A DNA stretch of 64,000 nt from Podarcis erhardii (Eukaryota), in NCBI GenBank assembly GCA_964252035.1, contig OZ176201.1; one strand, written 5' to 3'. Below the pieces are notes generated by a model. It saw only the letters and a list, made by a program, of their open reading frames with translations, was not told the origin of the DNA and made no database searches. Positions 1 to 64,000 of the stretch are shown one piece after another. Within the stretch, counting starts at the first letter, position 1; each line of letters opens with the position of its first letter. A program made the position numbers and the translations under genes.

Positions 1-488
1 TTTGGCAGTCTACAATCCTTAGTAACTACCTGTCTCTGTGCCTTGTCCATATTTGTAGACACCACTCCATTCATGTCCCCCATCAGAATCATATTGTAAT
101 CCAAATAGTCCATCAAAGTCTCGTGTAACTTCTTAGAAAAATCCGATTTTCCCTTGTTTGGTGCATAAATGCCTGCCAGCAAAAATTTCTCTCCTTGTGA
201 TTGGATTTCAATTGCAACAAATCTTCCTTGGTCATCTTTAAATAAAAATTTCGGTGATAGGCTCTCCTTTGCATAAAGTACTACTCCTCTTTTTTAAACT
301 TTGTCTGATGAAATAAATTCATGTCCCAATCTTTTATTGCTCAATACCTTCCTGTGTAGCCTTGTCACATGTGTTTCTTGTAGACAAATCAAGTCCAATT
401 GTTCTTTTTTTAATAAATGAAAGACTTTTCGCCTTTTTTCCGGGGAGTTCAGTCCATTAACATTCCAGCTTAATGCTTGCAGTGTCAT
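1..488 (-). pseudogene. L1 ORF2p N-terminal APE-like endonuclease domain (partial, one in-frame stop)
   Basis: ATG at 488-486 gives MTLQALSWNVNGLN...ICLQETH...SDKV*KRGVVLYAKES...LAGIYAPN...ILMGDMNGVV, open to the window edge. WNVNG, LQET, IYAPN and GD(M)N are canonical L1 endonuclease motifs. The TAA at 294-296 does not shift the frame. Confidence 0.92.
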
Positions 489-495
489 GATGTAG

Positions 496-1698
496 TTACT
501 TTGATTTTCCTCCAACTGCACCCAATGCTTGCTCTTGTTCTGTCGGTGGTGTTGGTATCACTTTCACTGGAGAGTCCAGTCCAAAAGATAGTGTTGCTAT
601 GTCCACTATTGGTGATCTTCTATCCAATACTTTTTGCTCTAGTCCTCTATCTGGTGATCTTCTGTCCGATGCTCCTGGCTCTTTTCCAAGTTCCTTCTGC
701 AGATCTCCTTCGTAGTTACTCAAAAACTTTTCTTTATCCTCAACTGATCTTATTTTTATTTTCCTTCCTTTGAAGCTGAAGGATAGGCCTTGGGGGAATT
801 CCCACCTAAAGAAGATTTTGTTCCTTCTCAGCAGGGCAACCAGATCTCCATAATTGGACCTAAGGTCCAAAAGATGTTTTGGGATATCTTTGAATATTTC
901 CACTCTTGACTGCTGTATTACCAAGGTCTTCTGATAGTGCCAACCCAAAATTTTATCTCTCTCTTCTTTAGATCGAAGTGTAATCAAACAGTCTCTCACT
1001 CTATTCTTCTTCCCTCCTCTTCCAAGTCTAAAGGCACTCACAATTTTAAATTCTTCTTGTTCCAAGTCCAAATCCCAAAACTCTGCAAATTCCTGCGTGA
1101 GAAAGTCTATCAAACTATCCTTCTCCAATTCCGGTACAGCTCTGATCCTCAAATTCGTCTGTTTTTCCTTAAGCTCAAACATAGAAAGCATCAACTTGTG
1201 GTCCTCAAGTTGCCTCTGTAGATCTGGGACTCTCTTTGTTTCCAATTGTGTTACCTTGACTTCCACGGCAGCAACTTTTTCCCTGGCTTCCTCTGCGGTC
1301 TGTCGGGTCAAAGTAGATTCCTGTATCAATTTCTGAATGCTTTCTATGTTGGTATTCACCTTTTGTCCCAAATTATTTATACTTTCTGTATTTAAATCGA
1401 TTTTAGTATTTGCAGCATCCACCTTCGCATTTGTCGCATCCACCTTCGCATTTGTCGCATCCACTTTCACATTTGTTGCATCAATCTTCTTATTGAGTTG
1501 CTCCAAAGATTCATTTATCTTACCTAATGCAATCGCTAGAGCTTCTTCTGATGGCATTCCTCTTAGTTTAGATTGCGTTCGTACAGCTGCAGGCAAGGCA
1601 GAAGGACCAGATGCTGACGCTCTTCACTGCCAAGACTTCCCAGATCTTGTTGTTTTGTCTGGGAGTGACGAATCTACTTTTTCTTTCCCATCTGCCAT
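496..1698 (-). pseudogene. L1 ORF1p (coiled coil + RRM + CTD), about 400 codons with one in-frame TGA at codon 25
   Basis: The 366-aa track ORF starts at TTG. An in-frame ATG in good Kozak context (GTTATGG) lies at 1698, 34 codons upstream, with one TGA at 1624-1626 between them. Motifs: heptad coiled coil, NLRIRAVPE, FKDIP, FRWEFPQGL. Confidence 0.85.
1394..1488. repeat. 21-bp tandem repeat encoding ORF1 heptads (KVDATNA)n
   Basis: GCATCCACCTTCGCATTTGTC is identical at 1415-1435 and 1436-1456, diverged at 1457-1477, with degenerate units on both sides. Confidence 0.92.
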
Positions 1699-2620
1699 AA
1701 CACTTAAAAAGTCCAAGGTCAGTCCCACAGTCCCACAGTTTTATCTTACTAGTGGAAAATTCCCCTGATCCAACTCTTATAACAATTTCAGAAACTTCCT
1801 CTAGGGGGAAACAGTTACAATCCGTACTTGTATTAATCCAAAATAACGCCTTTTAAAACAGCTCAAACAGGAAAGTTAGTTTCAATTTTCAGTTACTTTC
1901 CCTCCTTTTTAAGATCAGAAGAGGACAGCTAATAACAATGTATCTCTCTTACTCAGCTAGCGGTCAGCGGATGTTCTATTCACAGTCAGTGCACATTTCA
2001 AAGTACGGCAGTCTTATTGTTCTATTGGCAGCCCGTTCCCAGGTTCTGAGCAGTGGAATTTTAGCTTTCTTCCCTCTCTCTTGCAGGTATATATAGTCCA
2101 AAACTTCCCCCCTCTTCTCCTGCTTCCAAGGGGGGGATTTACTATTTTTTGGTGTTGAGAAATTAGTCCTTTCCGATCGGCTTTCCAAGGCTTTAGCTTG
2201 CAGCCTCTTTGCTTTAATCTATTTACAAAAGCGGAAGGCGGACTTCCTGTTTATACCTCCCCGCTACAGTACCGAATTAAGTCTTTTTTCTTCTTTAAAA
2301 GTTTCCAATTTGTTCTACTCACGGGTAGTTACTTTTAGAGTCAAATTGTCCACAGGAAAAAGTCAGCGCTCTCCAGCAACGGCTGTGCGGCTTCGCTCCG
2401 TGGAAAAAGCAGTTGATTCACAGCACCACGCTGCTCACCCCACTTCGCTCCGGAGCCCGAAGTCAGGTTTCCCTGCGAGTAGGGGAGGCGCAAAAGGTGC
2501 CCGCCAAATCCCACGTTCACAGGCTTCACCCGCCTGTGATTTTTGCGGGGTCTCCGCCTTCGCCGTGGCGGCCAGACCTGGTTCCTGCAGAGCAAATTCC
2601 TCCTGGTCAGAGGAATTCCG

Positions 2621-2650
2621 CCATTACCGATGGCGCTAACCCGGAAGTCC
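2621..2650 (-). promoter_or_regulatory. Putative L1 internal Pol II promoter start
   Basis: ETS/GABP-type CCGGAAGT (2641-2648) next to a YY1-like CGATGGCG (2628-2635) at the element's 5' terminus, within CpG-rich sequence. Function is inferred. Confidence 0.5.
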
Positions 2651-2792
2651 GCAACTAGACTGTTGGATTAATGGAAGGACTGATACATTCTTTCATCTGA
2701 ATCCTCAAAGTGTTTTTTCTTAATGTCACATATACTTTTTGTTTTTTACAGTTACTTATTCTTATATAATTTTTGCAGTATAAGCTCCGTAC

Positions 2793-2853
2793 AAAATAAT
2801 GATGATGATGATGATGATGATGTATACCCTGCCCATCTGGCTGGGTTTCCCCA
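2793..2853 (-). mobile_element. Short L2-type 3' tail with (ATG)8 microsatellite
   Basis: Minus strand GGGGAAACCCAGCCAGATGGGCAGGGTATA matches the tail at 63140-63175. (ATG)n at 2799-2822. Confidence 0.55.
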
Positions 2854-5800
2854 AAAGCATTACCCAAAACATAACAGGTATTTATTTATGTTTATATACA
2901 CGGACTCTAGAAAATACCTCTCATGCAATTCACATGGTTGGGAAGATGTCATTCTTTCTTTTCTTTTCTTTTCCACCAGAACTGCCATGTCTTCTGTCTT
3001 TGTAGCTGTATGAATATGAGTGGGTTGTTTTCAGACAGCTGGATCCTTCTTCCCTTCTGCCGTAAAACAGATTTCATTCCGGCTTGGGGTTATCAACCCC
3101 ATCATGCTAAATGATACTGCACATAGTAGTGTCAGGCCCTATTTGTCTTCTTGGCAGAGCCTTGACAGAAATTGGTCCCTTGAATTTTTTGTATTAGTAG
3201 GCTATATGTATATAACAAGCTATTTATTTATTTTTCAAGATTTCAAGTGACTCATTCTAGGAATGTATAGTGGGAGGAAATAATGTTGTCAATAGTTATA
3301 TGAAGACATGAATATGAAAAACTGAAAAATGATGACACTTAAATGTTAAATCATTTACAGATCTGCCCACGTTATATAATCAATGCTGTGTTTGCATCAC
3401 AGGTAAATTTACTCACATTTTTGGCACAAGGAAAAGAATAGATAATGAATAAATTACCATCTTTGTGCACATGGAGTAAATCTGAGCCACAGCTTCCAGT
3501 TTAGTCCTTTATTGTTGCTGTTCCAATAAGAACTGCAGAAACATATGCTCTTATGGCATAAGAGAGTTTGTACATTTGCATAATTGTAAAAATTAAATAG
3601 GAAACTGCAAGAATGGTGATTATTGCAAGCTGTTGGGACTAATTCAGCAGCAACATGGCACAATCAGTGCAAGGATACCTTCTCAGCTTTAGAATTCAGT
3701 GGCAGGTTGCATAAGCAAATATTGTACCATATTCATTTCCCATAAATTATTGGTTCCACTGAATTGGGATTCATTCTGCAGAACCACAGTTCTCTCAGTG
3801 TGATTTTGAATTGCAATGAAGCACCTGGTGTAGTTGTAGTATATACTGTGGGTCAATATTTGGACTATCAAAAGAGGGGGGAAAGTGCAATAGACAGATG
3901 GTCAAATCTTGAAACGCAATCCAAGAACTGGTAGGAACAGAGTCAGAAGCAGAGGACTATGCTTAGTAATGGCAGAAGACAAGTCCAGGAGTTTGGTCCT
4001 AGGAAGTTAACAAACTCTGAGGCCTAGAAAGCAGCAGTGAGATGGGAGATCTCCAGTAGGAAGATTATCAAATTGTTGTTGATCAAAAGTCAATACTAAG
4101 TCTGATTTATTAAGTCATCCTCTCTCTGGGAGTAGCAAGGAGAGACTAAAGGACACAGAATGGGAAGAAATGTGCTGTGTTAGAAACATTCAAGGAAGAT
4201 GTCCATCTTTCCTTGTGAAAAAAACTTGCTTATCTGTCTTAGTAAAAAGAATGAGTTGTCTTGTTAGTCATTCTAGCTCCTCTAACCAAGACTTCATTAA
4301 CGGGGGCGGGGGGGGGAGTTATTTATTTCACAGGGCCACAATACTTTCCCAGTAGCAAGTAAATCTGTTCTGACAGATGCCAGACTGAGCACTAGCAGTC
4401 CTGGATTCCAGGTCCAACTATCCACATGAATCTACAACAAAGTGTTTCTCTCACATCTTTTATACACAGTTTAAATGCCGCAGGATTATTCCTTTCCCCA
4501 CGTAACTCTGGTTTCTAGGCATTTTAAGAGTGGCATGGTTTTGTGAGCACTAATGATTACATTTAACAGCAGCATGGCAACACACGTTTGAGCATATCCA
4601 ACTGAAAACATAATCAGGTAACCAAAGGAGAACAATTATCTGTCATACTAATTGGCAAGTTCCTTTTAACCTTTAATTAACTGTGAATTTTCAATGGGTC
4701 TGAATGGTCTTGTTAGATGTCTCACTGATAGAAGGTCACAGAAATACCTTTTTTCCTGATTGCACAGATACAATATAAATAAAATATAGGGACATGTAGG
4801 CACTATAAGGCCATCGTCCTCATTTGCTCTTTGAAGTACATAAAGTATGTAAATCTTATGTGGTGGGAAGGCCTAGTGCTGCCAGGAGTTTGTTTTGCTT
4901 CTTTTTTAAAAAAACACACACAAACCTTTCTATCTTCAAAAGAAAATTCAAATAGATTTTACATTCACAGTTTGTTTCTTTTGGCACATTTTTGATACAA
5001 TCAGCAACCACTACTTGAAAGGTTTAACACTGATTAGCATACTACTAATGTGCCTTCTTCAGATGACATCCTAGAGATTATTCCCTGTAGGGCAAAGGTT
5101 AAGATACAGCAAAAAATAAAAATAAATGTTATTTTCCTTTGCACTTCTCTATTCAGCATACTGCTTTTAAGATGCTCCCTTTTGGTAAAGGGCTCATAAG
5201 AAATCAGCAGCAAGGACTACACATTTAAAGTAGATACACCTGTTACTTGAGCAGATAGGGAACTTTACATGTAAAATATGAATTTACGTGTTTGATTTCT
5301 TGATTGTAGTGATATTCATGTTTTGCTCATATGTGGTAGGGATGGAGTACAAAAGATTGCCCTCTTTCCTTCTAGTCTGGAATACTCACTACTTTACACC
5401 TTTGGCTTTTTTTAAAAAAAGGTGAATGCTTTAGAGAAGAAGATGTGGTACCTTTATAATAGTTTATTGGGATCAGGAGGACATTGTTCACGCAAGATGT
5501 CACACAAAAACTGGTACCCAATGAGTATAACTTCAAATGGTGATTTGTAATTCTGAAATGATCACCACATACCATCGTAAACAATATATTCATTGCACTT
5601 CATATTTCAATGGAAACAATTCATACATTTAGCAAAAAGTGATGTGGATCGAAAGGATGTACAAATCACACTTAAGATTTCATTTTTCTGTTCTTTTACT
5701 CCTTTTCTAGAAAATAGCCAGGAGGGAAACAATATATTAGGTAAAGTATTTTACCTTAGAGGGGAAAGACTTGTTTGGGAAGCTCAGTCAACAAGTTCTA

Positions 5801-7939
5801 CAAGCATGCTTAACGGTGATGGCTACATTAGGATTTTGTAGGGTTTTCCTTCCAGATTGGATTGGCTAAGTAAACTGAGATGCATGCAAGTAACAAAAGA
5901 CCACTCTGTGGCTTGTTGGTGAAGAGTGGGTAATAAATTTCATCATGATGATGATACATCAAATTGTCAGTCAAAAAAGTGGTCCTCATCCTAGTATACC
6001 ATTAAACTTCAATCAATTGCCAGTTCTGTAAAAGGATTCTCTTTTTCCCTTCTTGATGAAACAGTCCTCCTTTTCTTCTGCCATCCCCATCGCTTACACA
6101 GCAAGATCTTAAATTTAGGAATATTGGCTGCTCAGACTGTTTTGCCTCTACAGCCATAGGCATAAGCCCCCCCCCCCGGGGTGTATGCTTACTTAGGAAT
6201 GAATGAAAAATTGAGCCTGTTCTGTTGAGTTTTCATTTGTTCTCAAACAGAAAAAAGCACTGAATGACACATGGCACCAGGAGGAAGGCAACATTTGCTC
6301 CAAGCTTCAGAGGGCTAAGTTGGCTGGAGGACCCTGCCAGGGACAGGCTCTTTTCTTTTGTTTGAGTTTATAACTTTCTTCTAGCAAAGTTGCCTCAGAC
6401 AAACTCTGCACAGCACCAATGGGTTCCGTTTTGACCACCGCATTTGTGGCTGTTAGTCAATCATATTCATCCATCACTTATCTTTCTCTGATGTGATCAG
6501 CAGCAAGCAGAATTTGTTTTGATAAACCCTGCAGGCTTCTTTGTTCCCAAGAATTTTGGTGAAGGGGATGAAATGGAGTCCACTACTGGGAAGTGCCTTT
6601 TTTTTAATGACAGCTGCCACCATCCAAGAACAACATTCTGGGAAAATAAAATGGTGGCTAGAGTGAGCAGCTACTAATAGAAATTCTGTTGCCACAGTAT
6701 TAAGAAAGCCCTCCTTTCTCAATAAATGACCCTGCATCAAATTTTCAAAGCAACATTGTGAACCCCCACAGCCTCCCATTGTATTTCCAGTCCTGCTAAA
6801 AATGCCTGAGTGCTCTCTCTGACTCGGCCTCTCAGCTGAATCTGTAGCAACACTGTTTGTCTGCTCATCTCACTACCTGAAGGGTTCCCTTCGAAAGGTG
6901 GTTATTAACATTCAATTGAAGCCATTAGCTCCCATTCAGAGAATATTTAACGGATCAGCCCTGATCACAGGAACCAATCAGCTCAAGAAAGAATGCAACC
7001 ATAATGCCATCTTGGCTCAGTGGTTTGGATTAGATGTACAATGAGATGTAGTTCCAGGGTGCTGTAATTCCAGGATCTGAGAGGCAAATATTTTAACTGC
7101 TTGCTTCATTCTCTCCAGTTGTATTTTAAATTAAAATCTATGTCCTCTGGTCTAAAACTGCATCACACTAAGTACGGCATAGTCTAAAACTGTCAAATCC
7201 TTTGCCTGAGTAAATTCATGTGGCTGCTAGCTATACCTAGTATTTACCGTACTTAAGATTCATGCTGAGGACCATAATTCACCTTTAACCACAAAACAGA
7301 ATTTATTTAATTTATTTTTTTGCTTATAGGCCTTTGTTCATCATATCAAATGTAGGTCCTTCAAGGACATGATCTAGTTTAGAACACAAGAAGAGAAAAC
7401 AACACAAGGCTGTACCTGGGCATACAGTGAACTCCCTGAAGCAATCAACAGATCTACAGATATTTTTAACTAACACTTGACATAAAATATGCCATAGGTT
7501 ATAGCATACCACCACCCCCTCTCTTCTTCAACTAACAACTCAGCTTTCTTTTCTGAAGGCAAAGGAACCTAGGGACTGATTAGTCAACAACAACAGCTTT
7601 CAAAGTCTTCACGACAGTCAAAATAACTCTCTTTTTTTCAAATGTGCAAATCTCAAGGGCATGTTTTCAGTGATTCATTCCCTGCCACATGTGAGCAGAG
7701 CCAGCAAAACATGTTTTATTGAGATTTTGGACTCAAGCTATCAAACTGTTGTTTGACATTCTCCAGCCCAAACCCACCCTTCTGTCCAGCTTGAACATGC
7801 TCATAAGCGGAGGAAACTCAAAGACAACAAAGCATATTTGAATAAACAACTAGACAGGATGCAAAACCATGCTACTGAAACCAAACAGCAGATTTCCAGA
7901 AAAATTAACATTGTCTCCTGTGTTCAAGTCCCAAGTAGT

Positions 7940-8189
7940 AGAAGAAGAAGAGTTTGGATTTGATATCCCGCCTTTCACTCCCTTTAAGGAGTCTCAAAGC
8001 GGCTAGCATTCTCCTTTCCCTTCCTCCCCCACAACAAACTCTCTGTGAGGTGAATGGGGCTGAGAGACTTCAAAGAAGTGTGACTGGCCCAAGGTCACCC
8101 AGCAGCTGCATGTGGAGGAGCGGAGACGCGAATCCAGTTCCCCAGAATACGAGACTACCACTCTTAACCACTACACCACACTGGGTCTC
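7940..8189 (-). mobile_element. Squam3-like (MIR/Ther1-derived) tRNA SINE
   Basis: Head GAGACCCAGTGTGGTGTAGTGGTTAAGAG (A box), CORE-like GGGTGACCTTGGGCCAGTCAC, and tail GCTTTGAGACTCC...CTCTTCTTCTTCT. Confidence 0.85.
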
Positions 8190-8679
8190 ACTGTAAATGA
8201 TCTTAGAGTCTTTGATTTGCACTCTCTTAATTCAGATTCCAACTGAGGGATGCTGTTGCTAACAAAGTTGCATCCACACTACCGAGGGACTGGCATTTGC
8301 AAGCAGCTGGAAATATGGACAAGACATTTAGTTCCCTGTGATCCAAAATGCAGTGCTTGATGCCCATTGCAATGTATCAGTATCCATCCCCACAACATTG
8401 GGAAAATGTTTACTGTGCAAGCAAAGAAGTCCAAGCATTAGCTCCTTGTTTTTAATTTTATACATAGTTGCACCTTGCTGCAAATTCCCTCCTACCCTGT
8501 TTTGCTTCCCATCTAGGCCTTGCAGACTCCATAGGCTTGAGGGATGAATAGGTAAAAATGCTGGGGTGGCAGGACTAGTCCACTAATCCATGCACAGTCC
8601 CACATGCCCTTTTATGCTACCGTCCTATGTGCTATGTGGGAGTAAGCCCCAATTGAAGACAATGAGCCTTACTTTAGAC

Positions 8680-8815
8680 CAGGCATAGGCAATCTCGACC
8701 CCCCCAGATGTTTTGGGACTACAACTCCCATCATCCCTAGCTAACAGGACCAGTGGTCAGTGATGATGGGAATTGTAGTACAAAACATCTGGAGGGCCGA
8801 GTTTGCCTATGCCTG
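8680..8815. mobile_element. hAT-type MITE, 136 bp
   Basis: TIRs CAGGCATAGGCAA / TTGCCTATGCCTG, perfect 8-bp TSD CTTTAGAC (8672-8679, 8816-8823), palindromic body. Confidence 0.93.
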
Positions 8816-9406
8816 CTTTAGACTGAGTTAACATTCCTTGTGCGGGCTGTCCTAGGTGCCCCATCACTGACACTAGAGCAGTCTCTTCCACCTTCTTGAC
8901 ATCATTCCATCTGACTTTTCCAAGACTGCTAATGGAAATCCCCAAAATGGTGTGTCGGAGCAGGGCATCAGTGAATTTGGATCTCCAATCCCCCTACCCT
9001 AATCCCATTTGTGGCCAAATGTAGACAACGGATGAGAAACACAGTTTTCTTCACTGTGGTGTACAGACCAAGGTGTAATGCTGTGTTTCTAATGAGAAAC
9101 ATAGAGGCAACATGAAACAAATATTATTGCATTTAGTATCTCAGAGGCATCTATGTGGGCTGTCCTTAAAAGACTGTTCAGAAACTGCAGTTGGTCCAAA
9201 AGACAGCAGAAAGCTTACTGGCTGGGGTTCTGTTAAGAACTCCATCCTGTTTCTAAATAGCTGCATTTACTGTCACTTGGCTTCCAGGTCCAATTAAAGA
9301 TGCTCACAGTGGTGTTTAAAGCATTGGTGAAGGGCAGGATAGAAGTGCAAATAATTAATGCATGCCACACAAATGCAATCACACCAAGGCTAGAATCCTA
9401 GAGGCC

Positions 9407-9430
9407 AATTAATTAATTAATTAATTAATT
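9407..9430. repeat. (AATT)6 microsatellite
   Basis: Read directly from the sequence. Confidence 0.95.
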
Positions 9431-10543
9431 ACAGCCTGATTAATCCTTGGAAATGTGAAATGAAGCACACCTCTCTCGATTATTTGTGCTTGTCTCAGAG
9501 AGCATCAAACGCCAGGTGGCTAGTTTTGCTTTTGTACTGGTCTGTACTGAAGTTTGAGCATCGAGAACTTGGTGCTTGTTAGATCCAATGTTTCCTTTTG
9601 TATGTCACGGAAGTCTGGCTGCTTAAAATGGATGGAATGGAAGGGTTGCCACTAATTGTTTGAAACAATCATTTGCTGATTAGGAATAAAGCTGTGTTAA
9701 CCTGTTGCAGTTTCCTCTGGCAGATGCCATTGCTTTGTCCAGCAGCCTTTTATTTTCACAACAAACTGTCTTTCAGCAGGGAGGGGGAGTAGAATCTTTC
9801 ACATCTCTCCCCTGTTTATGTAATAGTAGGAAATCGCCCAGAAAGGAAATAGGTTCCGAGAAGTCATATTTAGAAATTTTTAAAATATGTGTACCCTTAG
9901 TGTGTCCCTTCATGCCAAATCTTAAAGTGCTTGCTCATTTCACAGGATGTTAGCAGTCTTTTGAGGGAGGTTCAACATGCAATATACAGCCCCGGTTTTT
10001 CCAGGACAGGCTTCTTGGTGCAGACATTCAGCTACCAGTGGGAAGGGGCCTTCAAAAACTATGAAGGAAAACACGCAGAAGGGGGAGGGACCAACAAGCC
10101 CCCACTTCTCTCTTGCATGCTAGTCATAACGGGGAGAGAAAATAATGATTGAATAAGGCTTCAGCTGGGTGGTTGCAGAAGACTAGGAGGTATTAGGAAA
10201 TGTCAAAAAACAACAACAACAAACAAACCCAACCCCATACAGTTTGGATGTTTGCTTTCTTTCAGGTGTGCTTATTACAAATATGAATGACAGCACTGAG
10301 CTTTCTTTCTTTTATTAAATGGCCATTGTGATGCATTGCCTAAAAGCTCTTGGGGAGTTTTCAGCTGTCACCTCCAGCCTTCCTGTCAACATGCTGATTG
10401 ATCTCTGGAATAAGGAATTGACTCTGGCAGTTGACCCAATTGCTCCAAGATATACTGGGGAGTTGCAGTCAATGAAGTGGTGTGGGTGATGACTAGACTG
10501 TATGTTGCAAAAGCAACAACACCATGACGCGTCTGACCATGCA

Positions 10544-11191
10544 TGTGATAGAACCTATTTGGAGGCCTGCTCGGTGGCAGTGATTATGACGGCAGTGAAA
10601 GATGCTCATTTCTCTGCCAAAAGAAACTTTCGGAGTGGCCAGGGGCTTTTCCAAACCAGCAGGAGGAACTTTCGCTTGCCCAATATCTTGCTAGATGCGC
10701 TTTGCAGAAAGAAGCATTTCATCTCCATTTTGACTTGAACCCATCACTGGAGGCAGGTCCTTTATTGGAAATGCCCCATGCACCAGCAAGTGACTTTTGC
10801 TTGAATAGGCTTTAGCTGTTAGCCACACACAGGCATTTGCTCCATGTGTTTAAGAAGGCCAGTCCCTGCAGGCTTTCCTGACCTGAGGTTGGGTGGGATG
10901 TGTCTTCTCATCTCTTAATGTAACACTGCTCCCCAGGAGACATCACCAGGTGCACTTCTTCCTCTGCACTCTCCTGTTCTGTCACCCCTAAACCCCACTC
11001 ATTCTCCATAGGTTGGGAAGGGCAAGACCTTAGGGTCCTGCTTCCTATAGTCCAGCTGCATCCACCAATCTCTGATGCATAGTCCCCCTCTTCTTATTCT
11101 GAGTCCTCATCCTCAAGTGCCTCCCACTCCTGCTCTGAATCTGAATCTGAATCTGAATCTGAAGGCCCAGAGAGAACCAGAACAAGTAACA
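10544..11191 (-). mobile_element. Possible old solo LTR
   Basis: TG...CA bounds, purine-rich minus-strand 5' part containing (GATTCA)4, AATAAA on minus at 10761-10766. No clean TSD. Confidence 0.3.
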
Positions 11192-14100
11192 CCATAAGGT
11201 CCACCCTCCATGCATTGCAAATGTTGTCTTTGCTTCGTTTTCCATTTTGAAATACAGCACAACTTGTGAAGTTACACATGGCTAAGGCAACTGCCATATT
11301 ATGCCAGTGGAGCCTTTTTACTGCCATAGATCGTTATGTCCTCTTGGTCTGTCCTGTCAGAAATGCCTTCCCTTTTTTGTGATTAATCCCTCAACAGGAA
11401 AAATTGCACTCAGTTAGGTGGAAATGATCAAGACAATTGTAAATGAAAGTTCTCATCTTCTGCAAAGGTTGCAGCACAAGGTCAGGAATAGTGACAAATG
11501 CGGAACTGCCAAAAAAAAATTTTTTTTTTAATAGTTTCAGTGAAAATCCAAGTGCTTCATTAAGGGCAGTGTGTGATACCCTTGTTCCATTGGCAAAAGA
11601 TTTTACACTTTTGTAAAACGCAATGGGACTTCCCCTCCTTCCTCTGCATCCTCTCCAGATCTGCTCTGGAGGCTTAGGAGGGACCCAGAGTAGATTTAGA
11701 GGATGCACAGAAGAAATGGAAGGGAAGTGCAAGCATAAATTATTGTGCTAAAAGAATAAAAGGCTTAGAATTGCTTTGGATAAAAGCCTGAGACCACACA
11801 CTTTTTTCTGTTTCCCCCATCATCAAACTCAGTAATATATGACAGACTGTGTGTATAATTCCTCTAAATAGTTTTCACTGTATTATCATTTCTTTTGCGG
11901 CATTTCTGTTCAGCTGTCAGTTTTCAGTACTATTTTCCTTCCTTTTTTAAACAATATTATAAACTTTTAGTTGTGGGCAAGCTTTATAAGGGGTGGGAAG
12001 AGAGAAGGGTGATAATCAACTTCAGTTATTAAGTGATCATCTCTTTCCCACCCCCACCTAGCAGAAAATCCTTTACAGGTGATGTAGAAATGGTTCACAT
12101 TGTGTTGTTTGTTTCTAACTCTTCAGCTGCCTTCTGAATGCAGATGACAAACAGTGGCCAGCTGTATGGTTGTTTTTGGTAGCTTCAGGGACGTCCGTGA
12201 TTTCCATCCATTCAAATTGGTCCAAGCTACTGAACTATTCCCATCTCCAGGGTTTTCAGGGCCAGACCAATTTGCCCTTATCACAACAGAGTTGCTGTAG
12301 GCTTTGTGAATTTACAAGCTGTTTCTCATGTTTATTGATGGTCTGATGTTTGGCAATAGTCTAAGATTTTATTTTTATTTTTTTAAAAGTGAAGAATCAT
12401 TTCTACTGCAACTAAATCATTCCCTCTCCTCTGCCTCCCCCCCCATTTTCTTTCTTCCTTCCTTCCTTCCCTCCCTCCCTCCTCCCCCCCCCCTCTTTCT
12501 TGGCTTACATAAAGCTCACTTTCCAAGTGTAAGACCTCTGGGAAAGGAAACTGAAGTAATTGAATTGGATTAGACAAGCCAGCAGAACAAAGTCACATTC
12601 CATGAGGTTTTTTCCAGTGTTGAGTAGCTGAATTGTAATTATTTAAGGATTAGTGCAAGTCTAAGATGTGGTCTACTCTGAATACTCGTCTTCAGCATGT
12701 ATAAACAAAAGCAAGCGGTAATATATGCTGTTTAAACTTCTTTTTATCTATAATAGATTTCTTTTAGAGCTGTAGGAACTTGAAAAAAATCCAGCATGGT
12801 GGGTAAGCGCTCTTATTGTTTTTCAATAAAGAATTAAATCCTTGAAGCTCACAATCCTAAGGAGAGCTTAATTAAGAATACTTACTCCTGATTTGAATTT
12901 CATTCACTCCTATTTTACTGGTTCTTTCTCTGAAGTGTTATTGGAGAAATTGGGCTATTTTATAGACCATCTTGCCTACCAGAAATTTGTCATTGCTTCC
13001 CAAAGTTACCAACTTCCCACTTTCTCCCAGACAGGAAAAAAATTGAAAGAAATTCTATAGCAGTGGTGGAGAACTTCCAGCCTGCAGGCCAAATAAGTTC
13101 CATCAGTCTCCACCCACCTGTCAAAGTAAACAGCAGAAACTATGGAAAGTCAGAGTTTGGCCTGTTGACCAGAACCAGTTCCTACCTCTGTGCTACACGG
13201 TTTTTCTTTGGATGTGAGAGGACTGGAATCTTCAACATATTGGTTTCTAAATGTACAAGCAAAATAGGCTCATTAATTCATTTGGGTTATACTCCACACT
13301 GTCCATGTGTGAGTTGAACAGACTTCTACTCATGCAACACAAGTTCACTTGCCTTTACCTTGTACCTCCAAATATGATTCTAGGGGCATGCAGGTGACTG
13401 TAGGGGGAGGAGAGGAAGGTCAAAGTCTATTGCACCAGTGAAAGTCTGCTTGTGTAACTCTAGATTCTATCCAGAGTCCATATCACATGCAATGAAAAGA
13501 TGATGCTAATGGAATTGCATTTGCAAGTGATGCCTAGCTCCACGTGGCAAAAGTTGAGGTGGGCCAACACAAAAGGAATAATTATCAATTGGCTTGTCAG
13601 GAAGAAAGGAAGGTGAAGACATGGCATGACATTTTATTCTAGAATCAGTGGAGTACTTGGTTTTTCTACATAGTGCACACACAGTCTAAATCTATTGCAT
13701 ATCTTTGGCTCTGAAAAGCACTTCTTAAAAAATTGTTTAGTTCGGAAAATAAAAGCTGTTTACAGATTGATTCTGCATTACTCTGCAGTGTATCCATTTG
13801 AAAACAGATGTAGGCAGTCCTAGCAATGACGAGTCTATTTACATCTGCCCAATGGTATTGTGGGTGGGTGCATGCCAAGATTGCATTCATCACTTCCTTT
13901 TTCATTCACCTGGAGCACTGCAGGGAGGAAAACCTGATCAAGGGGAAGGATTTCAAACATGCATTAAGAAACCATACTCACCCTTGTGGGTGGCAGGATC
14001 TAGAATCTCAGTTGAAAGCAGTATGTTGAGAATGACAAAGTCTGATCAAATATTTGCTTTTAAAGACTAAAAAGCTTATCCAAATGTGTTGATCTTTTAC

Positions 14101-14823
14101 TGATGGAACTCAGGATAAGAGAACAATATACAGTAGTCGTTTTCATATTTTAATTTTGTGAATTGTAACCAACCACAAAGTCTAGGACCTGTGTAGAATC
14201 AGTTAGTGGAGACGTGCTCATTCTCACCCTCTTTTAGGCTCCTTTTCAATACTTTGTTGTATACATTACATCTGTGCTTTTACTTTCGAACATCATTTGG
14301 TTGTTGTGAATACCGCAATATATTCTTTCTTTTAAAAAATAGTAGAGAGGAACCCAAAGCAGTTGAAATCAAATGATTTCTTCCATTGAGGTTTTTTTTT
14401 TGTGTGTGTGTGTGTAGTGAGAATGCACACGTGTGATGTCTAGCAGAACTCAGATTTTGTTCCCTAATTGGGTGACATGACAGTCATGAAAAGGTTCAGT
14501 GCTTGAAGGGATCATGGAATGATGAGTCTGTCATCTCTCCACATTAATTCCTTCCCACAGCCACTGAGCTACTTCTCTCAACCACAGCATCCCACAAAAC
14601 TCTTAATTTCTATCAGTACACACACACACATAAACCAGCTGCATCAAAGCGGAAATGGGAGATCTGTAACCTTTGAAAATAATTAGGCATATCATATGGA
14701 TGGCTTTTATATTTCCAAAAGAGAGCAGATAAGTCATAATTTCTTTGTCCCAAGTTTTTGTGTAACTTGGAAAACTAGTATGCAGCTTGTGCATAAGCTG
14801 CTTGTTCTTTGTTGTCTTCCATT

Positions 14824-14825
<2 letters not shown>

Positions 14826-14861
<36 letters not shown>
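14826..14861. repeat. (AAT)12 microsatellite
   Basis: Read directly from the sequence. Confidence 0.97.
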
Positions 14862-14863
<2 letters not shown>

Positions 14864-15522
14864 CTGCAGACCTATTAAGAGTTATGACTGACAACATGGA
14901 GAGAAAGAGTGTGTGTTTCTCCTATTTATCCTTGCCTCACCTTCCTCTGTTTCACCTCTGTCAAATTTTACATTGTATATTCCTCAGAGCAGGGGCCTGT
15001 TCTCTTGCTCTTTATAGAGTGCTTTGCACTCTGTATTTATTTATTTGATTCCATTTATGAATCACTTCCTCAAAAATATCTCAAAGCAACTTCACAGTTA
15101 AAAGCATTAGCATTGGAACAGTTCCATATGTAAAACCAAAACCAAAAAAACTCTCCACTGTTTGGAGGTTTTTTAGGAAACACCCTCCCCCCCCCAAAAA
15201 AAAATACAGTGGTATATAAATTTTATGAAATAAAATAAAAAAGACATACATACATATACAAGCATTTCAGAGCCAAGATAGATACATTGGGTAAACATCT
15301 CCACTTTAAAAGGTTTGTTGAAAAAGGAAGGTGTACAACAGGCCCTGAAAATGCAAGAGAAACCACACCTATCTGATGTGTAATGGGAGTTCCAGAGGAC
15401 AGATACCAGCACACTAAAGGCCTCAATAAATAAACAACAGTAATAGTTCTTTGCATCTCAAAAGCTAGCATATTTCCCTGAAAAGTAGTTGATCTTGTTA
15501 AAATACACTGCTTCCCTGAGTA

Positions 15523-15827
15523 CAGTGGTGCCTCGCAAGACGAAATTAATCCGTTCTGCGAGTCTCTTCGTCTTGCGGTTTTTTCGTCTTGCGAAGCACG
15601 GCTACTAGCGGCTTAGTGGCTATTAGCGGCTTAGCGGCTATTAACGGCTTAGCGGTTTAGCGGCTTTAAGAAAAAGGAAACAAACTTGCAAGAACTCGCA
15701 AGACGTTTCGTCTTGCGAAGCAAGCTCATAGGGAAATTCATCTTGCGAAGCACCTCAAAAAACGGAAAACTCTTTCGTCTAGCGAGTTTTTCGTCTTGCG
15801 AGGCATTCGTCTTGCGGGGCACCACTG
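15523..15827. mobile_element. Tc1/mariner (Tigger/pogo-like) MITE
   Basis: 22-bp TIRs CAGTGGTGCC(T/C)CGCAAGACGAA, TA TSD on both sides, repeated internal TTCGTCTTGCG motifs, and a (TAGCGGCT)-type tandem array. Confidence 0.95.
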
Positions 15828-16833
15828 TATGTGATTTTTGTTTGTGTTCTGTTCTGCTAGGCCAACACAGATAACTTATTTTGGTAATTCCAAGCTTCCT
15901 CAGGTACTCATGCTTTCTGAGTGCATTTAAGAGCATCTTTGTTTAAATGGTTTGTAAGCATTCATAAGGCTCTCAAAGTCCCAGCCGTCATTTTAACAGC
16001 TGGAATTGCAAGATGGGTCATGCACTACATAGTACTTTGGGGGCTATTATCCACTCCTGGCAGCCTAGTGGTTTGCCTTCAGCTGTCCTACATACGTATT
16101 TACTGCAAGAAGGACTACAGTGTTTTAGCACAGTCCTAGGAAGACAATAGGCTGGGAGCAAGCTATTTGTATGGTACAAACAAATGTTCCTTTTATAGCA
16201 GTTTATAAAACAAACAAACAACAGAATCCCTGCCTTTAATGGTGATGGATATGTGCATGGTTCAAGTGGCTAAGCAACAGTATAGGTTTAAATAAAAACA
16301 GATGTTGATGAATGCTGATGAACAAATACTGCCTTTTCTATCAGCTGCCAAAGGTCTACATGGCAGAGGATGAAAATAATGTGTGTAGCAGTAAATTCTT
16401 TAAGCTTCATTCACTTCCAGGTGGGCCACACAAAGATTTCCTACTTCCGATGTAGGAAATATCGTATTTCCTAATTGACTATCCATGCCATTGTCTTCAC
16501 ACAGAACTGTGCAGAATTATTAAGCACTGGCTGCCATTTTGGATTCAGTTTGCTTGCAGAATAATTTTTTTTTGCACTGTTCAGAAAGGTCTGAAAGTTT
16601 TGTTTTCTATTCAGAAAGTCAGTTTTGAAAAGGTCATTCAATTAATAAGAGAAGTGGGAAAGATTCTAAAAGGTTAAGATGGCTTACACCACAACCAGGA
16701 AGAAAAAAAAGTATCTTTGGATAGTAATGTAAATATACCTGTACCTTTTGAAACCCAAATAATTAGGCCACTCCTTAGGTATGGAAAAACAGAGTCAACC
16801 TCTGCAGCATTCTTTCTAAATACCTTCCAGCCG

Positions 16834-16921
16834 TGTTCCTCTTCCTGTGCCAGATCACCATGGAAACAATGTTAAATAGCATTATTTCCATAGAGATCTG
16901 ACTGACACAGGAAGGGGAACA
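16834..16921. other. Imperfect inverted repeat (about 40-bp arms, 8-nt loop)
   Basis: Left arm TGTTCCTCTTCCTGTGCCAGATCACCATGGAAACAATG; reverse complement of the right arm TGTTCCCCTTCCTGTGTCAGTCAGATCTCTATGGAAATAATG. Confidence 0.75.
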
Positions 16922-19503
16922 TGTCCAGAAGGAACCCAGAAGGCTGCAGGAATGGACAGTGTCACTGGTTGCAATTAGTGGCAGACAGGGTTTTAAAAAA
17001 AGAAGGTGGGGGGCACATTACATTTGTTCACCTGATCCGTAGAGTAAATTAATGTCTCCAGTCCCTGGAAATTATCAGAAATTTATCCTGTCCCACCGTA
17101 AATCTCTGGAGCATTTTCTTTCCTTCATGTTCTTCCTTCTTTCCTTTGCCTCCCACCATGAAAGCAAATAGAATCAACTTGGCTGAAAATATTGGTGTGG
17201 CTTTAGGTTATCTATTTTTAATAATGTTTTAATTGAACTTTTTTTGAAGATATAAATTGAAAAGGAAGCAAAACAAAACATGCAAATGGTGAGTTATTAA
17301 CATGACAGGCCTAAAACAGCTTAGAAACTATACATACTGATAATCTTAACACTTTATTCTATATATTTTCTTTCCAGGGTTTTTCTTTAATGAAGGGATG
17401 AAGGGATAACTTTAAAGGTCCATAGTCTAGGGTGTATCAAGGGCAGAAAGCTGGCATTATTAATTACATGTGAATGATCAATACACATTTTGCATATTTT
17501 CTCAAATGGATCTTCTATCATTTGGCCCCTGATTGCCCTTTGTTTCATGTTAGTTTCTGTAAAAGGGCGCTTTGCCGAATATTTTGGTACCACTGGTCAA
17601 TATTTATGTTCTGACATTTCTTCCATTTCTGAGCGACAACTGCTTGTACAGCCAATAGTAAATGACTCATACATAAATAGAAAAACATGGGTTCAAGTCA
17701 GCATACAAAGACACAATATATGGCAAGCAAAGTACTGTACAACAAATATATTCATCACAATGTACCCGATAGTATAAGGCATCTAGTACATACAAGCAGT
17801 ATTCCAGATCATCAAAATAAGTACAATATTACAATTAATGATATATTTTCATTATTTCCGACACAAGAAACATATTTAACAACACCAGTGTTGAAGATGA
17901 ATGTATCCATTGACCGTGATCTCACAGATTTCCTGGCATGCCAACTTTCAAAAAACTTCAGCTTTAGGTTATATGCTTCATCTTTATGACTGATCTAGTA
18001 TTCATTCAAAACTTATTATTTCTTACATCATCACCAGTGTTAAAGGAGTTCATTGTTAACATATGAAAATTTGAAAATACCATGTGATTCTAGTGGCCAT
18101 TGGCAGGAAGAAGGCAGGTAGACCAACAGCAAGTGGCCTTATAGCCAACTAGTTTTAGTTATGTCATTATCCTCCTCCCTCCTATATTCTACAAGGGCAA
18201 CACCGACTAGGGAAGAGGAAGTTAACAGGCAGTTCCGCACCTTGGACCAGGTTGTAGTAACACAGGCAGGTGGGGGCTGGCTGGGGGCAAACAAGGTGGT
18301 GGAGCAGGTCCCCCAAGAAACCTAATGGACCAACATCAACTGGGGATGCTTTTGCCACAGAGGTTTGTGTTAGGTCTTTGACTTTTTAGATGTGAAGCTA
18401 GTTTATCAATTAGAATCCTCTTCATGCGCTCTTTGTAGATGTCTCAATTTATTTTTCGTTTCCTAAATAAATCATATCCTTATTTAGCCATTCTTCATTT
18501 GCTTCTAGGGTCTTCAAAGATATTGCCAACAAAAAGTCTTAAATCACTTTCTTAAAGCACATTCTTCTTGACATACTATAAAGGGAGAATTAAGAATATT
18601 TTGTCATCTCTGGAATTAAATAAAAGTGTGTTCCAAGAAACAAATGTTGCAGTCCTATGAAAGGTTACTTGTGAATAAATCATATTGCATTCAGTGTGCC
18701 TTCTTCTGCATAGGACAAATGCACAGAATCCATCTTTATGACAGCTGCTCATTTTACCATTCTGGATCTGCACAAAACCCTAGCTGCTGGGCTACAAACC
18801 GACTGGATGATGGAGATATCTTGAGTTTAATGCTAGTATGAAATCTGGTGACTTACCCTTGCTTGTGAGTATTAAAGTTGACCAGAGCTGTTGTGAGTCT
18901 GACAAGCATGTACCATCCCTGAATGATTCACTGTACTGCAGTGAATACATATCTACTTTTACTAGTTGAGCAACAGTCATGGATTTAAATAAAAACCAGA
19001 TACTGATGAACAAATACTTCCTTTTCAATTAGCAGCCAAAGGCATCATTGCCGAGGATAGAAATCATCTGTACCAAGGAGCGGATGGGTGGGTGCACGTG
19101 TGCAAAATATTTATCTCACATTCATTTCCATTGGGCTTAGGTGAAAGACAAAGGCTTTCTTGTTGCTATGTTGAAAGCAACACACACCCTAACCATCATG
19201 CCATTTTCTTTGCATTACAATGTGCCCATGACGATAACAAAGCTCATTTTAAGTTCATATAGTAAGTGAGAGAGTTTATTGAGTCTGCTCTCATTTTATA
19301 TACAGACTGATAAAAACTTTAAGTGGCTTCTATGCACAAGAAGCCTCTGGTGTGATGGGCCCTGTTTTAGATAGTTTTGAGTCTGATACAAAGACACTGT
19401 TTTTAATGTTATTATGAAGGAATAGGCAGTAAAATGTTAGTGATCATCATGGAAGAGACTAGGTGGACTCACACATTTTCTCCACAAGTTTGTGTATCTA
19501 AAT

Positions 19504-19621
19504 CAGGGGTAAAGAATGTGTGGTCTTTCAGAGGTTGTTGGACTACAACTCCCAGCAGCCTCTGGGAAGATGGGAGTTGTAGGCCTAAAAAATCTGGAGG
19601 ACCACAGGTTCCCCATCCCTG
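19504..19621. mobile_element. Older hAT-type MITE related to the 8680 and 56894 copies
   Basis: CAGGGG...CCCTG ends, GGACTACAACTCCCA / TGGGAGTTGTAG internal palindrome, decayed 8-bp TSD ATCTAAAT/ACCTAAAA. Confidence 0.7.
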
Positions 19622-20619
19622 ACCTAAAATCACCATTGTGGAAGTAGAAAGTGCCATTCATTTGTTTGAACCAGTCTGCCAGGGATTCCTACACTCTTAT
19701 CAGGTTTCAGTGCTAATAATAATGCATCGAAGTGGAGCCTCAGTGTTTTACAACTGCCTTGCTGTCAGGAATGCTCAGCACGGGCCAAATTGCTTCCATT
19801 GCTGGGCCCCTTTTTCACATGTGACATTAAATTTTCTTTACACTTACCTAAGTGCTAGCATAAACGAGTATTAATCACCAGCTGAGATTTGTTGATGTTC
19901 TAATCTGGTTAGAAAGGGAGTTGACTAACAGTAATCACTTTAGCTACATGATGAAAAGACAGGGTAATCATCACTTACTGCACAGGAAACAGAGAAGCAA
20001 CCTTTCATCTGAGCTCAATATTGCAACTTGACTTGTTAAACTAGTACCAGTTCTGATGAGTGAAGGACTCAGGCACTAAAATTTTGCACCAACTGCACTT
20101 TGATCAAAAGATGTTTCTCTTCTGTCTACCTGACATTTGCTATAATTGGCCTTACCAATTTTCTTCACACTTCAGCTGTGCAGAATATGTAGCACATCAG
20201 TAGCAGGCTGTCTCCTTTTGATAACAGGCCCTTTTAATAAATCACTCATCCTTTCTATAATAATAAGTTATTCTGCTGCATTTTCTTCCTTCAGTTTTAT
20301 GTATTTATTTCATATCCTGCTACATAGCCTTTAAAAGGCCTTGGGGTCATGACAGTCATAACATTCTGGGCTGCCCCAATAGAATAATTTGGCATGAATG
20401 CTGAAATACCCTGACACTAAAAAAACTGGAGACTTCAAAATCATGTCTGAGACTACCTTAATGTAAGGGCTAAGCTGTAGGAGCTGAGAAACAGGAGCTG
20501 TGTCAGGAAGGCAGAGCCATTTTGGATGACTTGCACAAATTTATGGGAAAGAATAAGAATAAGGCTATCAGTGGGTACTGTCAGTTCTATAAGCCTCTGA
20601 CAATTTCTGGGATGCACTA

Positions 20620-20739
20620 TTGGGGAGAACCATGCTGCACTCAAGTCCATTTGTGAGCTTCTGAAGGCGTCTGATTGACCACCATGCTGGACTAGATGGG
20701 CATTTGGCCAGATGTAGCAAGGCTCTTCTTATGTTCTTA
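20620..20739 (+). mobile_element. CR1 LINE 3' tail fragment (old)
   Basis: ATGCTGGACTAGATGGGC...GGCTCTTCTTATGTTCTTA, a typical squamate CR1 terminus. Confidence 0.55.
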
Positions 20740-21589
20740 GGCAGGAGTCAGAGTCAAGGAATTCAGTTCCTCTGGACTTTGTTCAAACAAAGATCAAGAA
20801 AGCCCAATAGCCAGCTTGAGTGGGCAGCCCTAATCTCGAGTCTGAGATTAGTTCACTGCCCTAGAAGATGCTCCAAAACACAATACCTTGTGCATGGTTA
20901 TTAGTTCTGCTTCAGCTCTTCTTCTGCTGGGTAGAAGGATTGTCTCTATGACCAAGCACCAGGGACTTGTGTTCTGTATAGCCCATGGATTACCTGGAAA
21001 TGAAGACCAAATCTACTCAGAACACCACCACAATGCTGCTCTTCCCACTGAGGCAGAGCTGAAATTTCCCTTGAATAATTCTGTTAATGGGAGTTAATAA
21101 TTTTGCAAGTTGTATTCTTTCAAGTTCTCTCCCACTCCCTTCCATGACTATGATATAAATAAATCTGTATGATCTTCAGCAGAAGGATAGGGTTGAAGAA
21201 ACTGGACTCGGTTTGGTCCATACCAGTTTTGCATTTGACCAACTATTAGTTGTTGTGCATGTTTTTGAAAGACCATGTGTGGTGCTTGGAGCAGGAGCGA
21301 CACACTTTGAAATGGGGCTGGATTTGTCACTGTGGAGAACAGTATGTCATAAATGTCACAGAAACATTGTATGGGGCAAAATATGACCAATGCCCATCAT
21401 TGCATGGAAGCAGATAGCTTTCTTTCCTCTTCAAGCACTGTCTTTCTGTGGGATAGTATGTCATCATCTACCATGGGATAATATGTCAATACTGTGGGAT
21501 AATATGTCATCATCTACCATCCCACATAGGGCATTTCCAGCCCCATTCAAAATACTTGGAATCTGATTGCTTTCAAGCTGATCCAAGTA

Positions 21590-21795
21590 CAGTGCTACCT
21601 CGGCATGCGAACGGGATCCATTCCGGAGCCCCGTTCGCATCCCAAATGGAACGTAAGACGTGATGGCGCATCTGCGCGTGCGTGGGTCGTGTTTTGCCAT
21701 TTCTGCACATGCGCATGATGTCATTTTGAGCGCTATGCATGCACGAGCGGTGAAACCCGGAAGTAGCATACTCCGTTACTTCAGGGTTGCTGCGG
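21590..21795. mobile_element. Truncated Tigger-like MITE (left end only)
   Basis: TA|CAGTGCTACCTCGG start, CpG-rich body with CCCGGAAGTA...TACTTC; no right TIR found. Confidence 0.72.
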
Positions 21796-23403
21796 AGCTG
21801 GGGCTAGTGAGAATGTGAAGGAGCCATGCCCTCTTTTCTCCATGAGAAAGATTCATCAGGGCAGAGTGGAAGGGTGGATACTTGCCTCTGCAGAGCAGTG
21901 TGACTCCTGTTCCACCTCTGCCAAGGTTCCTGCTTTAGGGCAGGCATGTCCATAGCACGAGACAGGCAAAAATACTAATGGCAAACTGAAGGCACATCTG
22001 GAATAAAAATAACCATTTCTCTCTGAAATTATTAATTCCTTTTAAGTTGTGTAGACCTATCATGCTCTGAAGTCATAAATGATTGATAGCACAACTGAAT
22101 TAAAATATCAGCTCCATTGAGAACAATGGGACTCACTCTCAGGGTGTATTATGGATTATGATCATTTCATCCAGCCCAATCACCACCTTACCAGTATGGG
22201 AATGTTGTAAAATAAAAAGTAAAATAAAATAAGCTAGTAAAAATAAGGCATTTGCTTGCAAGACTGGCTTGGTGTATCCATTTTAGAGTGATAGAAGTAA
22301 TTGGCAAATAGATACTGAAAATAGTGAATGTTTTGCTGATTTGTTTTCCCCAAAATTAATTAAGAACCTATTTGATTGTTAAATATGCAAGAGACTTAAA
22401 TTGCATTGAATCCCAGAGTCTTCTGTTTCAAGAAAATATTTTAAATCTCATTTTTTAAAGAGATGTAATATAAACCAAGTAATGTCTTAACAGTTTGGGT
22501 GTAACAGTGAAACAATATATTGAACTTTTTTTAGTATGTGGCAATCACTAATCAGCAATCAGACATTTACGTCATTCTGCATATTTTGACGCAGCATTTG
22601 TACTGGAGACCAAAGTGAGACCCTATTAAAATATTTTTTATGTGCTTTGAAATGGAATTTGTCGGCTTGAAGTTCACTCAGGGAAAAGGACTGTGGTTTT
22701 GAACTAAGACCACACTTTGAATGGCAACAGAGGGTCATAAGTCGATTTCATTGTAAATACACAAATGGGGGTAAAATGCTTTACACATCAAGTAAATTGC
22801 TCTGAGCAAATAATGCAAGCATTTACAGTTACTATCCCTAAGTGCTATACTGTTTGTATAAATGCTTTGTGTAACCCTGTAGCTAATGGAAAGAAAATGA
22901 GCCATAATATCCAGAATATGGCAGAAAATGGTAGCCAATTATATAGCACAATTGGACCTTGATTCAGAGAAATGCACACAGGCATCCATATTTTTCTCCA
23001 AAGGAGTCATTTGGATGATGCACCAATGGATCTCCACAACTTTCAAGTTTAAAAAGCAGTATTGAAATTTAAAGCAAAAGCTTTAATGTAGGGAAGACTG
23101 CTGGGGGGATAACATTAACCAACACTGTTTCTCTCTTAATACTAAATTCCCCAAATGCCTTCTTAACTCAGATGAGTCCAACCCACAAGTGCAGAGTGGG
23201 AAAAGGCAAACCTTAGAGGCCAAACTGAGTTAAAATGAAAGGGCACTAAGGAAAAGGAAAATATTTATGCAAAACATCCACAATAAATTCAGTATAGCTG
23301 TTCAATGCAGACATTTCTGGCCATTTTTGCAGTGCCCTGAAAGCAAACAGTAATGTTTCTGAAAACAATGGCATATCCAAGCTGTCTGTTAAAATATCAC
23401 CAG

Positions 23404-23483
23404 ATTTCCCTGCACTGCTTAATTATAACTGATGCGAAATAATATTTCCCTGCACTGCTTAATTATAACTGATGTGAAATAAT
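23404..23483. repeat. 40-bp tandem duplication
   Basis: ATTTCCCTGCACTGCTTAATTATAACTGATG(C/T)GAAATAAT twice, with one CpG-type mismatch. Confidence 0.95.
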
Positions 23484-25616
23484 ATTAGCACCACACTTTT
23501 TGACCAGGAAAGTTTTTATCACATTGATCTTAAAATCGAGTATCTTTTTTGCTACCATTTTTCAGCCTTTATGATAGCATTGCATCTAAGATGCAAACAG
23601 TAATTTTGTTGATGTTGTCATCCAACTTAGAGTTAGTGCCCTGAATTCATATAAGGTTACTGTGAACATAAGGGTGGGTGGGGGTCGTTCTTCAGCCTAA
23701 TCTCTCATTGATGGTGCTGTGACTGTCTTTGAAAATAGACTGAACAGTTTCGGCTGTAGAGACTTGATTAAATCTCACTTGTCAAATAAATGTAATGAGC
23801 AATCTGACTCTGTTGCATATGAACGTATGCTTTGAAATGTCCTTTTTCCTCAACACATGGCCTCCTCCCACCACTCCTCTCATTCTCCTTCTTTTTATTT
23901 TTCTTTGTATGAGGACAGGATCACATAAGTGAATTTCTTCTTATAACAGTTCTAAATCTCCTTGATCTTCTAACTCAGACTTAAGAAAGCTGCGAACGTT
24001 CAATAACGTTTAAAAGATATTATCTGCCTTTGTGAGTGAGGAAGCGCAATCGTGGGAATACTTAAATATCCAACCTATAATTTAGGCTGACTGACACATT
24101 AAATCATAGCCTCCAACTGAACCGTTGCTCTTTAAGAAGCATTTTAGTCTCAGATGTAACGTAATTAATGGATGGTAGAAAAAGAACTATATTATTTTGT
24201 TTGGTTGCAACAGCAACAGTACATTTGGGAAATATTTACTGGATCACAAAGAAGATGGGGGGAAAATCAGTATTACCAGTTGCTTGCCAAAATCTTTAAC
24301 TTCTTGGCTACCGTCAGGTTAATTTTGGGGCATATAGATTGGAAATTCTGCTATACCATTAATCAGAGAAATAGATATGAACCAACCTGAAGAGCATCTG
24401 TATAAGAAACAAAGTTTCACAGTCAGTGGTGATCCCATATGTGCCATTCCAAGCAGGGGAATTTCTGTAATCTACCAAATTGTATCATAAATTCTCACAA
24501 ATGGAACACTAGCACTGTCAGGTCTTTTTTTAAAAGGGAAATAAGTCTTTAATATATAGTTATTTTTACAACACCCAAATAAATTTTCCATTAATGATGC
24601 TTCCTGTGATAGAACTCTGATCCCATGAGATTTTTATGCCTGCAATATGTCACTTGAAACCAAAACTGTTCCAAAGGTTGGATATTCTGTTGGAATATTC
24701 CAAAGGTTGGAATCTTGGCCCAAAATTTAGGAGACAATAGGAAGATCAGATAGCAGCAGGCTGATTCTACACTTGTGCAGTACCAGGAAGCTAGTGCGCC
24801 AGGACTTGCGCTGTTGAAATGTGGTTGTAACCCTCTGCAGTGGAAGCAACATCACAACAGCATTTGTAGAGATAAAAGCCAACATAGAAATGCAGGCAGC
24901 GATTCCAGCAACTGCTCACTGTATATACTCGTGGTCACTCACCAGTGATGCCCTCACATATTATCTGTATGGGGAAGGCATCAATTGGTTCACAGATATG
25001 GTACAAATGCCATATGTCAGTATCCTACCCAGAAAACACATGCAACTGAACAGACAGAATGAGAGACCTCGGCACATTTCCCATTGCAGACTGGGGGGTG
25101 TGCTAAGACAGTGACTGGTCAGGCAGCTGACTCCGGAGCTCCACAGATAACTTTGTTAAACCATTGCAGACAGTTATGGTGCAGTAAGTAGGAAAGAAGC
25201 CTCTGACAGCTTTGGCTTCAACTCCAGGGCTTCCCACATACAGTGATTCAAATCATCCACAAACTTAGTCTATAATTTACAGTCCCTTTGCAAGGGTAGG
25301 AAAGATAAAGATCATGCTGTTATTCACCAAGACTAATCCATGATCCAGGGGAGGAATACAAAGAGAGCCCATCAGGTCCCACTGCTGGAAAATTTTTCTC
25401 ATAAGGACATCTTTCAAACTATAAATGGGAGAAGTATTAAAACTGGGAAGTTTTAAATACGACACCCACTTTTTAAACAGGGCAGCCCCAATTTCATTTG
25501 GGCACAGCAACCCTTCAAGTAGCACCTACTCACATTGGTGTTCTCTGTTGCTCCTTGTCCTCCTTGCGCATACCAACCCCAGTCTTCCTAAATACACAAT
25601 TGTATTATTATTATCC

Positions 25617-25975
25617 ATATAATGAGAAGAACATCCTTCTTTGGTGTCACTTCTATAAGGTGTTGTAAGTCTTCATAGAATTGGTCAATTTCAGTTTCTT
25701 CAGCACCAGTAGTTGGTGCATAAACATGGATTACTGTGATGCTAAAAGGTCTGCCTTGGTTCGTGTCGAGATCATTCTATCATTTTTGAGATTGCATCCC
25801 AGTACAGCTTTCGCCACTCTTTTGTTGAGTATGAGGGCCACTCCATTTTTTTAACGGGATTCTTGCCCACAACATGAGTTTGACCAAACTGTGGGAGGCA
25901 GTGGAAGACAGGAGTGCCTAGCGTGCTCTGGTCCATGGGGTCATGAAGAGTCGGACATGACTAAACAACAACAAC
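25617..25975. mobile_element. BovB (RTE) insertion: inverted endonuclease fragment (25617-25871, minus) fused to the 3' tail (25872-25975, plus)
   Basis: Minus translation CGQES..KNGVALILNKRVAKAVLGCNLKNDRMIS..QGRPFSITVI.VYAPTTGAEETEIDQFYEDLQHLIEVTPKKDVLLII. Plus-strand tail GGGAGGCAGTGGAAGACAGG...GAGTCGGACATGACTAAACAACAAC. 13-bp TSD ATTATTATT(A/G)TCC. Confidence 0.9.
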
Positions 25976-27309
25976 ATTATTATTGTCCAGTCGGTCATTT
26001 ACACTTTCTTCATGTTTGAGCTGTTTGAGCTGCAGATGTAACCAGGCTTGATAACTTGACATATAATTAGCAGCCCTTTGAAACCCTCTTGGTAACATGA
26101 GGAATTGCATGGTAGGAAACTGACAAAAATCAGGAAACACTATAAATTACCCAGAGCATTGCAGAAATGTTTGTGTGGTGTTGATTTAACTGGCCACAAA
26201 TTTAAACCCACCCATTTAAACAAGAAGAGAGGTTTTCAACACTCCTCTATTTCATTCTCACTGTGCTTGACAATGACACCATAGAAATAGCAGCAAAAGT
26301 GTGAGTGTCATTGAACACTGTAAAACCTTCTCAGTGTATCAGCTGTGGAAACACCTATGTTAAACAATTTTGTATTATCTTGTAAAAAGTGCATTCAGTA
26401 GCCTTTAGACTTCCTTAACTTTTCTAAGGCAGCAGAATTTATTCAGCTGATCACTTTGGCTTCAGATGAGAACTTGTTTAAGTTTATGAAATGTGGAATA
26501 TGTTATTTGGGAACTGTGTGGATTACTAGAGCAAAATAAGCTGTTTTTCAGTTTATGCCAAGTGTGTTTGCAGAATCAGCTGAATAAGTGTAGTGTGTAT
26601 TGATTATTGTGATCGCTGCTGTCATCTATGAAAGAAAGATACTGCAGTCCTATAGATAAGATAATCGGTACTGAAATAAAACATTATGTATAAAACTAAT
26701 GGGACAGCACCATCCTGTATAGATCATAAGGATAAGTCTCACTACGAAGTATGTATAAAGCTTTTAGGACTCTTAGGTATGGGTAAATATCCTCTAATTC
26801 TACCTGCCACCTTTGCCCCTTTCATGCTTTGACACAGCTTGATAGACCAGTCCAAAACCTTCATGTTGAATACAAATCACTAAAAAGACTTGTGGCATCT
26901 TTCATGGACTAGAGCCAATGCAAACCACTTTTATTATATATTAAAGTGTGGGGTTTGTGAGAGAGGGAGAGAGAGTGAGGGGCAGGTGGAGGGCACACAG
27001 AGAGGTACTATTTAATTCTTCTGTTTGGGAGGATACTACCAATAACAAAAATTCTCTGAGTGGTTTACAAATGAAAACAAACAAGCAACAAAAATTCTAA
27101 CTGCAAATGAATATATATCTACTCTGATCAACCTCATTTAGAGTTGTTGGCATCTATCTACTAAAGAGACAATGGAGTGCACTTCCAGAGGTGAAATCAA
27201 ACTGCTGTGTTAGCTGAGGCAGTGTGTATGCAGGTTCTGAGGTGCTCAACGACAAGACCCTGTTCTCAGCCTCATGGATTTGGTCCAAAGAAAAGAAAAG
27301 TAATAGTTT

Positions 27310-27635
27310 TAGCAGCAGCTTGGCTGCAGGAGTTGCCAGAAGGAGGCATACAAGGCACCATCCAACTATCTTAAGGACTCCACTCTGGACTTGTATAGGG
27401 TTTACACCTTGGCCATTTCTTCTTCCTAAGATTTCCTGAAAGGCAGCAGAGTTTTAGGATAAGAGTTTTCCTTCTCCTAGATGGGCTATCTCTCCAGGTT
27501 GATGAGCCCCATCTGCCTCTCACTTCTCTACAAGGCCTGCAGGTTTGAGACCCATCCGCTACCCTCACCTGGTTTAGCCAGCCAGTCGAAGTCATTCCTG
27601 GAGGTTGACCGCTGTCACATGCTGACAGCTTCTAG
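27310..27635 (-). mobile_element. Probable RTE-clade LINE 5' region fragment (old)
   Basis: Minus strand carries GATGGGGCTCATCAACCTGG...GGAGAAGGAAAACTC, recalled from RTE 5' regions; not verified. Confidence 0.4.
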
Positions 27636-27936
27636 AAGTCACAGGTGAGAGCTGAGTGCAGGGTGGGGACCAAAGGCAGACTACCCTAGAAGGAGCATGA
27701 CGTGGTCCTACCCCTCCCTGACACCCATTCACTCATACATTGAGAGTGCTTTATAAAATGTATGGCACAAAGATACAAGTGTATCTTTCATGGCTACTGC
27801 TTACTTTGTCTGATGCATGGTGCAAGGCCAAACTAGAGGTGACACCTGTCATGTAGAGTGAACTATTTTAAACAAAAAAAAAGTAGACGAAGGTGGGGAA
27901 GCTAGATTAGAATGATAGTGTAAAAGAGAGGGGCTT

Positions 27937-28155
27937 TAAACATTAGGAGGAACTTCCTGACAGTGAGAGCTGTTCGACAGTGGAATTTGCTGCCAAGGAG
28001 GGTGGTGGAGTCTCCTTCTTTGGAGGTCTTTAAGCAGAGGCTTGACGACCATATGTCAGGAGTACTCTGATGGTGTTTCCTGCTTGGCAGGGGGTTGGAC
28101 TCGATGGCCCTTGTGGTCTCTTCCAACTCTATGATTCTATGATTCTATGATTCTA
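27937..28155 (+). mobile_element. Young CR1 LINE, 5'-truncated 3' end
   Basis: Encodes the [17 protein letters not shown]...VL C-terminus, ends in an (ATTCTATG)n tail, and is near-identical to 59622-59830. Confidence 0.95.
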
Positions 28156-28264
28156 ATGCTTTGTCCCTGCTGAATGTGAATCTGCCACCACATCCACTAT
28201 CCGCAATGGGAGGAAACCTCCATTGGTGTCAGGGCCAAGGACAAGAGCACTCTGCGCCCCTGCA

Positions 28265-28335
28265 ACTGGTATTCCTGGTATTCGGAAGCATACCTACTCT
28301 AGCCATGGAGACAGAGCATAGTCATCTGGCTTAGG
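28265..28335 (-). mobile_element. Old CR1 3'UTR fragment
   Basis: CTGGTATTCGGAAGCATAC...CCATGGAGACAGAGCATAG resembles an antisense squamate CR1 3'UTR. Confidence 0.4.
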
Positions 28336-30644
28336 TGACAACTGCTTTGCATGTCACCCACCTCTTCATATTGATATATATCCTAAGGCAGTGACCTGTT
28401 GTTGTTGTTTTTACATGACCTTTTATTCTGCATTATAACAAGGAGGAGTCAAGGATTCCTGGTTCTGACAAATCTCTTCCAACCCACTGCAGCTTCCGTT
28501 TCATAAACGGCCTTGCTTGGGTATCTGAGGTTGAAGTGTAATAAGAGGAAGTGGGCTTGGCCACCATTGAAGCCATTGGCGCATTTTGCAGGGAACAGTG
28601 GTTGTTAATGGTTAGTGTATAATTTGGTCCCCATATTTCAAATCAGTTTCTTCTTTTTTTGTGACTGAACGTCACCCGAAAATAGTACGTCAGTGAGATG
28701 GCTCAAGGGTAAATACTATGGTTAAGAGAAATAAAAACTCCAGAAATAGTTGTGAAAGAGAACTCAGTAAAATGTAGTTATGATATGTTAATCACCAGAG
28801 GTAGTGATTAAATTAGCCTGGCTTTTTAAAAGTCTGCCCCTTCTCCTATGCGATAGAGCTACAGAGAATTTTAGGGGAAGTTCACAATTTTCCATGCCAG
28901 TGTTAAATACAGAAGAGGGGAGAAAGCTGGGAAATCTCCACAGAACCTTCAACAACTATAGAAAGCGTTTGTCTAAAACAATGTTTCATGTGCTAAGAAA
29001 TTACTTTGCAAAACATTTTTAAAGGCAGCCTCTTCACTAAAGAAACTAAGAGCTGTATCAGAAGATAGGGTGATGCAGGATATTTGGTTCGCTTTGTGAC
29101 ACCAGCTTCCCATCATTATATTGCAGGTAATAGTTCTCTTCTTCACCTGTGTATTAAAAGAGGGAGATCTATGGAGGCTGTCAAGTACTCAGATATCACA
29201 TGCAAGGAAACCACACAAGGCCAGAGACAGCTATGTCAGTTATCATTAGGTATAATGCAAATATTCTCAGTGTGGATTTGTGCAGATGCATGTGTACACA
29301 TATTGATGAATATAATGTGTGAAGCAGCATAATTATTAGAGGAATATGACAGAAATAATAAGGTTGACAAGACGGAAATGCCACCAAAAATAAATAAATT
29401 AAATTGCCTCCATCAGGCAAAGCCTTTTAAAAACCTCTCTCTCTTTGCGTGTGTGTGTGTGTCTTCCCACTGCATGAGGCGGAATGCAAGTTGTTACACA
29501 ATCACATCTGCACCTCAGACCAAAGGGACTCAGCTTGGAAAAGGTTGATTTTTTTGTGTCAGTGCTCATTTAATCCTCTGTGGTTTTGCACTCATTGTTG
29601 AAGGGCAAAAAAGAGTGAGACATTTTATATCTTTCTATTTTCGGGAGATAGGAAATGCTAAAAGAGATGGGGAAATTGTGAAGGGTTTTTAGTGGCGCTT
29701 TCTCAAATATGTGATTTTAGTAGACAAACAGCAGTAACACTTGCAGCCTGATCCTAACCCCCGCTGTAGCTGTTATGGCACAAGCAGAGGCTTATGAAGC
29801 AACAGCTGCAAGTCGGATCTGTGGCGAGACAAACGTCTCTCAAAACATCTCTATCTGCCCTTTGCAGCATGTCACTGCCTGGGCACGTTTGTCTCCATAT
29901 GAGGTGAATGGCTCCATTCCTACAGCCCTTAAGTCGCTACTGAAGAAGTTGTGATGAAAAATCCTGCTTCAAAGGGCCCTGAAAGTTTGCAAGTGATGAA
30001 TGACTTTATTCAATTCCCTGTCCACTAATCTGACAACGGAAAGGGATCCTTCCTTCCATGCTAAATAAACTAAACTGGCTGAACTAGATATGAGGTTAAT
30101 TATGTGAATGCAGTTGATGTGCACATTTTTTGTTATGTTATTAGCAGCTTTTGGGAACTATTAGCAGCCCCAGGATGGTGGAGGTGGAGAGGGGAAATGG
30201 ATTCCTTTCCTAGCCACAGCCCTGAGAAAAATCACTTCTCTAGAGATTTTTTTAAAGGATTAATAGAGAAATTTAATTATGTTCACATGTAAAAGTGAAC
30301 CTAATCTGTTTTTCACTTTCCAGAGCAATGCTTGAACTGAAACACACATGCCCTTTAAAATTCACACTTTGCTGAATTTTGCAATGTAGTAGCATGTAGC
30401 GAAAATGCAATAGAGAAATTTATTATATTGGAAAAGTGATAACCTGAGAGAAACTGAAATTGGCATATTTGACCACCCCTAGCCTTTGTCCATACCTTTG
30501 GAAAAGCACAAATTGAGAGACGGTGACCATGTACTTGGGTGGGCTAGTTCATCATGACATTTACTAAGTTGGAATGCTTTTCAGTGGGACACCAACAGAG
30601 TGATAGGTGATTCCAAAGGGTTAAATAGCTCCCCCTCCTTCTCT

Positions 30645-30945
30645 TTATTTATTTCATTATTATTTAAAATATTTTATACCATTTATCATAAACTATCTCA
30701 AAGTGATTCACAATAATAAAATTCACTTAAAAATATATTAAAACAATAAATCCAGCTGCATTTACAAACATAAAAAGCAAGCTGACATCAATACTTAGAA
30801 AAGGCCTCAGAAAACAGTAAGTTCTCAGTAGGTACTGAAATAATTTCTCTGTAACACCTGACCTACTCTAGAAGGGAGGCCATTACACAGACTGGGCCCC
30901 GCAAGGAAAAAAGGTTGTCATCTTGGTCACTGTTCAGCAGTGGAA
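30645..30945 (-). mobile_element. Old L2 LINE 3' fragment
   Basis: Antisense (TTTA)n tail followed by typical antisense L2 3' sequence (GGGAGGCCATTACACAGACTGGGCCCC...). Confidence 0.5.
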
Positions 30946-31974
30946 TTGGCTTTTCACATCTTGGCATTTTTGTTCCATTATGGTAGCTATAATTTACACA
31001 TCAAGGGGGCATCTCTAATTTATTCTCCTTGCCACCATAAAGTGGGGAACTCTGTGACTGCAGTGGCTGTCCCTGCACAATACTCTAGGATTTTTGCCAA
31101 GCGCCTTTCCCTGAATACACTCTTTCCCTGCCCCCCTTTAATATTAAACAGAAGATGTTACTAAATATAACTGTGGCATATATCCTTGGGGAGAGACAAT
31201 TAGTAAATACTAAACATTTACTTCAACAATCTCATTTTGGGTCCCTTATTGAAACTGGTATGCTGAGTTTGGATTTAAAAAAAAAATTACTAATTTTCAT
31301 GGGACTGAATAAGCCAACATCCTGTTAATTAACCCCATCTGCTATAGTTACTTGCAAAGCTGTGGCAATCTGTTCACTAGAGATTCAAATACTGATAAAC
31401 AAGCTCCCTGTAGTAGAAGCACCTCAAGTGTCTTAGTCTTTAATACCCTCTGTCCAATATTATTATTCTGACTTACAATACCCATCAGTGTTCTTTTCTT
31501 GAACAGTTATGGAACTAAGAGCACAACTCTCATTCTCAGGAATCAGATGTTTCTTGAAAATTGTCACATCGATTTTTTTCAAATGTTTACTTAGCCTTCC
31601 CTCCTTCTTCCCTTTTCTTATTTCAGCCTTCTGCCTCCTGTTTCTTTAGTGGTTCATTTTCTTTGTCTTCTTTTGTCCACTCCCCACCCTGCTTTGCTTT
31701 TACTCTATTGCTCTTAATCACTCTTTTTGCATGCATTTCTTCAACATTCCTCTCTCAAGCCTGATTTATAATGGGTGTCTGTGGCTGAAGCTCTCACATA
31801 CATCAGTGTTCCTCATGTGCCTTGGCACATTTAAGTGCAGTCAATGGGTGTGTTGGCCCATTCATATTTACAAAAACATTGGACACGCATCCAAACCATT
31901 GGTCACTATTATTACACATGAATGAGCACTTTGAAAGTGTGTTTAAATGTGATCTGGTCTAGGTGGAATGATTA

Positions 31975-32214
31975 CAGTGGTACCTTGGTTTTCGAACGGC
32001 TTGGCTCCCCAACAAATCGGCTCCCAACGCCGCAAACAGGAAGTGAGTGTTAAGGTTTGCGAACTTTTTTTGGAAGCTGCACATCTGACACAGCTTCCAC
32101 TTGACTGCAGGAAGCTCCTGCAGCCAATCAGAAGCCATGCCTTGGTTTTCAAACTGTTTTGGGAGTCGAACAGACTCCTGGAACAGATGAAGTTTGAGAT
32201 CCAAGGTTCCACTG
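31975..32214. mobile_element. Tigger-like MITE
   Basis: TIRs CAGTGGTACCTTGG / CCAAGGTTCCACTG with TA TSDs (31973-74, 32215-16). Confidence 0.9.
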
Positions 32215-34577
32215 TATATGGATAAGATCCTTCCCGGGGACATACATTTTATATAACAGTGTAATTCCAACTATGCCTATTCAGAACTGAGTGCTGTTGA
32301 AGCCAATGAGGATTGTAGGCATATGTGCTGGAGAATCATAGGTCCCTTAGTGTTAAGGGCAGAGGTTCTGAGTCCTTCAATATGGCATTATTCCTGGGAT
32401 ATGCTCTACTTCACTGTTGTCTGTCATTTCCTCTTCCAGAAACCTGAAGTTCTGCCCTTCCTCAGCCATCCCCCCATAATCCCTCCATCAAAAATAAATT
32501 GATAGTTCAACATATTGGATCTTACATTACTGAGCAGGAATCTCTGCTTTTCCTCTTTAATTCTGTCATCTGCATCACACATGTGCTGGTAGTAATGAGG
32601 GGACTGGAAGAGCACCACCAACCCTAAATTAGCATACTTTTTATTCTAAATAAATTTGGTTCAAGGTAGTAGACAGGTGTGTCTACTAGTAGGCTGGCAT
32701 TTGTAGGCTGCACCTAGGTCTTTCATTCATGTGATGTGCAGCTGGCAAGCCAACTGCAAAGGGTTTAACTTTCCCACTTTCTTATTTTGACCACACAGCA
32801 AAATGATGAAGCCTTGACATGAGGAGGTTTCTCTGCTTCTTCTTGCTTATTAAAATAATTTCAACGGTTAACAACAATTATCTGAATTTGGCATCTAAAC
32901 CTTAGAAAGCAATTGTAGCATAAGTGAGCACATGGGTCAACAATTAAATGAGAGAAAGTAGATAGGTACTATAAGGTATTGGGATGCTGGGGAAGATGTT
33001 TTTATTCTGGGAGAGCAATTCTTCTCACTTCTCCTCTCCCATCCCCCTTTTATGTTGTGAGTAAATGATGATCTTGCCAACAGAGGCCAAAGATCATCTT
33101 GACTCTCCAGCTGGGTCATGCAAAAATGTGAGCTTTCTATACAAGAATCAGTGCCTTGAAACTTAAAAGTGTAAGTTAGCAACTGAAAAATGTTTCTCCC
33201 TCAAATGTGATTTGTTTGCTGATAGCAGGACAAATCTCTGATCATGGATCTTAGGTATCATTAGAACATAGCCTTCCTGCTACAAGAGTGTGTTTACTGA
33301 GCTGCAAAGATGAAAAGTTACTCATTATAGCCAATACTAAAAAGAAAAAGAAAAAAAGTTATTAGGGATCCAGACGCATTAAGATATACCAAAGTAAATT
33401 TGCCCCTGGATAAAATAGGAAGTCTGGGCAGTATCACATCAAATGTCTCCCATATATAAAAGAGAATGAAAGAGAGGGATTTCTTTTCTTCACAAATCAT
33501 AAGGGTCAGTCAATCTGCTACTCTGAACAGAAAGGTCTATTTTTATAGATATGTATCTTGCTCCCATATTTGAGGTGTAAATTAAATTCTATGGTGGCTG
33601 AACACTTTTAAGTTGCTTGGTGTGAGATTTTCTAAGGTTAACAATGACTGTATGTCTGTTATGGAGTGGACATTATATTTGTCCCAGTTTGTTGTAAAAG
33701 TTTCAAATGATATAGTAAGCACTTCAGCAGCAAAAGTCAGCCTACTTATATTGCTTTTCTTTATAGAGGTTTTCTTTCTTTCTACCCTCCTGAAGCACAG
33801 ACAGGAATCAGGACCATATGTCGAGAAAAGACCTTAAATTCTTAAAATCATAAATGTGTGTGTGTACACATGAGCATTGTCTCCTAACCAAAAAACCATT
33901 CCACTCCCTCCTACACTCATCCCATCAACATACTGGGTTCCAATCCTAACTTAATTTTGTTCTTTCTGAGATAAGAAAAATTGACTGTGCTCAGGAATAT
34001 AGAGTTCTTTAAAAATGTGAAACCAAAACCTAAGCCTAGGCTTGCAAATTCCAAACTGCTCTTGTGAGTTTAGTTACGTGATGGGCAATATGTGTTTCTG
34101 CATATTAAATTTCTACTTTTGATTTTCTATACATTAATATGTGCCCAGTGTATTCTTCTCATGCAAAGCATAGCAGTGTGGATCCATGTGCATGGCGCAT
34201 ATTTCATAGTTTAAGGTATAGAAATCAGAGCACACTTGAAATCCCAACAGGCAAAATCCAGCAAAGGCACTTCCATTTTTACAAGAAATTACTTTTAGTT
34301 TCATATCCTTCCTTTCTCTCCCCCTGCCAGATTGGTCTTAAATCTGTGCTCATACTAAAGAACCAGAATCTGGACCTTTTGCATCCTTGTTAACATGCAT
34401 GTTTATTTTATAGTCCTGTCAGGCATATCCATGAAAAAAGAAACCACATCATTCACCTCGAGTGAGTGTCATAGAAAGTTGGAAAGTAACAAACAACTTT
34501 CTCTTACCAGTTTTCCAGCACAGCTTTTCAGTTGACTAGAAATATCAAAATTCCAGTTAGCTCAGGTCTGTTGCAGA

Positions 34578-34810
34578 CTCACTGGCAGCGGAGCAGCCTT
34601 CAAGAGCCTTCTTGCTGCACCCTTCTGTTGGATAACATAACAAGCCTACTTCCAGAGCTAGTCTGCTGCACTCAGGTGCAGTGGAAAACATTATCCCTCT
34701 TGCAGTATGTAAAGGAGGTGCTACTTTGTCCGTGTTCACCTCAGGCCACACAATGTCTTGAGCTGGCCCAGATCATGTTTTGAGGAAAGAAGAAATAATG
34801 TATGATTTAA
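34578..34810. repeat. Unclassified interspersed repeat, copy A
   Basis: Shares colinear blocks with 41537-41771, e.g. TGAGCTGGCCCAGATCATGTTTTGAGGAAA and CATAACAAGCCTAC. Confidence 0.8.
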
Positions 34811-34823
34811 GATTTAGTCTTCT

Positions 34824-34933
34824 AGTTTGACCAAACTAGTTTGCGGGAGGCAGTGGAAGACAGGAGTGCCTGGCCTGCTCTGGTCCATGGCATCACGAAG
34901 AGTCGGACACAACTAAACGACTAAACAACAACA
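34824..34933 (+). mobile_element. BovB extreme 3' tail
   Basis: AGTTTGACCAAACT...GGGAGGCAGTGGAAGACAGGAGTGCCTGG...GAGTCGGACACAACTAAACGACTAAACAACAACA; approximate TSD AAGATT(T)A(G)TCTTC. Confidence 0.9.
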
Positions 34934-34939
34934 AAGATT

Positions 34940-35035
34940 ATCTTCCATAAACACTGTTTTAACAGTGAGTCCGTAAGTGACTCTGGAGGCCAATTCTGGA
35001 TCCACACGTCCTTATACAGTGGGGATATCGGTTTT
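34940..35035 (-). mobile_element. 3' end fragment of a second RTE-type LINE
   Basis: TTTAACAGTGAGTCCGTAAGTGACTCTGGAGGCCAATTCTGGATCCACACGTCC recalled as an antisense lacertid RTE 3' end; not verified. Confidence 0.45.
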
Positions 35036-36227
35036 TTAGCATGACTATATTTAGTACTAGTCATGCTAACTTGGAAGTAAACCCCCATTCAACTCCGTGG
35101 GACTACCTCTTTAGTTAACATACCTGCCACTGAGCATCAGCCCTTCCCCTGAGTCAGGATAGCAAAGCCATCTTCACAGAGCATCTTTCAAGTGTGTTGG
35201 TTTTCTTACAAAATAGTATTCCTTTGCAGTTATGTGTAGGTTCCCAAGTTGTGCCAAAATTGAACATCTGTAGAGTTACCCAAATAAATAAATATTTCAA
35301 ATGGGAGTCTCCAAGTTTCTGAGTCTAATAACTTTGTAACTTCTGTGAAAGAACTTCCAGTAGTCTTGAACTATATCAAAGAACTAAGAAAGTGATACAT
35401 AGCTCTGAGCCCAAACCTTGAGGGATTTATCTATCATTCATAACAATACAGAATAACATTTGAAGCTCCTGAGGAAATGGTTCTGCACTCAATAGTTTTT
35501 AACTCCATGCTCACATTCAGAAAACTTAGTTCTGGAGAAAAGTCATTATTTAGTGTTACTATTTTTTTTCTTCATTTAGGCCATATAAGTGCCAGGATTG
35601 TCATTATAGATGTCGGGAGAGGGAGAACCAGATTATAGCAAATTTTTTACTATAATTATGAAGTTTGATTAAAGGAAGAAAAACAAGAAACTGATTGAAG
35701 CCAAAGTTGATAGATTTGTCCATCCCTACAGATCAACTGTAAAATTTTGAGAAATGCTTATTTCCAGGACAGTTGTGGCAAAATGACTTCAGAAACCCAT
35801 TGAAGAGCTTAACTATCCAAAAAAACTAAGCTGTTATTTCTCAGCTAAAGCCTGCCCTACCTCTGACTATCTTATGTGACTATTTAGCCTTCATTTATCT
35901 ATTTTTGTCAGTTTGTATACAACCTGTCCACCTTTGCTTTATAGCATAAGAAATCTTTCAAGAATTTTTGTACATTGTGATAAAGACAGAATATTTTTAG
36001 TTTAAAAGAAGCCAACTGATAGGATGTGGTGAATTTTTTAAATATAAAAATATAGGTTTGTGTGGAAAGAGCTCAAGATAAATTTCTTTCGTACTTTCAG
36101 AACACTAGAGGTTTGGACTCATCCAATGAAAATGACAGAAAGTTCAAGACAAAAAGTAAAGTATTACTTCATGCAGAACAAAGTTAACTTAACATGAAGG
36201 TGCTATAATGACTACCAGCTAAGATGG

Positions 36228-36440
36228 AGGAGGTCCATAGCTCAGTAACAGAGCACAGTCCTGGGACCTTATCGTGGTTTTAAAAAATGATCAACTACAA
36301 CATGCTGGATAGACCCCTATTTCAATCCCAGCCATCTCCAGTTGGGATTGCAAGAAAATCCTGCTTGAATCTCTGGAGAGCCACTCTGTAGACAACCAGG
36401 GGTATATGAACCAAATAGTCTAACTAGCTGCAAGGCAGTA
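36228..36440 (+). mobile_element. Degenerate Squam2-like tRNA SINE
   Basis: CCATAGCTCAGTAACAGAGCA head, TTCAATCCCAGCCATCTCCAG, CTGGAGAGCCAC, and a CAAGGCAG tail; interrupted. Confidence 0.5.
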
Positions 36441-36780
36441 GGATTGTACAAATCCATAAAGGGCAGAACTTTTAGTGGCTATTTGTCATCATAACTAAAA
36501 ATGGGGTTGGGGGAAGCTGTGGAAATGGCAAGTGGGCCCATTTTTAATTGATAGAATGTTTGTGTGCACAAGCACATGTATGAATGCTTTCTCTTTGCCA
36601 CTCCATTTTCTCATCCCTGACTTCTGTAGTTTCTGCCTCTGCCTCCTGCCACTCCATTATCCTATCTTTTGTCTCCCATATCCCTGCCCTTTCCTTGCCA
36701 CCTTACCTCCTTTCACTCTTCCCACATTCTCTTTTGTCCCTTGTGCTTTTCAAGACTGATTGCCAGAATGGGTACTGATC

Positions 36781-36880
36781 TTTTCCTTGAAAAGCATATA
36801 GAGCTGAAAGAGGAAGTGGGAAGGAGTGTTGTTCTCTTAGACCTCCTCTTCAGCTCTATATACTTCTCAATGCAGGAAAA
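36781..36880. other. Imperfect inverted repeat (about 37-bp arms, about 23-nt loop)
   Basis: TTGAAAAGCATATAGAGCTGAAAGAGG pairs with CCTCTTCAGCTCTATATACTTCTCAA. Confidence 0.8.
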
Positions 36881-37990
36881 ACCTAAAACCCTTGGCACCT
36901 CATGAAAAGAGGGACAATGAGTAGGAGGGCTCAAAGGCTTTGTGGATATCAGAGAAAGTCCTCATGGTTGCCACTGCACTCAGAGGCACTGAGGTGTTTC
37001 TTATAGTCAATCTAGAAGAGAAAATAGGGAAGGGGGTTGAGGCATGAGTTCCTAGAAAGCGCTTGTTAAGCATTACATCCAATCAACTTCTTTGGTAGTG
37101 GAAAAATGCATTTCTTATTTTAGAAAGCTGAGCTCTAAAAGCTTTGATATGCTATATAATTCAGAAATCAGGGAGGGTTCTTGTGAATGCCCAAGCACAA
37201 GGGCTCTTATTGCCTTTCAAGCAGCAGTTATAGCAGGTTCAGATGAAGGCAAATGAAGCCAAGGCCTGTTTGGAAGATAATAAGCCACCTAAAGCATTTT
37301 TTTTGTTGTACAAATGCATGTATGTGGTTTGATTTGAGCCACCAAACAGTATGCCATCATCATTAATTTGAAATATTAAAAGCATGTAAATGAGGTTTTG
37401 AAAATGACTCTGCTCTCAATCTCACCCAGGTCTCTCTTGGACTAGTGCCCAGAAAGCAGTGTTGGATCAATGACAGGAAGCAAGTCATCTCTTAAAGTGT
37501 TTTCTTGTTGAGTTGGGCTTCTCATAGCATCATGCCAAAATACTGGGAAACAGGGTCGTGCATTCCCACACTGAGGGGTTGCCCCATTGTCAGGGCCACC
37601 CTGCTGTTTTCTAGTGGTACCCTGTCCAAGTTATTTTTAATGGCTACAACAAGCAACCAGCTTTCAAATTTTAATCATGTGTATGTTCTACTATAGGGAA
37701 GGGCATGTTTCTCTTGGATAATTATACTTAGTATTCTACTGACATTGCGGTTACCGTATTGCAACCTGGAGGTGTTGTGTTTTCATTTAAAAGTTAATTA
37801 CTGGCCTGGTTCTCACACCATGCTAAGCTAGGTGAGGGGAACTTGTGGACCTCCAAATGCTACTGAAGTACAGCTGCCAACATGGCCAATAGCCAGGGAT
37901 TGCACCCTAATAGGCAAATAAAGAGGCAGACACATTAGAAGGGGTTGAACTTTTTTTTAGACCTTAAATTGAAATCAACAGAAGGGCAGG

Positions 37991-38029
37991 ACTATGGGGC
38001 AGGAACTAACTATGGGGCAGGAACTAACT
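37991..38029. repeat. 18-bp tandem duplication
   Basis: ACTATGGGGCAGGAACTA twice, perfect. Confidence 0.95.
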
Positions 38030-38363
38030 TAACTGTATAACTGTAGCCATTGGGCAACCCACCCTTGCCTAAGGAATTAGGGCATGGCTTCTTAGCCTGC
38101 CCAGATTCCCAGGCCACACCCTGAAGGTGAGAAGGGAGGTCTTACCTTGCCACCCCCCCCCCCCAGGACTGCAGAACCCCAGGTGGATGAGGGAGTTTGG
38201 CTTCAAAGGAGGCCCCTATATCACCCTCTGAACCGCAGAGTCTGAGAAATGAGCCTCGGGGCCGGCCCATCATCTGAAAGGTACCCAAAGGGCGTCACCA
38301 GGCTAAACCAAACTATTTCTTTCCCCACACCTAAAATGCCACTGAAAGGGGACAAATCTCTAT

Positions 38364-38950
38364 TTAGTCCCCTTTCCCCATCCCTGAGAGGCACTGTTGC
38401 AGCCCCCTCTGCAGGTTGGATAGAAAGATGTTATTTTCAGCATCCGTTACATGGACTCCATCTGGCTTATACAGTTCAACCCCATCTGCCACGATACCTT
38501 CATGGCGGATTACTTGACCTCCTAGGCTCTCAACTGCAAGCCGAACTTCCCTGTTGACTTTTCTCCTTGTCCTGTTTATTCCCCTTGGATCCCAAGAAAC
38601 CTGTCATACCCTTCTAGGCAGTATTTCGGACCAAACTAATGTAACCGCTGGCCAACGTTGCTGGATAACCTTAAAATCCAAAATGGCTTACAGGCTCAGA
38701 GCCTTTCCTTTCAGCAAACCCAGATCACTGACACCCAGGTGGACCACCAGCACCTGGGAAGGCTCAGGCATTGCAGGCATTGGAACAGCAAAGGGAGCAA
38801 CCGGTCCCAATGCATGCCTCGGCGGCCCAACCACTAAACTGATGCCAACTGGATCAACCCTAGTTGTGTGCCAAACTTGGAAGCAGCAGCCCTCCAACTG
38901 GCTCCCAACACCATGGTGTGGCCGCAGATAAGTACCCTGGACAGCTCTCT
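38364..38950 (-). pseudogene. SGNH/GDSL-type hydrolase (esterase) domain, decayed
   Basis: Two-frame minus translation: RVLICGHTM (block I), WLGRRGMHWD (block II), frameshift, VVHLGVSDLG (block III), LVWSEILPRR, LYKPDGVHVT (block V), then LQRGLQQ. Stops at 38834-36, 38688-90, 38604-06; terminal TAA at 38364-66. Confidence 0.82.
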
Positions 38951-41536
38951 CCAGATTTAGGCACCTGCCAAAATAAAACATAGTCAGCAACACATTTCAA
39001 GCACTAAGGCTACCCTTGCCCCTTAGCAGCCACACCTGCCTCCTGTGTGTGATCAAGCCCTTCCCACTCACTCAGACCACCTAAGAAATGAACCAGTCGG
39101 TGCAGGGAATTTACCTGCTCTGCCTTTCTTGCCCAACAGCTCACAAAGGCGTCCAGCCTTCTGAGCACTATCTAGGCCTTTTGGATGAATGTTCTAATGG
39201 TACTTGTAGTTCAGTAATATCTCAAGAGCCAAAGATGCACTAAGACAACAACTGTGTGGCTCCCCCAGCTGACATGTGGAAGGTGATAGAGCCACAGATT
39301 CTCCTGCCCTGTTTCTTCATCAAACACTTTGCTCCCCTTCTGTTTCCTATATAAAGTGCAGGCAGGAAGGGAGGGAGCAGAACACCAGAGCACCTCACCA
39401 AAGAAGCTGCAAGTACATTGCAATTTTTGAAGGTTCAACTAGGCAACCCTAACTGGTATTACCATTGCTGGCTCCCGCCTCCATAGCCACCCTGCTCCTG
39501 TGTCTTTAACAACAGCCCAAATACACAGCAGTTAAGCAAATGAAGCTTTTCCTGACATCTAGAAAAAAAATGGGGGGGGGCAGGAGTTTTGCCAATTTCA
39601 TTTTTCATATTTTTCTCCTTTAAGAAAAATAAGAAACCAATCCAAATTTATTTGAATAGATTTCCCTTGGAAGGATATCCTTTATTATCTCTGTCTAAAT
39701 TGCTCAGCTTTCTGATGTTTTAAAAGGCTGCAAGTATCACAGCAGCTTTAAAATATACAGTTGAATATGATCTATCTAGAGCTACTCATGAACAAACCAT
39801 AATCAACAAGAGTTGCTTTCAAGCGGGTATGTTGCATTTGCATGTTCACCCCTCCCCTGAAGCTATGATGATGCATACAGACTTCTGACAAAGGGTGCAG
39901 AATTGACAATGATGACATTATCAATTAAGACTTTAAGCAAATAAACAATTTCATTTGTTTTTCCATCTCCTTTGATAATCATGGCTATATTGACCCAACT
40001 TACTAGTCTAAAATCCCATGTAATTACAGCATTGTCTCTGCTGAGCTTGTTTTCAAATTAATTGCAGTCAATGTGGTGGCAAATTAATTGTGGGAAATCA
40101 TTAGCAATAAATCGCAAGGTGCACAAACTCTTTGAAGCATTGTTCTGTTCCTCTTTCCAGAGCTTCGGTGGCCATCAGACACAGGCAGTTAATAGCAACA
40201 CCTGAAGTCTTAATTGGACTCTAATTGTGCTCCTATTTGACCAGGGAAATTATGCCTCTCTTAAGCACATATCATTTACACAACCTTGCAGTGATATCCT
40301 TCCAGAGGCAATGGGTCTGGAAGGCTGTTGTTGCTGTGCTAGGTTTCAGTGGTTGTCATTTTGACATATTATTTTGTGCTTTTCTTCAGAAGACAGAAGT
40401 TGATTGAATGTGAGAAAAGTGGGACTTTGACAAGCTGTCAGAAGCCCTTGCAGTGCAAACTTACCTGCCAGCTACCTTGTTTCAGATTTCTTTCAAAGAA
40501 GCTTTCCAGTGCACCAGCTTCTATTACTAATCCAAGAAGCTCTAAAATCAGGAGCTCCCTATTTTGAAAAGGCCAAATTAAATAATTTACACTTCAAATT
40601 GTTTTAAATCCCAAGGATAGAAATACCTGATAGAGCAAAAAACCAAGGGTGGATTTTGGAGATATGTATGCCCTCCAGTCACCCTGGCAAGTCTGTGCTA
40701 ATGCAAAGTTAGTTGGTGTTTCATTCCTGCCATCTCCCTCTTTTGTTTTTATTATTTCAGTGAATGTGGGGGGGGGGGGTTCCCCCCTTCAATTCCTGGA
40801 AAACCTTGTGAAATTCAAAAAAGAAAAGAAAAGAAAAGGCAGCCATGAATTGGTCAAGGAAAGGAAATATGAATAGAAATAAGCTGATTTAAAAGAAAGA
40901 CCATCTTCTTGGTTTATAGTGTTTTATTATAATAAAATCTGATCTTCAGAGCTATGGGGCTTTGTTTTATAAAAAAAACTTTAAATATGCTTTATTTTCT
41001 TCAGATGTGATTGTTTTGCTTTTCCTTCTTCAACATAGCTAGGCTTTTTCATACATCAATGGCTATTTACTACTCCATCTGTGATAGATAGATATGTTTA
41101 GGATTTCAGACATATTTTATTGGTGCTTTTGACAGCTTTCTTAAACTTAGAAATTAAGCAAATCATCTCATGGAAATACATCACCGGGAAAGGTTTAATT
41201 TGCTTAATGTTTGCAAATGTATAGCTTTCTTCTCAGGCAAAATGGAAACCAAATAAGATATGATAAATCTAGTGAAATTTCAGGGGTAAATAATGAGTGG
41301 AATCTGCACATCCATAGATAGTCACCATACTTTGGTTAAAGCAGAATTTGAAGCAAAAGTGCTAGCTTCTGAGGAGCATTACACTTTTACTATCACAATA
41401 AAATAAAAGCATGAAGATAAGAACTTCACTTTTTCATAATCGTCAGGGCCAACACTACAATTAGGCCAAATGGGGCAACTATCCCAGGCTGCAGCGAAAC
41501 TGCAGCAACTAATGTGGGGGCAAAGGAGAAAGCCCT

Positions 41537-41771
41537 CTCACTGCCTTCGAGAGCCTTCTTGCTGTACCCTTCTGTTGGAGGGCATAACAAGCCTACCTCC
41601 ATAGCCAGCCTACTGCACTTTGGTGCAGTGGAAGACACTATTCCACTGTCAGTAAAGAAATTAGATTCAACTCCCAGTCCAGTCCAGTCCTTGTCCTTCA
41701 TCTCAGGCCACGAACATCATGAGCTGGCCCAGATCATGTTTTGAGGAAATAATAAATAATGTGTGATTTAA
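41537..41771. repeat. Unclassified interspersed repeat, copy B
   Basis: Colinear with 34578-34810, same orientation. Confidence 0.8.
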
Positions 41772-41948
41772 AACTCCGGTGCTGTTCACACTTTACTTGG
41801 AAGTAAAGACCATTCAACTCAGTGGGACATACCTTTTTGGTAAACATGTTTAGGATTGTATGAGTGTATAATCTAGAAAAGCACCAGGAAAGCGACAGTG
41901 AATTCAGGGTGATTCAAAGTGGAACATTCCGTCTCAATACAATGCATT

Positions 41949-42135
41949 AGGAACATTGGAAACTGCCTTATTCTGAATGGGACCCTTGGCCCATCTAACT
42001 CTGCATTGTCCATACTAACTGCAGCAGCTATCCAGGAATTCTGGCTGGAATGCCTTGCCCTAGCCAGAGACACGAGGGATTGAAACTGGGCACTTCTACA
42101 TAGAAAACTGGTATTCTATCACAGAGCTATGGCCT
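41949..42135 (-). mobile_element. Squam2-like tRNA SINE
   Basis: Minus head GGCCATAGCTCTGTGATAGA...TTTCAATCCC; tail ...AAGGCAGTTTCCAATGTTCCT. Confidence 0.7.
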
Positions 42136-42929
42136 TAAACCCATTGAAAGAAAGAGAGAACACTGCAGCAATTGCAAAACTGGTGGGAGTCAAACAGTGC
42201 CAGCCCATGACATCTTACTGCCCTCCACTGGGGCCTGAGACTTTCTGCACCATTCAGACATCAGTTCCTGCCTTCATCTATTTCTCCTTCATGTTGCTTC
42301 CAGAAGCAGGTGGCTTCATCTTGTTTCATGGCAGGCCCAGTCTTATGTGTAAAACAAACAATGGTTGCTTTTTTTACCTAAAGGGAAGTAGTCAGAGGAA
42401 GTTGGGATTCTGTAAGCTCTCTTTGTAGTGCCACTTCACCCTGGCTTGTTTTGCTTTGCTGTAGGGCCTTCTTGCATCTGAATGTGGCTTCCAAGATGCT
42501 TTGAAAGATAGCAAAATTATTTTTGCCTTGTAAATGCAGAAAGATCTCTGGCACATTTTATAGAAATGCCTTTCAGTTTGCTCATAATTCCCACTGCTGC
42601 TTCCAAGCTCCAGTTTCACTTTAAATTTTCAAAGCTGTAACATTTTGAAAATTTACCAGACTCCAAAGGCTGATTTGCTCTGAGAAAAATCCATCAAGCT
42701 ATGTGGCTAGTCTTTAAATGTATTAATCACTAAGTAGCTGTCTTTTCTAATTAAGCATGGGTCTTTTAACACCATAACATTTACTTAAACAAAATGCACA
42801 CTTTTGCACTTTGCCCTGGACCTTATGTTAAAAAGCCTTTAATAATTTGTGTGTAACATTATTACTAACTGCAACTTATAACTAAAGGACAATGAATAAA
42901 CAGTTGCTGGCACAGACACATAATGGCCA

Positions 42930-43225
42930 TGGCAGAAAGAAGGGACACAGGAATGGACACAGGAGATTAGTATTGGGTTGAATTAGGCCACAGCTTTATT
43001 GATTACAGGAAATATTAGGTTTGGCTAAAGCACTGGGCATGTATCCAGCATCAGGCAGCCCACCTGCTACCTGATAGGAACCTGGTGGAGTCGATTGTGT
43101 GTTGGGGAATTACCCTCAACATTTCTTTTCTTGAAAGTGAGGGGTGTGCCGGTGTGCATGTAAAATTCTTTAAAAGATTTGTAGGGATTATTGTCAGCTG
43201 TCGCAGGTGTGCATCATCCCTTATC
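42930..43225 (-). mobile_element. Possible terminal-repeat fragment of an LTR or YR retroelement
   Basis: Minus AATAAAGCTGTGGCC at about 42986-43000, preceded by GGTGGGCTGCCTG; recalled from squamate DIRS/Ngaro-like termini, not verified. Confidence 0.3.

Positions 43226-43227
<2 letters not shown>

Positions 43228-43257
<30 letters not shown>
43228..43257. repeat. (AC)15 microsatellite
   Basis: Read directly from the sequence. Confidence 0.97.
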
Positions 43258-43259
<2 letters not shown>

Positions 43260-44975
43260 TTTAGCACCTCTTACAGGCTGCAACTTCCCTCCAGAATGCA
43301 CATAGCATCCTTCAGGGCATGGGGGAGGAAGACTGCCGATAGTGAACATACTCAAGACCATACAGGCCATAAGAATTATGATTGGGAGGCCACAATCCCT
43401 TATGTGGAACCTTCTGGCAGCTGCGTGCCAGTAGTGGGTGGAGCAAAAGTCAAAAGTGGGTGAAGCAATGGATGTGACTCTTAGCCTTGCACAACAGGCT
43501 ACATTCCAGCCATGCAGAAACCGGGCACACATCTCTTTCCATCCAGGCAAGGAAGAGGCACAATTTCTTCAAGAGCACATTCCAGGAGAGCAGGACAGCT
43601 CAGGGATGTGTCCGGGGAAGTGGGGTGGCCTAGGGAAAGTCCCAAGGGCCAGGCAGAGGGAGCTAGAGTACTGAATTAGAACCCTGGGCCTGAGGTTGCC
43701 TACCCCAGTTACAAGGGCTCAGCAATTCCCATTCTTCTGTTTACTAGTCTTCTTTTTCTTCCTTCATTAGGGAAAAAGAAGTATGGGATTGGCAATAAGG
43801 GCACATGGTGGACTCTTCAGGGACAATCTTATTTCCAACTTTCATTTAGAACTTGTATGGGGATTTTGTGTGTGTATGTGTGTGAGAGAGAGAGACTGTG
43901 TTGGTTATTGGGGTTGCCCATACTTGAAAAAAGTCAGATAGCTGGAGACTTTCAGAACAGATAAAATGACATTAACATGAACTGTAATAATTCCTTTGCT
44001 ATTTTTCTGCATTAATAAAGAAATGATACTATAAATGCAGTATACACTATTGATGGGTTTACTATAATAGTCAACTTGGAATTTTTACAGCTATTTTATT
44101 TTCTACTCTCTGGGTTTTTTTCCACTCCCCCTTTATAAAAAAATAAGAATGTAAAACCTGCAGAAGATTCCATTTATTTCCCTAGGTGCTTTTCTACATG
44201 TTTTTCATGGAAGAAAATATTTTTCAATTAAAGCATTCAGACCCCATTTCCTTTATATCTCTTTTGTGAACATTTGTTTTGAGTGGGCAATTCTATAGAA
44301 GGCTAAGTGAAAAGATGGGTTCAAGGTTAACATGATAATATGAAGAAAAGCGGGGGGGGGGGGAGAGTTGAAAGTACTGCCAGTAATGTCTGCCTATTGC
44401 ATCTGGTTCAGTTGCTTTTATTACTGAAGCCTTCTGCACATTTTCCGTATTGAATTTTCTTTTCACACACTGGAAACATTTCCCAGTGTAAGCCAGAATC
44501 CCCTTCTATCCCATTTGTGTGCTGTGCCCTCAGCCTCTACAGATGCATGTGACTTACTTTAGTCCCTTTGTTTACAAAGAGGGCAGCAAAGCAATTGTAT
44601 ACAAGATGTATGCTAAGGCCTGACAAGAGCTGCTCAGATGTAAAAACTAAATGCCTCTTATCTGTATCTGGGTATGAGCTCTTTGAAATAACTCAATGTG
44701 CTTCATGCCCAGAGAGAGAACACTTGAAAGCAAGCAGGTGTATGTGTGTGTTGCTCGAAGGATTCACGGAATTATGAGGGGAAAGTGTACTCTCACAATG
44801 TTTAGGAATTTTATTTCATAGAGAAATGCACATGAATGCTGCCTTGAAATGGTTTGTGTTCTCCCCTACTACTTTTTTATTATTATTTCTGAGTATTTCT
44901 AACCTGCTCTTCATTGACTATTTCATTCTGGGGGCAGGGAACAATGAAATTAATAATAGTGAAAAATATGCAGGA

Positions 44976-44977
<2 letters not shown>

Positions 44978-45015
<38 letters not shown>
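44978..45015. repeat. (AC)19 microsatellite
   Basis: Read directly from the sequence. Confidence 0.97.
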
Positions 45016-45017
<2 letters not shown>

Positions 45018-45062
45018 ATCCATAAGCGTAAGTTCAATAAATAACTCATTTGTAAAACAAAC

Positions 45063-45145
45063 AGAATTTGTTCTACTTGCAGCTTCCACACCAGATAAAA
45101 AGGCAGGTGCACATAAAGCATGTTACAGTAATCAAGTTTCAAGGG
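45063..45145 (-). mobile_element. L2 LINE ORF2 fragment
   Basis: Translates as LKLDYCNMLYVHLPFYLVWKLQVEQ, matching the L2 (S)RLDYCNALY.GLP...KLQ..QN motif. Confidence 0.62.
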
Positions 45146-45948
45146 AACTACTGTGGTCAGTCTATATATTTATAAAAATGTTTTTTAGGTGTTGATTGGA
45201 GGTTTTAAAAAAGTCAATCAACGCCTCAGATCTAGTCAGGATCAAATTAAAATCTAACTTGATGGCTTTCCTCAGGGTTAGTGTTGGGAACAGTAAATGC
45301 TCATCAGGCCCAACTGTTTACGCTGTTCTTATAGGGGCCTGTGAGAATGCTGGGAGGCCTCTTTCATACTAGTTCTTATACAAAAAGAGAAAGGGAGTCA
45401 GGCTGAGCCCTGACCAAATTGAAATTTAAAGACCTTGGAATATGATAACCCTGCCCTCTGTGTCACATTCACCCTGTACTAAGTATAATTAATTCTTCAT
45501 TGGGACTTATTGTTCCCTAGAATCTTTATGTTGCGAGATTCATCTATCTGGAACTGAACTTGCTGTTACAGAGACTGTAGTGCATCTTTATTCTTCTCAT
45601 TGGCATACAACTTTTCTGTTAAGGGGCTGCAATATACAGCTTAGATCGGATGGTGGTGCTGCAGAAGTTGAAACCACTGTGTGCACTTCCTCTCATACAA
45701 GCCCCACTTTTGTTAATTCTCTCCTCCTGCTGCAGCTGCAGATGCCATTCTGTTTGAAAGCATATCCCAACCCACAGAAGCAGATATTTGAAAACGCACA
45801 CAGAGGTATAAAGCAGGAAATCCCTGGTCTGGGAGTGGAAGTTAAGATTCAAGTCAATTTGGTGAATGATTTCTTGTCATTCACCACCACCATCTGAAGG
45901 GCTGAGTAAAAATAATGAGCGGTTTGTCATAATGCTCCATGTTCAATA

Positions 45949-46571
45949 CAGTGGTAGCTTGGTTTATAAACTTAACCTGTTCCGGAAGTCCGTTCTTAAA
46001 CCAAAGTGTTCTTAAACCAAGGTGTGCTTTCCCATGGCAGCGGGGGACTCAATTTGTTGGGATACTGCCAGGGAGATATGGCCCATCATGGCCCCCACGT
46101 CGCCTCCGGACGATCCGTCGATCTCCCGTAGATACAGTATCAGCAATTAGCGACACGAGCTCCAGAAAATAGCTTGCCACATTCCAGAGCTGATGCACGC
46201 TCTATCAGCAGAATTCGTACAGCGAAAGATGCACGCAGGAGAGCATTATTTAGAAGTTTATTCAGCGTTTGTCAGAACAAAGGAAAAAACATGACTGCCT
46301 GTTTGCGTGTTCAGGCACAGAGAGAAACGAAAGCACAGACACAACAGAAACATCTGTGAACAGGAAATACGCAGACTCTGTGACTCACAAAGCCTGCTCC
46401 CTTTTAAGGTGGAACGGAAATATCCTAACAAATGGAACATACTCAACAGGAACGGGAACATGTTCTGCTTCCCAGGCAAAAGTTCACAAACCAAAACACC
46501 TACTTCGGTTTGGAGCATTCTTACTCCAAGTTGTTCATAAACTAAGCTGTTCTTAAACCAAGGTACCACTG
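45949..46571. mobile_element. Tigger-like MITE interrupted by a nested insertion
   Basis: TIRs CAGTGGTAGCTTGGTTTA / TAAACCAAGGTACCACTG; left TA present, right TSD reads TT; repeated GTTCTTAAACCAA. Confidence 0.88.
46055..46430 (-). mobile_element. Solo-LTR-like element, 376 bp, nested in the MITE
   Basis: Ends TGTTGGGATA...TATCCTAACA (10-bp inverted termini, 1 mismatch, TG..CA), CpG-rich, AATAAA on minus at 46257-46262. Confidence 0.72.
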
Positions 46572-46719
46572 TTTTAGCCTATGTCCTAAACCCTAACTGA
46601 TGCCTGAAGCCACAGACTTATATTGTGCCAGACTATACTAGATAATTAAGCCAATTTTGCCATGACCCTCCTCAAGAAACTCTTAGGGGGCTGTAGATCT
46701 GTATAGCATGACAAGTTTG

Positions 46720-46845
46720 CGGAAATTGTGGACCTCTAGATGTTGAAATGCAGCTCCTGTTATCTATGACCACTGAGAATTTTGGCTGGGACTAATGTGA
46801 AATTAAGTCCAATGGCATCTGGAGGACCACAAGTTCCCCAAGCCT
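46720..46845. mobile_element. Degenerate hAT-type MITE
   Basis: GGAAATTGTGGACCTCTAGATG pairs with CATCTGGAGGACCACAAGTTCC. Confidence 0.55.
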
Positions 46846-47334
46846 TACTTTCTTGTAATTCTTACAAGAATTAAAATTGCTGTGGAGCTGGTCTCAGACA
46901 TTCTTATGAGCATAACTTCAAGCTTCCATTCCAAAACACATTCTTTAAGATGAAAATTTGAATTCTATCAATGAATTGACTGGAATTTCTTGCCCATTAC
47001 AGGATGGAAAAGAGGCTTGTCTGATATACTTTAAGTAAACAGGGAAGGAGAGAATATTTCTTTTTTAAAATTACTCAATACAGGTTTTCAAAACAGCAAG
47101 GCATAAATAGTGATGGAAATAGATATCAAGAGTTATGTTAGTAGGATTAAAGAATTTAGACTGCAGGAATAGTTAGTTATCTTTTTTTATAATTCAGACG
47201 TGGAGTATATCAGATATCATTTCTTTGTCAAATGGAGCTGTATGTCACATAGATTTCTTTTACCAGTGGAGCAAACATCTCTTCTGTCACAAGCAAAATA
47301 AAAATAGAAAATGCTTTGCACACTGTGAAGAAGA

Positions 47335-47475
47335 ACCATAGCTCAGTGGTAGAACATGTGTTTAAAGGCTTTTTTTTTTTTTGTATTCAGGCAGTTTGGA
47401 AGAAAACTGCCTGAAGCCCTGGAAAGCCAGTCCTGAACTAGATGCACTAATGACTAATGGAAGAAGGTGGCTTCC
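47335..47475 (+). mobile_element. Degenerate Squam2-like SINE
   Basis: CCATAGCTCAGTGGTAGAACA head, TGCCTGAAGCCCTGGAAAGCC, and a GGTGGCTTCCTG tail. Confidence 0.45.
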
Positions 47476-47763
47476 TGTTTTCTTTTGCACACACAGTTTT
47501 CTTCATAAGTATAATATATCCTTTAAAAAAGAGAGAAATAGGCTTAATAATGTAGGTTATACTGTATCTTTTTAATATTTATGGGAGCCTGATCTGCTTT
47601 TGTTAGTTATAGATCTGCACTCTTCAGTTCAGATGTAGAAAGCAAATTCAGCCAGAGATAAAGAGTATAATGATATGACCAGTTACTCTCATTGATCAGT
47701 GGATTGCCAAGTGCTTTGCGATGCTAAAGCAAATGTCAATACTATACAGCAAAACATAAGTAC

Positions 47764-47963
47764 NNNNNNNNNNNNNNNNNNNNNNNNNNNNNNNNNNNNN
47801 NNNNNNNNNNNNNNNNNNNNNNNNNNNNNNNNNNNNNNNNNNNNNNNNNNNNNNNNNNNNNNNNNNNNNNNNNNNNNNNNNNNNNNNNNNNNNNNNNNNN
47901 NNNNNNNNNNNNNNNNNNNNNNNNNNNNNNNNNNNNNNNNNNNNNNNNNNNNNNNNNNNNNNN
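47764..47963. other. Assembly gap (200 N)
   Basis: Run of N; true length and contiguity across it are unknown. Confidence 1.
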
Positions 47964-50054
47964 ATGACTGTTCCTTGTGCCACCAAATATTTCCTGGAGG
48001 GTCCCAGAGGGGCAGGTTTTGGAGGTATGAAGGGAGAACTATTTCTAGCAATAGTGTCAATTTTGTTGGTGGACTGATGCAGTTGGACTTCACCCATCTA
48101 TTTATGCTGCTTTTCTGTTGAGACAAAGTGTCTTAAAATAAAATAAAACACTTATAAAACCAGTTTCTCATATGGATGAGACAGAGATTGCACTGTATTT
48201 GACAGGGCCTCTATGGTCAGTCTTAAAGGCAGATTCATATGAGAGCTTACAGTTTCTGAGTGTCCTACCCTTTCAAAGATCAATACCAACACTTTAAATC
48301 AAGCACAGAAACAATTGCATATGATCACAGTTATATGTCCTCAAAACCAGATAGCTTGCCTCCTCTGCACTGATGGAATGATGGGTAAATAGATAGATTA
48401 TAGTCACAGGCCATACAGTCCTCTACACTAGGAATTCCAGATGTTGAGACCTATGTGTGTCATTTATTCCCACTATATTCTGATTTTGAGCCCTACCCTG
48501 ACTAAAGCAGCCTCTCCTCCTTCAATATTCTGGCCTAGCATGTTGTTTCAAGTTGTATATCCTGGCCATCTGGTCAGCATTTACCAATTAAGCTTCAACA
48601 GCATGGAAATCAAGCCTGGCCCAAAGCAGAGGCAGCTGAGGCCTCATACCCAGAAGGGCCAACTTGCTCTGCTAAATGCCTGTTGTGATTCTGGCCTCTG
48701 TTCTATGCCTGGCTTTCTCTCTAATTGTGTCAAGGAAGGCTAAAATATGACTATAGACAAAGCAGGTTGTAAAGACAGCTTGAATAGCATGATGTAGGGA
48801 ACATTGTCTTAGATCTGATTTCAAAACATAATGTCCATTCCATATCTACTAAAGTATCTTGTGAGTATGTTTAAGAAGTGGTACTTTTCAATTAAAATGG
48901 AAAGAGGGAATAGGCAAATAGCAAACATGAGCATATCAACTTTTTTTTTAATGTAAGAATTATGCCTGTCAGTCTCCATTGCTTTCATTTGGCAACAACA
49001 ACAAACAAAACTCCACCTCAGTACAGGGGAGAGATTTCATTCATCAGCTTTTGAGGAAAACAGAAATGGAACCTGAAGATAGGAGACTTCTCTGTGAATG
49101 ATGTGTAGAAGAGGATTAAGTTCTGGAATGGTGTCTGCAGTGTATTGAGGACTTGGAATATTCTTTGGAGTGGGGAATGGGCATTTATAAAATAGGTGTT
49201 TGTTTGTGGGAAAAGTGAGCTACTGCTATGTTGCTGTTGCCATTTTAAGGATTGCAAACATCCTTATATTTTTGGTGATTTTGCTCAAGCTCAGCAGTGA
49301 ATAGAAGCACTGCTGAAATGCTGAGCTCTCTGCAGAAACATCCATTAATTTAAGAATTTGTCATGACTGATTTATAAACTTCTGTTCCCTGAAACAGTTA
49401 TCTAATATTATCTTGAAAACTCCTTTGTAAAATGGAAGTCATGACCAGAAAAAATGTGTCTTAAATCATTTGTTTTTCTGTTTGCTTTCAGTGAAACAAA
49501 GAACGCAACATTCTATTTTCCAATTTATTATGTGAGGAGACGTGGGGAATGCTTTATATCCATCAAATTGTTCTTTTCTATTTTCCACAGAGCTGGAAAT
49601 CCTTCTCTGCTACTGCCACTTCCCATCCTGTTTATCATCACTAAAATATCAACCTTTCTTTTCCTTTTCTTCCCCTCCCCCATACTGAAATTTTGCATAA
49701 CAAATGAGCATAAGGAGGAGGAGGAGGTTATAAGGGAGATGCTAAAGTGATATGAAATTTAAAACGTACCAACTGCAAACAGGTTTTCTCAACAAATACA
49801 GTGTTGTTGTTTAAAAAAGAAATAACCAGATTAAAACTGCAACTTTTAAAGTAAGAGATTTATTAGTATGAACAGAGCTATCAAATTGCAACAAAAGGGC
49901 AAAACAGCAATCAGATTATTTGAAATGTGCATTTGAATCAATGAGGTTTACAGGGATTACTTAGGTTATGTGAAAATCCTGGAAGAATGTGGTGACATTT
50001 CTGTCAGTATGTACTTGATCAATGCCAGGGTTGGCCTGCATGGTGTTCCCAAAT

Positions 50055-50480
50055 GTTTGTTTGTTTATTATTTATTCTGCATTTTTTATACCAGCCTTTT
50101 CTCCAAGGTAGGAATACAGGGTAGCTCACCCCAAAGAGAATTCAGTATAGAAGAGAATATAAAAATATACAGTAGAAACAGTCTAAAATCAAATACACTT
50201 TAAACATAAATCAAAACCAATCAGCATCATCTGCTCCGGAATGACTTAAGACATGAAGGCCTGTACATATGAATGATTTTAACATAAATCTTATGTGGAA
50301 TACAGCCAAATATTACTCAGGAGAGAGTTCTGTAAATGGGGTGCTGCTACCAAGAACATCCTATCTTGTGTTACTATCTTGCCAGGGTTGATGAGATCAC
50401 AAGTAGGGACTCTAGTGTTGCCTGCAGGGCTCAAAGTCAGGAGGTATTGGGGAAGGCACTCTCTCAACATGCTTGTCACA
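50055..50480 (-). mobile_element. Old L2 LINE 3' fragment
   Basis: Minus translation LRECLPQY...QDRMFLVAAPHLQNSL matches L2 ...DRAFSVAAPRLWNSLP; antisense (TTTA)-type tail near 50055-50100. Confidence 0.6.
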
Positions 50481-50544
50481 TATCTAACTATATGATATTT
50501 GATTCCTATGGTTTGGTGTTCTAGTGATCTGCAGTAACGTGGAC

Positions 50545-50845
50545 CCCACTAAATTTTGCTGATGATGGTAAATTGTTAAAGGTTGTTAAAACAAAAAGAG
50601 ATTGCAGAAAGCTCCAAAAGGACCTTTCTAAAATGAGTGAGTGGGCAGTAAAATGGCAAATGCAATTCAATGTAAACAAGTGTAAAGTGATGCATGTTGG
50701 AACAAAGAATCTTAATTTCACATACATGCTCCTGGGGTCTGAACTGGAGGTGGCAGAGCTGGAGTGAGACTTGGCATGCTAGTAGATACCTCAATAAATA
50801 TATCTACCCAGTGAGTGGCAGCCATGAAAAAAGGCAAATTCCAAC
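50545..50845 (+). mobile_element. Old CR1 reverse transcriptase fragment
   Basis: KFADDGKL...LQKDLSKMSEWAVKWQMQFNVNKCKVMHVG, with stops and frameshifts downstream. Confidence 0.87.
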
Positions 50846-51515
50846 CTGTTGTGAAGGAACAAAAACATGTTAGTCATTTGTGCTCTGTTTCGGCTGTAAA
50901 ATGTTTTAGAGGCTGTGCTGACCAGGAGGGACAAATGTTTAGCTCAGAAAGTTGAACTTTAAGGGGAAATGAAACAAAACGAAACAAAAATGAAGAAAAG
51001 AAAAACCTAGAGAACTCTCGTGCCTCTCTGATTGGCCAAATATCTGGGAGGGCGTGTATATAAGTAGAGCTATATAAGTAGAGCTACAATTCCTAGTGTT
51101 CCCTGGGAAGAGAGGATTGATTGTTAAATCATTATAGAAACAGTAGTTCTGGAAGGAAAATAGGGATATCCTGACAACTATCTGCACCCTTAACAAACTA
51201 CAGTTCCCAGTATTCTTTGGGGGGTTAGCCATGACTGCCCTCTGCCTACACTTCAGAGCCAGAGAGTCATACGAGGCTGGGCCTCTCTTCTTCCTCCTCC
51301 TTGCCCACTCTGCAGCAAGTGCTATGAGCTACCCAAGGGATGAGGCCAGCAGTGGTGGCCATGAAGAGGCCACCACTGCTGCTGCCAGCTCACCCTCCTC
51401 CCCAAGCTTGCCGGTGGTGGTGCTGGCAGAATCCAGGATGGCTTTCATAATTCCGGGGCTGTCCCTGGCAAATAGGGACACTTGGAGGTGTGGGTTACAG
51501 TCCATGCACTTGGTA

Positions 51516-51651
51516 TAGGGTTGTCGTATTTCAACAAAAAACTTGTTGAGCTATTTTTGGCAGTTGTTGAGCTTTTTATTTTCCGTCAGTCTTTGCTGCC
51601 TACTGCGGTATTCGGATATGTCTGGAATATTCCGGACGTATGGCAACCCTA
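51516..51651. mobile_element. Unclassified MITE with TAGGGTTG(C/T)C termini
   Basis: TAGGGTTGTCGTAT at the left end and GTATGGCAACCCTA at the right end are inverted repeats. Confidence 0.6.
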
Positions 51652-54521
51652 ATCTGGTATGAAGGTTGTGGACCACAGAGACATCTCAGTCATAGTATTT
51701 TGAAGTGATAGCGACCGTGTTACATGTGGGTCACAATGGGGTTAGAAAACAATGTTGAAAAGCCCTGAAACTAGAAAGCTGAAATGTGGCTTTAAAAGAA
51801 CACACACACTGGAAAAAAAGGAAATCCTGAAGGTCTGAATGAAAGCAAGCTGATGGAGGAATCAAAATTACTGTACATTATGGCATTAGTAACTAAAGGC
51901 TGCAATCATATACACACACCCAGGAAGGGGACGGACAGAATGCCTAGGAGCTAGCAAAGCTGATCTGTTTGCCTCAGTGATAACAACACAAAAGACAATC
52001 TTTGTATAATATATTTCCAAATATTTATGGCAGAGACAAATCCACAGTAGAACATGCATTCATTTGTCTTTTTTTTTTTTGCTTCAAAGCTCCCTCTCCT
52101 TAGGTATAATCTCATCATCAGTGGAAGAGCTTTGGTCTGAAATATGCTTTGGTCTCTTAAAATACAGTAATCAGAGGTGATCAGTGGTTGGTACAATTAA
52201 TACAAAGTAACAGGTTGCTCAACTCTGTTTGATTCACAGAATGTACTACTTTGACATGCAAAAGTATGAAAACATTATAAAGTATAATTTAGTCCTGGAG
52301 ACGTGATTTTTGTCAACAAAAGGCAATACCAGAATAACAATGTCTGTAACAGTTCTGTTCATGACACTTATAACTTAGAGGAGTAGCAATTTGGAAGGAG
52401 CCATTTTTCAAGCCTAAATATGCAGTGCAACCTTGTCCTGGGCTTGCAGATAATTTCAAGAAGTCACTGAAAATGATTGTCTATTAAAGGGTGAGACCTC
52501 TGGTATTTCCTAGTCGCTAGAAATCATCATATATTAGAATGGAAAGACCTCTGGTATTTCCAGGTGTCAAAGTCCCAATTTAAGGGAAATGAGAGATTTT
52601 ATGTAAAAACAAAAACAAATAGAGGCTGATACTTTGTTGTGGCCAGGATAATGGGATTAGAAAAAAGAAAAGATCAAGGATCGTTTAGTGATTTTCTTAT
52701 TCTACTTCTGGTTCTGGTATTTTTTAAGAGAGAAAGAGAGAATAGTGAAATAAGGATATTAGGAATAGTGAAGCACAGGAAGGACTACAGAGTATATTCA
52801 GCCTGGAATAATTCAGCTTTATCTAGAGATGGAAGGAAAATAGCAGAAAATTCAGATGATTTAATTAAAGAAGTTTAATAATGCAGACTTTTCAACAGCT
52901 GGCATTCCTGTGCATCTTTCTCAAAGAACATATTCTGATTACACAGAACTGATCCAAATTCTCCCCTTCTAAATTTAGAACTTATTTGAACCACTACTTT
53001 TAGAACCTAAATTTTTTAGCCCATTCACTTGAATGTCTCAGTGAGTGTTGTCTTTGCAGTGTAGGACAAGATTTGTGTGGATTATGAATAGTCTGTTTGT
53101 GCATAGTTGTATCATTGTTGCACCACACCATGGGTACCAATTGCCTTCCCTTCTACTTTACTGGTGTAGTCCTCTATATTTCCTGTGCAAGGAAAAAGGT
53201 GATTGGGGTCCTGCAAAGGAGCCATGAGGAATGTTTTTAGAAACTGAGCAGAGGTGCTCATTGTCTTCCTTTATTGTACTAACACACTTCTGCTTCCGAC
53301 CTGATCTATAATGTGAAAATGCTTATATTGTTGATTGGGTGAGGTATCAAGCCTCTTCTCCTTCACCATCCTTCTTTGAAAATTGATGCTGCATATCAAG
53401 ACTTATGTCTGGGATCATGGAACTGAACTACAGCTCCCATCTTCCCAAGCAAAAAATGCCAATGTCAAGTCCTGGTAGGGATGGTGGGACTTGTAGTTCT
53501 CTCATTGAGTAAGATGTTTGTCTTCATTGGTATTGAAAACAGCATGGAAAAGGAGGAAGTGCTGTCCTTTCTTTGCCAAATCCATCACTAGAGCCACCAT
53601 TACTTGCTCCCCCATTTTGAACTTCCTTCTTGGGGACCACTGCAGGGTGGTATGTGGGAATAGGTCTCCAGTGAGCATTCTTTCCAGTACATGGCAGGTT
53701 TCACTTGAGTGGGGCCTGATTCGTATACAGGGTGAGTAGCCTTCTTTATGTAAGCGTGAAAAATCTCTGAGCCATGGGTCATTCCTGTGATCCTTCAGGT
53801 CCCTCTGTTAGGCCCTAAGGATGCTTTCACAGGCCATGCCCCACACTGTCCCTTCCTCAGGTGCTTTTGCCTGGCTGGAATGTGCCCTTAAACTGTGATA
53901 ATGCCTTTTGCTTGGCGGGATGAAGGATGGAAGATTTGTGGCTGCATGGGTATGCCTTTTACATGGATGGAATGTGCAAAGACTTTAACCCATTGGTCTG
54001 CTCAGTTCTGTTTCTGCCCTGCCAACAATGGTCATGTGGTTCTCAGATGGTTCCTTATGAAGGAATGTGCCCAAGGTTAAGTGATGGTGTTGTGTTGGTT
54101 CATTGTCTCAACCAGTGTGTTGGCAGGAGATAGGAGTCCAGTTCCACCATTACTGAGGCAGCTCACCCTAAGTAAGGGTCTACCTGGCCTGTCACATCTT
54201 GTTCTGTATAGTTAGAGTGGTGCTACCCTAAATAGGTACTTGTATGCTGGAGGTATCATCCTTTCAGGTCCCAAGTTCCTTGTCATCCCATTTCTACTTC
54301 AAGGTATTGATTCAGTCTCAACATACTTTCAGGTGAGAATCATACAGACTTTTATGAGTATTAGTTGCACACTCTCCTGCAGCAGAATCACTCAGTCCTC
54401 TTGCCTTCTCTGTGTTCTCATTGGGAAAACAAGACATGCACTCAAGGATGTGTTTGGCCAATCCCATCTTATTTTCTGCTTGACTTTTCAGGGTGGCATG
54501 CCACCCAAGCAGTGAGGAACC

Positions 54522-54689
54522 CAGGGCAGCCTGTCCTGTTTCACTGCCTGAGGCAAAACAGGCAGATGCCGTTGATGTGGTGGCTTCCAGTAAGATATTG
54601 CTGGGTGGAGGCAGGGTCCCACAGTGCCCTGTGGAATTCCACAACCTGAGGTAGCTGCTTCACTGTACCTCATGGGCAGGCCAGCCCTG
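54522..54689. mobile_element. hAT-like MITE
   Basis: CAGGGCAGCCTGTCC / GGGCAGGCCAGCCCTG inverted ends; 8-bp flanks GAGGAACC/GCAGAACC match at 6 of 8. Confidence 0.6.
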
Positions 54690-56893
54690 GCAGAACCACC
54701 TAGTATATCCACACAGCAGTGCCCCAATCACACAGTGTGTCCTTCACAATAACAGTTGCACCCAAGGAGCACAGAAGCCCAAACAAATCTAGTCTCTTCA
54801 ACCCTTCAAACAGCTTGCACTGTTTCCACTTAGTCGAGCAATATATGGCACTAAAAGAGGGTCAATGGTACTCAACATTTGCCCAGGGAAGCCTTGGTTT
54901 CACCAAAGGAGAAAAGGTCGACCCACACAGGGCCACAGACAACCCTCATTCACCAGCCAATGGAAAGTGTTGGGAAAGGGAATGCCCCAGAAAATAGCTA
55001 ATTATCCTCAATGGGGATATGCAAGCACCTGCCACTCACAATTTGCTACAAATAAGCTGCCACAGCCCAAAATGGTTCCACTGGGCACATTAACCTTCCA
55101 GAAGGTTCCAGAAGGCCCTGTTCATACTAGTGAATAAAAGCTCCCGAAACTCAAGGCCTAGCAGCCTCACTGATTCTTTTGCCACCACTTCCACTTGCAA
55201 ACTGTTGAAGTTCACTGCCTCAACAATACCTTGGTCTGCCACTGCTCTTTCAAGCAATCACACAGACATTGCCTCCTGCTGCAGCCAAGAAGAGTGTAGG
55301 ACAGGGAGCCTGAATAATTCTGGTTGGGACACATTAAGCCCTTATGCCCTGCAGCCTCACACCATGTTTTATTCTTCCCCAAAGGCGCAGGACACCCAGG
55401 GCAAAGGAGGGACTGCAGAGACTCACAATAGCAGGGGGGAGGTAATTAAACAGGTGATATTTGTTTATGCATTATTTTAGATGAAAACAATTTCACAGCC
55501 TGTAAATGTAGTGCCAATTAGTTTGTTAGATGGATTAATGTCTTAATGTGTTCTGGGGGTTGGGCAGCCGAGAATGATGGATTAATTAGAAAATTGTTTG
55601 GGGGTTTTGTTTTGTTTTCCTCTTGACCATGCCTGTTATGTTTTTAATAGAACATTTAAAACTCGTAGTGGCAAGATTAACATGATAGATTATAATGGCC
55701 TTAGAAAAGCCAGCACATTTTATCAGGTCACTAACTATGGATGGAAGACATTTTTAAAGGAAGAAGCAGAATGTTGTAAGATCCATTAGGTTTTGTAGGG
55801 TCAAAACGTGTTTAAATAGGCATTAAGCCAATTGGCCTGAGGTGTTAATAATGTATTCATGAAATAAAATGTGCCAAAATTCAGAGCACACTGCTTTTGA
55901 TTAAATGTATTTTCTTCATTTACAAGCACAGTCCTTAATATAGTCTTCTCCATTTTGAAAAACTGATTTCCCCAATGGAGCATAGGTCTCCCAGAGGCTC
56001 TTTGCCAATGTACATCTAGCAGTTACTTGTTGCTACTACTGGCATCTCCATTCAGGACTGACAAATGATGCTTATTACCCTATCAATGCTGCCTTGATGC
56101 TGAACCAGCAGCAGAAGCTTCCTCAATACAAATACTGTAGTGCTTTCAGCTTGATTTTATATTAACCAAAGCTTCAAATGAATGTTTGTTTGGTTTTTGT
56201 TTAAAAAAGTAATAACATAAAATTAGACTTGTGTTAGGAGAAGCACAAACTTGTATTTTTTCTGCTACCTTGTGTTTCTGGGTAGACATGTATTGCTGTT
56301 TTATAGCAGCCACACTAAAACCTCAGGTATCTGCTATTGGCAGCTCTCATTTCTGCCCTAGGGGAGATTTAAAAATGGCTTCCACTGAAAACCTGGGAAT
56401 TCTCTATCCAGGCAACCTCACACTTTTTCAATCTCTGTGGATCAAGCAGCCATAAAGATTCTGGTAAACCTGTACTAAATATATATATATTTTTTTAACT
56501 GAACTTTGCTCGGGAGTGTTAGTCAGCATTTTCCAGAAGCTGTAAAGAATCTTGCACATACTAACAGGGGAGCATGTCCTGTTACTCACGAAAATAATCC
56601 AGTTTAGGACCAGCTTGTGAGAGCCCAGCCTGGATAGAGATTCAGTGCTTTGCAATTGATTTGCTTTAGGAGAAATCCCAAGCCAAATAGCAGCTGGACT
56701 ACCTCTCCCCTTTTGGCATTTCTTCTGGTGGAACTTTCTGCTGTAGTTTGTAGGACAACAGCAGGAAGTATCAGTAGTTTCCAGTAACAAGAATAAGCAC
56801 AGTTTGGAGGATGTGGTATTCTGCAACTCAGTGAAAGAATGTTTTGATGTATAGATGTATACACTCACTGGCCCCATTCCCTGACCTCTAGGC

Positions 56894-57029
56894 CAGGCAT
56901 CCCCAAACTCAGCCCTCCAAATGTTTTGGGACTACAGTTCCCATCATCCCTGACCACTGGTCCTGTTAGCTAGGGATGATGGAAGTTGTAGTCCCAAAAC
57001 ATCTGGAGGGCCGAGTTTGGGGATGCCTG
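56894..57029. mobile_element. hAT-type MITE, 136 bp
   Basis: TIRs CAGGCATCCCCAAACTC / GAGTTTGGGGATGCCTG; perfect TSD CTCTAGGC (56886-56893, 57030-57037). Confidence 0.95.
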
Positions 57030-58533
57030 CTCTAGGCATTCATAGAAGGTGGGGAAAAGACTTATATGTACAGAAAGCTCTTGTGATGTGTGGAAGGACA
57101 ACTTCCATACAGAGGTTTGCTTAACATACAAAGATTTGTGGGGGAATGGCTGGGGAGTTTGATCCCACTTCTTTCTTCACACTTTCAGTGTGTAGCACAG
57201 GACATGTGCAAAGTTCCTTCTCTGCAAAATTCTTCCACAGTTTGCCTTGTTCCTAGCAGCAACCAAGTGGGTTAAGAAAAACAAGTTGTAGGTACTTTAC
57301 TGTGGATCAAAGGAATATTTTATTTTATTTTTGAAACAGAAGCCTGCTGTCACAGGATAATACTTCTCAGAAAACAAGGGCAAATGCATTATGGCTGCTT
57401 TCCTCATGTGTTTTATGGATGTGGAGGGACTGGCTTTGAATGGCTCTGCAGGGGCAGCCATAACTTGGCTAACAGTGCTTAAATGAAAGGCAGGGAATCA
57501 GGGAAGTCAACGTTTGGGCTAACATCACATTTCTAGCTCCATCTGTTTGTGACAGCAGCACAGCATGGGTCCCAGGCAATATGTCAGGCTCTGCTTTGAA
57601 TTTCCTACCTTGTGTCAGTTTGTGTCATACCTTTTACTGGGGGAAAAAAGACCCCAGCCCAAAAAACCCTGGTTCTTACAGTTAAGAATATACATGCTCG
57701 ATTCTTCATGAGACACCCCCCAGAAAGAGGAAAGTTCTGCTTGAATACCTGTCTAGCAAGTATACTGTATGCATTTCTCATTGTGGGGAAAATTATATGT
57801 ATATAAAATCTATATGCACCAGAGGAATCTGGTGCAGGTGTCATGCAACCCATAGGAAATGATGTTCCTGAGCTTGAAGGAGTGAGCTGGCCTTAAGGAT
57901 AAAACTACTTCTCCAGTTCTCCAGGAAAGTAAGATTGATTGAAATAGAGGACAAGCTGGCAGGGACAGCTAGAGACAAGCTTAGTTTTTTGTTTTGGTTT
58001 TTCAGAGTTCTCTGAGAAAGCCTGGGGAAAATGAATTAATTACAAGTTGAGTTGTGGGGGCCTCATCCATCACTAATGTGCGAAGTTTGGTTTTATAAAG
58101 GCTTAAATGCCCGTTGCAGGGTTGTGGGGCTTGCAGCCACACCATAGGAATTTTAATTTTATCATAGTGGGGGTTTGGGGGAAGTGTTCCTTCAGGACCT
58201 GAGAGAGCCAGTGACAGCCACACATACCGTGCAGGTGTGTTGGTGAGTTTGCACTGCGACAGCTTCAGCACTTTCTCCCCCTCTCCATCCTTGTAAGTCA
58301 CAGTGATACTGGTGATGGGCGATCAGAAAAGCAATAGTGCCCCACTGGCCATTGCTTCAGCATACAGGAAAGGGAGAATGATCATTGTCTTCCCAGTGGC
58401 TGATAGAAATCTGCCCAAACCCAAGATGATAGGAGATAGGGGGAGAAAAATGCATTGTGGGGTATGTTTCTAGGGCCCAGCTAATTTTTATGTCTGCAAG
58501 TTGTTTTTTAACCTTTTTTAATATTGTTTGATA

Positions 58534-58884
58534 GGGACGCGGGTGGCGCTGTGGATTAAACCACAGAGCCTAGGACTTGCCGATCAGAAGGTCGGCGGTT
58601 CGAATTCCCATGACGGGGTGAGCTCCCATTGCTCGGTCCCTGCTCCTGCCAACCTAGCAGTTTGAAAGCACGTCAAAGTGCAAGTAGATAAATAGGTACC
58701 GCTCTGGTGGGAAGGTAAACAGAGTTTCTGTGTGCTGCTCTGGTTCGCAGAAGTGGCTTAGTCATGCTGGCCACATGACCCGGAAGCTGTAGGCTGGCTC
58801 CCTCGGCCAGTAAAGCGAGATGAGCGCCGCAACCCCAGAGTCGGTCACGACTGGACCTAATGGTCAGGTGTTCCTTTACCTTTA
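58534..58884 (+). mobile_element. Sauria SINE (Squam1), lacertid type, full length
   Basis: GGGACGCGGGTGGCGCTGTGG head, GGTTCGAATTCCC B box, GAGTCGGTCACGACTGGACC...CCTTTACCTTTA tail, 15-bp TSD; inserted into an L2-like 3' tail. Confidence 0.95.
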
Positions 58885-59140
58885 TCTAATATCATTTGAT
58901 ATTAACTTTTTAATATGAATATTGTTTTTAATGCTGTAGCCCATCCTGGGATCTTATGGTGAAGGGCAGGTAATAAACAAAATAAGATGATGATACTTTC
59001 CATAGGGATTGTAGCTGGGAATGGAAAGTTTAACCCCTCTATGAAAACGCTGTGGTCCAATGGAAATTGCTCACCCTTGTGTCTGGGATTCATTTTTAAA
59101 ATAATTTTGCATGGCTGCAGTTAATGAATGTGTAATTCAT

Positions 59141-59830
59141 CTTGAGAGCAGTACATGTGAAAAGGATCTAGGAGTCTTGGTTGACCACAAACTTGACATG
59201 AGCCAACAGTGTGATGCGGCAGCTAAAAAAGCCAATGCAATTTTGGGCTGCATCAATAGGAGTATAGCATCTAGATCAAGGGAAGTAATAGTGCCACTGT
59301 ATTCTGCTCTGGTCAGACCTCACCTGGGGTACTGTGTCCAGTTCTGGGCACCACAGTTCAAGAAGGACACTGAGAAACTGGAACGTGTCCAGAGGAGGGC
59401 AACCAAAATGGTCAAAGGCCTGGAAACGATGCCTTATGAGGAATGGCTAAGGGAGCTGGGCATGTTTAGCCTGGAGAAGAGGAGGTTAAGGGGTGATATG
59501 ATAGCCATGTTCAAATATATAAAAGGATGTCACATAGAGGAGGGAGAAAGGTTGTTTTCTGCTGCTCCAGAGAAGCGGACACGGAGCAATGGTTCCAAAC
59601 TACAAGAAAAAAGATTCCACCTAAACATTAGGAGGAACTTCCTGACAGTGAGAGCTGTTCGACAGTGGAATTTGCTGCCAAGGAGTGTGGTGGAGTCTCC
59701 TTCTTTGGAGGTCTTTAAGCAGAGGCTTGACGACCATATGTCAGGAGTACTCTGATGGTGTTTCCTGCTTGGCAGGGGGTTGGACTCGATGGCCCTTGTG
59801 GTCTCTTCCAACTCTATGATTCTATGATTC
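59141..59830 (+). mobile_element. Young 5'-truncated CR1 LINE with an uninterrupted ORF2 C-terminus
   Basis: Open frame EKDLGVLVD...ANAILGCI...[15 protein letters not shown]...[10 protein letters not shown]...RRLRGDMI...FKQRLD; (ATTCTATG)n tail. Confidence 0.97.
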
Positions 59831-60000
59831 ATAGTTACCTGAAAGTAGAATGGTGCATTGGGAAACCTGTTTATTTATTTTAAATTTTTGCCTTCTGGAT
59901 CCCTCCTAGTATGATATTTGTGGAACTGTTATGGAACTGCCCTAGATGTGGGATCTATACAGGACAGCCAGCACATATCTCCTGTACTTAAAAGCTTGCA

Positions 60001-60105
60001 ATGGCTGCCCATGTGTTACTGACCCATGTTCAAGGTTCTTGTTTTAATTTACAAAGACGCTCAACTACTGAGGTCCAGAAAGCAAAAAAGACTCCCTGGT
60101 TCAAG
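60001..60105 (+). mobile_element. L2 ORF2 fragment
   Basis: QWLPMCY*PMFKVLVLIYK matches L2 HWLP..R..FKVL.L.YKAL. Confidence 0.55.
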
Positions 60106-61619
60106 CACTTAAATCTTTAGGGGTGTCTGGATTCAAGTAATCTGGTGCACTAGCAGAAACAAGCACAAAGACTTCCACTAACTTCCACTCTCCCCTCCCT
60201 CAAATCTGTTCAGGACGGTCAGCAAAACCACCAGAACAGTGTGATGGGGAAGAGAAGGGAGATCATTCCATCTAGCAAGCTGAAGGAATGGTCATATCAG
60301 CACAAGGTTAAATTCCACTCTGTTACTGATCCCCCATGGCTCAGGCACATGGTTCATATCCATCAGGAGCTGTGTATTCAGTACTGTGGGTCCTGTTCTG
60401 TGTAAGTCCCTCCCAGCTAAGATCAGATAGGCCTCTTCTGTGCTGAACCTCTGGTGCTTGATGGAAACTTTTTGTTTTATTTCAGCATTTTAAGTAATTT
60501 TGACTGGTGTTATCTACTGTCTCTATTTTGCATCTTTACTGTACACAGCTTAGAGGCTATGGGGTTTAGTGGTATATGAATTGTAGAAATAAAAATGTAA
60601 AGTAAGGAATCCAACCATTATATGCATCTATATGCAGGAGTAGCTGGTGGAGCAGGGTAGCAATGTAGAACAGACCTCCTGGCAGCTTCATTGATGTCCT
60701 TTACTGGGAGGGTAGGACAGGCACACAAGCAGTAGTGCTGGATTGACTCTTCCAGTGTGCCGGTGCCTAGTGCTGTTTTTCTAGAAAAAGAGACACTGGA
60801 ACTCACCATGAGTGCTGCCCTTGTTCTCTTAGAATAACAATGGAGCCCACTGGAGAGGGGCCAGAACTGAGTTCCAGAGAGTTCTGGCTGAGGAAAAGCC
60901 CTGCCTGTACCCACAACCACCACCACCCCTTGGCACCACCTGGTCAGCCATAGTGACAAATTTTCTAGGAAGCTGGCTTTGCATTGTCACTTCACAAGTT
61001 GTGTCTGGTTGTCTGTGGACTGAAAGGTCTGTTTTATTTAAGTTTTCCTCCCACATGTAAGGACAGTATTAAACTTGATTTGAGATTATACAGAGGTCAT
61101 CCTATTAAAAAAAAAAAAGAACCAAGATTTACCACTGTTTCTGAAGGAAATTGCAAAAGACTGTTGCTAAGTTTTAAAAGCAACAATTAGGCGAATGCTT
61201 TTATTAGCATTTTAAACAAGCCGCAATTGACCAGTGTAGTTTTAGACACAGGTTTATCTGCTAAATAATGTACACTGGATGAATAGTGAAACACAGGTCA
61301 GAGGGCTGCTGCTGACAAAGTTAAGCCACTCAGATGAAGCTTTTAATCTATTCTTACTCTGGCCATTCATGTAATCAAAATCTTTTAAATATGAAAGAGT
61401 TCTAGATCTAGTTTGGTTCAGGTAATGTTGCATGCATCACAAGCTGCCACATGCTCAGATGCACAATAGTTGTCTAATTGCTGGATGTCTAATTGCTTTG
61501 GCCTGTGATGAGCCGGAATGAAATTTATTCAGCTTATCACAATGTGATTGCCTATGTGGTTGGGTGACCTCATCGCCATATGTCCAGGTACAACTTTGAT
61601 CACTCAGTGCACACTTCAC

Positions 61620-61680
61620 AAGAACATAAGAAGAGACCTGCTGGATCAGGCCAGCATCCTGTTCTCACAGTGGTCAATCA
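61620..61680 (-). mobile_element. CR1 3' tail fragment
   Basis: AAGAACATAAGAAGAGACCTGCTGGATCAGGCC is the antisense of the CR1 terminus seen at 20700-20739. Confidence 0.55.
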
Positions 61681-62149
61681 TGAGCTGTATCAGCTCATGC
61701 AAAGCACAGTCCTAATTGGCCCCCACTCTCATTGCAAAGACAATTCAATAAATTCAAAATTACACACCTCTTAACAAGTTAGTGCATGTGGGGCACAGCA
61801 ATCCAAACAGGGTGGGGAATGACGGCAGAAGTACTGCCAGAACCAAAGCCCTGCCAGGTCCATATCAGCAGGGCAGAAGGTTTCCTTTTTCCTTTTCCTC
61901 CCCCCCCCCTTTTTTTTTTTTTTTTGCTTTCATTAGTTGACATATTGCCTTCCCTCATAAAAATCTGGACTTTTAATTCAGTGGATCCAAAGCTTCACCC
62001 GATCTACCCCTGGAACACATCCTCTTTGTCACCTCCAGTGTTGCTAGTACTGGCAGTGGAAGGATATTGATACATGACTGCTGTGTGGTGGTGTCTGTAT
62101 GTGGAGGTCTCCTGCTCTACTTGAGGAACTCTGACTCCACCAGGAGTGT

Positions 62150-62435
62150 CTAATGAACCTGGGTGATGGGAGATCCAGGACAGACAATGTACTTCCTCAC
62201 ATAGCCCATAGTTAAACTATGGACAGCTCTCCCACTAGACATGATGGACACCAACTTCGGGGGCTTTGACAGGAGCTTAGACAAATTCATTTTGGATAGT
62301 GGTCTCAGCATGCTTCTGAATACCAGCTGCTGGATAATTGCTTGTGCATTTCCTGTAGGCAAATGGTTCCCCGCTATGGGCAACAGGATTCTGGACTAGA
62401 TCTCTGCTCTGATCCAACAGGTGCCTTCTTATGTT
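62150..62435 (+). mobile_element. Old CR1 3' end
   Basis: Decayed ORF2 C-terminus (TACTTCCTCACATAG...GCTTAGACAAATTCAT), then CTGGACTAGAT...CTTCTTATGTTTTTATG tail. Confidence 0.7.
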
Positions 62436-63060
62436 TTTATGTAACATAGTCACTGTGGACAAATTGCCAAACATAGTAGCATTAATAAAGCTGGAATGAG
62501 AATGAGCGTGCTAATGTGAAATTAATATGCTCCCTGACAAACTGATTACCCAAACACAGTAGTAAAGAATGGAGCATCTAAACAGCATATAACTTGGAGA
62601 AATGAAGTTATGCAGCTAAAATGTCATTAATTAACCCAGAGAAGAGAAAACATAGCTCACAGCTTTAAATGTAGAGCAGCAGTTAGTATGAGGGCACTTG
62701 GCTATGTAATCTAAGGAGACTAGTATGCAACAGACAGAGAAGAAAGTAATTATTGGCCCTTTCAGTTAGCAAAATATCCTGTTTTCTATTCCAAATTCAA
62801 TTTCATAGTGAATGCCAGGACCGGGGGTGGGGGAAGGGAGCAAATATATTTCTACTGGAAGAATCAGTTCAGGTTTATATATTATACAACAGTATGATTA
62901 ATCATGGTTTACAGAATCCATCCTGGTTTCTGATTCAATCCTAGAATGGCCCACTTTTTCTTAGAATGTCCCTATTTTCATCGAAAAAATATCGGAATTG
63001 GGTATGGAGTTATGTATTTCCTGATACAAAGTCAAGGAGATAATTAACTATACCTTTAGA

Positions 63061-63219
63061 AGACATCTGAAGGCAGTCCTATATATGGAAGTTTTTTAAA
63101 ATGTTAAATGTTTTATTATGTTGGGAGCCACCCAGATTGGCTGGGGCAACCCAGTCAGATGGGTGGGATATAAATAAAATTATATAATAATAATGATGAT
63201 GATGATAATAATAATATTT
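63061..63219 (+). mobile_element. L2-type 3' end with (AAT/GAT)n tail
   Basis: GACATCTGAAGGCAG...TTGGGAGCCACCCAGATTGGCTGGGGCAACCCAGTCAGATGGG...ATAAAT. Confidence 0.7.
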
Positions 63220-64000
63220 AATATGACATCCCAATTTTCACTGGAGAATGTTGTAGGGTATGGGACTGCGGCCAGTGTAAAATGAGCTAATTATAAATCT
63301 ACATGCAATTTTAACAGCTGGGCAGGTCTGCAAATGGTCATGCACACTTTAGGCAGGTGGCCTCCTGGTATTGTTTGAATTAATATAGCAGCAGTGGAAT
63401 TCTCCCCAAGGTTGCAAATTTGATGAGTGTCGTCAGTAAAGGTGACCCTGTGGCTATAAATATAAGTATCACTTTTGTTAAACCAGATTTTAAATTATTG
63501 GTATGGCCTATCTATGCCGCAAAACTACACAAATATTCTTAATATAGTTGCAATTATCGGGGTACCAGGTGGAGGTAAGCAAGCAGAAATACAGAAAGAA
63601 GTTTACAAAAAGAGCACGTGACATGTAAAAAAGGGGAAAGCACAAAACCTTGTAACTCTCTCTTTAAAACTAGGAAATGTCATTTCTACAGGATTTTTCA
63701 GCGAGCCTTCAGAACTGAGGAGCTACGTTTGTGCGATAGACAGACATTTATATGACAGTTTCTAAATGCTAAAGAAAGGTTATCATTCTCTGAAGGGCCT
63801 ATCTATGGGGATATGGTTTCCATGCCAATGAGTGCAGTAATTATGTTCTTGAGCATCTGCATGTCTCTTTCATTGTGTCTATAGAAGTGGTGATGCACTA
63901 CAAAAGCTCCATTGCCTCCCTTTCCCAGGTACTCAATCCTTACAGAAGAGTTAAGACTGACTTTGAGACTCAGATGCCCAGGCAACCTAGCTCATAAGGG

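What the first reader, a model, noticed from the sequence alone, without database searches (positions are those of the whole stretch)
38364..38950. Hidden SGNH-hydrolase (esterase) pseudo-ORF with no recognisable RT or recombinase beside it
Seen: joining two minus-strand frames gives about 190 codons carrying all four SGNH blocks in order and at plausible spacing: ICGHT, GRRGMHW, HLGVSD and DGVH. There are three internal stops (one base away from CAG, CAA and TGG), one frameshift near 38745-38790, and apparent substitutions at the nucleophile (GHS to GHT) and oxyanion Asn (GGND to GVSD). Established: SGNH esterase domains occur as accessory cargo in ORF1 of some CR1/L2/RTEX LINEs and as an extra 3' ORF in some vertebrate Ngaro tyrosine-recombinase retrotransposons. 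Inference: this is a Ngaro-type hydrolase. I see no RT/RNaseH/YR upstream, so it is either a truncated element or a non-autonomous, hydrolase-only derivative. The role of this enzyme in mobility is not established.
Basis: partly seen in the sequence, partly recalled or inferred. Interest (0 to 1): 0.72.

Follow-up and report, generated by a model that had tools for sequence, protein, structure and literature searches.

The report
Decayed retroelement esterase gene fragment
This is a long-dead, broken copy of the accessory esterase gene carried by tyrosine-recombinase (Ngaro-type) jumping genes of lizards, lying in a 1.3-kb insert that lacks the element's replication genes; it is a genomic fossil of a known kind.

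Summary
On the minus strand, 38995-38364 reads in two frames as a complete SGNH/GDSL esterase domain of about 190 codons. All four blocks are present in order. There are three in-frame stops and one frameshift, and the nucleophile and oxyanion-Asn positions are altered.

A search with the C-terminal 79 codons alone found 216 relatives. The N-terminal pieces, in the other frame, align colinearly to the same proteins.

The closest relatives (50-58% identity) are multi-copy "uncharacterized" lizard proteins. In those species the same loci, or single reading frames, also encode a tyrosine recombinase (YR).

The window holds no YR, RT or split direct repeats. Contigs of four related species show that 39196-37901 is one 1296-bp insertion into a palindromic lizard repeat. 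The esterase ORF is followed by its native, highly repeated 3' region.

So this is a hydrolase-only remnant or derivative. It is old, being orthologous in several species, and shows no sign of constraint.

It is a new member of a known kind, of modest interest. Other first-stage notes on this genome report YR elements with esterase ORFs elsewhere.

The parts
38364..38995 (-). Esterase (SGNH/GDSL) pseudo-ORF. Frame A is 38995-38780 and frame B is 38762-38367, with the terminal stop at 38366-38364.
38915..38929 (-). Block I, ICGHT. The nucleophile position holds Thr where relatives have Ser.
38807..38827 (-). Block II, GRRGMHW. The oxyanion Gly is kept.
38724..38741 (-). Block III, HLGVSD. Relatives have GGND here.
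38451..38462 (-). Block V, DGVH. The Asp-x-x-His motif is kept.
38834..38836 (-). In-frame stop 1 (TAG)
38756..38780 (-). Interval that holds the single frameshift between frames A and B
38688..38690 (-). In-frame stop 2 (TAA)
38604..38606 (-). In-frame stop 3 (TGA)
38344..38376 (.). Imperfect inverted repeat (about 9-bp stem) that straddles the ORF's terminal stop, just before the common 5' border of the repeated 3' region
   Evidence: sequence
37901..38341 (-). Non-coding 3' region (R3) of the insert. Summed contig depth is 10-25 times the single-copy level at >=80% likeness in four species. It holds an 18-nt tandem duplication at 37991-38026. Paralogues carry it joined to the 3' part of the ORF.
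   Evidence: (tables 2, 5, 7, 8)
38996..39196 (-). 5' part of the insert, with no secure coding similarity. 39051-39196 is present in a few other contigs. There is a weak hint of the family's N-terminal 'RL-AL' motif near 39171-39076.
39197..39234 (-). Left half of the interrupted palindromic lizard repeat S (the target of the insertion)
   Evidence: (tables 5c, 7)
37837..37900 (-). Right half of the interrupted repeat S

Best explanation
The stretch is a decayed copy of the accessory SGNH esterase gene that tyrosine-recombinase retroelements of the Ngaro type carry downstream of their recombinase gene.

It lies on the minus strand inside a single 1296-bp insertion (39196-37901) that split a copy of an abundant palindromic lizard repeat. 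The insert holds three parts: about 200 bp of unassigned 5' sequence, the esterase ORF, and that ORF's own non-coding 3' region. It holds no gag, RT/RNase H or recombinase.

It is therefore a hydrolase-only remnant or non-autonomous derivative that could only have moved with proteins supplied by full-length elements.

The copy is dead. It has three stops, one frameshift and altered nucleophile and oxyanion positions. It is shared at the same place by related species and evolves no more slowly than its flanks.

In intact relatives the protein is inferred to be a Ser-His-Asp esterase. By analogy with the solved LINE esterase it may act on lipids or membranes. Its role in mobility is unknown.
For: Shown:
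- The domain is real and complete.
- The family's nearest solved structure is the ZfL2-1 retrotransposon esterase 4c1b, at E 7.8e-10. PAF acetylhydrolase follows at 2e-3.
- The closest relatives are multi-copy squamate proteins: Rhineura 54-58%, Hemicordylus 50%.
- Hemicordylus LOC128347973 gives esterase isoform P0004 and YR isoform P0182, with the first 123 residues identical. The same holds for P0194/P0231 and for Pogona P0201/P0227.
- The Phrynocephalus protein P0046, frog P0094 (five near-identical proteins in its cluster), Haliotis P0124 and others have the YR C-terminus followed directly by the esterase.
- In a quick ML tree the window sequence sits in a squamate clade in which YR-linked members are scattered, apart from the TSG101 clade.
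- Contigs of four species show uninterrupted copies of repeat S joining 37900 to 39197/39205. They also show single-copy depth over 38642-39043 and a high-copy 3' region with its border at 37900. Several paralogues carry that 3' region joined to the ORF's 3' part (joints 38384>38489 in all four runs; 38361>38449 and 38308>38451).
- The window holds an intact S copy at 53422-53499.
- The locus is present in organisms A-F. Contigs of B and F span the ORF and its flanks with about 1-3% differences. These are not fewer inside the ORF than outside it (tables 3, 8).

From the literature: Ngaro-like elements of Xenopus have a fourth ORF with an SGNH hydrolase after the YR (10.1101/2021.08.05.455354; PMC6681497).
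Against: - No RT/RNase H was seen linked to the esterase or YR in any lizard protein, so a retroelement nature is inferred, not shown.
- The insert has no split direct repeats and no trace of YR, although in relatives the YR ends a few codons before the esterase.
- The 5' 200 bp is unexplained.
- The single joint that suggests a short ORF-less form (38338>39051) rests on one contig of one species, with 41 letters on its shorter side.
- Contigs show presence only. The copy number of the ORF part cannot be judged below 80% likeness.
Confidence: 0.7

Rival explanations
1. It is the ORF1 esterase of a CR1/L2-clade LINE whose ORF2 has been lost.
For: The nearest solved structure is the ZfL2-1 ORF1p esterase. 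That protein also has an N-terminal coiled coil followed by a C-terminal esterase (PMC3905857), like the lizard proteins. An unchecked first-stage note reports a CR1 ORF1 esterase elsewhere in this genome. CR1 remains exist in the window at 59111-59755.
Against: The match to 4c1b is distant and only at profile level. Direct relatives at 35-58% identity are YR-linked. No EN/RT follows the ORF: its stop is followed within 25 nt by a non-coding high-copy region that ends the insert. None of the 150 relatives carried LINE domains in the scans made.
Confidence: 0.07
2. It is what is left of a full-length YR element after later deletions, not a unit that inserted as hydrolase-only.
For: Old elements commonly lose parts. 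The 5' 200 bp has no assigned identity. The ORF part has no close paralogues, so no 'family' of such units is shown.
Against: Both ends of the 1296-bp insert abut the two halves of one interrupted repeat S, with at most 2 bp duplicated. A later deletion would therefore have had to lie wholly inside the insert. 39051-39196 occurs in a few other contigs.
Confidence: 0.3
3. The parent element is a YR DNA transposon (Crypton-like) carrying an esterase, not a retrotransposon.
For: Only YR and esterase linkage is shown. No RT was seen in any related protein.
Against: The described elements with YR followed by an SGNH ORF are Ngaro-like retrotransposons with gag and RT/RH. Unchecked first-stage notes on this genome describe gag+RT+YR+esterase copies. 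ORFs of such elements are separate, so protein models would not show RT.
Confidence: 0.1
4. It is a pseudogene or retrocopy of a host SGNH gene, for example the conserved SGNH-like exon of TSG101 isoform X2 or PAF-AH Ib.
For: TSG101 isoform X2 of lizards and mammals carries a related domain.
Against: The TSG101 domains form their own fully supported clade away from the window sequence. PAF-AH is only a distant profile match. The nearest relatives are multi-copy within genomes.
Confidence: 0.03

Closest known systems
Ngaro-like YR retrotransposons with a fourth ORF (for example DIRS-53_XT and DIRS-54_XT of Xenopus; Goodwin & Poulter 2004, as cited in 10.1101/2021.08.05.455354)
   Same: The SGNH hydrolase is encoded after the tyrosine recombinase. 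Frog members of the family found here (P0094, P0029, P0113) show exactly that order. Degenerate copies lacking YR, RT or hydrolase are described in X. laevis.
   Different: The window copy has no gag, RT/RH, YR or split direct repeats. RT linkage is not shown for the lizard lineage. Lizard gene models join a shared N-terminal module to either the YR or the esterase, and I did not find this described.
ZfL2-1 ORF1p esterase (PDB 4c1b; PMC3905857)
   Same: It has the SGNH fold with the same four blocks and is the best solved-structure match of the family profile (E 7.8e-10). It has a C-terminal esterase behind an N-terminal oligomerising part. It is an active esterase that binds negatively charged liposomes, which is the basis for the inferred activity.
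   Different: It belongs to a LINE whose ORF2 follows, and the sequence relation is distant. The window ORF is followed by a non-coding end and its close relatives are YR-linked.
HAL1 ('half-L1') ORF1-only non-autonomous elements of mammals (from my own knowledge, not checked here)
   Same: It is a derivative that keeps only an accessory ORF plus element ends and depends on proteins made in trans.
   Different: It is a different element class. For the window copy, a family of such units is not demonstrated.
PAF acetylhydrolase Ib catalytic subunits (PDB 1wab, 1es9)
   Same: They are SGNH hydrolases and the next-best solved relatives (E about 2e-3).
   Different: They are host enzymes and far more distant.

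Membership tests
SGNH/GDSL hydrolase superfamily | Blocks I, II, III and V in order and at family spacing | tested here: met
   The alignment to 13 relatives and a 214.7-bit match to the family-domain HMM over positions 5-193. Relatives hit PF13472. The profile hits SGNH structures.
SGNH/GDSL hydrolase superfamily | Catalytic Ser in block I, Gly in block II, Asn in block III and Asp-x-x-His in block V | tested here: not met
   The window has Thr for Ser and Ser for Asn. Gly and Asp-x-x-His are kept. Relatives keep all of them, so the window copy is an inactive member by descent.
SGNH/GDSL hydrolase superfamily | Direct Pfam hit of the window's own translation | tested here: inconclusive
   Five pieces of 25-79 aa gave no hit at E<=10. 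The pieces are too short, and a read-through by reference is not accepted by the tool.
Ngaro-type YR retrotransposon | Tyrosine recombinase ORF upstream of the hydrolase | tested here: not met
   Not in the window. HMMs of mollusc/frog YR, of 28 squamate YRs and of the YR C-terminus tested against shuffles all found nothing. The feature is met in relatives' loci.
Ngaro-type YR retrotransposon | RT/RNase H ORF | tested here: not met
   No long ORF or related match anywhere near. It was also not seen in related proteins.
Ngaro-type YR retrotransposon | Split direct repeats A1 ... B1-A2-B2 | tested here: not met
   A self-comparison of 37780-39330 at word size 7 found no direct repeat above chance. 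Paralogues of the 3' region are about 80-85% alike, so repeats of an intact unit should still be visible.
Ngaro-type YR retrotransposon | Insertion without target-site duplication | tested here: inconclusive
   At most 2 bp (AT) is duplicated at the junctions with repeat S. CR1/L2 insertions can also lack duplications (my own knowledge).
CR1/L2 LINE ORF1 esterase | ORF2 with endonuclease and RT downstream of the esterase ORF | tested here: not met
   The stop at 38364 is followed by a 441-bp non-coding repeat that ends the insert at 37901. There is no ORF of 60 aa or more on this strand.

The most novel reading that the evidence does not exclude
The 1.3-kb insert may be a member of a hydrolase-only non-autonomous lineage. 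Such a lineage would arise from the sub-genomic, spliced esterase message of a lizard YR retroelement (N-terminal module joined to the esterase exon plus the 3' end) and be copied back into the genome and moved in trans. This would imply that these elements express the recombinase and the esterase from one shared 5' exon by alternative splicing, a retrovirus-like expression strategy not described for the DIRS order.
Probability: 0.12. Interest if true: 0.6.

Novelty: new member of a known kind. Interest (0 to 1): 0.3.

Why it matters
On its own it is a neutral fossil. Its value is as a dated marker: the insertion is shared by several related lizard species. It shows that YR elements with an esterase ORF were active in the lacertid lineage, and that pieces carrying only the esterase and the element's 3' end exist.

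The work around it gave two leads of more interest:
- Lizard gene models in which one N-terminal module is joined either to the recombinase or to the esterase.
- A strongly conserved esterase-like domain of the same family used as an alternative C-terminus of TSG101 in reptiles and mammals.

The role of the esterase in retroelement mobility remains an open question. Intact lizard relatives such as P0185 or P0004 would be suitable for assay.

Tried and rejected
- Pfam on the five ORF pieces gave no hits.
- The word-index protein search with the 79-aa piece found no candidates, because of its length window.
- The ESM Atlas gave only weak GDSL leads, at 0.90.
- Rfam and tRNA scans of 37700-39400 found nothing, so the 3' repeat shows no tRNA, 7SL or 5S head.
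- YR remnants upstream: three HMM searches were negative. A by-eye likeness of 39120-39000 to a YR C-terminus was no better than shuffles (262 of 300 shuffles scored as high).
- An HMM of the N-terminal module found nothing over the whole window. A motif-level test gave only a weak hint, with 5 of 400 shuffles as good.
- No split direct repeats lie inside the insert.
- The direct repeats at 34596-35121 and 41543-41847 (77-85% alike) were considered as possible outer repeats of a larger element. I rejected this: they are copies of an interspersed repeat with another insertion inside, there is no coding remnant between them, and the geometry is wrong.
- Splice-site-like motifs (a donor-like site at 39114 and an acceptor-like site ending at 38965) do not fit one reading frame, so I make no claim from them.
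- A search of the scan's findings by sequence for the 3' repeat came back blank, which means nothing on this genome.
- The careful ML tree did not finish, so the quick tree was used.
Read-throughs used X at every break.

Full report
**The observation**

The window is vertebrate DNA of about 40% G+C with lizard-type repeats. These include an L1 ORF1-like ORF at 496-1596 and a CR1 ORF2 tail at 59111-59755.

On the minus strand, two frames carry a complete SGNH domain:
- Frame A (38995-38780) reads ICGHT at 38929-38915 and GRRGMHW at 38827-38807.
- Frame B (38762-38367) reads HLGVSD at 38741-38724 and DGVH at 38462-38451.
- The ORF ends at the stop 38366-38364.
- In-frame stops lie at 38836-38834, 38690-38688 and 38606-38604.
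- The frame changes between 38780 and 38756.

The five pieces between the breaks are too short for Pfam. The length-limited word search found nothing.

phmmer with only the last 79 codons against 1.84 billion representatives found 216 proteins at E<=1e-3, the best at 1.9e-13. When the best 150 were laid back on the window with tblastn, they matched frame B at 45-56% identity, running through the stops. Their residues just upstream matched frame A colinearly, for example P0005 55-120 followed by 129-247. Frame A was not part of the query, so this is an independent check.

Read through with X at each break, the sequence scores 214.7 bits against an HMM of the family's domain. It aligns block for block with relatives. 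The family has GHS, G-RG, GGND and DGVH. The window has Thr at the nucleophile and Val-Ser in place of Gly-Asn.

**What the family is**

All ten relatives first scanned hit PF13472 Lipase_GDSL_2 below threshold. Closer lizard relatives pass the threshold. A profile of 36 relatives finds the ZfL2-1 retrotransposon ORF1p esterase, PDB 4c1b, as by far the best solved relative (E 7.8e-10). PAF acetylhydrolases follow at about 2e-3. The family therefore belongs to the transposon branch of SGNH esterases.

The nearest proteins are 'uncharacterized protein LOC...' models of squamates: Rhineura, Hemicordylus, Elgaria, Eublepharis, Anolis, Pogona, Erythrolamprus and Heteronotia. There are several near-identical loci per genome. 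Some are fused in gene models to unrelated host genes such as ZNF318-like, DUSP12, PRP39 and VGLL4. This is the signature of a mobile element. The best identities to the window are 54-58% for Rhineura and 50% for Hemicordylus.

**LINE or tyrosine-recombinase element?**

Several independent lines link the family to a tyrosine recombinase (YR):

1. YR and esterase occur in one reading frame. Seven of the representative hits share an N-terminal part that is a YR with the usual catalytic landmarks. In Haliotis P0124 and in the agamid lizard Phrynocephalus P0046 the recombinase C-terminus is followed within a few residues by the esterase. Frog P0094, with five near-identical proteins in its cluster, shows a Phage_integrase C-terminus at residues 5-62 directly before the esterase.

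2. One locus gives both proteins. In Hemicordylus, LOC128347973 gives isoform X2 (P0004, esterase) and isoform X1 (P0182). P0182 has the same first 123 residues, then Phage_int_SAM_1 and Phage_integrase at 28 bits, above Pfam's cut-off. The same pattern holds for LOC128328362 (P0194 and P0231) and for Pogona (P0201 and P0227).

3. The shared N-terminal module also occurs in the window's nearest relative. The module is a basic start, an acidic Ser-rich patch and two 'RL-ALE' motifs. It is present in P0185 and resembles that of other YR proteins.

4. Contig lengths suggest adjacency. Logan contigs of 1694 nt and 4660 nt are recorded as the longest contig for both an esterase and a YR protein. 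This suggests that the two genes are adjacent but does not prove it.

5. The tree agrees. In a quick ML tree of 144 domains the window sequence lies in a squamate clade (SH-aLRT 93) in which YR-linked members are scattered.

The literature describes exactly this arrangement for Ngaro-like elements: gag-like, RT/RH and YR ORFs plus a fourth ORF with an SGNH hydrolase.

The ZfL2-1 protein has an N-terminal coiled coil and a C-terminal esterase, so architecture alone would not separate the two origins. The YR linkage and the absence of an ORF2 do separate them.

What I could not show is RT. No related protein carried an RT or RNase H domain. A retroelement nature therefore rests on the literature and on unchecked notes of this scan that describe gag+RT+YR+esterase copies elsewhere in this genome.

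**The surroundings in the window**

None of the 150 relatives matches anything else in the 64 kb. HMMs of the recombinase found no trace upstream. They were built from molluscs and frogs, from 28 squamate proteins, and from the C-terminus alone with shuffled controls. An HMM of the N-terminal module was also negative. A motif-level test gave only a weak hint near 39171-39076, with 5 of 400 shuffles as good.

Contigs of four runs from four related organisms, laid at >=80% likeness, give the anatomy:
- 38642-39043 is single copy.
- 37838-38373 carries 10-25 times the single-copy depth, with a sharp border at 37900 and variable flanks beyond it.
- 39044-39311 carries 4-6 times the single-copy depth, with a border at 39234.
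- Several contigs join 37900 directly to 39197/39205. The loose ends before 39197 read like 37871-37900.

The last point identifies uninterrupted copies of a short palindromic repeat, S. An intact S copy lies in the window at 53422-53499 and reads straight across the junction.

Hence 39196-37901, which is 1296 bp, is an insertion into S, with at most 2 bp duplicated. On the minus strand it consists of:
- about 200 bp of unassigned sequence;
- the esterase ORF;
- a small hairpin across the stop codon;
- a 441-bp non-coding region that is highly repeated.

Paralogues in all four species carry this 3' region joined to the 3' part of the ORF (joint 38384>38489). Two more such joints occur in one species. 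The 3' region is therefore the ORF's native 3' flank and not a chance neighbour. One contig joins 38338 to 39051, which would be a short form without the ORF, but the support is thin.

There are no split direct repeats in the insert. The 3' repeat shows no tRNA-like or other known RNA head.

**Age and state**

The stretch is found in six organism labels, with the share of sampled 31-mers falling from 0.97 to 0.25. Contigs of organisms B and F span the ORF and both flanks with about 1% and 3% differences. The listed differences are at least as dense inside the ORF as outside it. The insertion therefore predates these species and drifts neutrally. It has no function to explain.

The mechanism inferred for intact relatives is that of a Ser-His-Asp esterase, by homology to the active, liposome-binding ZfL2-1 esterase. 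This is inference.

**Verdict**

Membership in Ngaro proper fails for this copy on YR, RT and repeats, and RT is untested for the lineage. Whether the unit inserted as hydrolase-only or lost the rest afterwards stays open. The clean insertion borders favour hydrolase-only insertion. The lack of detectable sister copies of the ORF part argues for caution.

It is a new, dead member of a known kind.

**Side observations**

- TSG101 'isoform X2' models of lizards, a gecko, echidna and manatee consist of the UEV domain, the proline-rich linker and an esterase-like domain of this family (38% identity to P0004). That domain is 71-78% identical between reptile and mammals. It keeps GHS and GGND but has Leu in place of the block V His. 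It looks like an old domesticated copy. A full-text search for the two terms together found nothing relevant.
- The alternative joining of one N-terminal module to the recombinase or to the esterase in lizard gene models suggests splicing-based expression of the two proteins. A full-text search for the terms Ngaro, hydrolase and splic- listed nothing that appeared to address this, judged from titles and abstracts only.

Noticed in passing
proteins P0206, P0209, P0213-P0220 (not in the window): TSG101 'isoform X2' models of lacertids, geckos, echidna and manatee consist of the UEV domain, the Pro-rich linker and an SGNH-like domain of this transposon family. That domain is 71-78% identical between lizard and mammals. 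It keeps GHS and GGND but has Leu for the block V His. It forms its own fully supported clade. It looks like an ancient domesticated esterase domain used as an alternative C-terminus of an ESCRT-I protein.
   Followed up: partly
proteins P0004/P0182, P0194/P0231, P0201/P0227, P0167/P0235: In lizard gene models one N-terminal module (basic start, acidic Ser-rich patch, two 'RL-ALE' motifs) is joined either to a full tyrosine recombinase or to the esterase at the same locus. This suggests alternative splicing from a shared 5' exon.
   Followed up: partly
window 38344-38376: An imperfect hairpin (about 9-bp stem) straddles the esterase stop codon, immediately before the common 5' border (about 38341) of the high-copy 3' region.
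   Followed up: no
window 39197-39234 + 37837-37900, and 53422-53499: Copies of a short palindromic repeat with 'ACTACAAGT-CCA ... TGGGAGCTGTAGT'-type arms. It appears to be common in the contigs of the related species. One copy is split by the 1296-bp insert.
   Followed up: partly
window 34596-35121 and 41543-41847; also 25877-25976: Two copies, 77-85% alike, of an interspersed repeat of about 300 bp. One is interrupted by a piece that recurs at 25877-25976. They are not related to the esterase insert.
   Followed up: partly
window 496-1596 (-): An intact 366-aa ORF with a coiled-coil repeat region, looking like an L1-type ORF1 protein. It was not analysed further.
   Followed up: no
window 59111-59755 (+): A 214-aa ORF that looks like the C-terminal part of a CR1-type ORF2.
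   Followed up: no
window 38965-38980 and 39109-39117 (-): An acceptor-like pyrimidine tract plus CAG lies about 14 codons before the GH(S/T) motif. This is the same distance at which Hemicordylus isoforms switch exons. A donor-like CAG|GTAAAT lies upstream. The two do not fit one reading frame now, so no claim is made.
   Followed up: partly
proteins P0003, P0006, P0008, P0106 and others: Proteins of 1900-3100 aa showing several (up to 12) separate matches to the esterase piece, suggesting tandem copies of this domain. Neither their organism nor their domain content was checked.
   Followed up: no
window about 47750-47950: A run of 200 N (gap or masked), left untouched.
   Followed up: no
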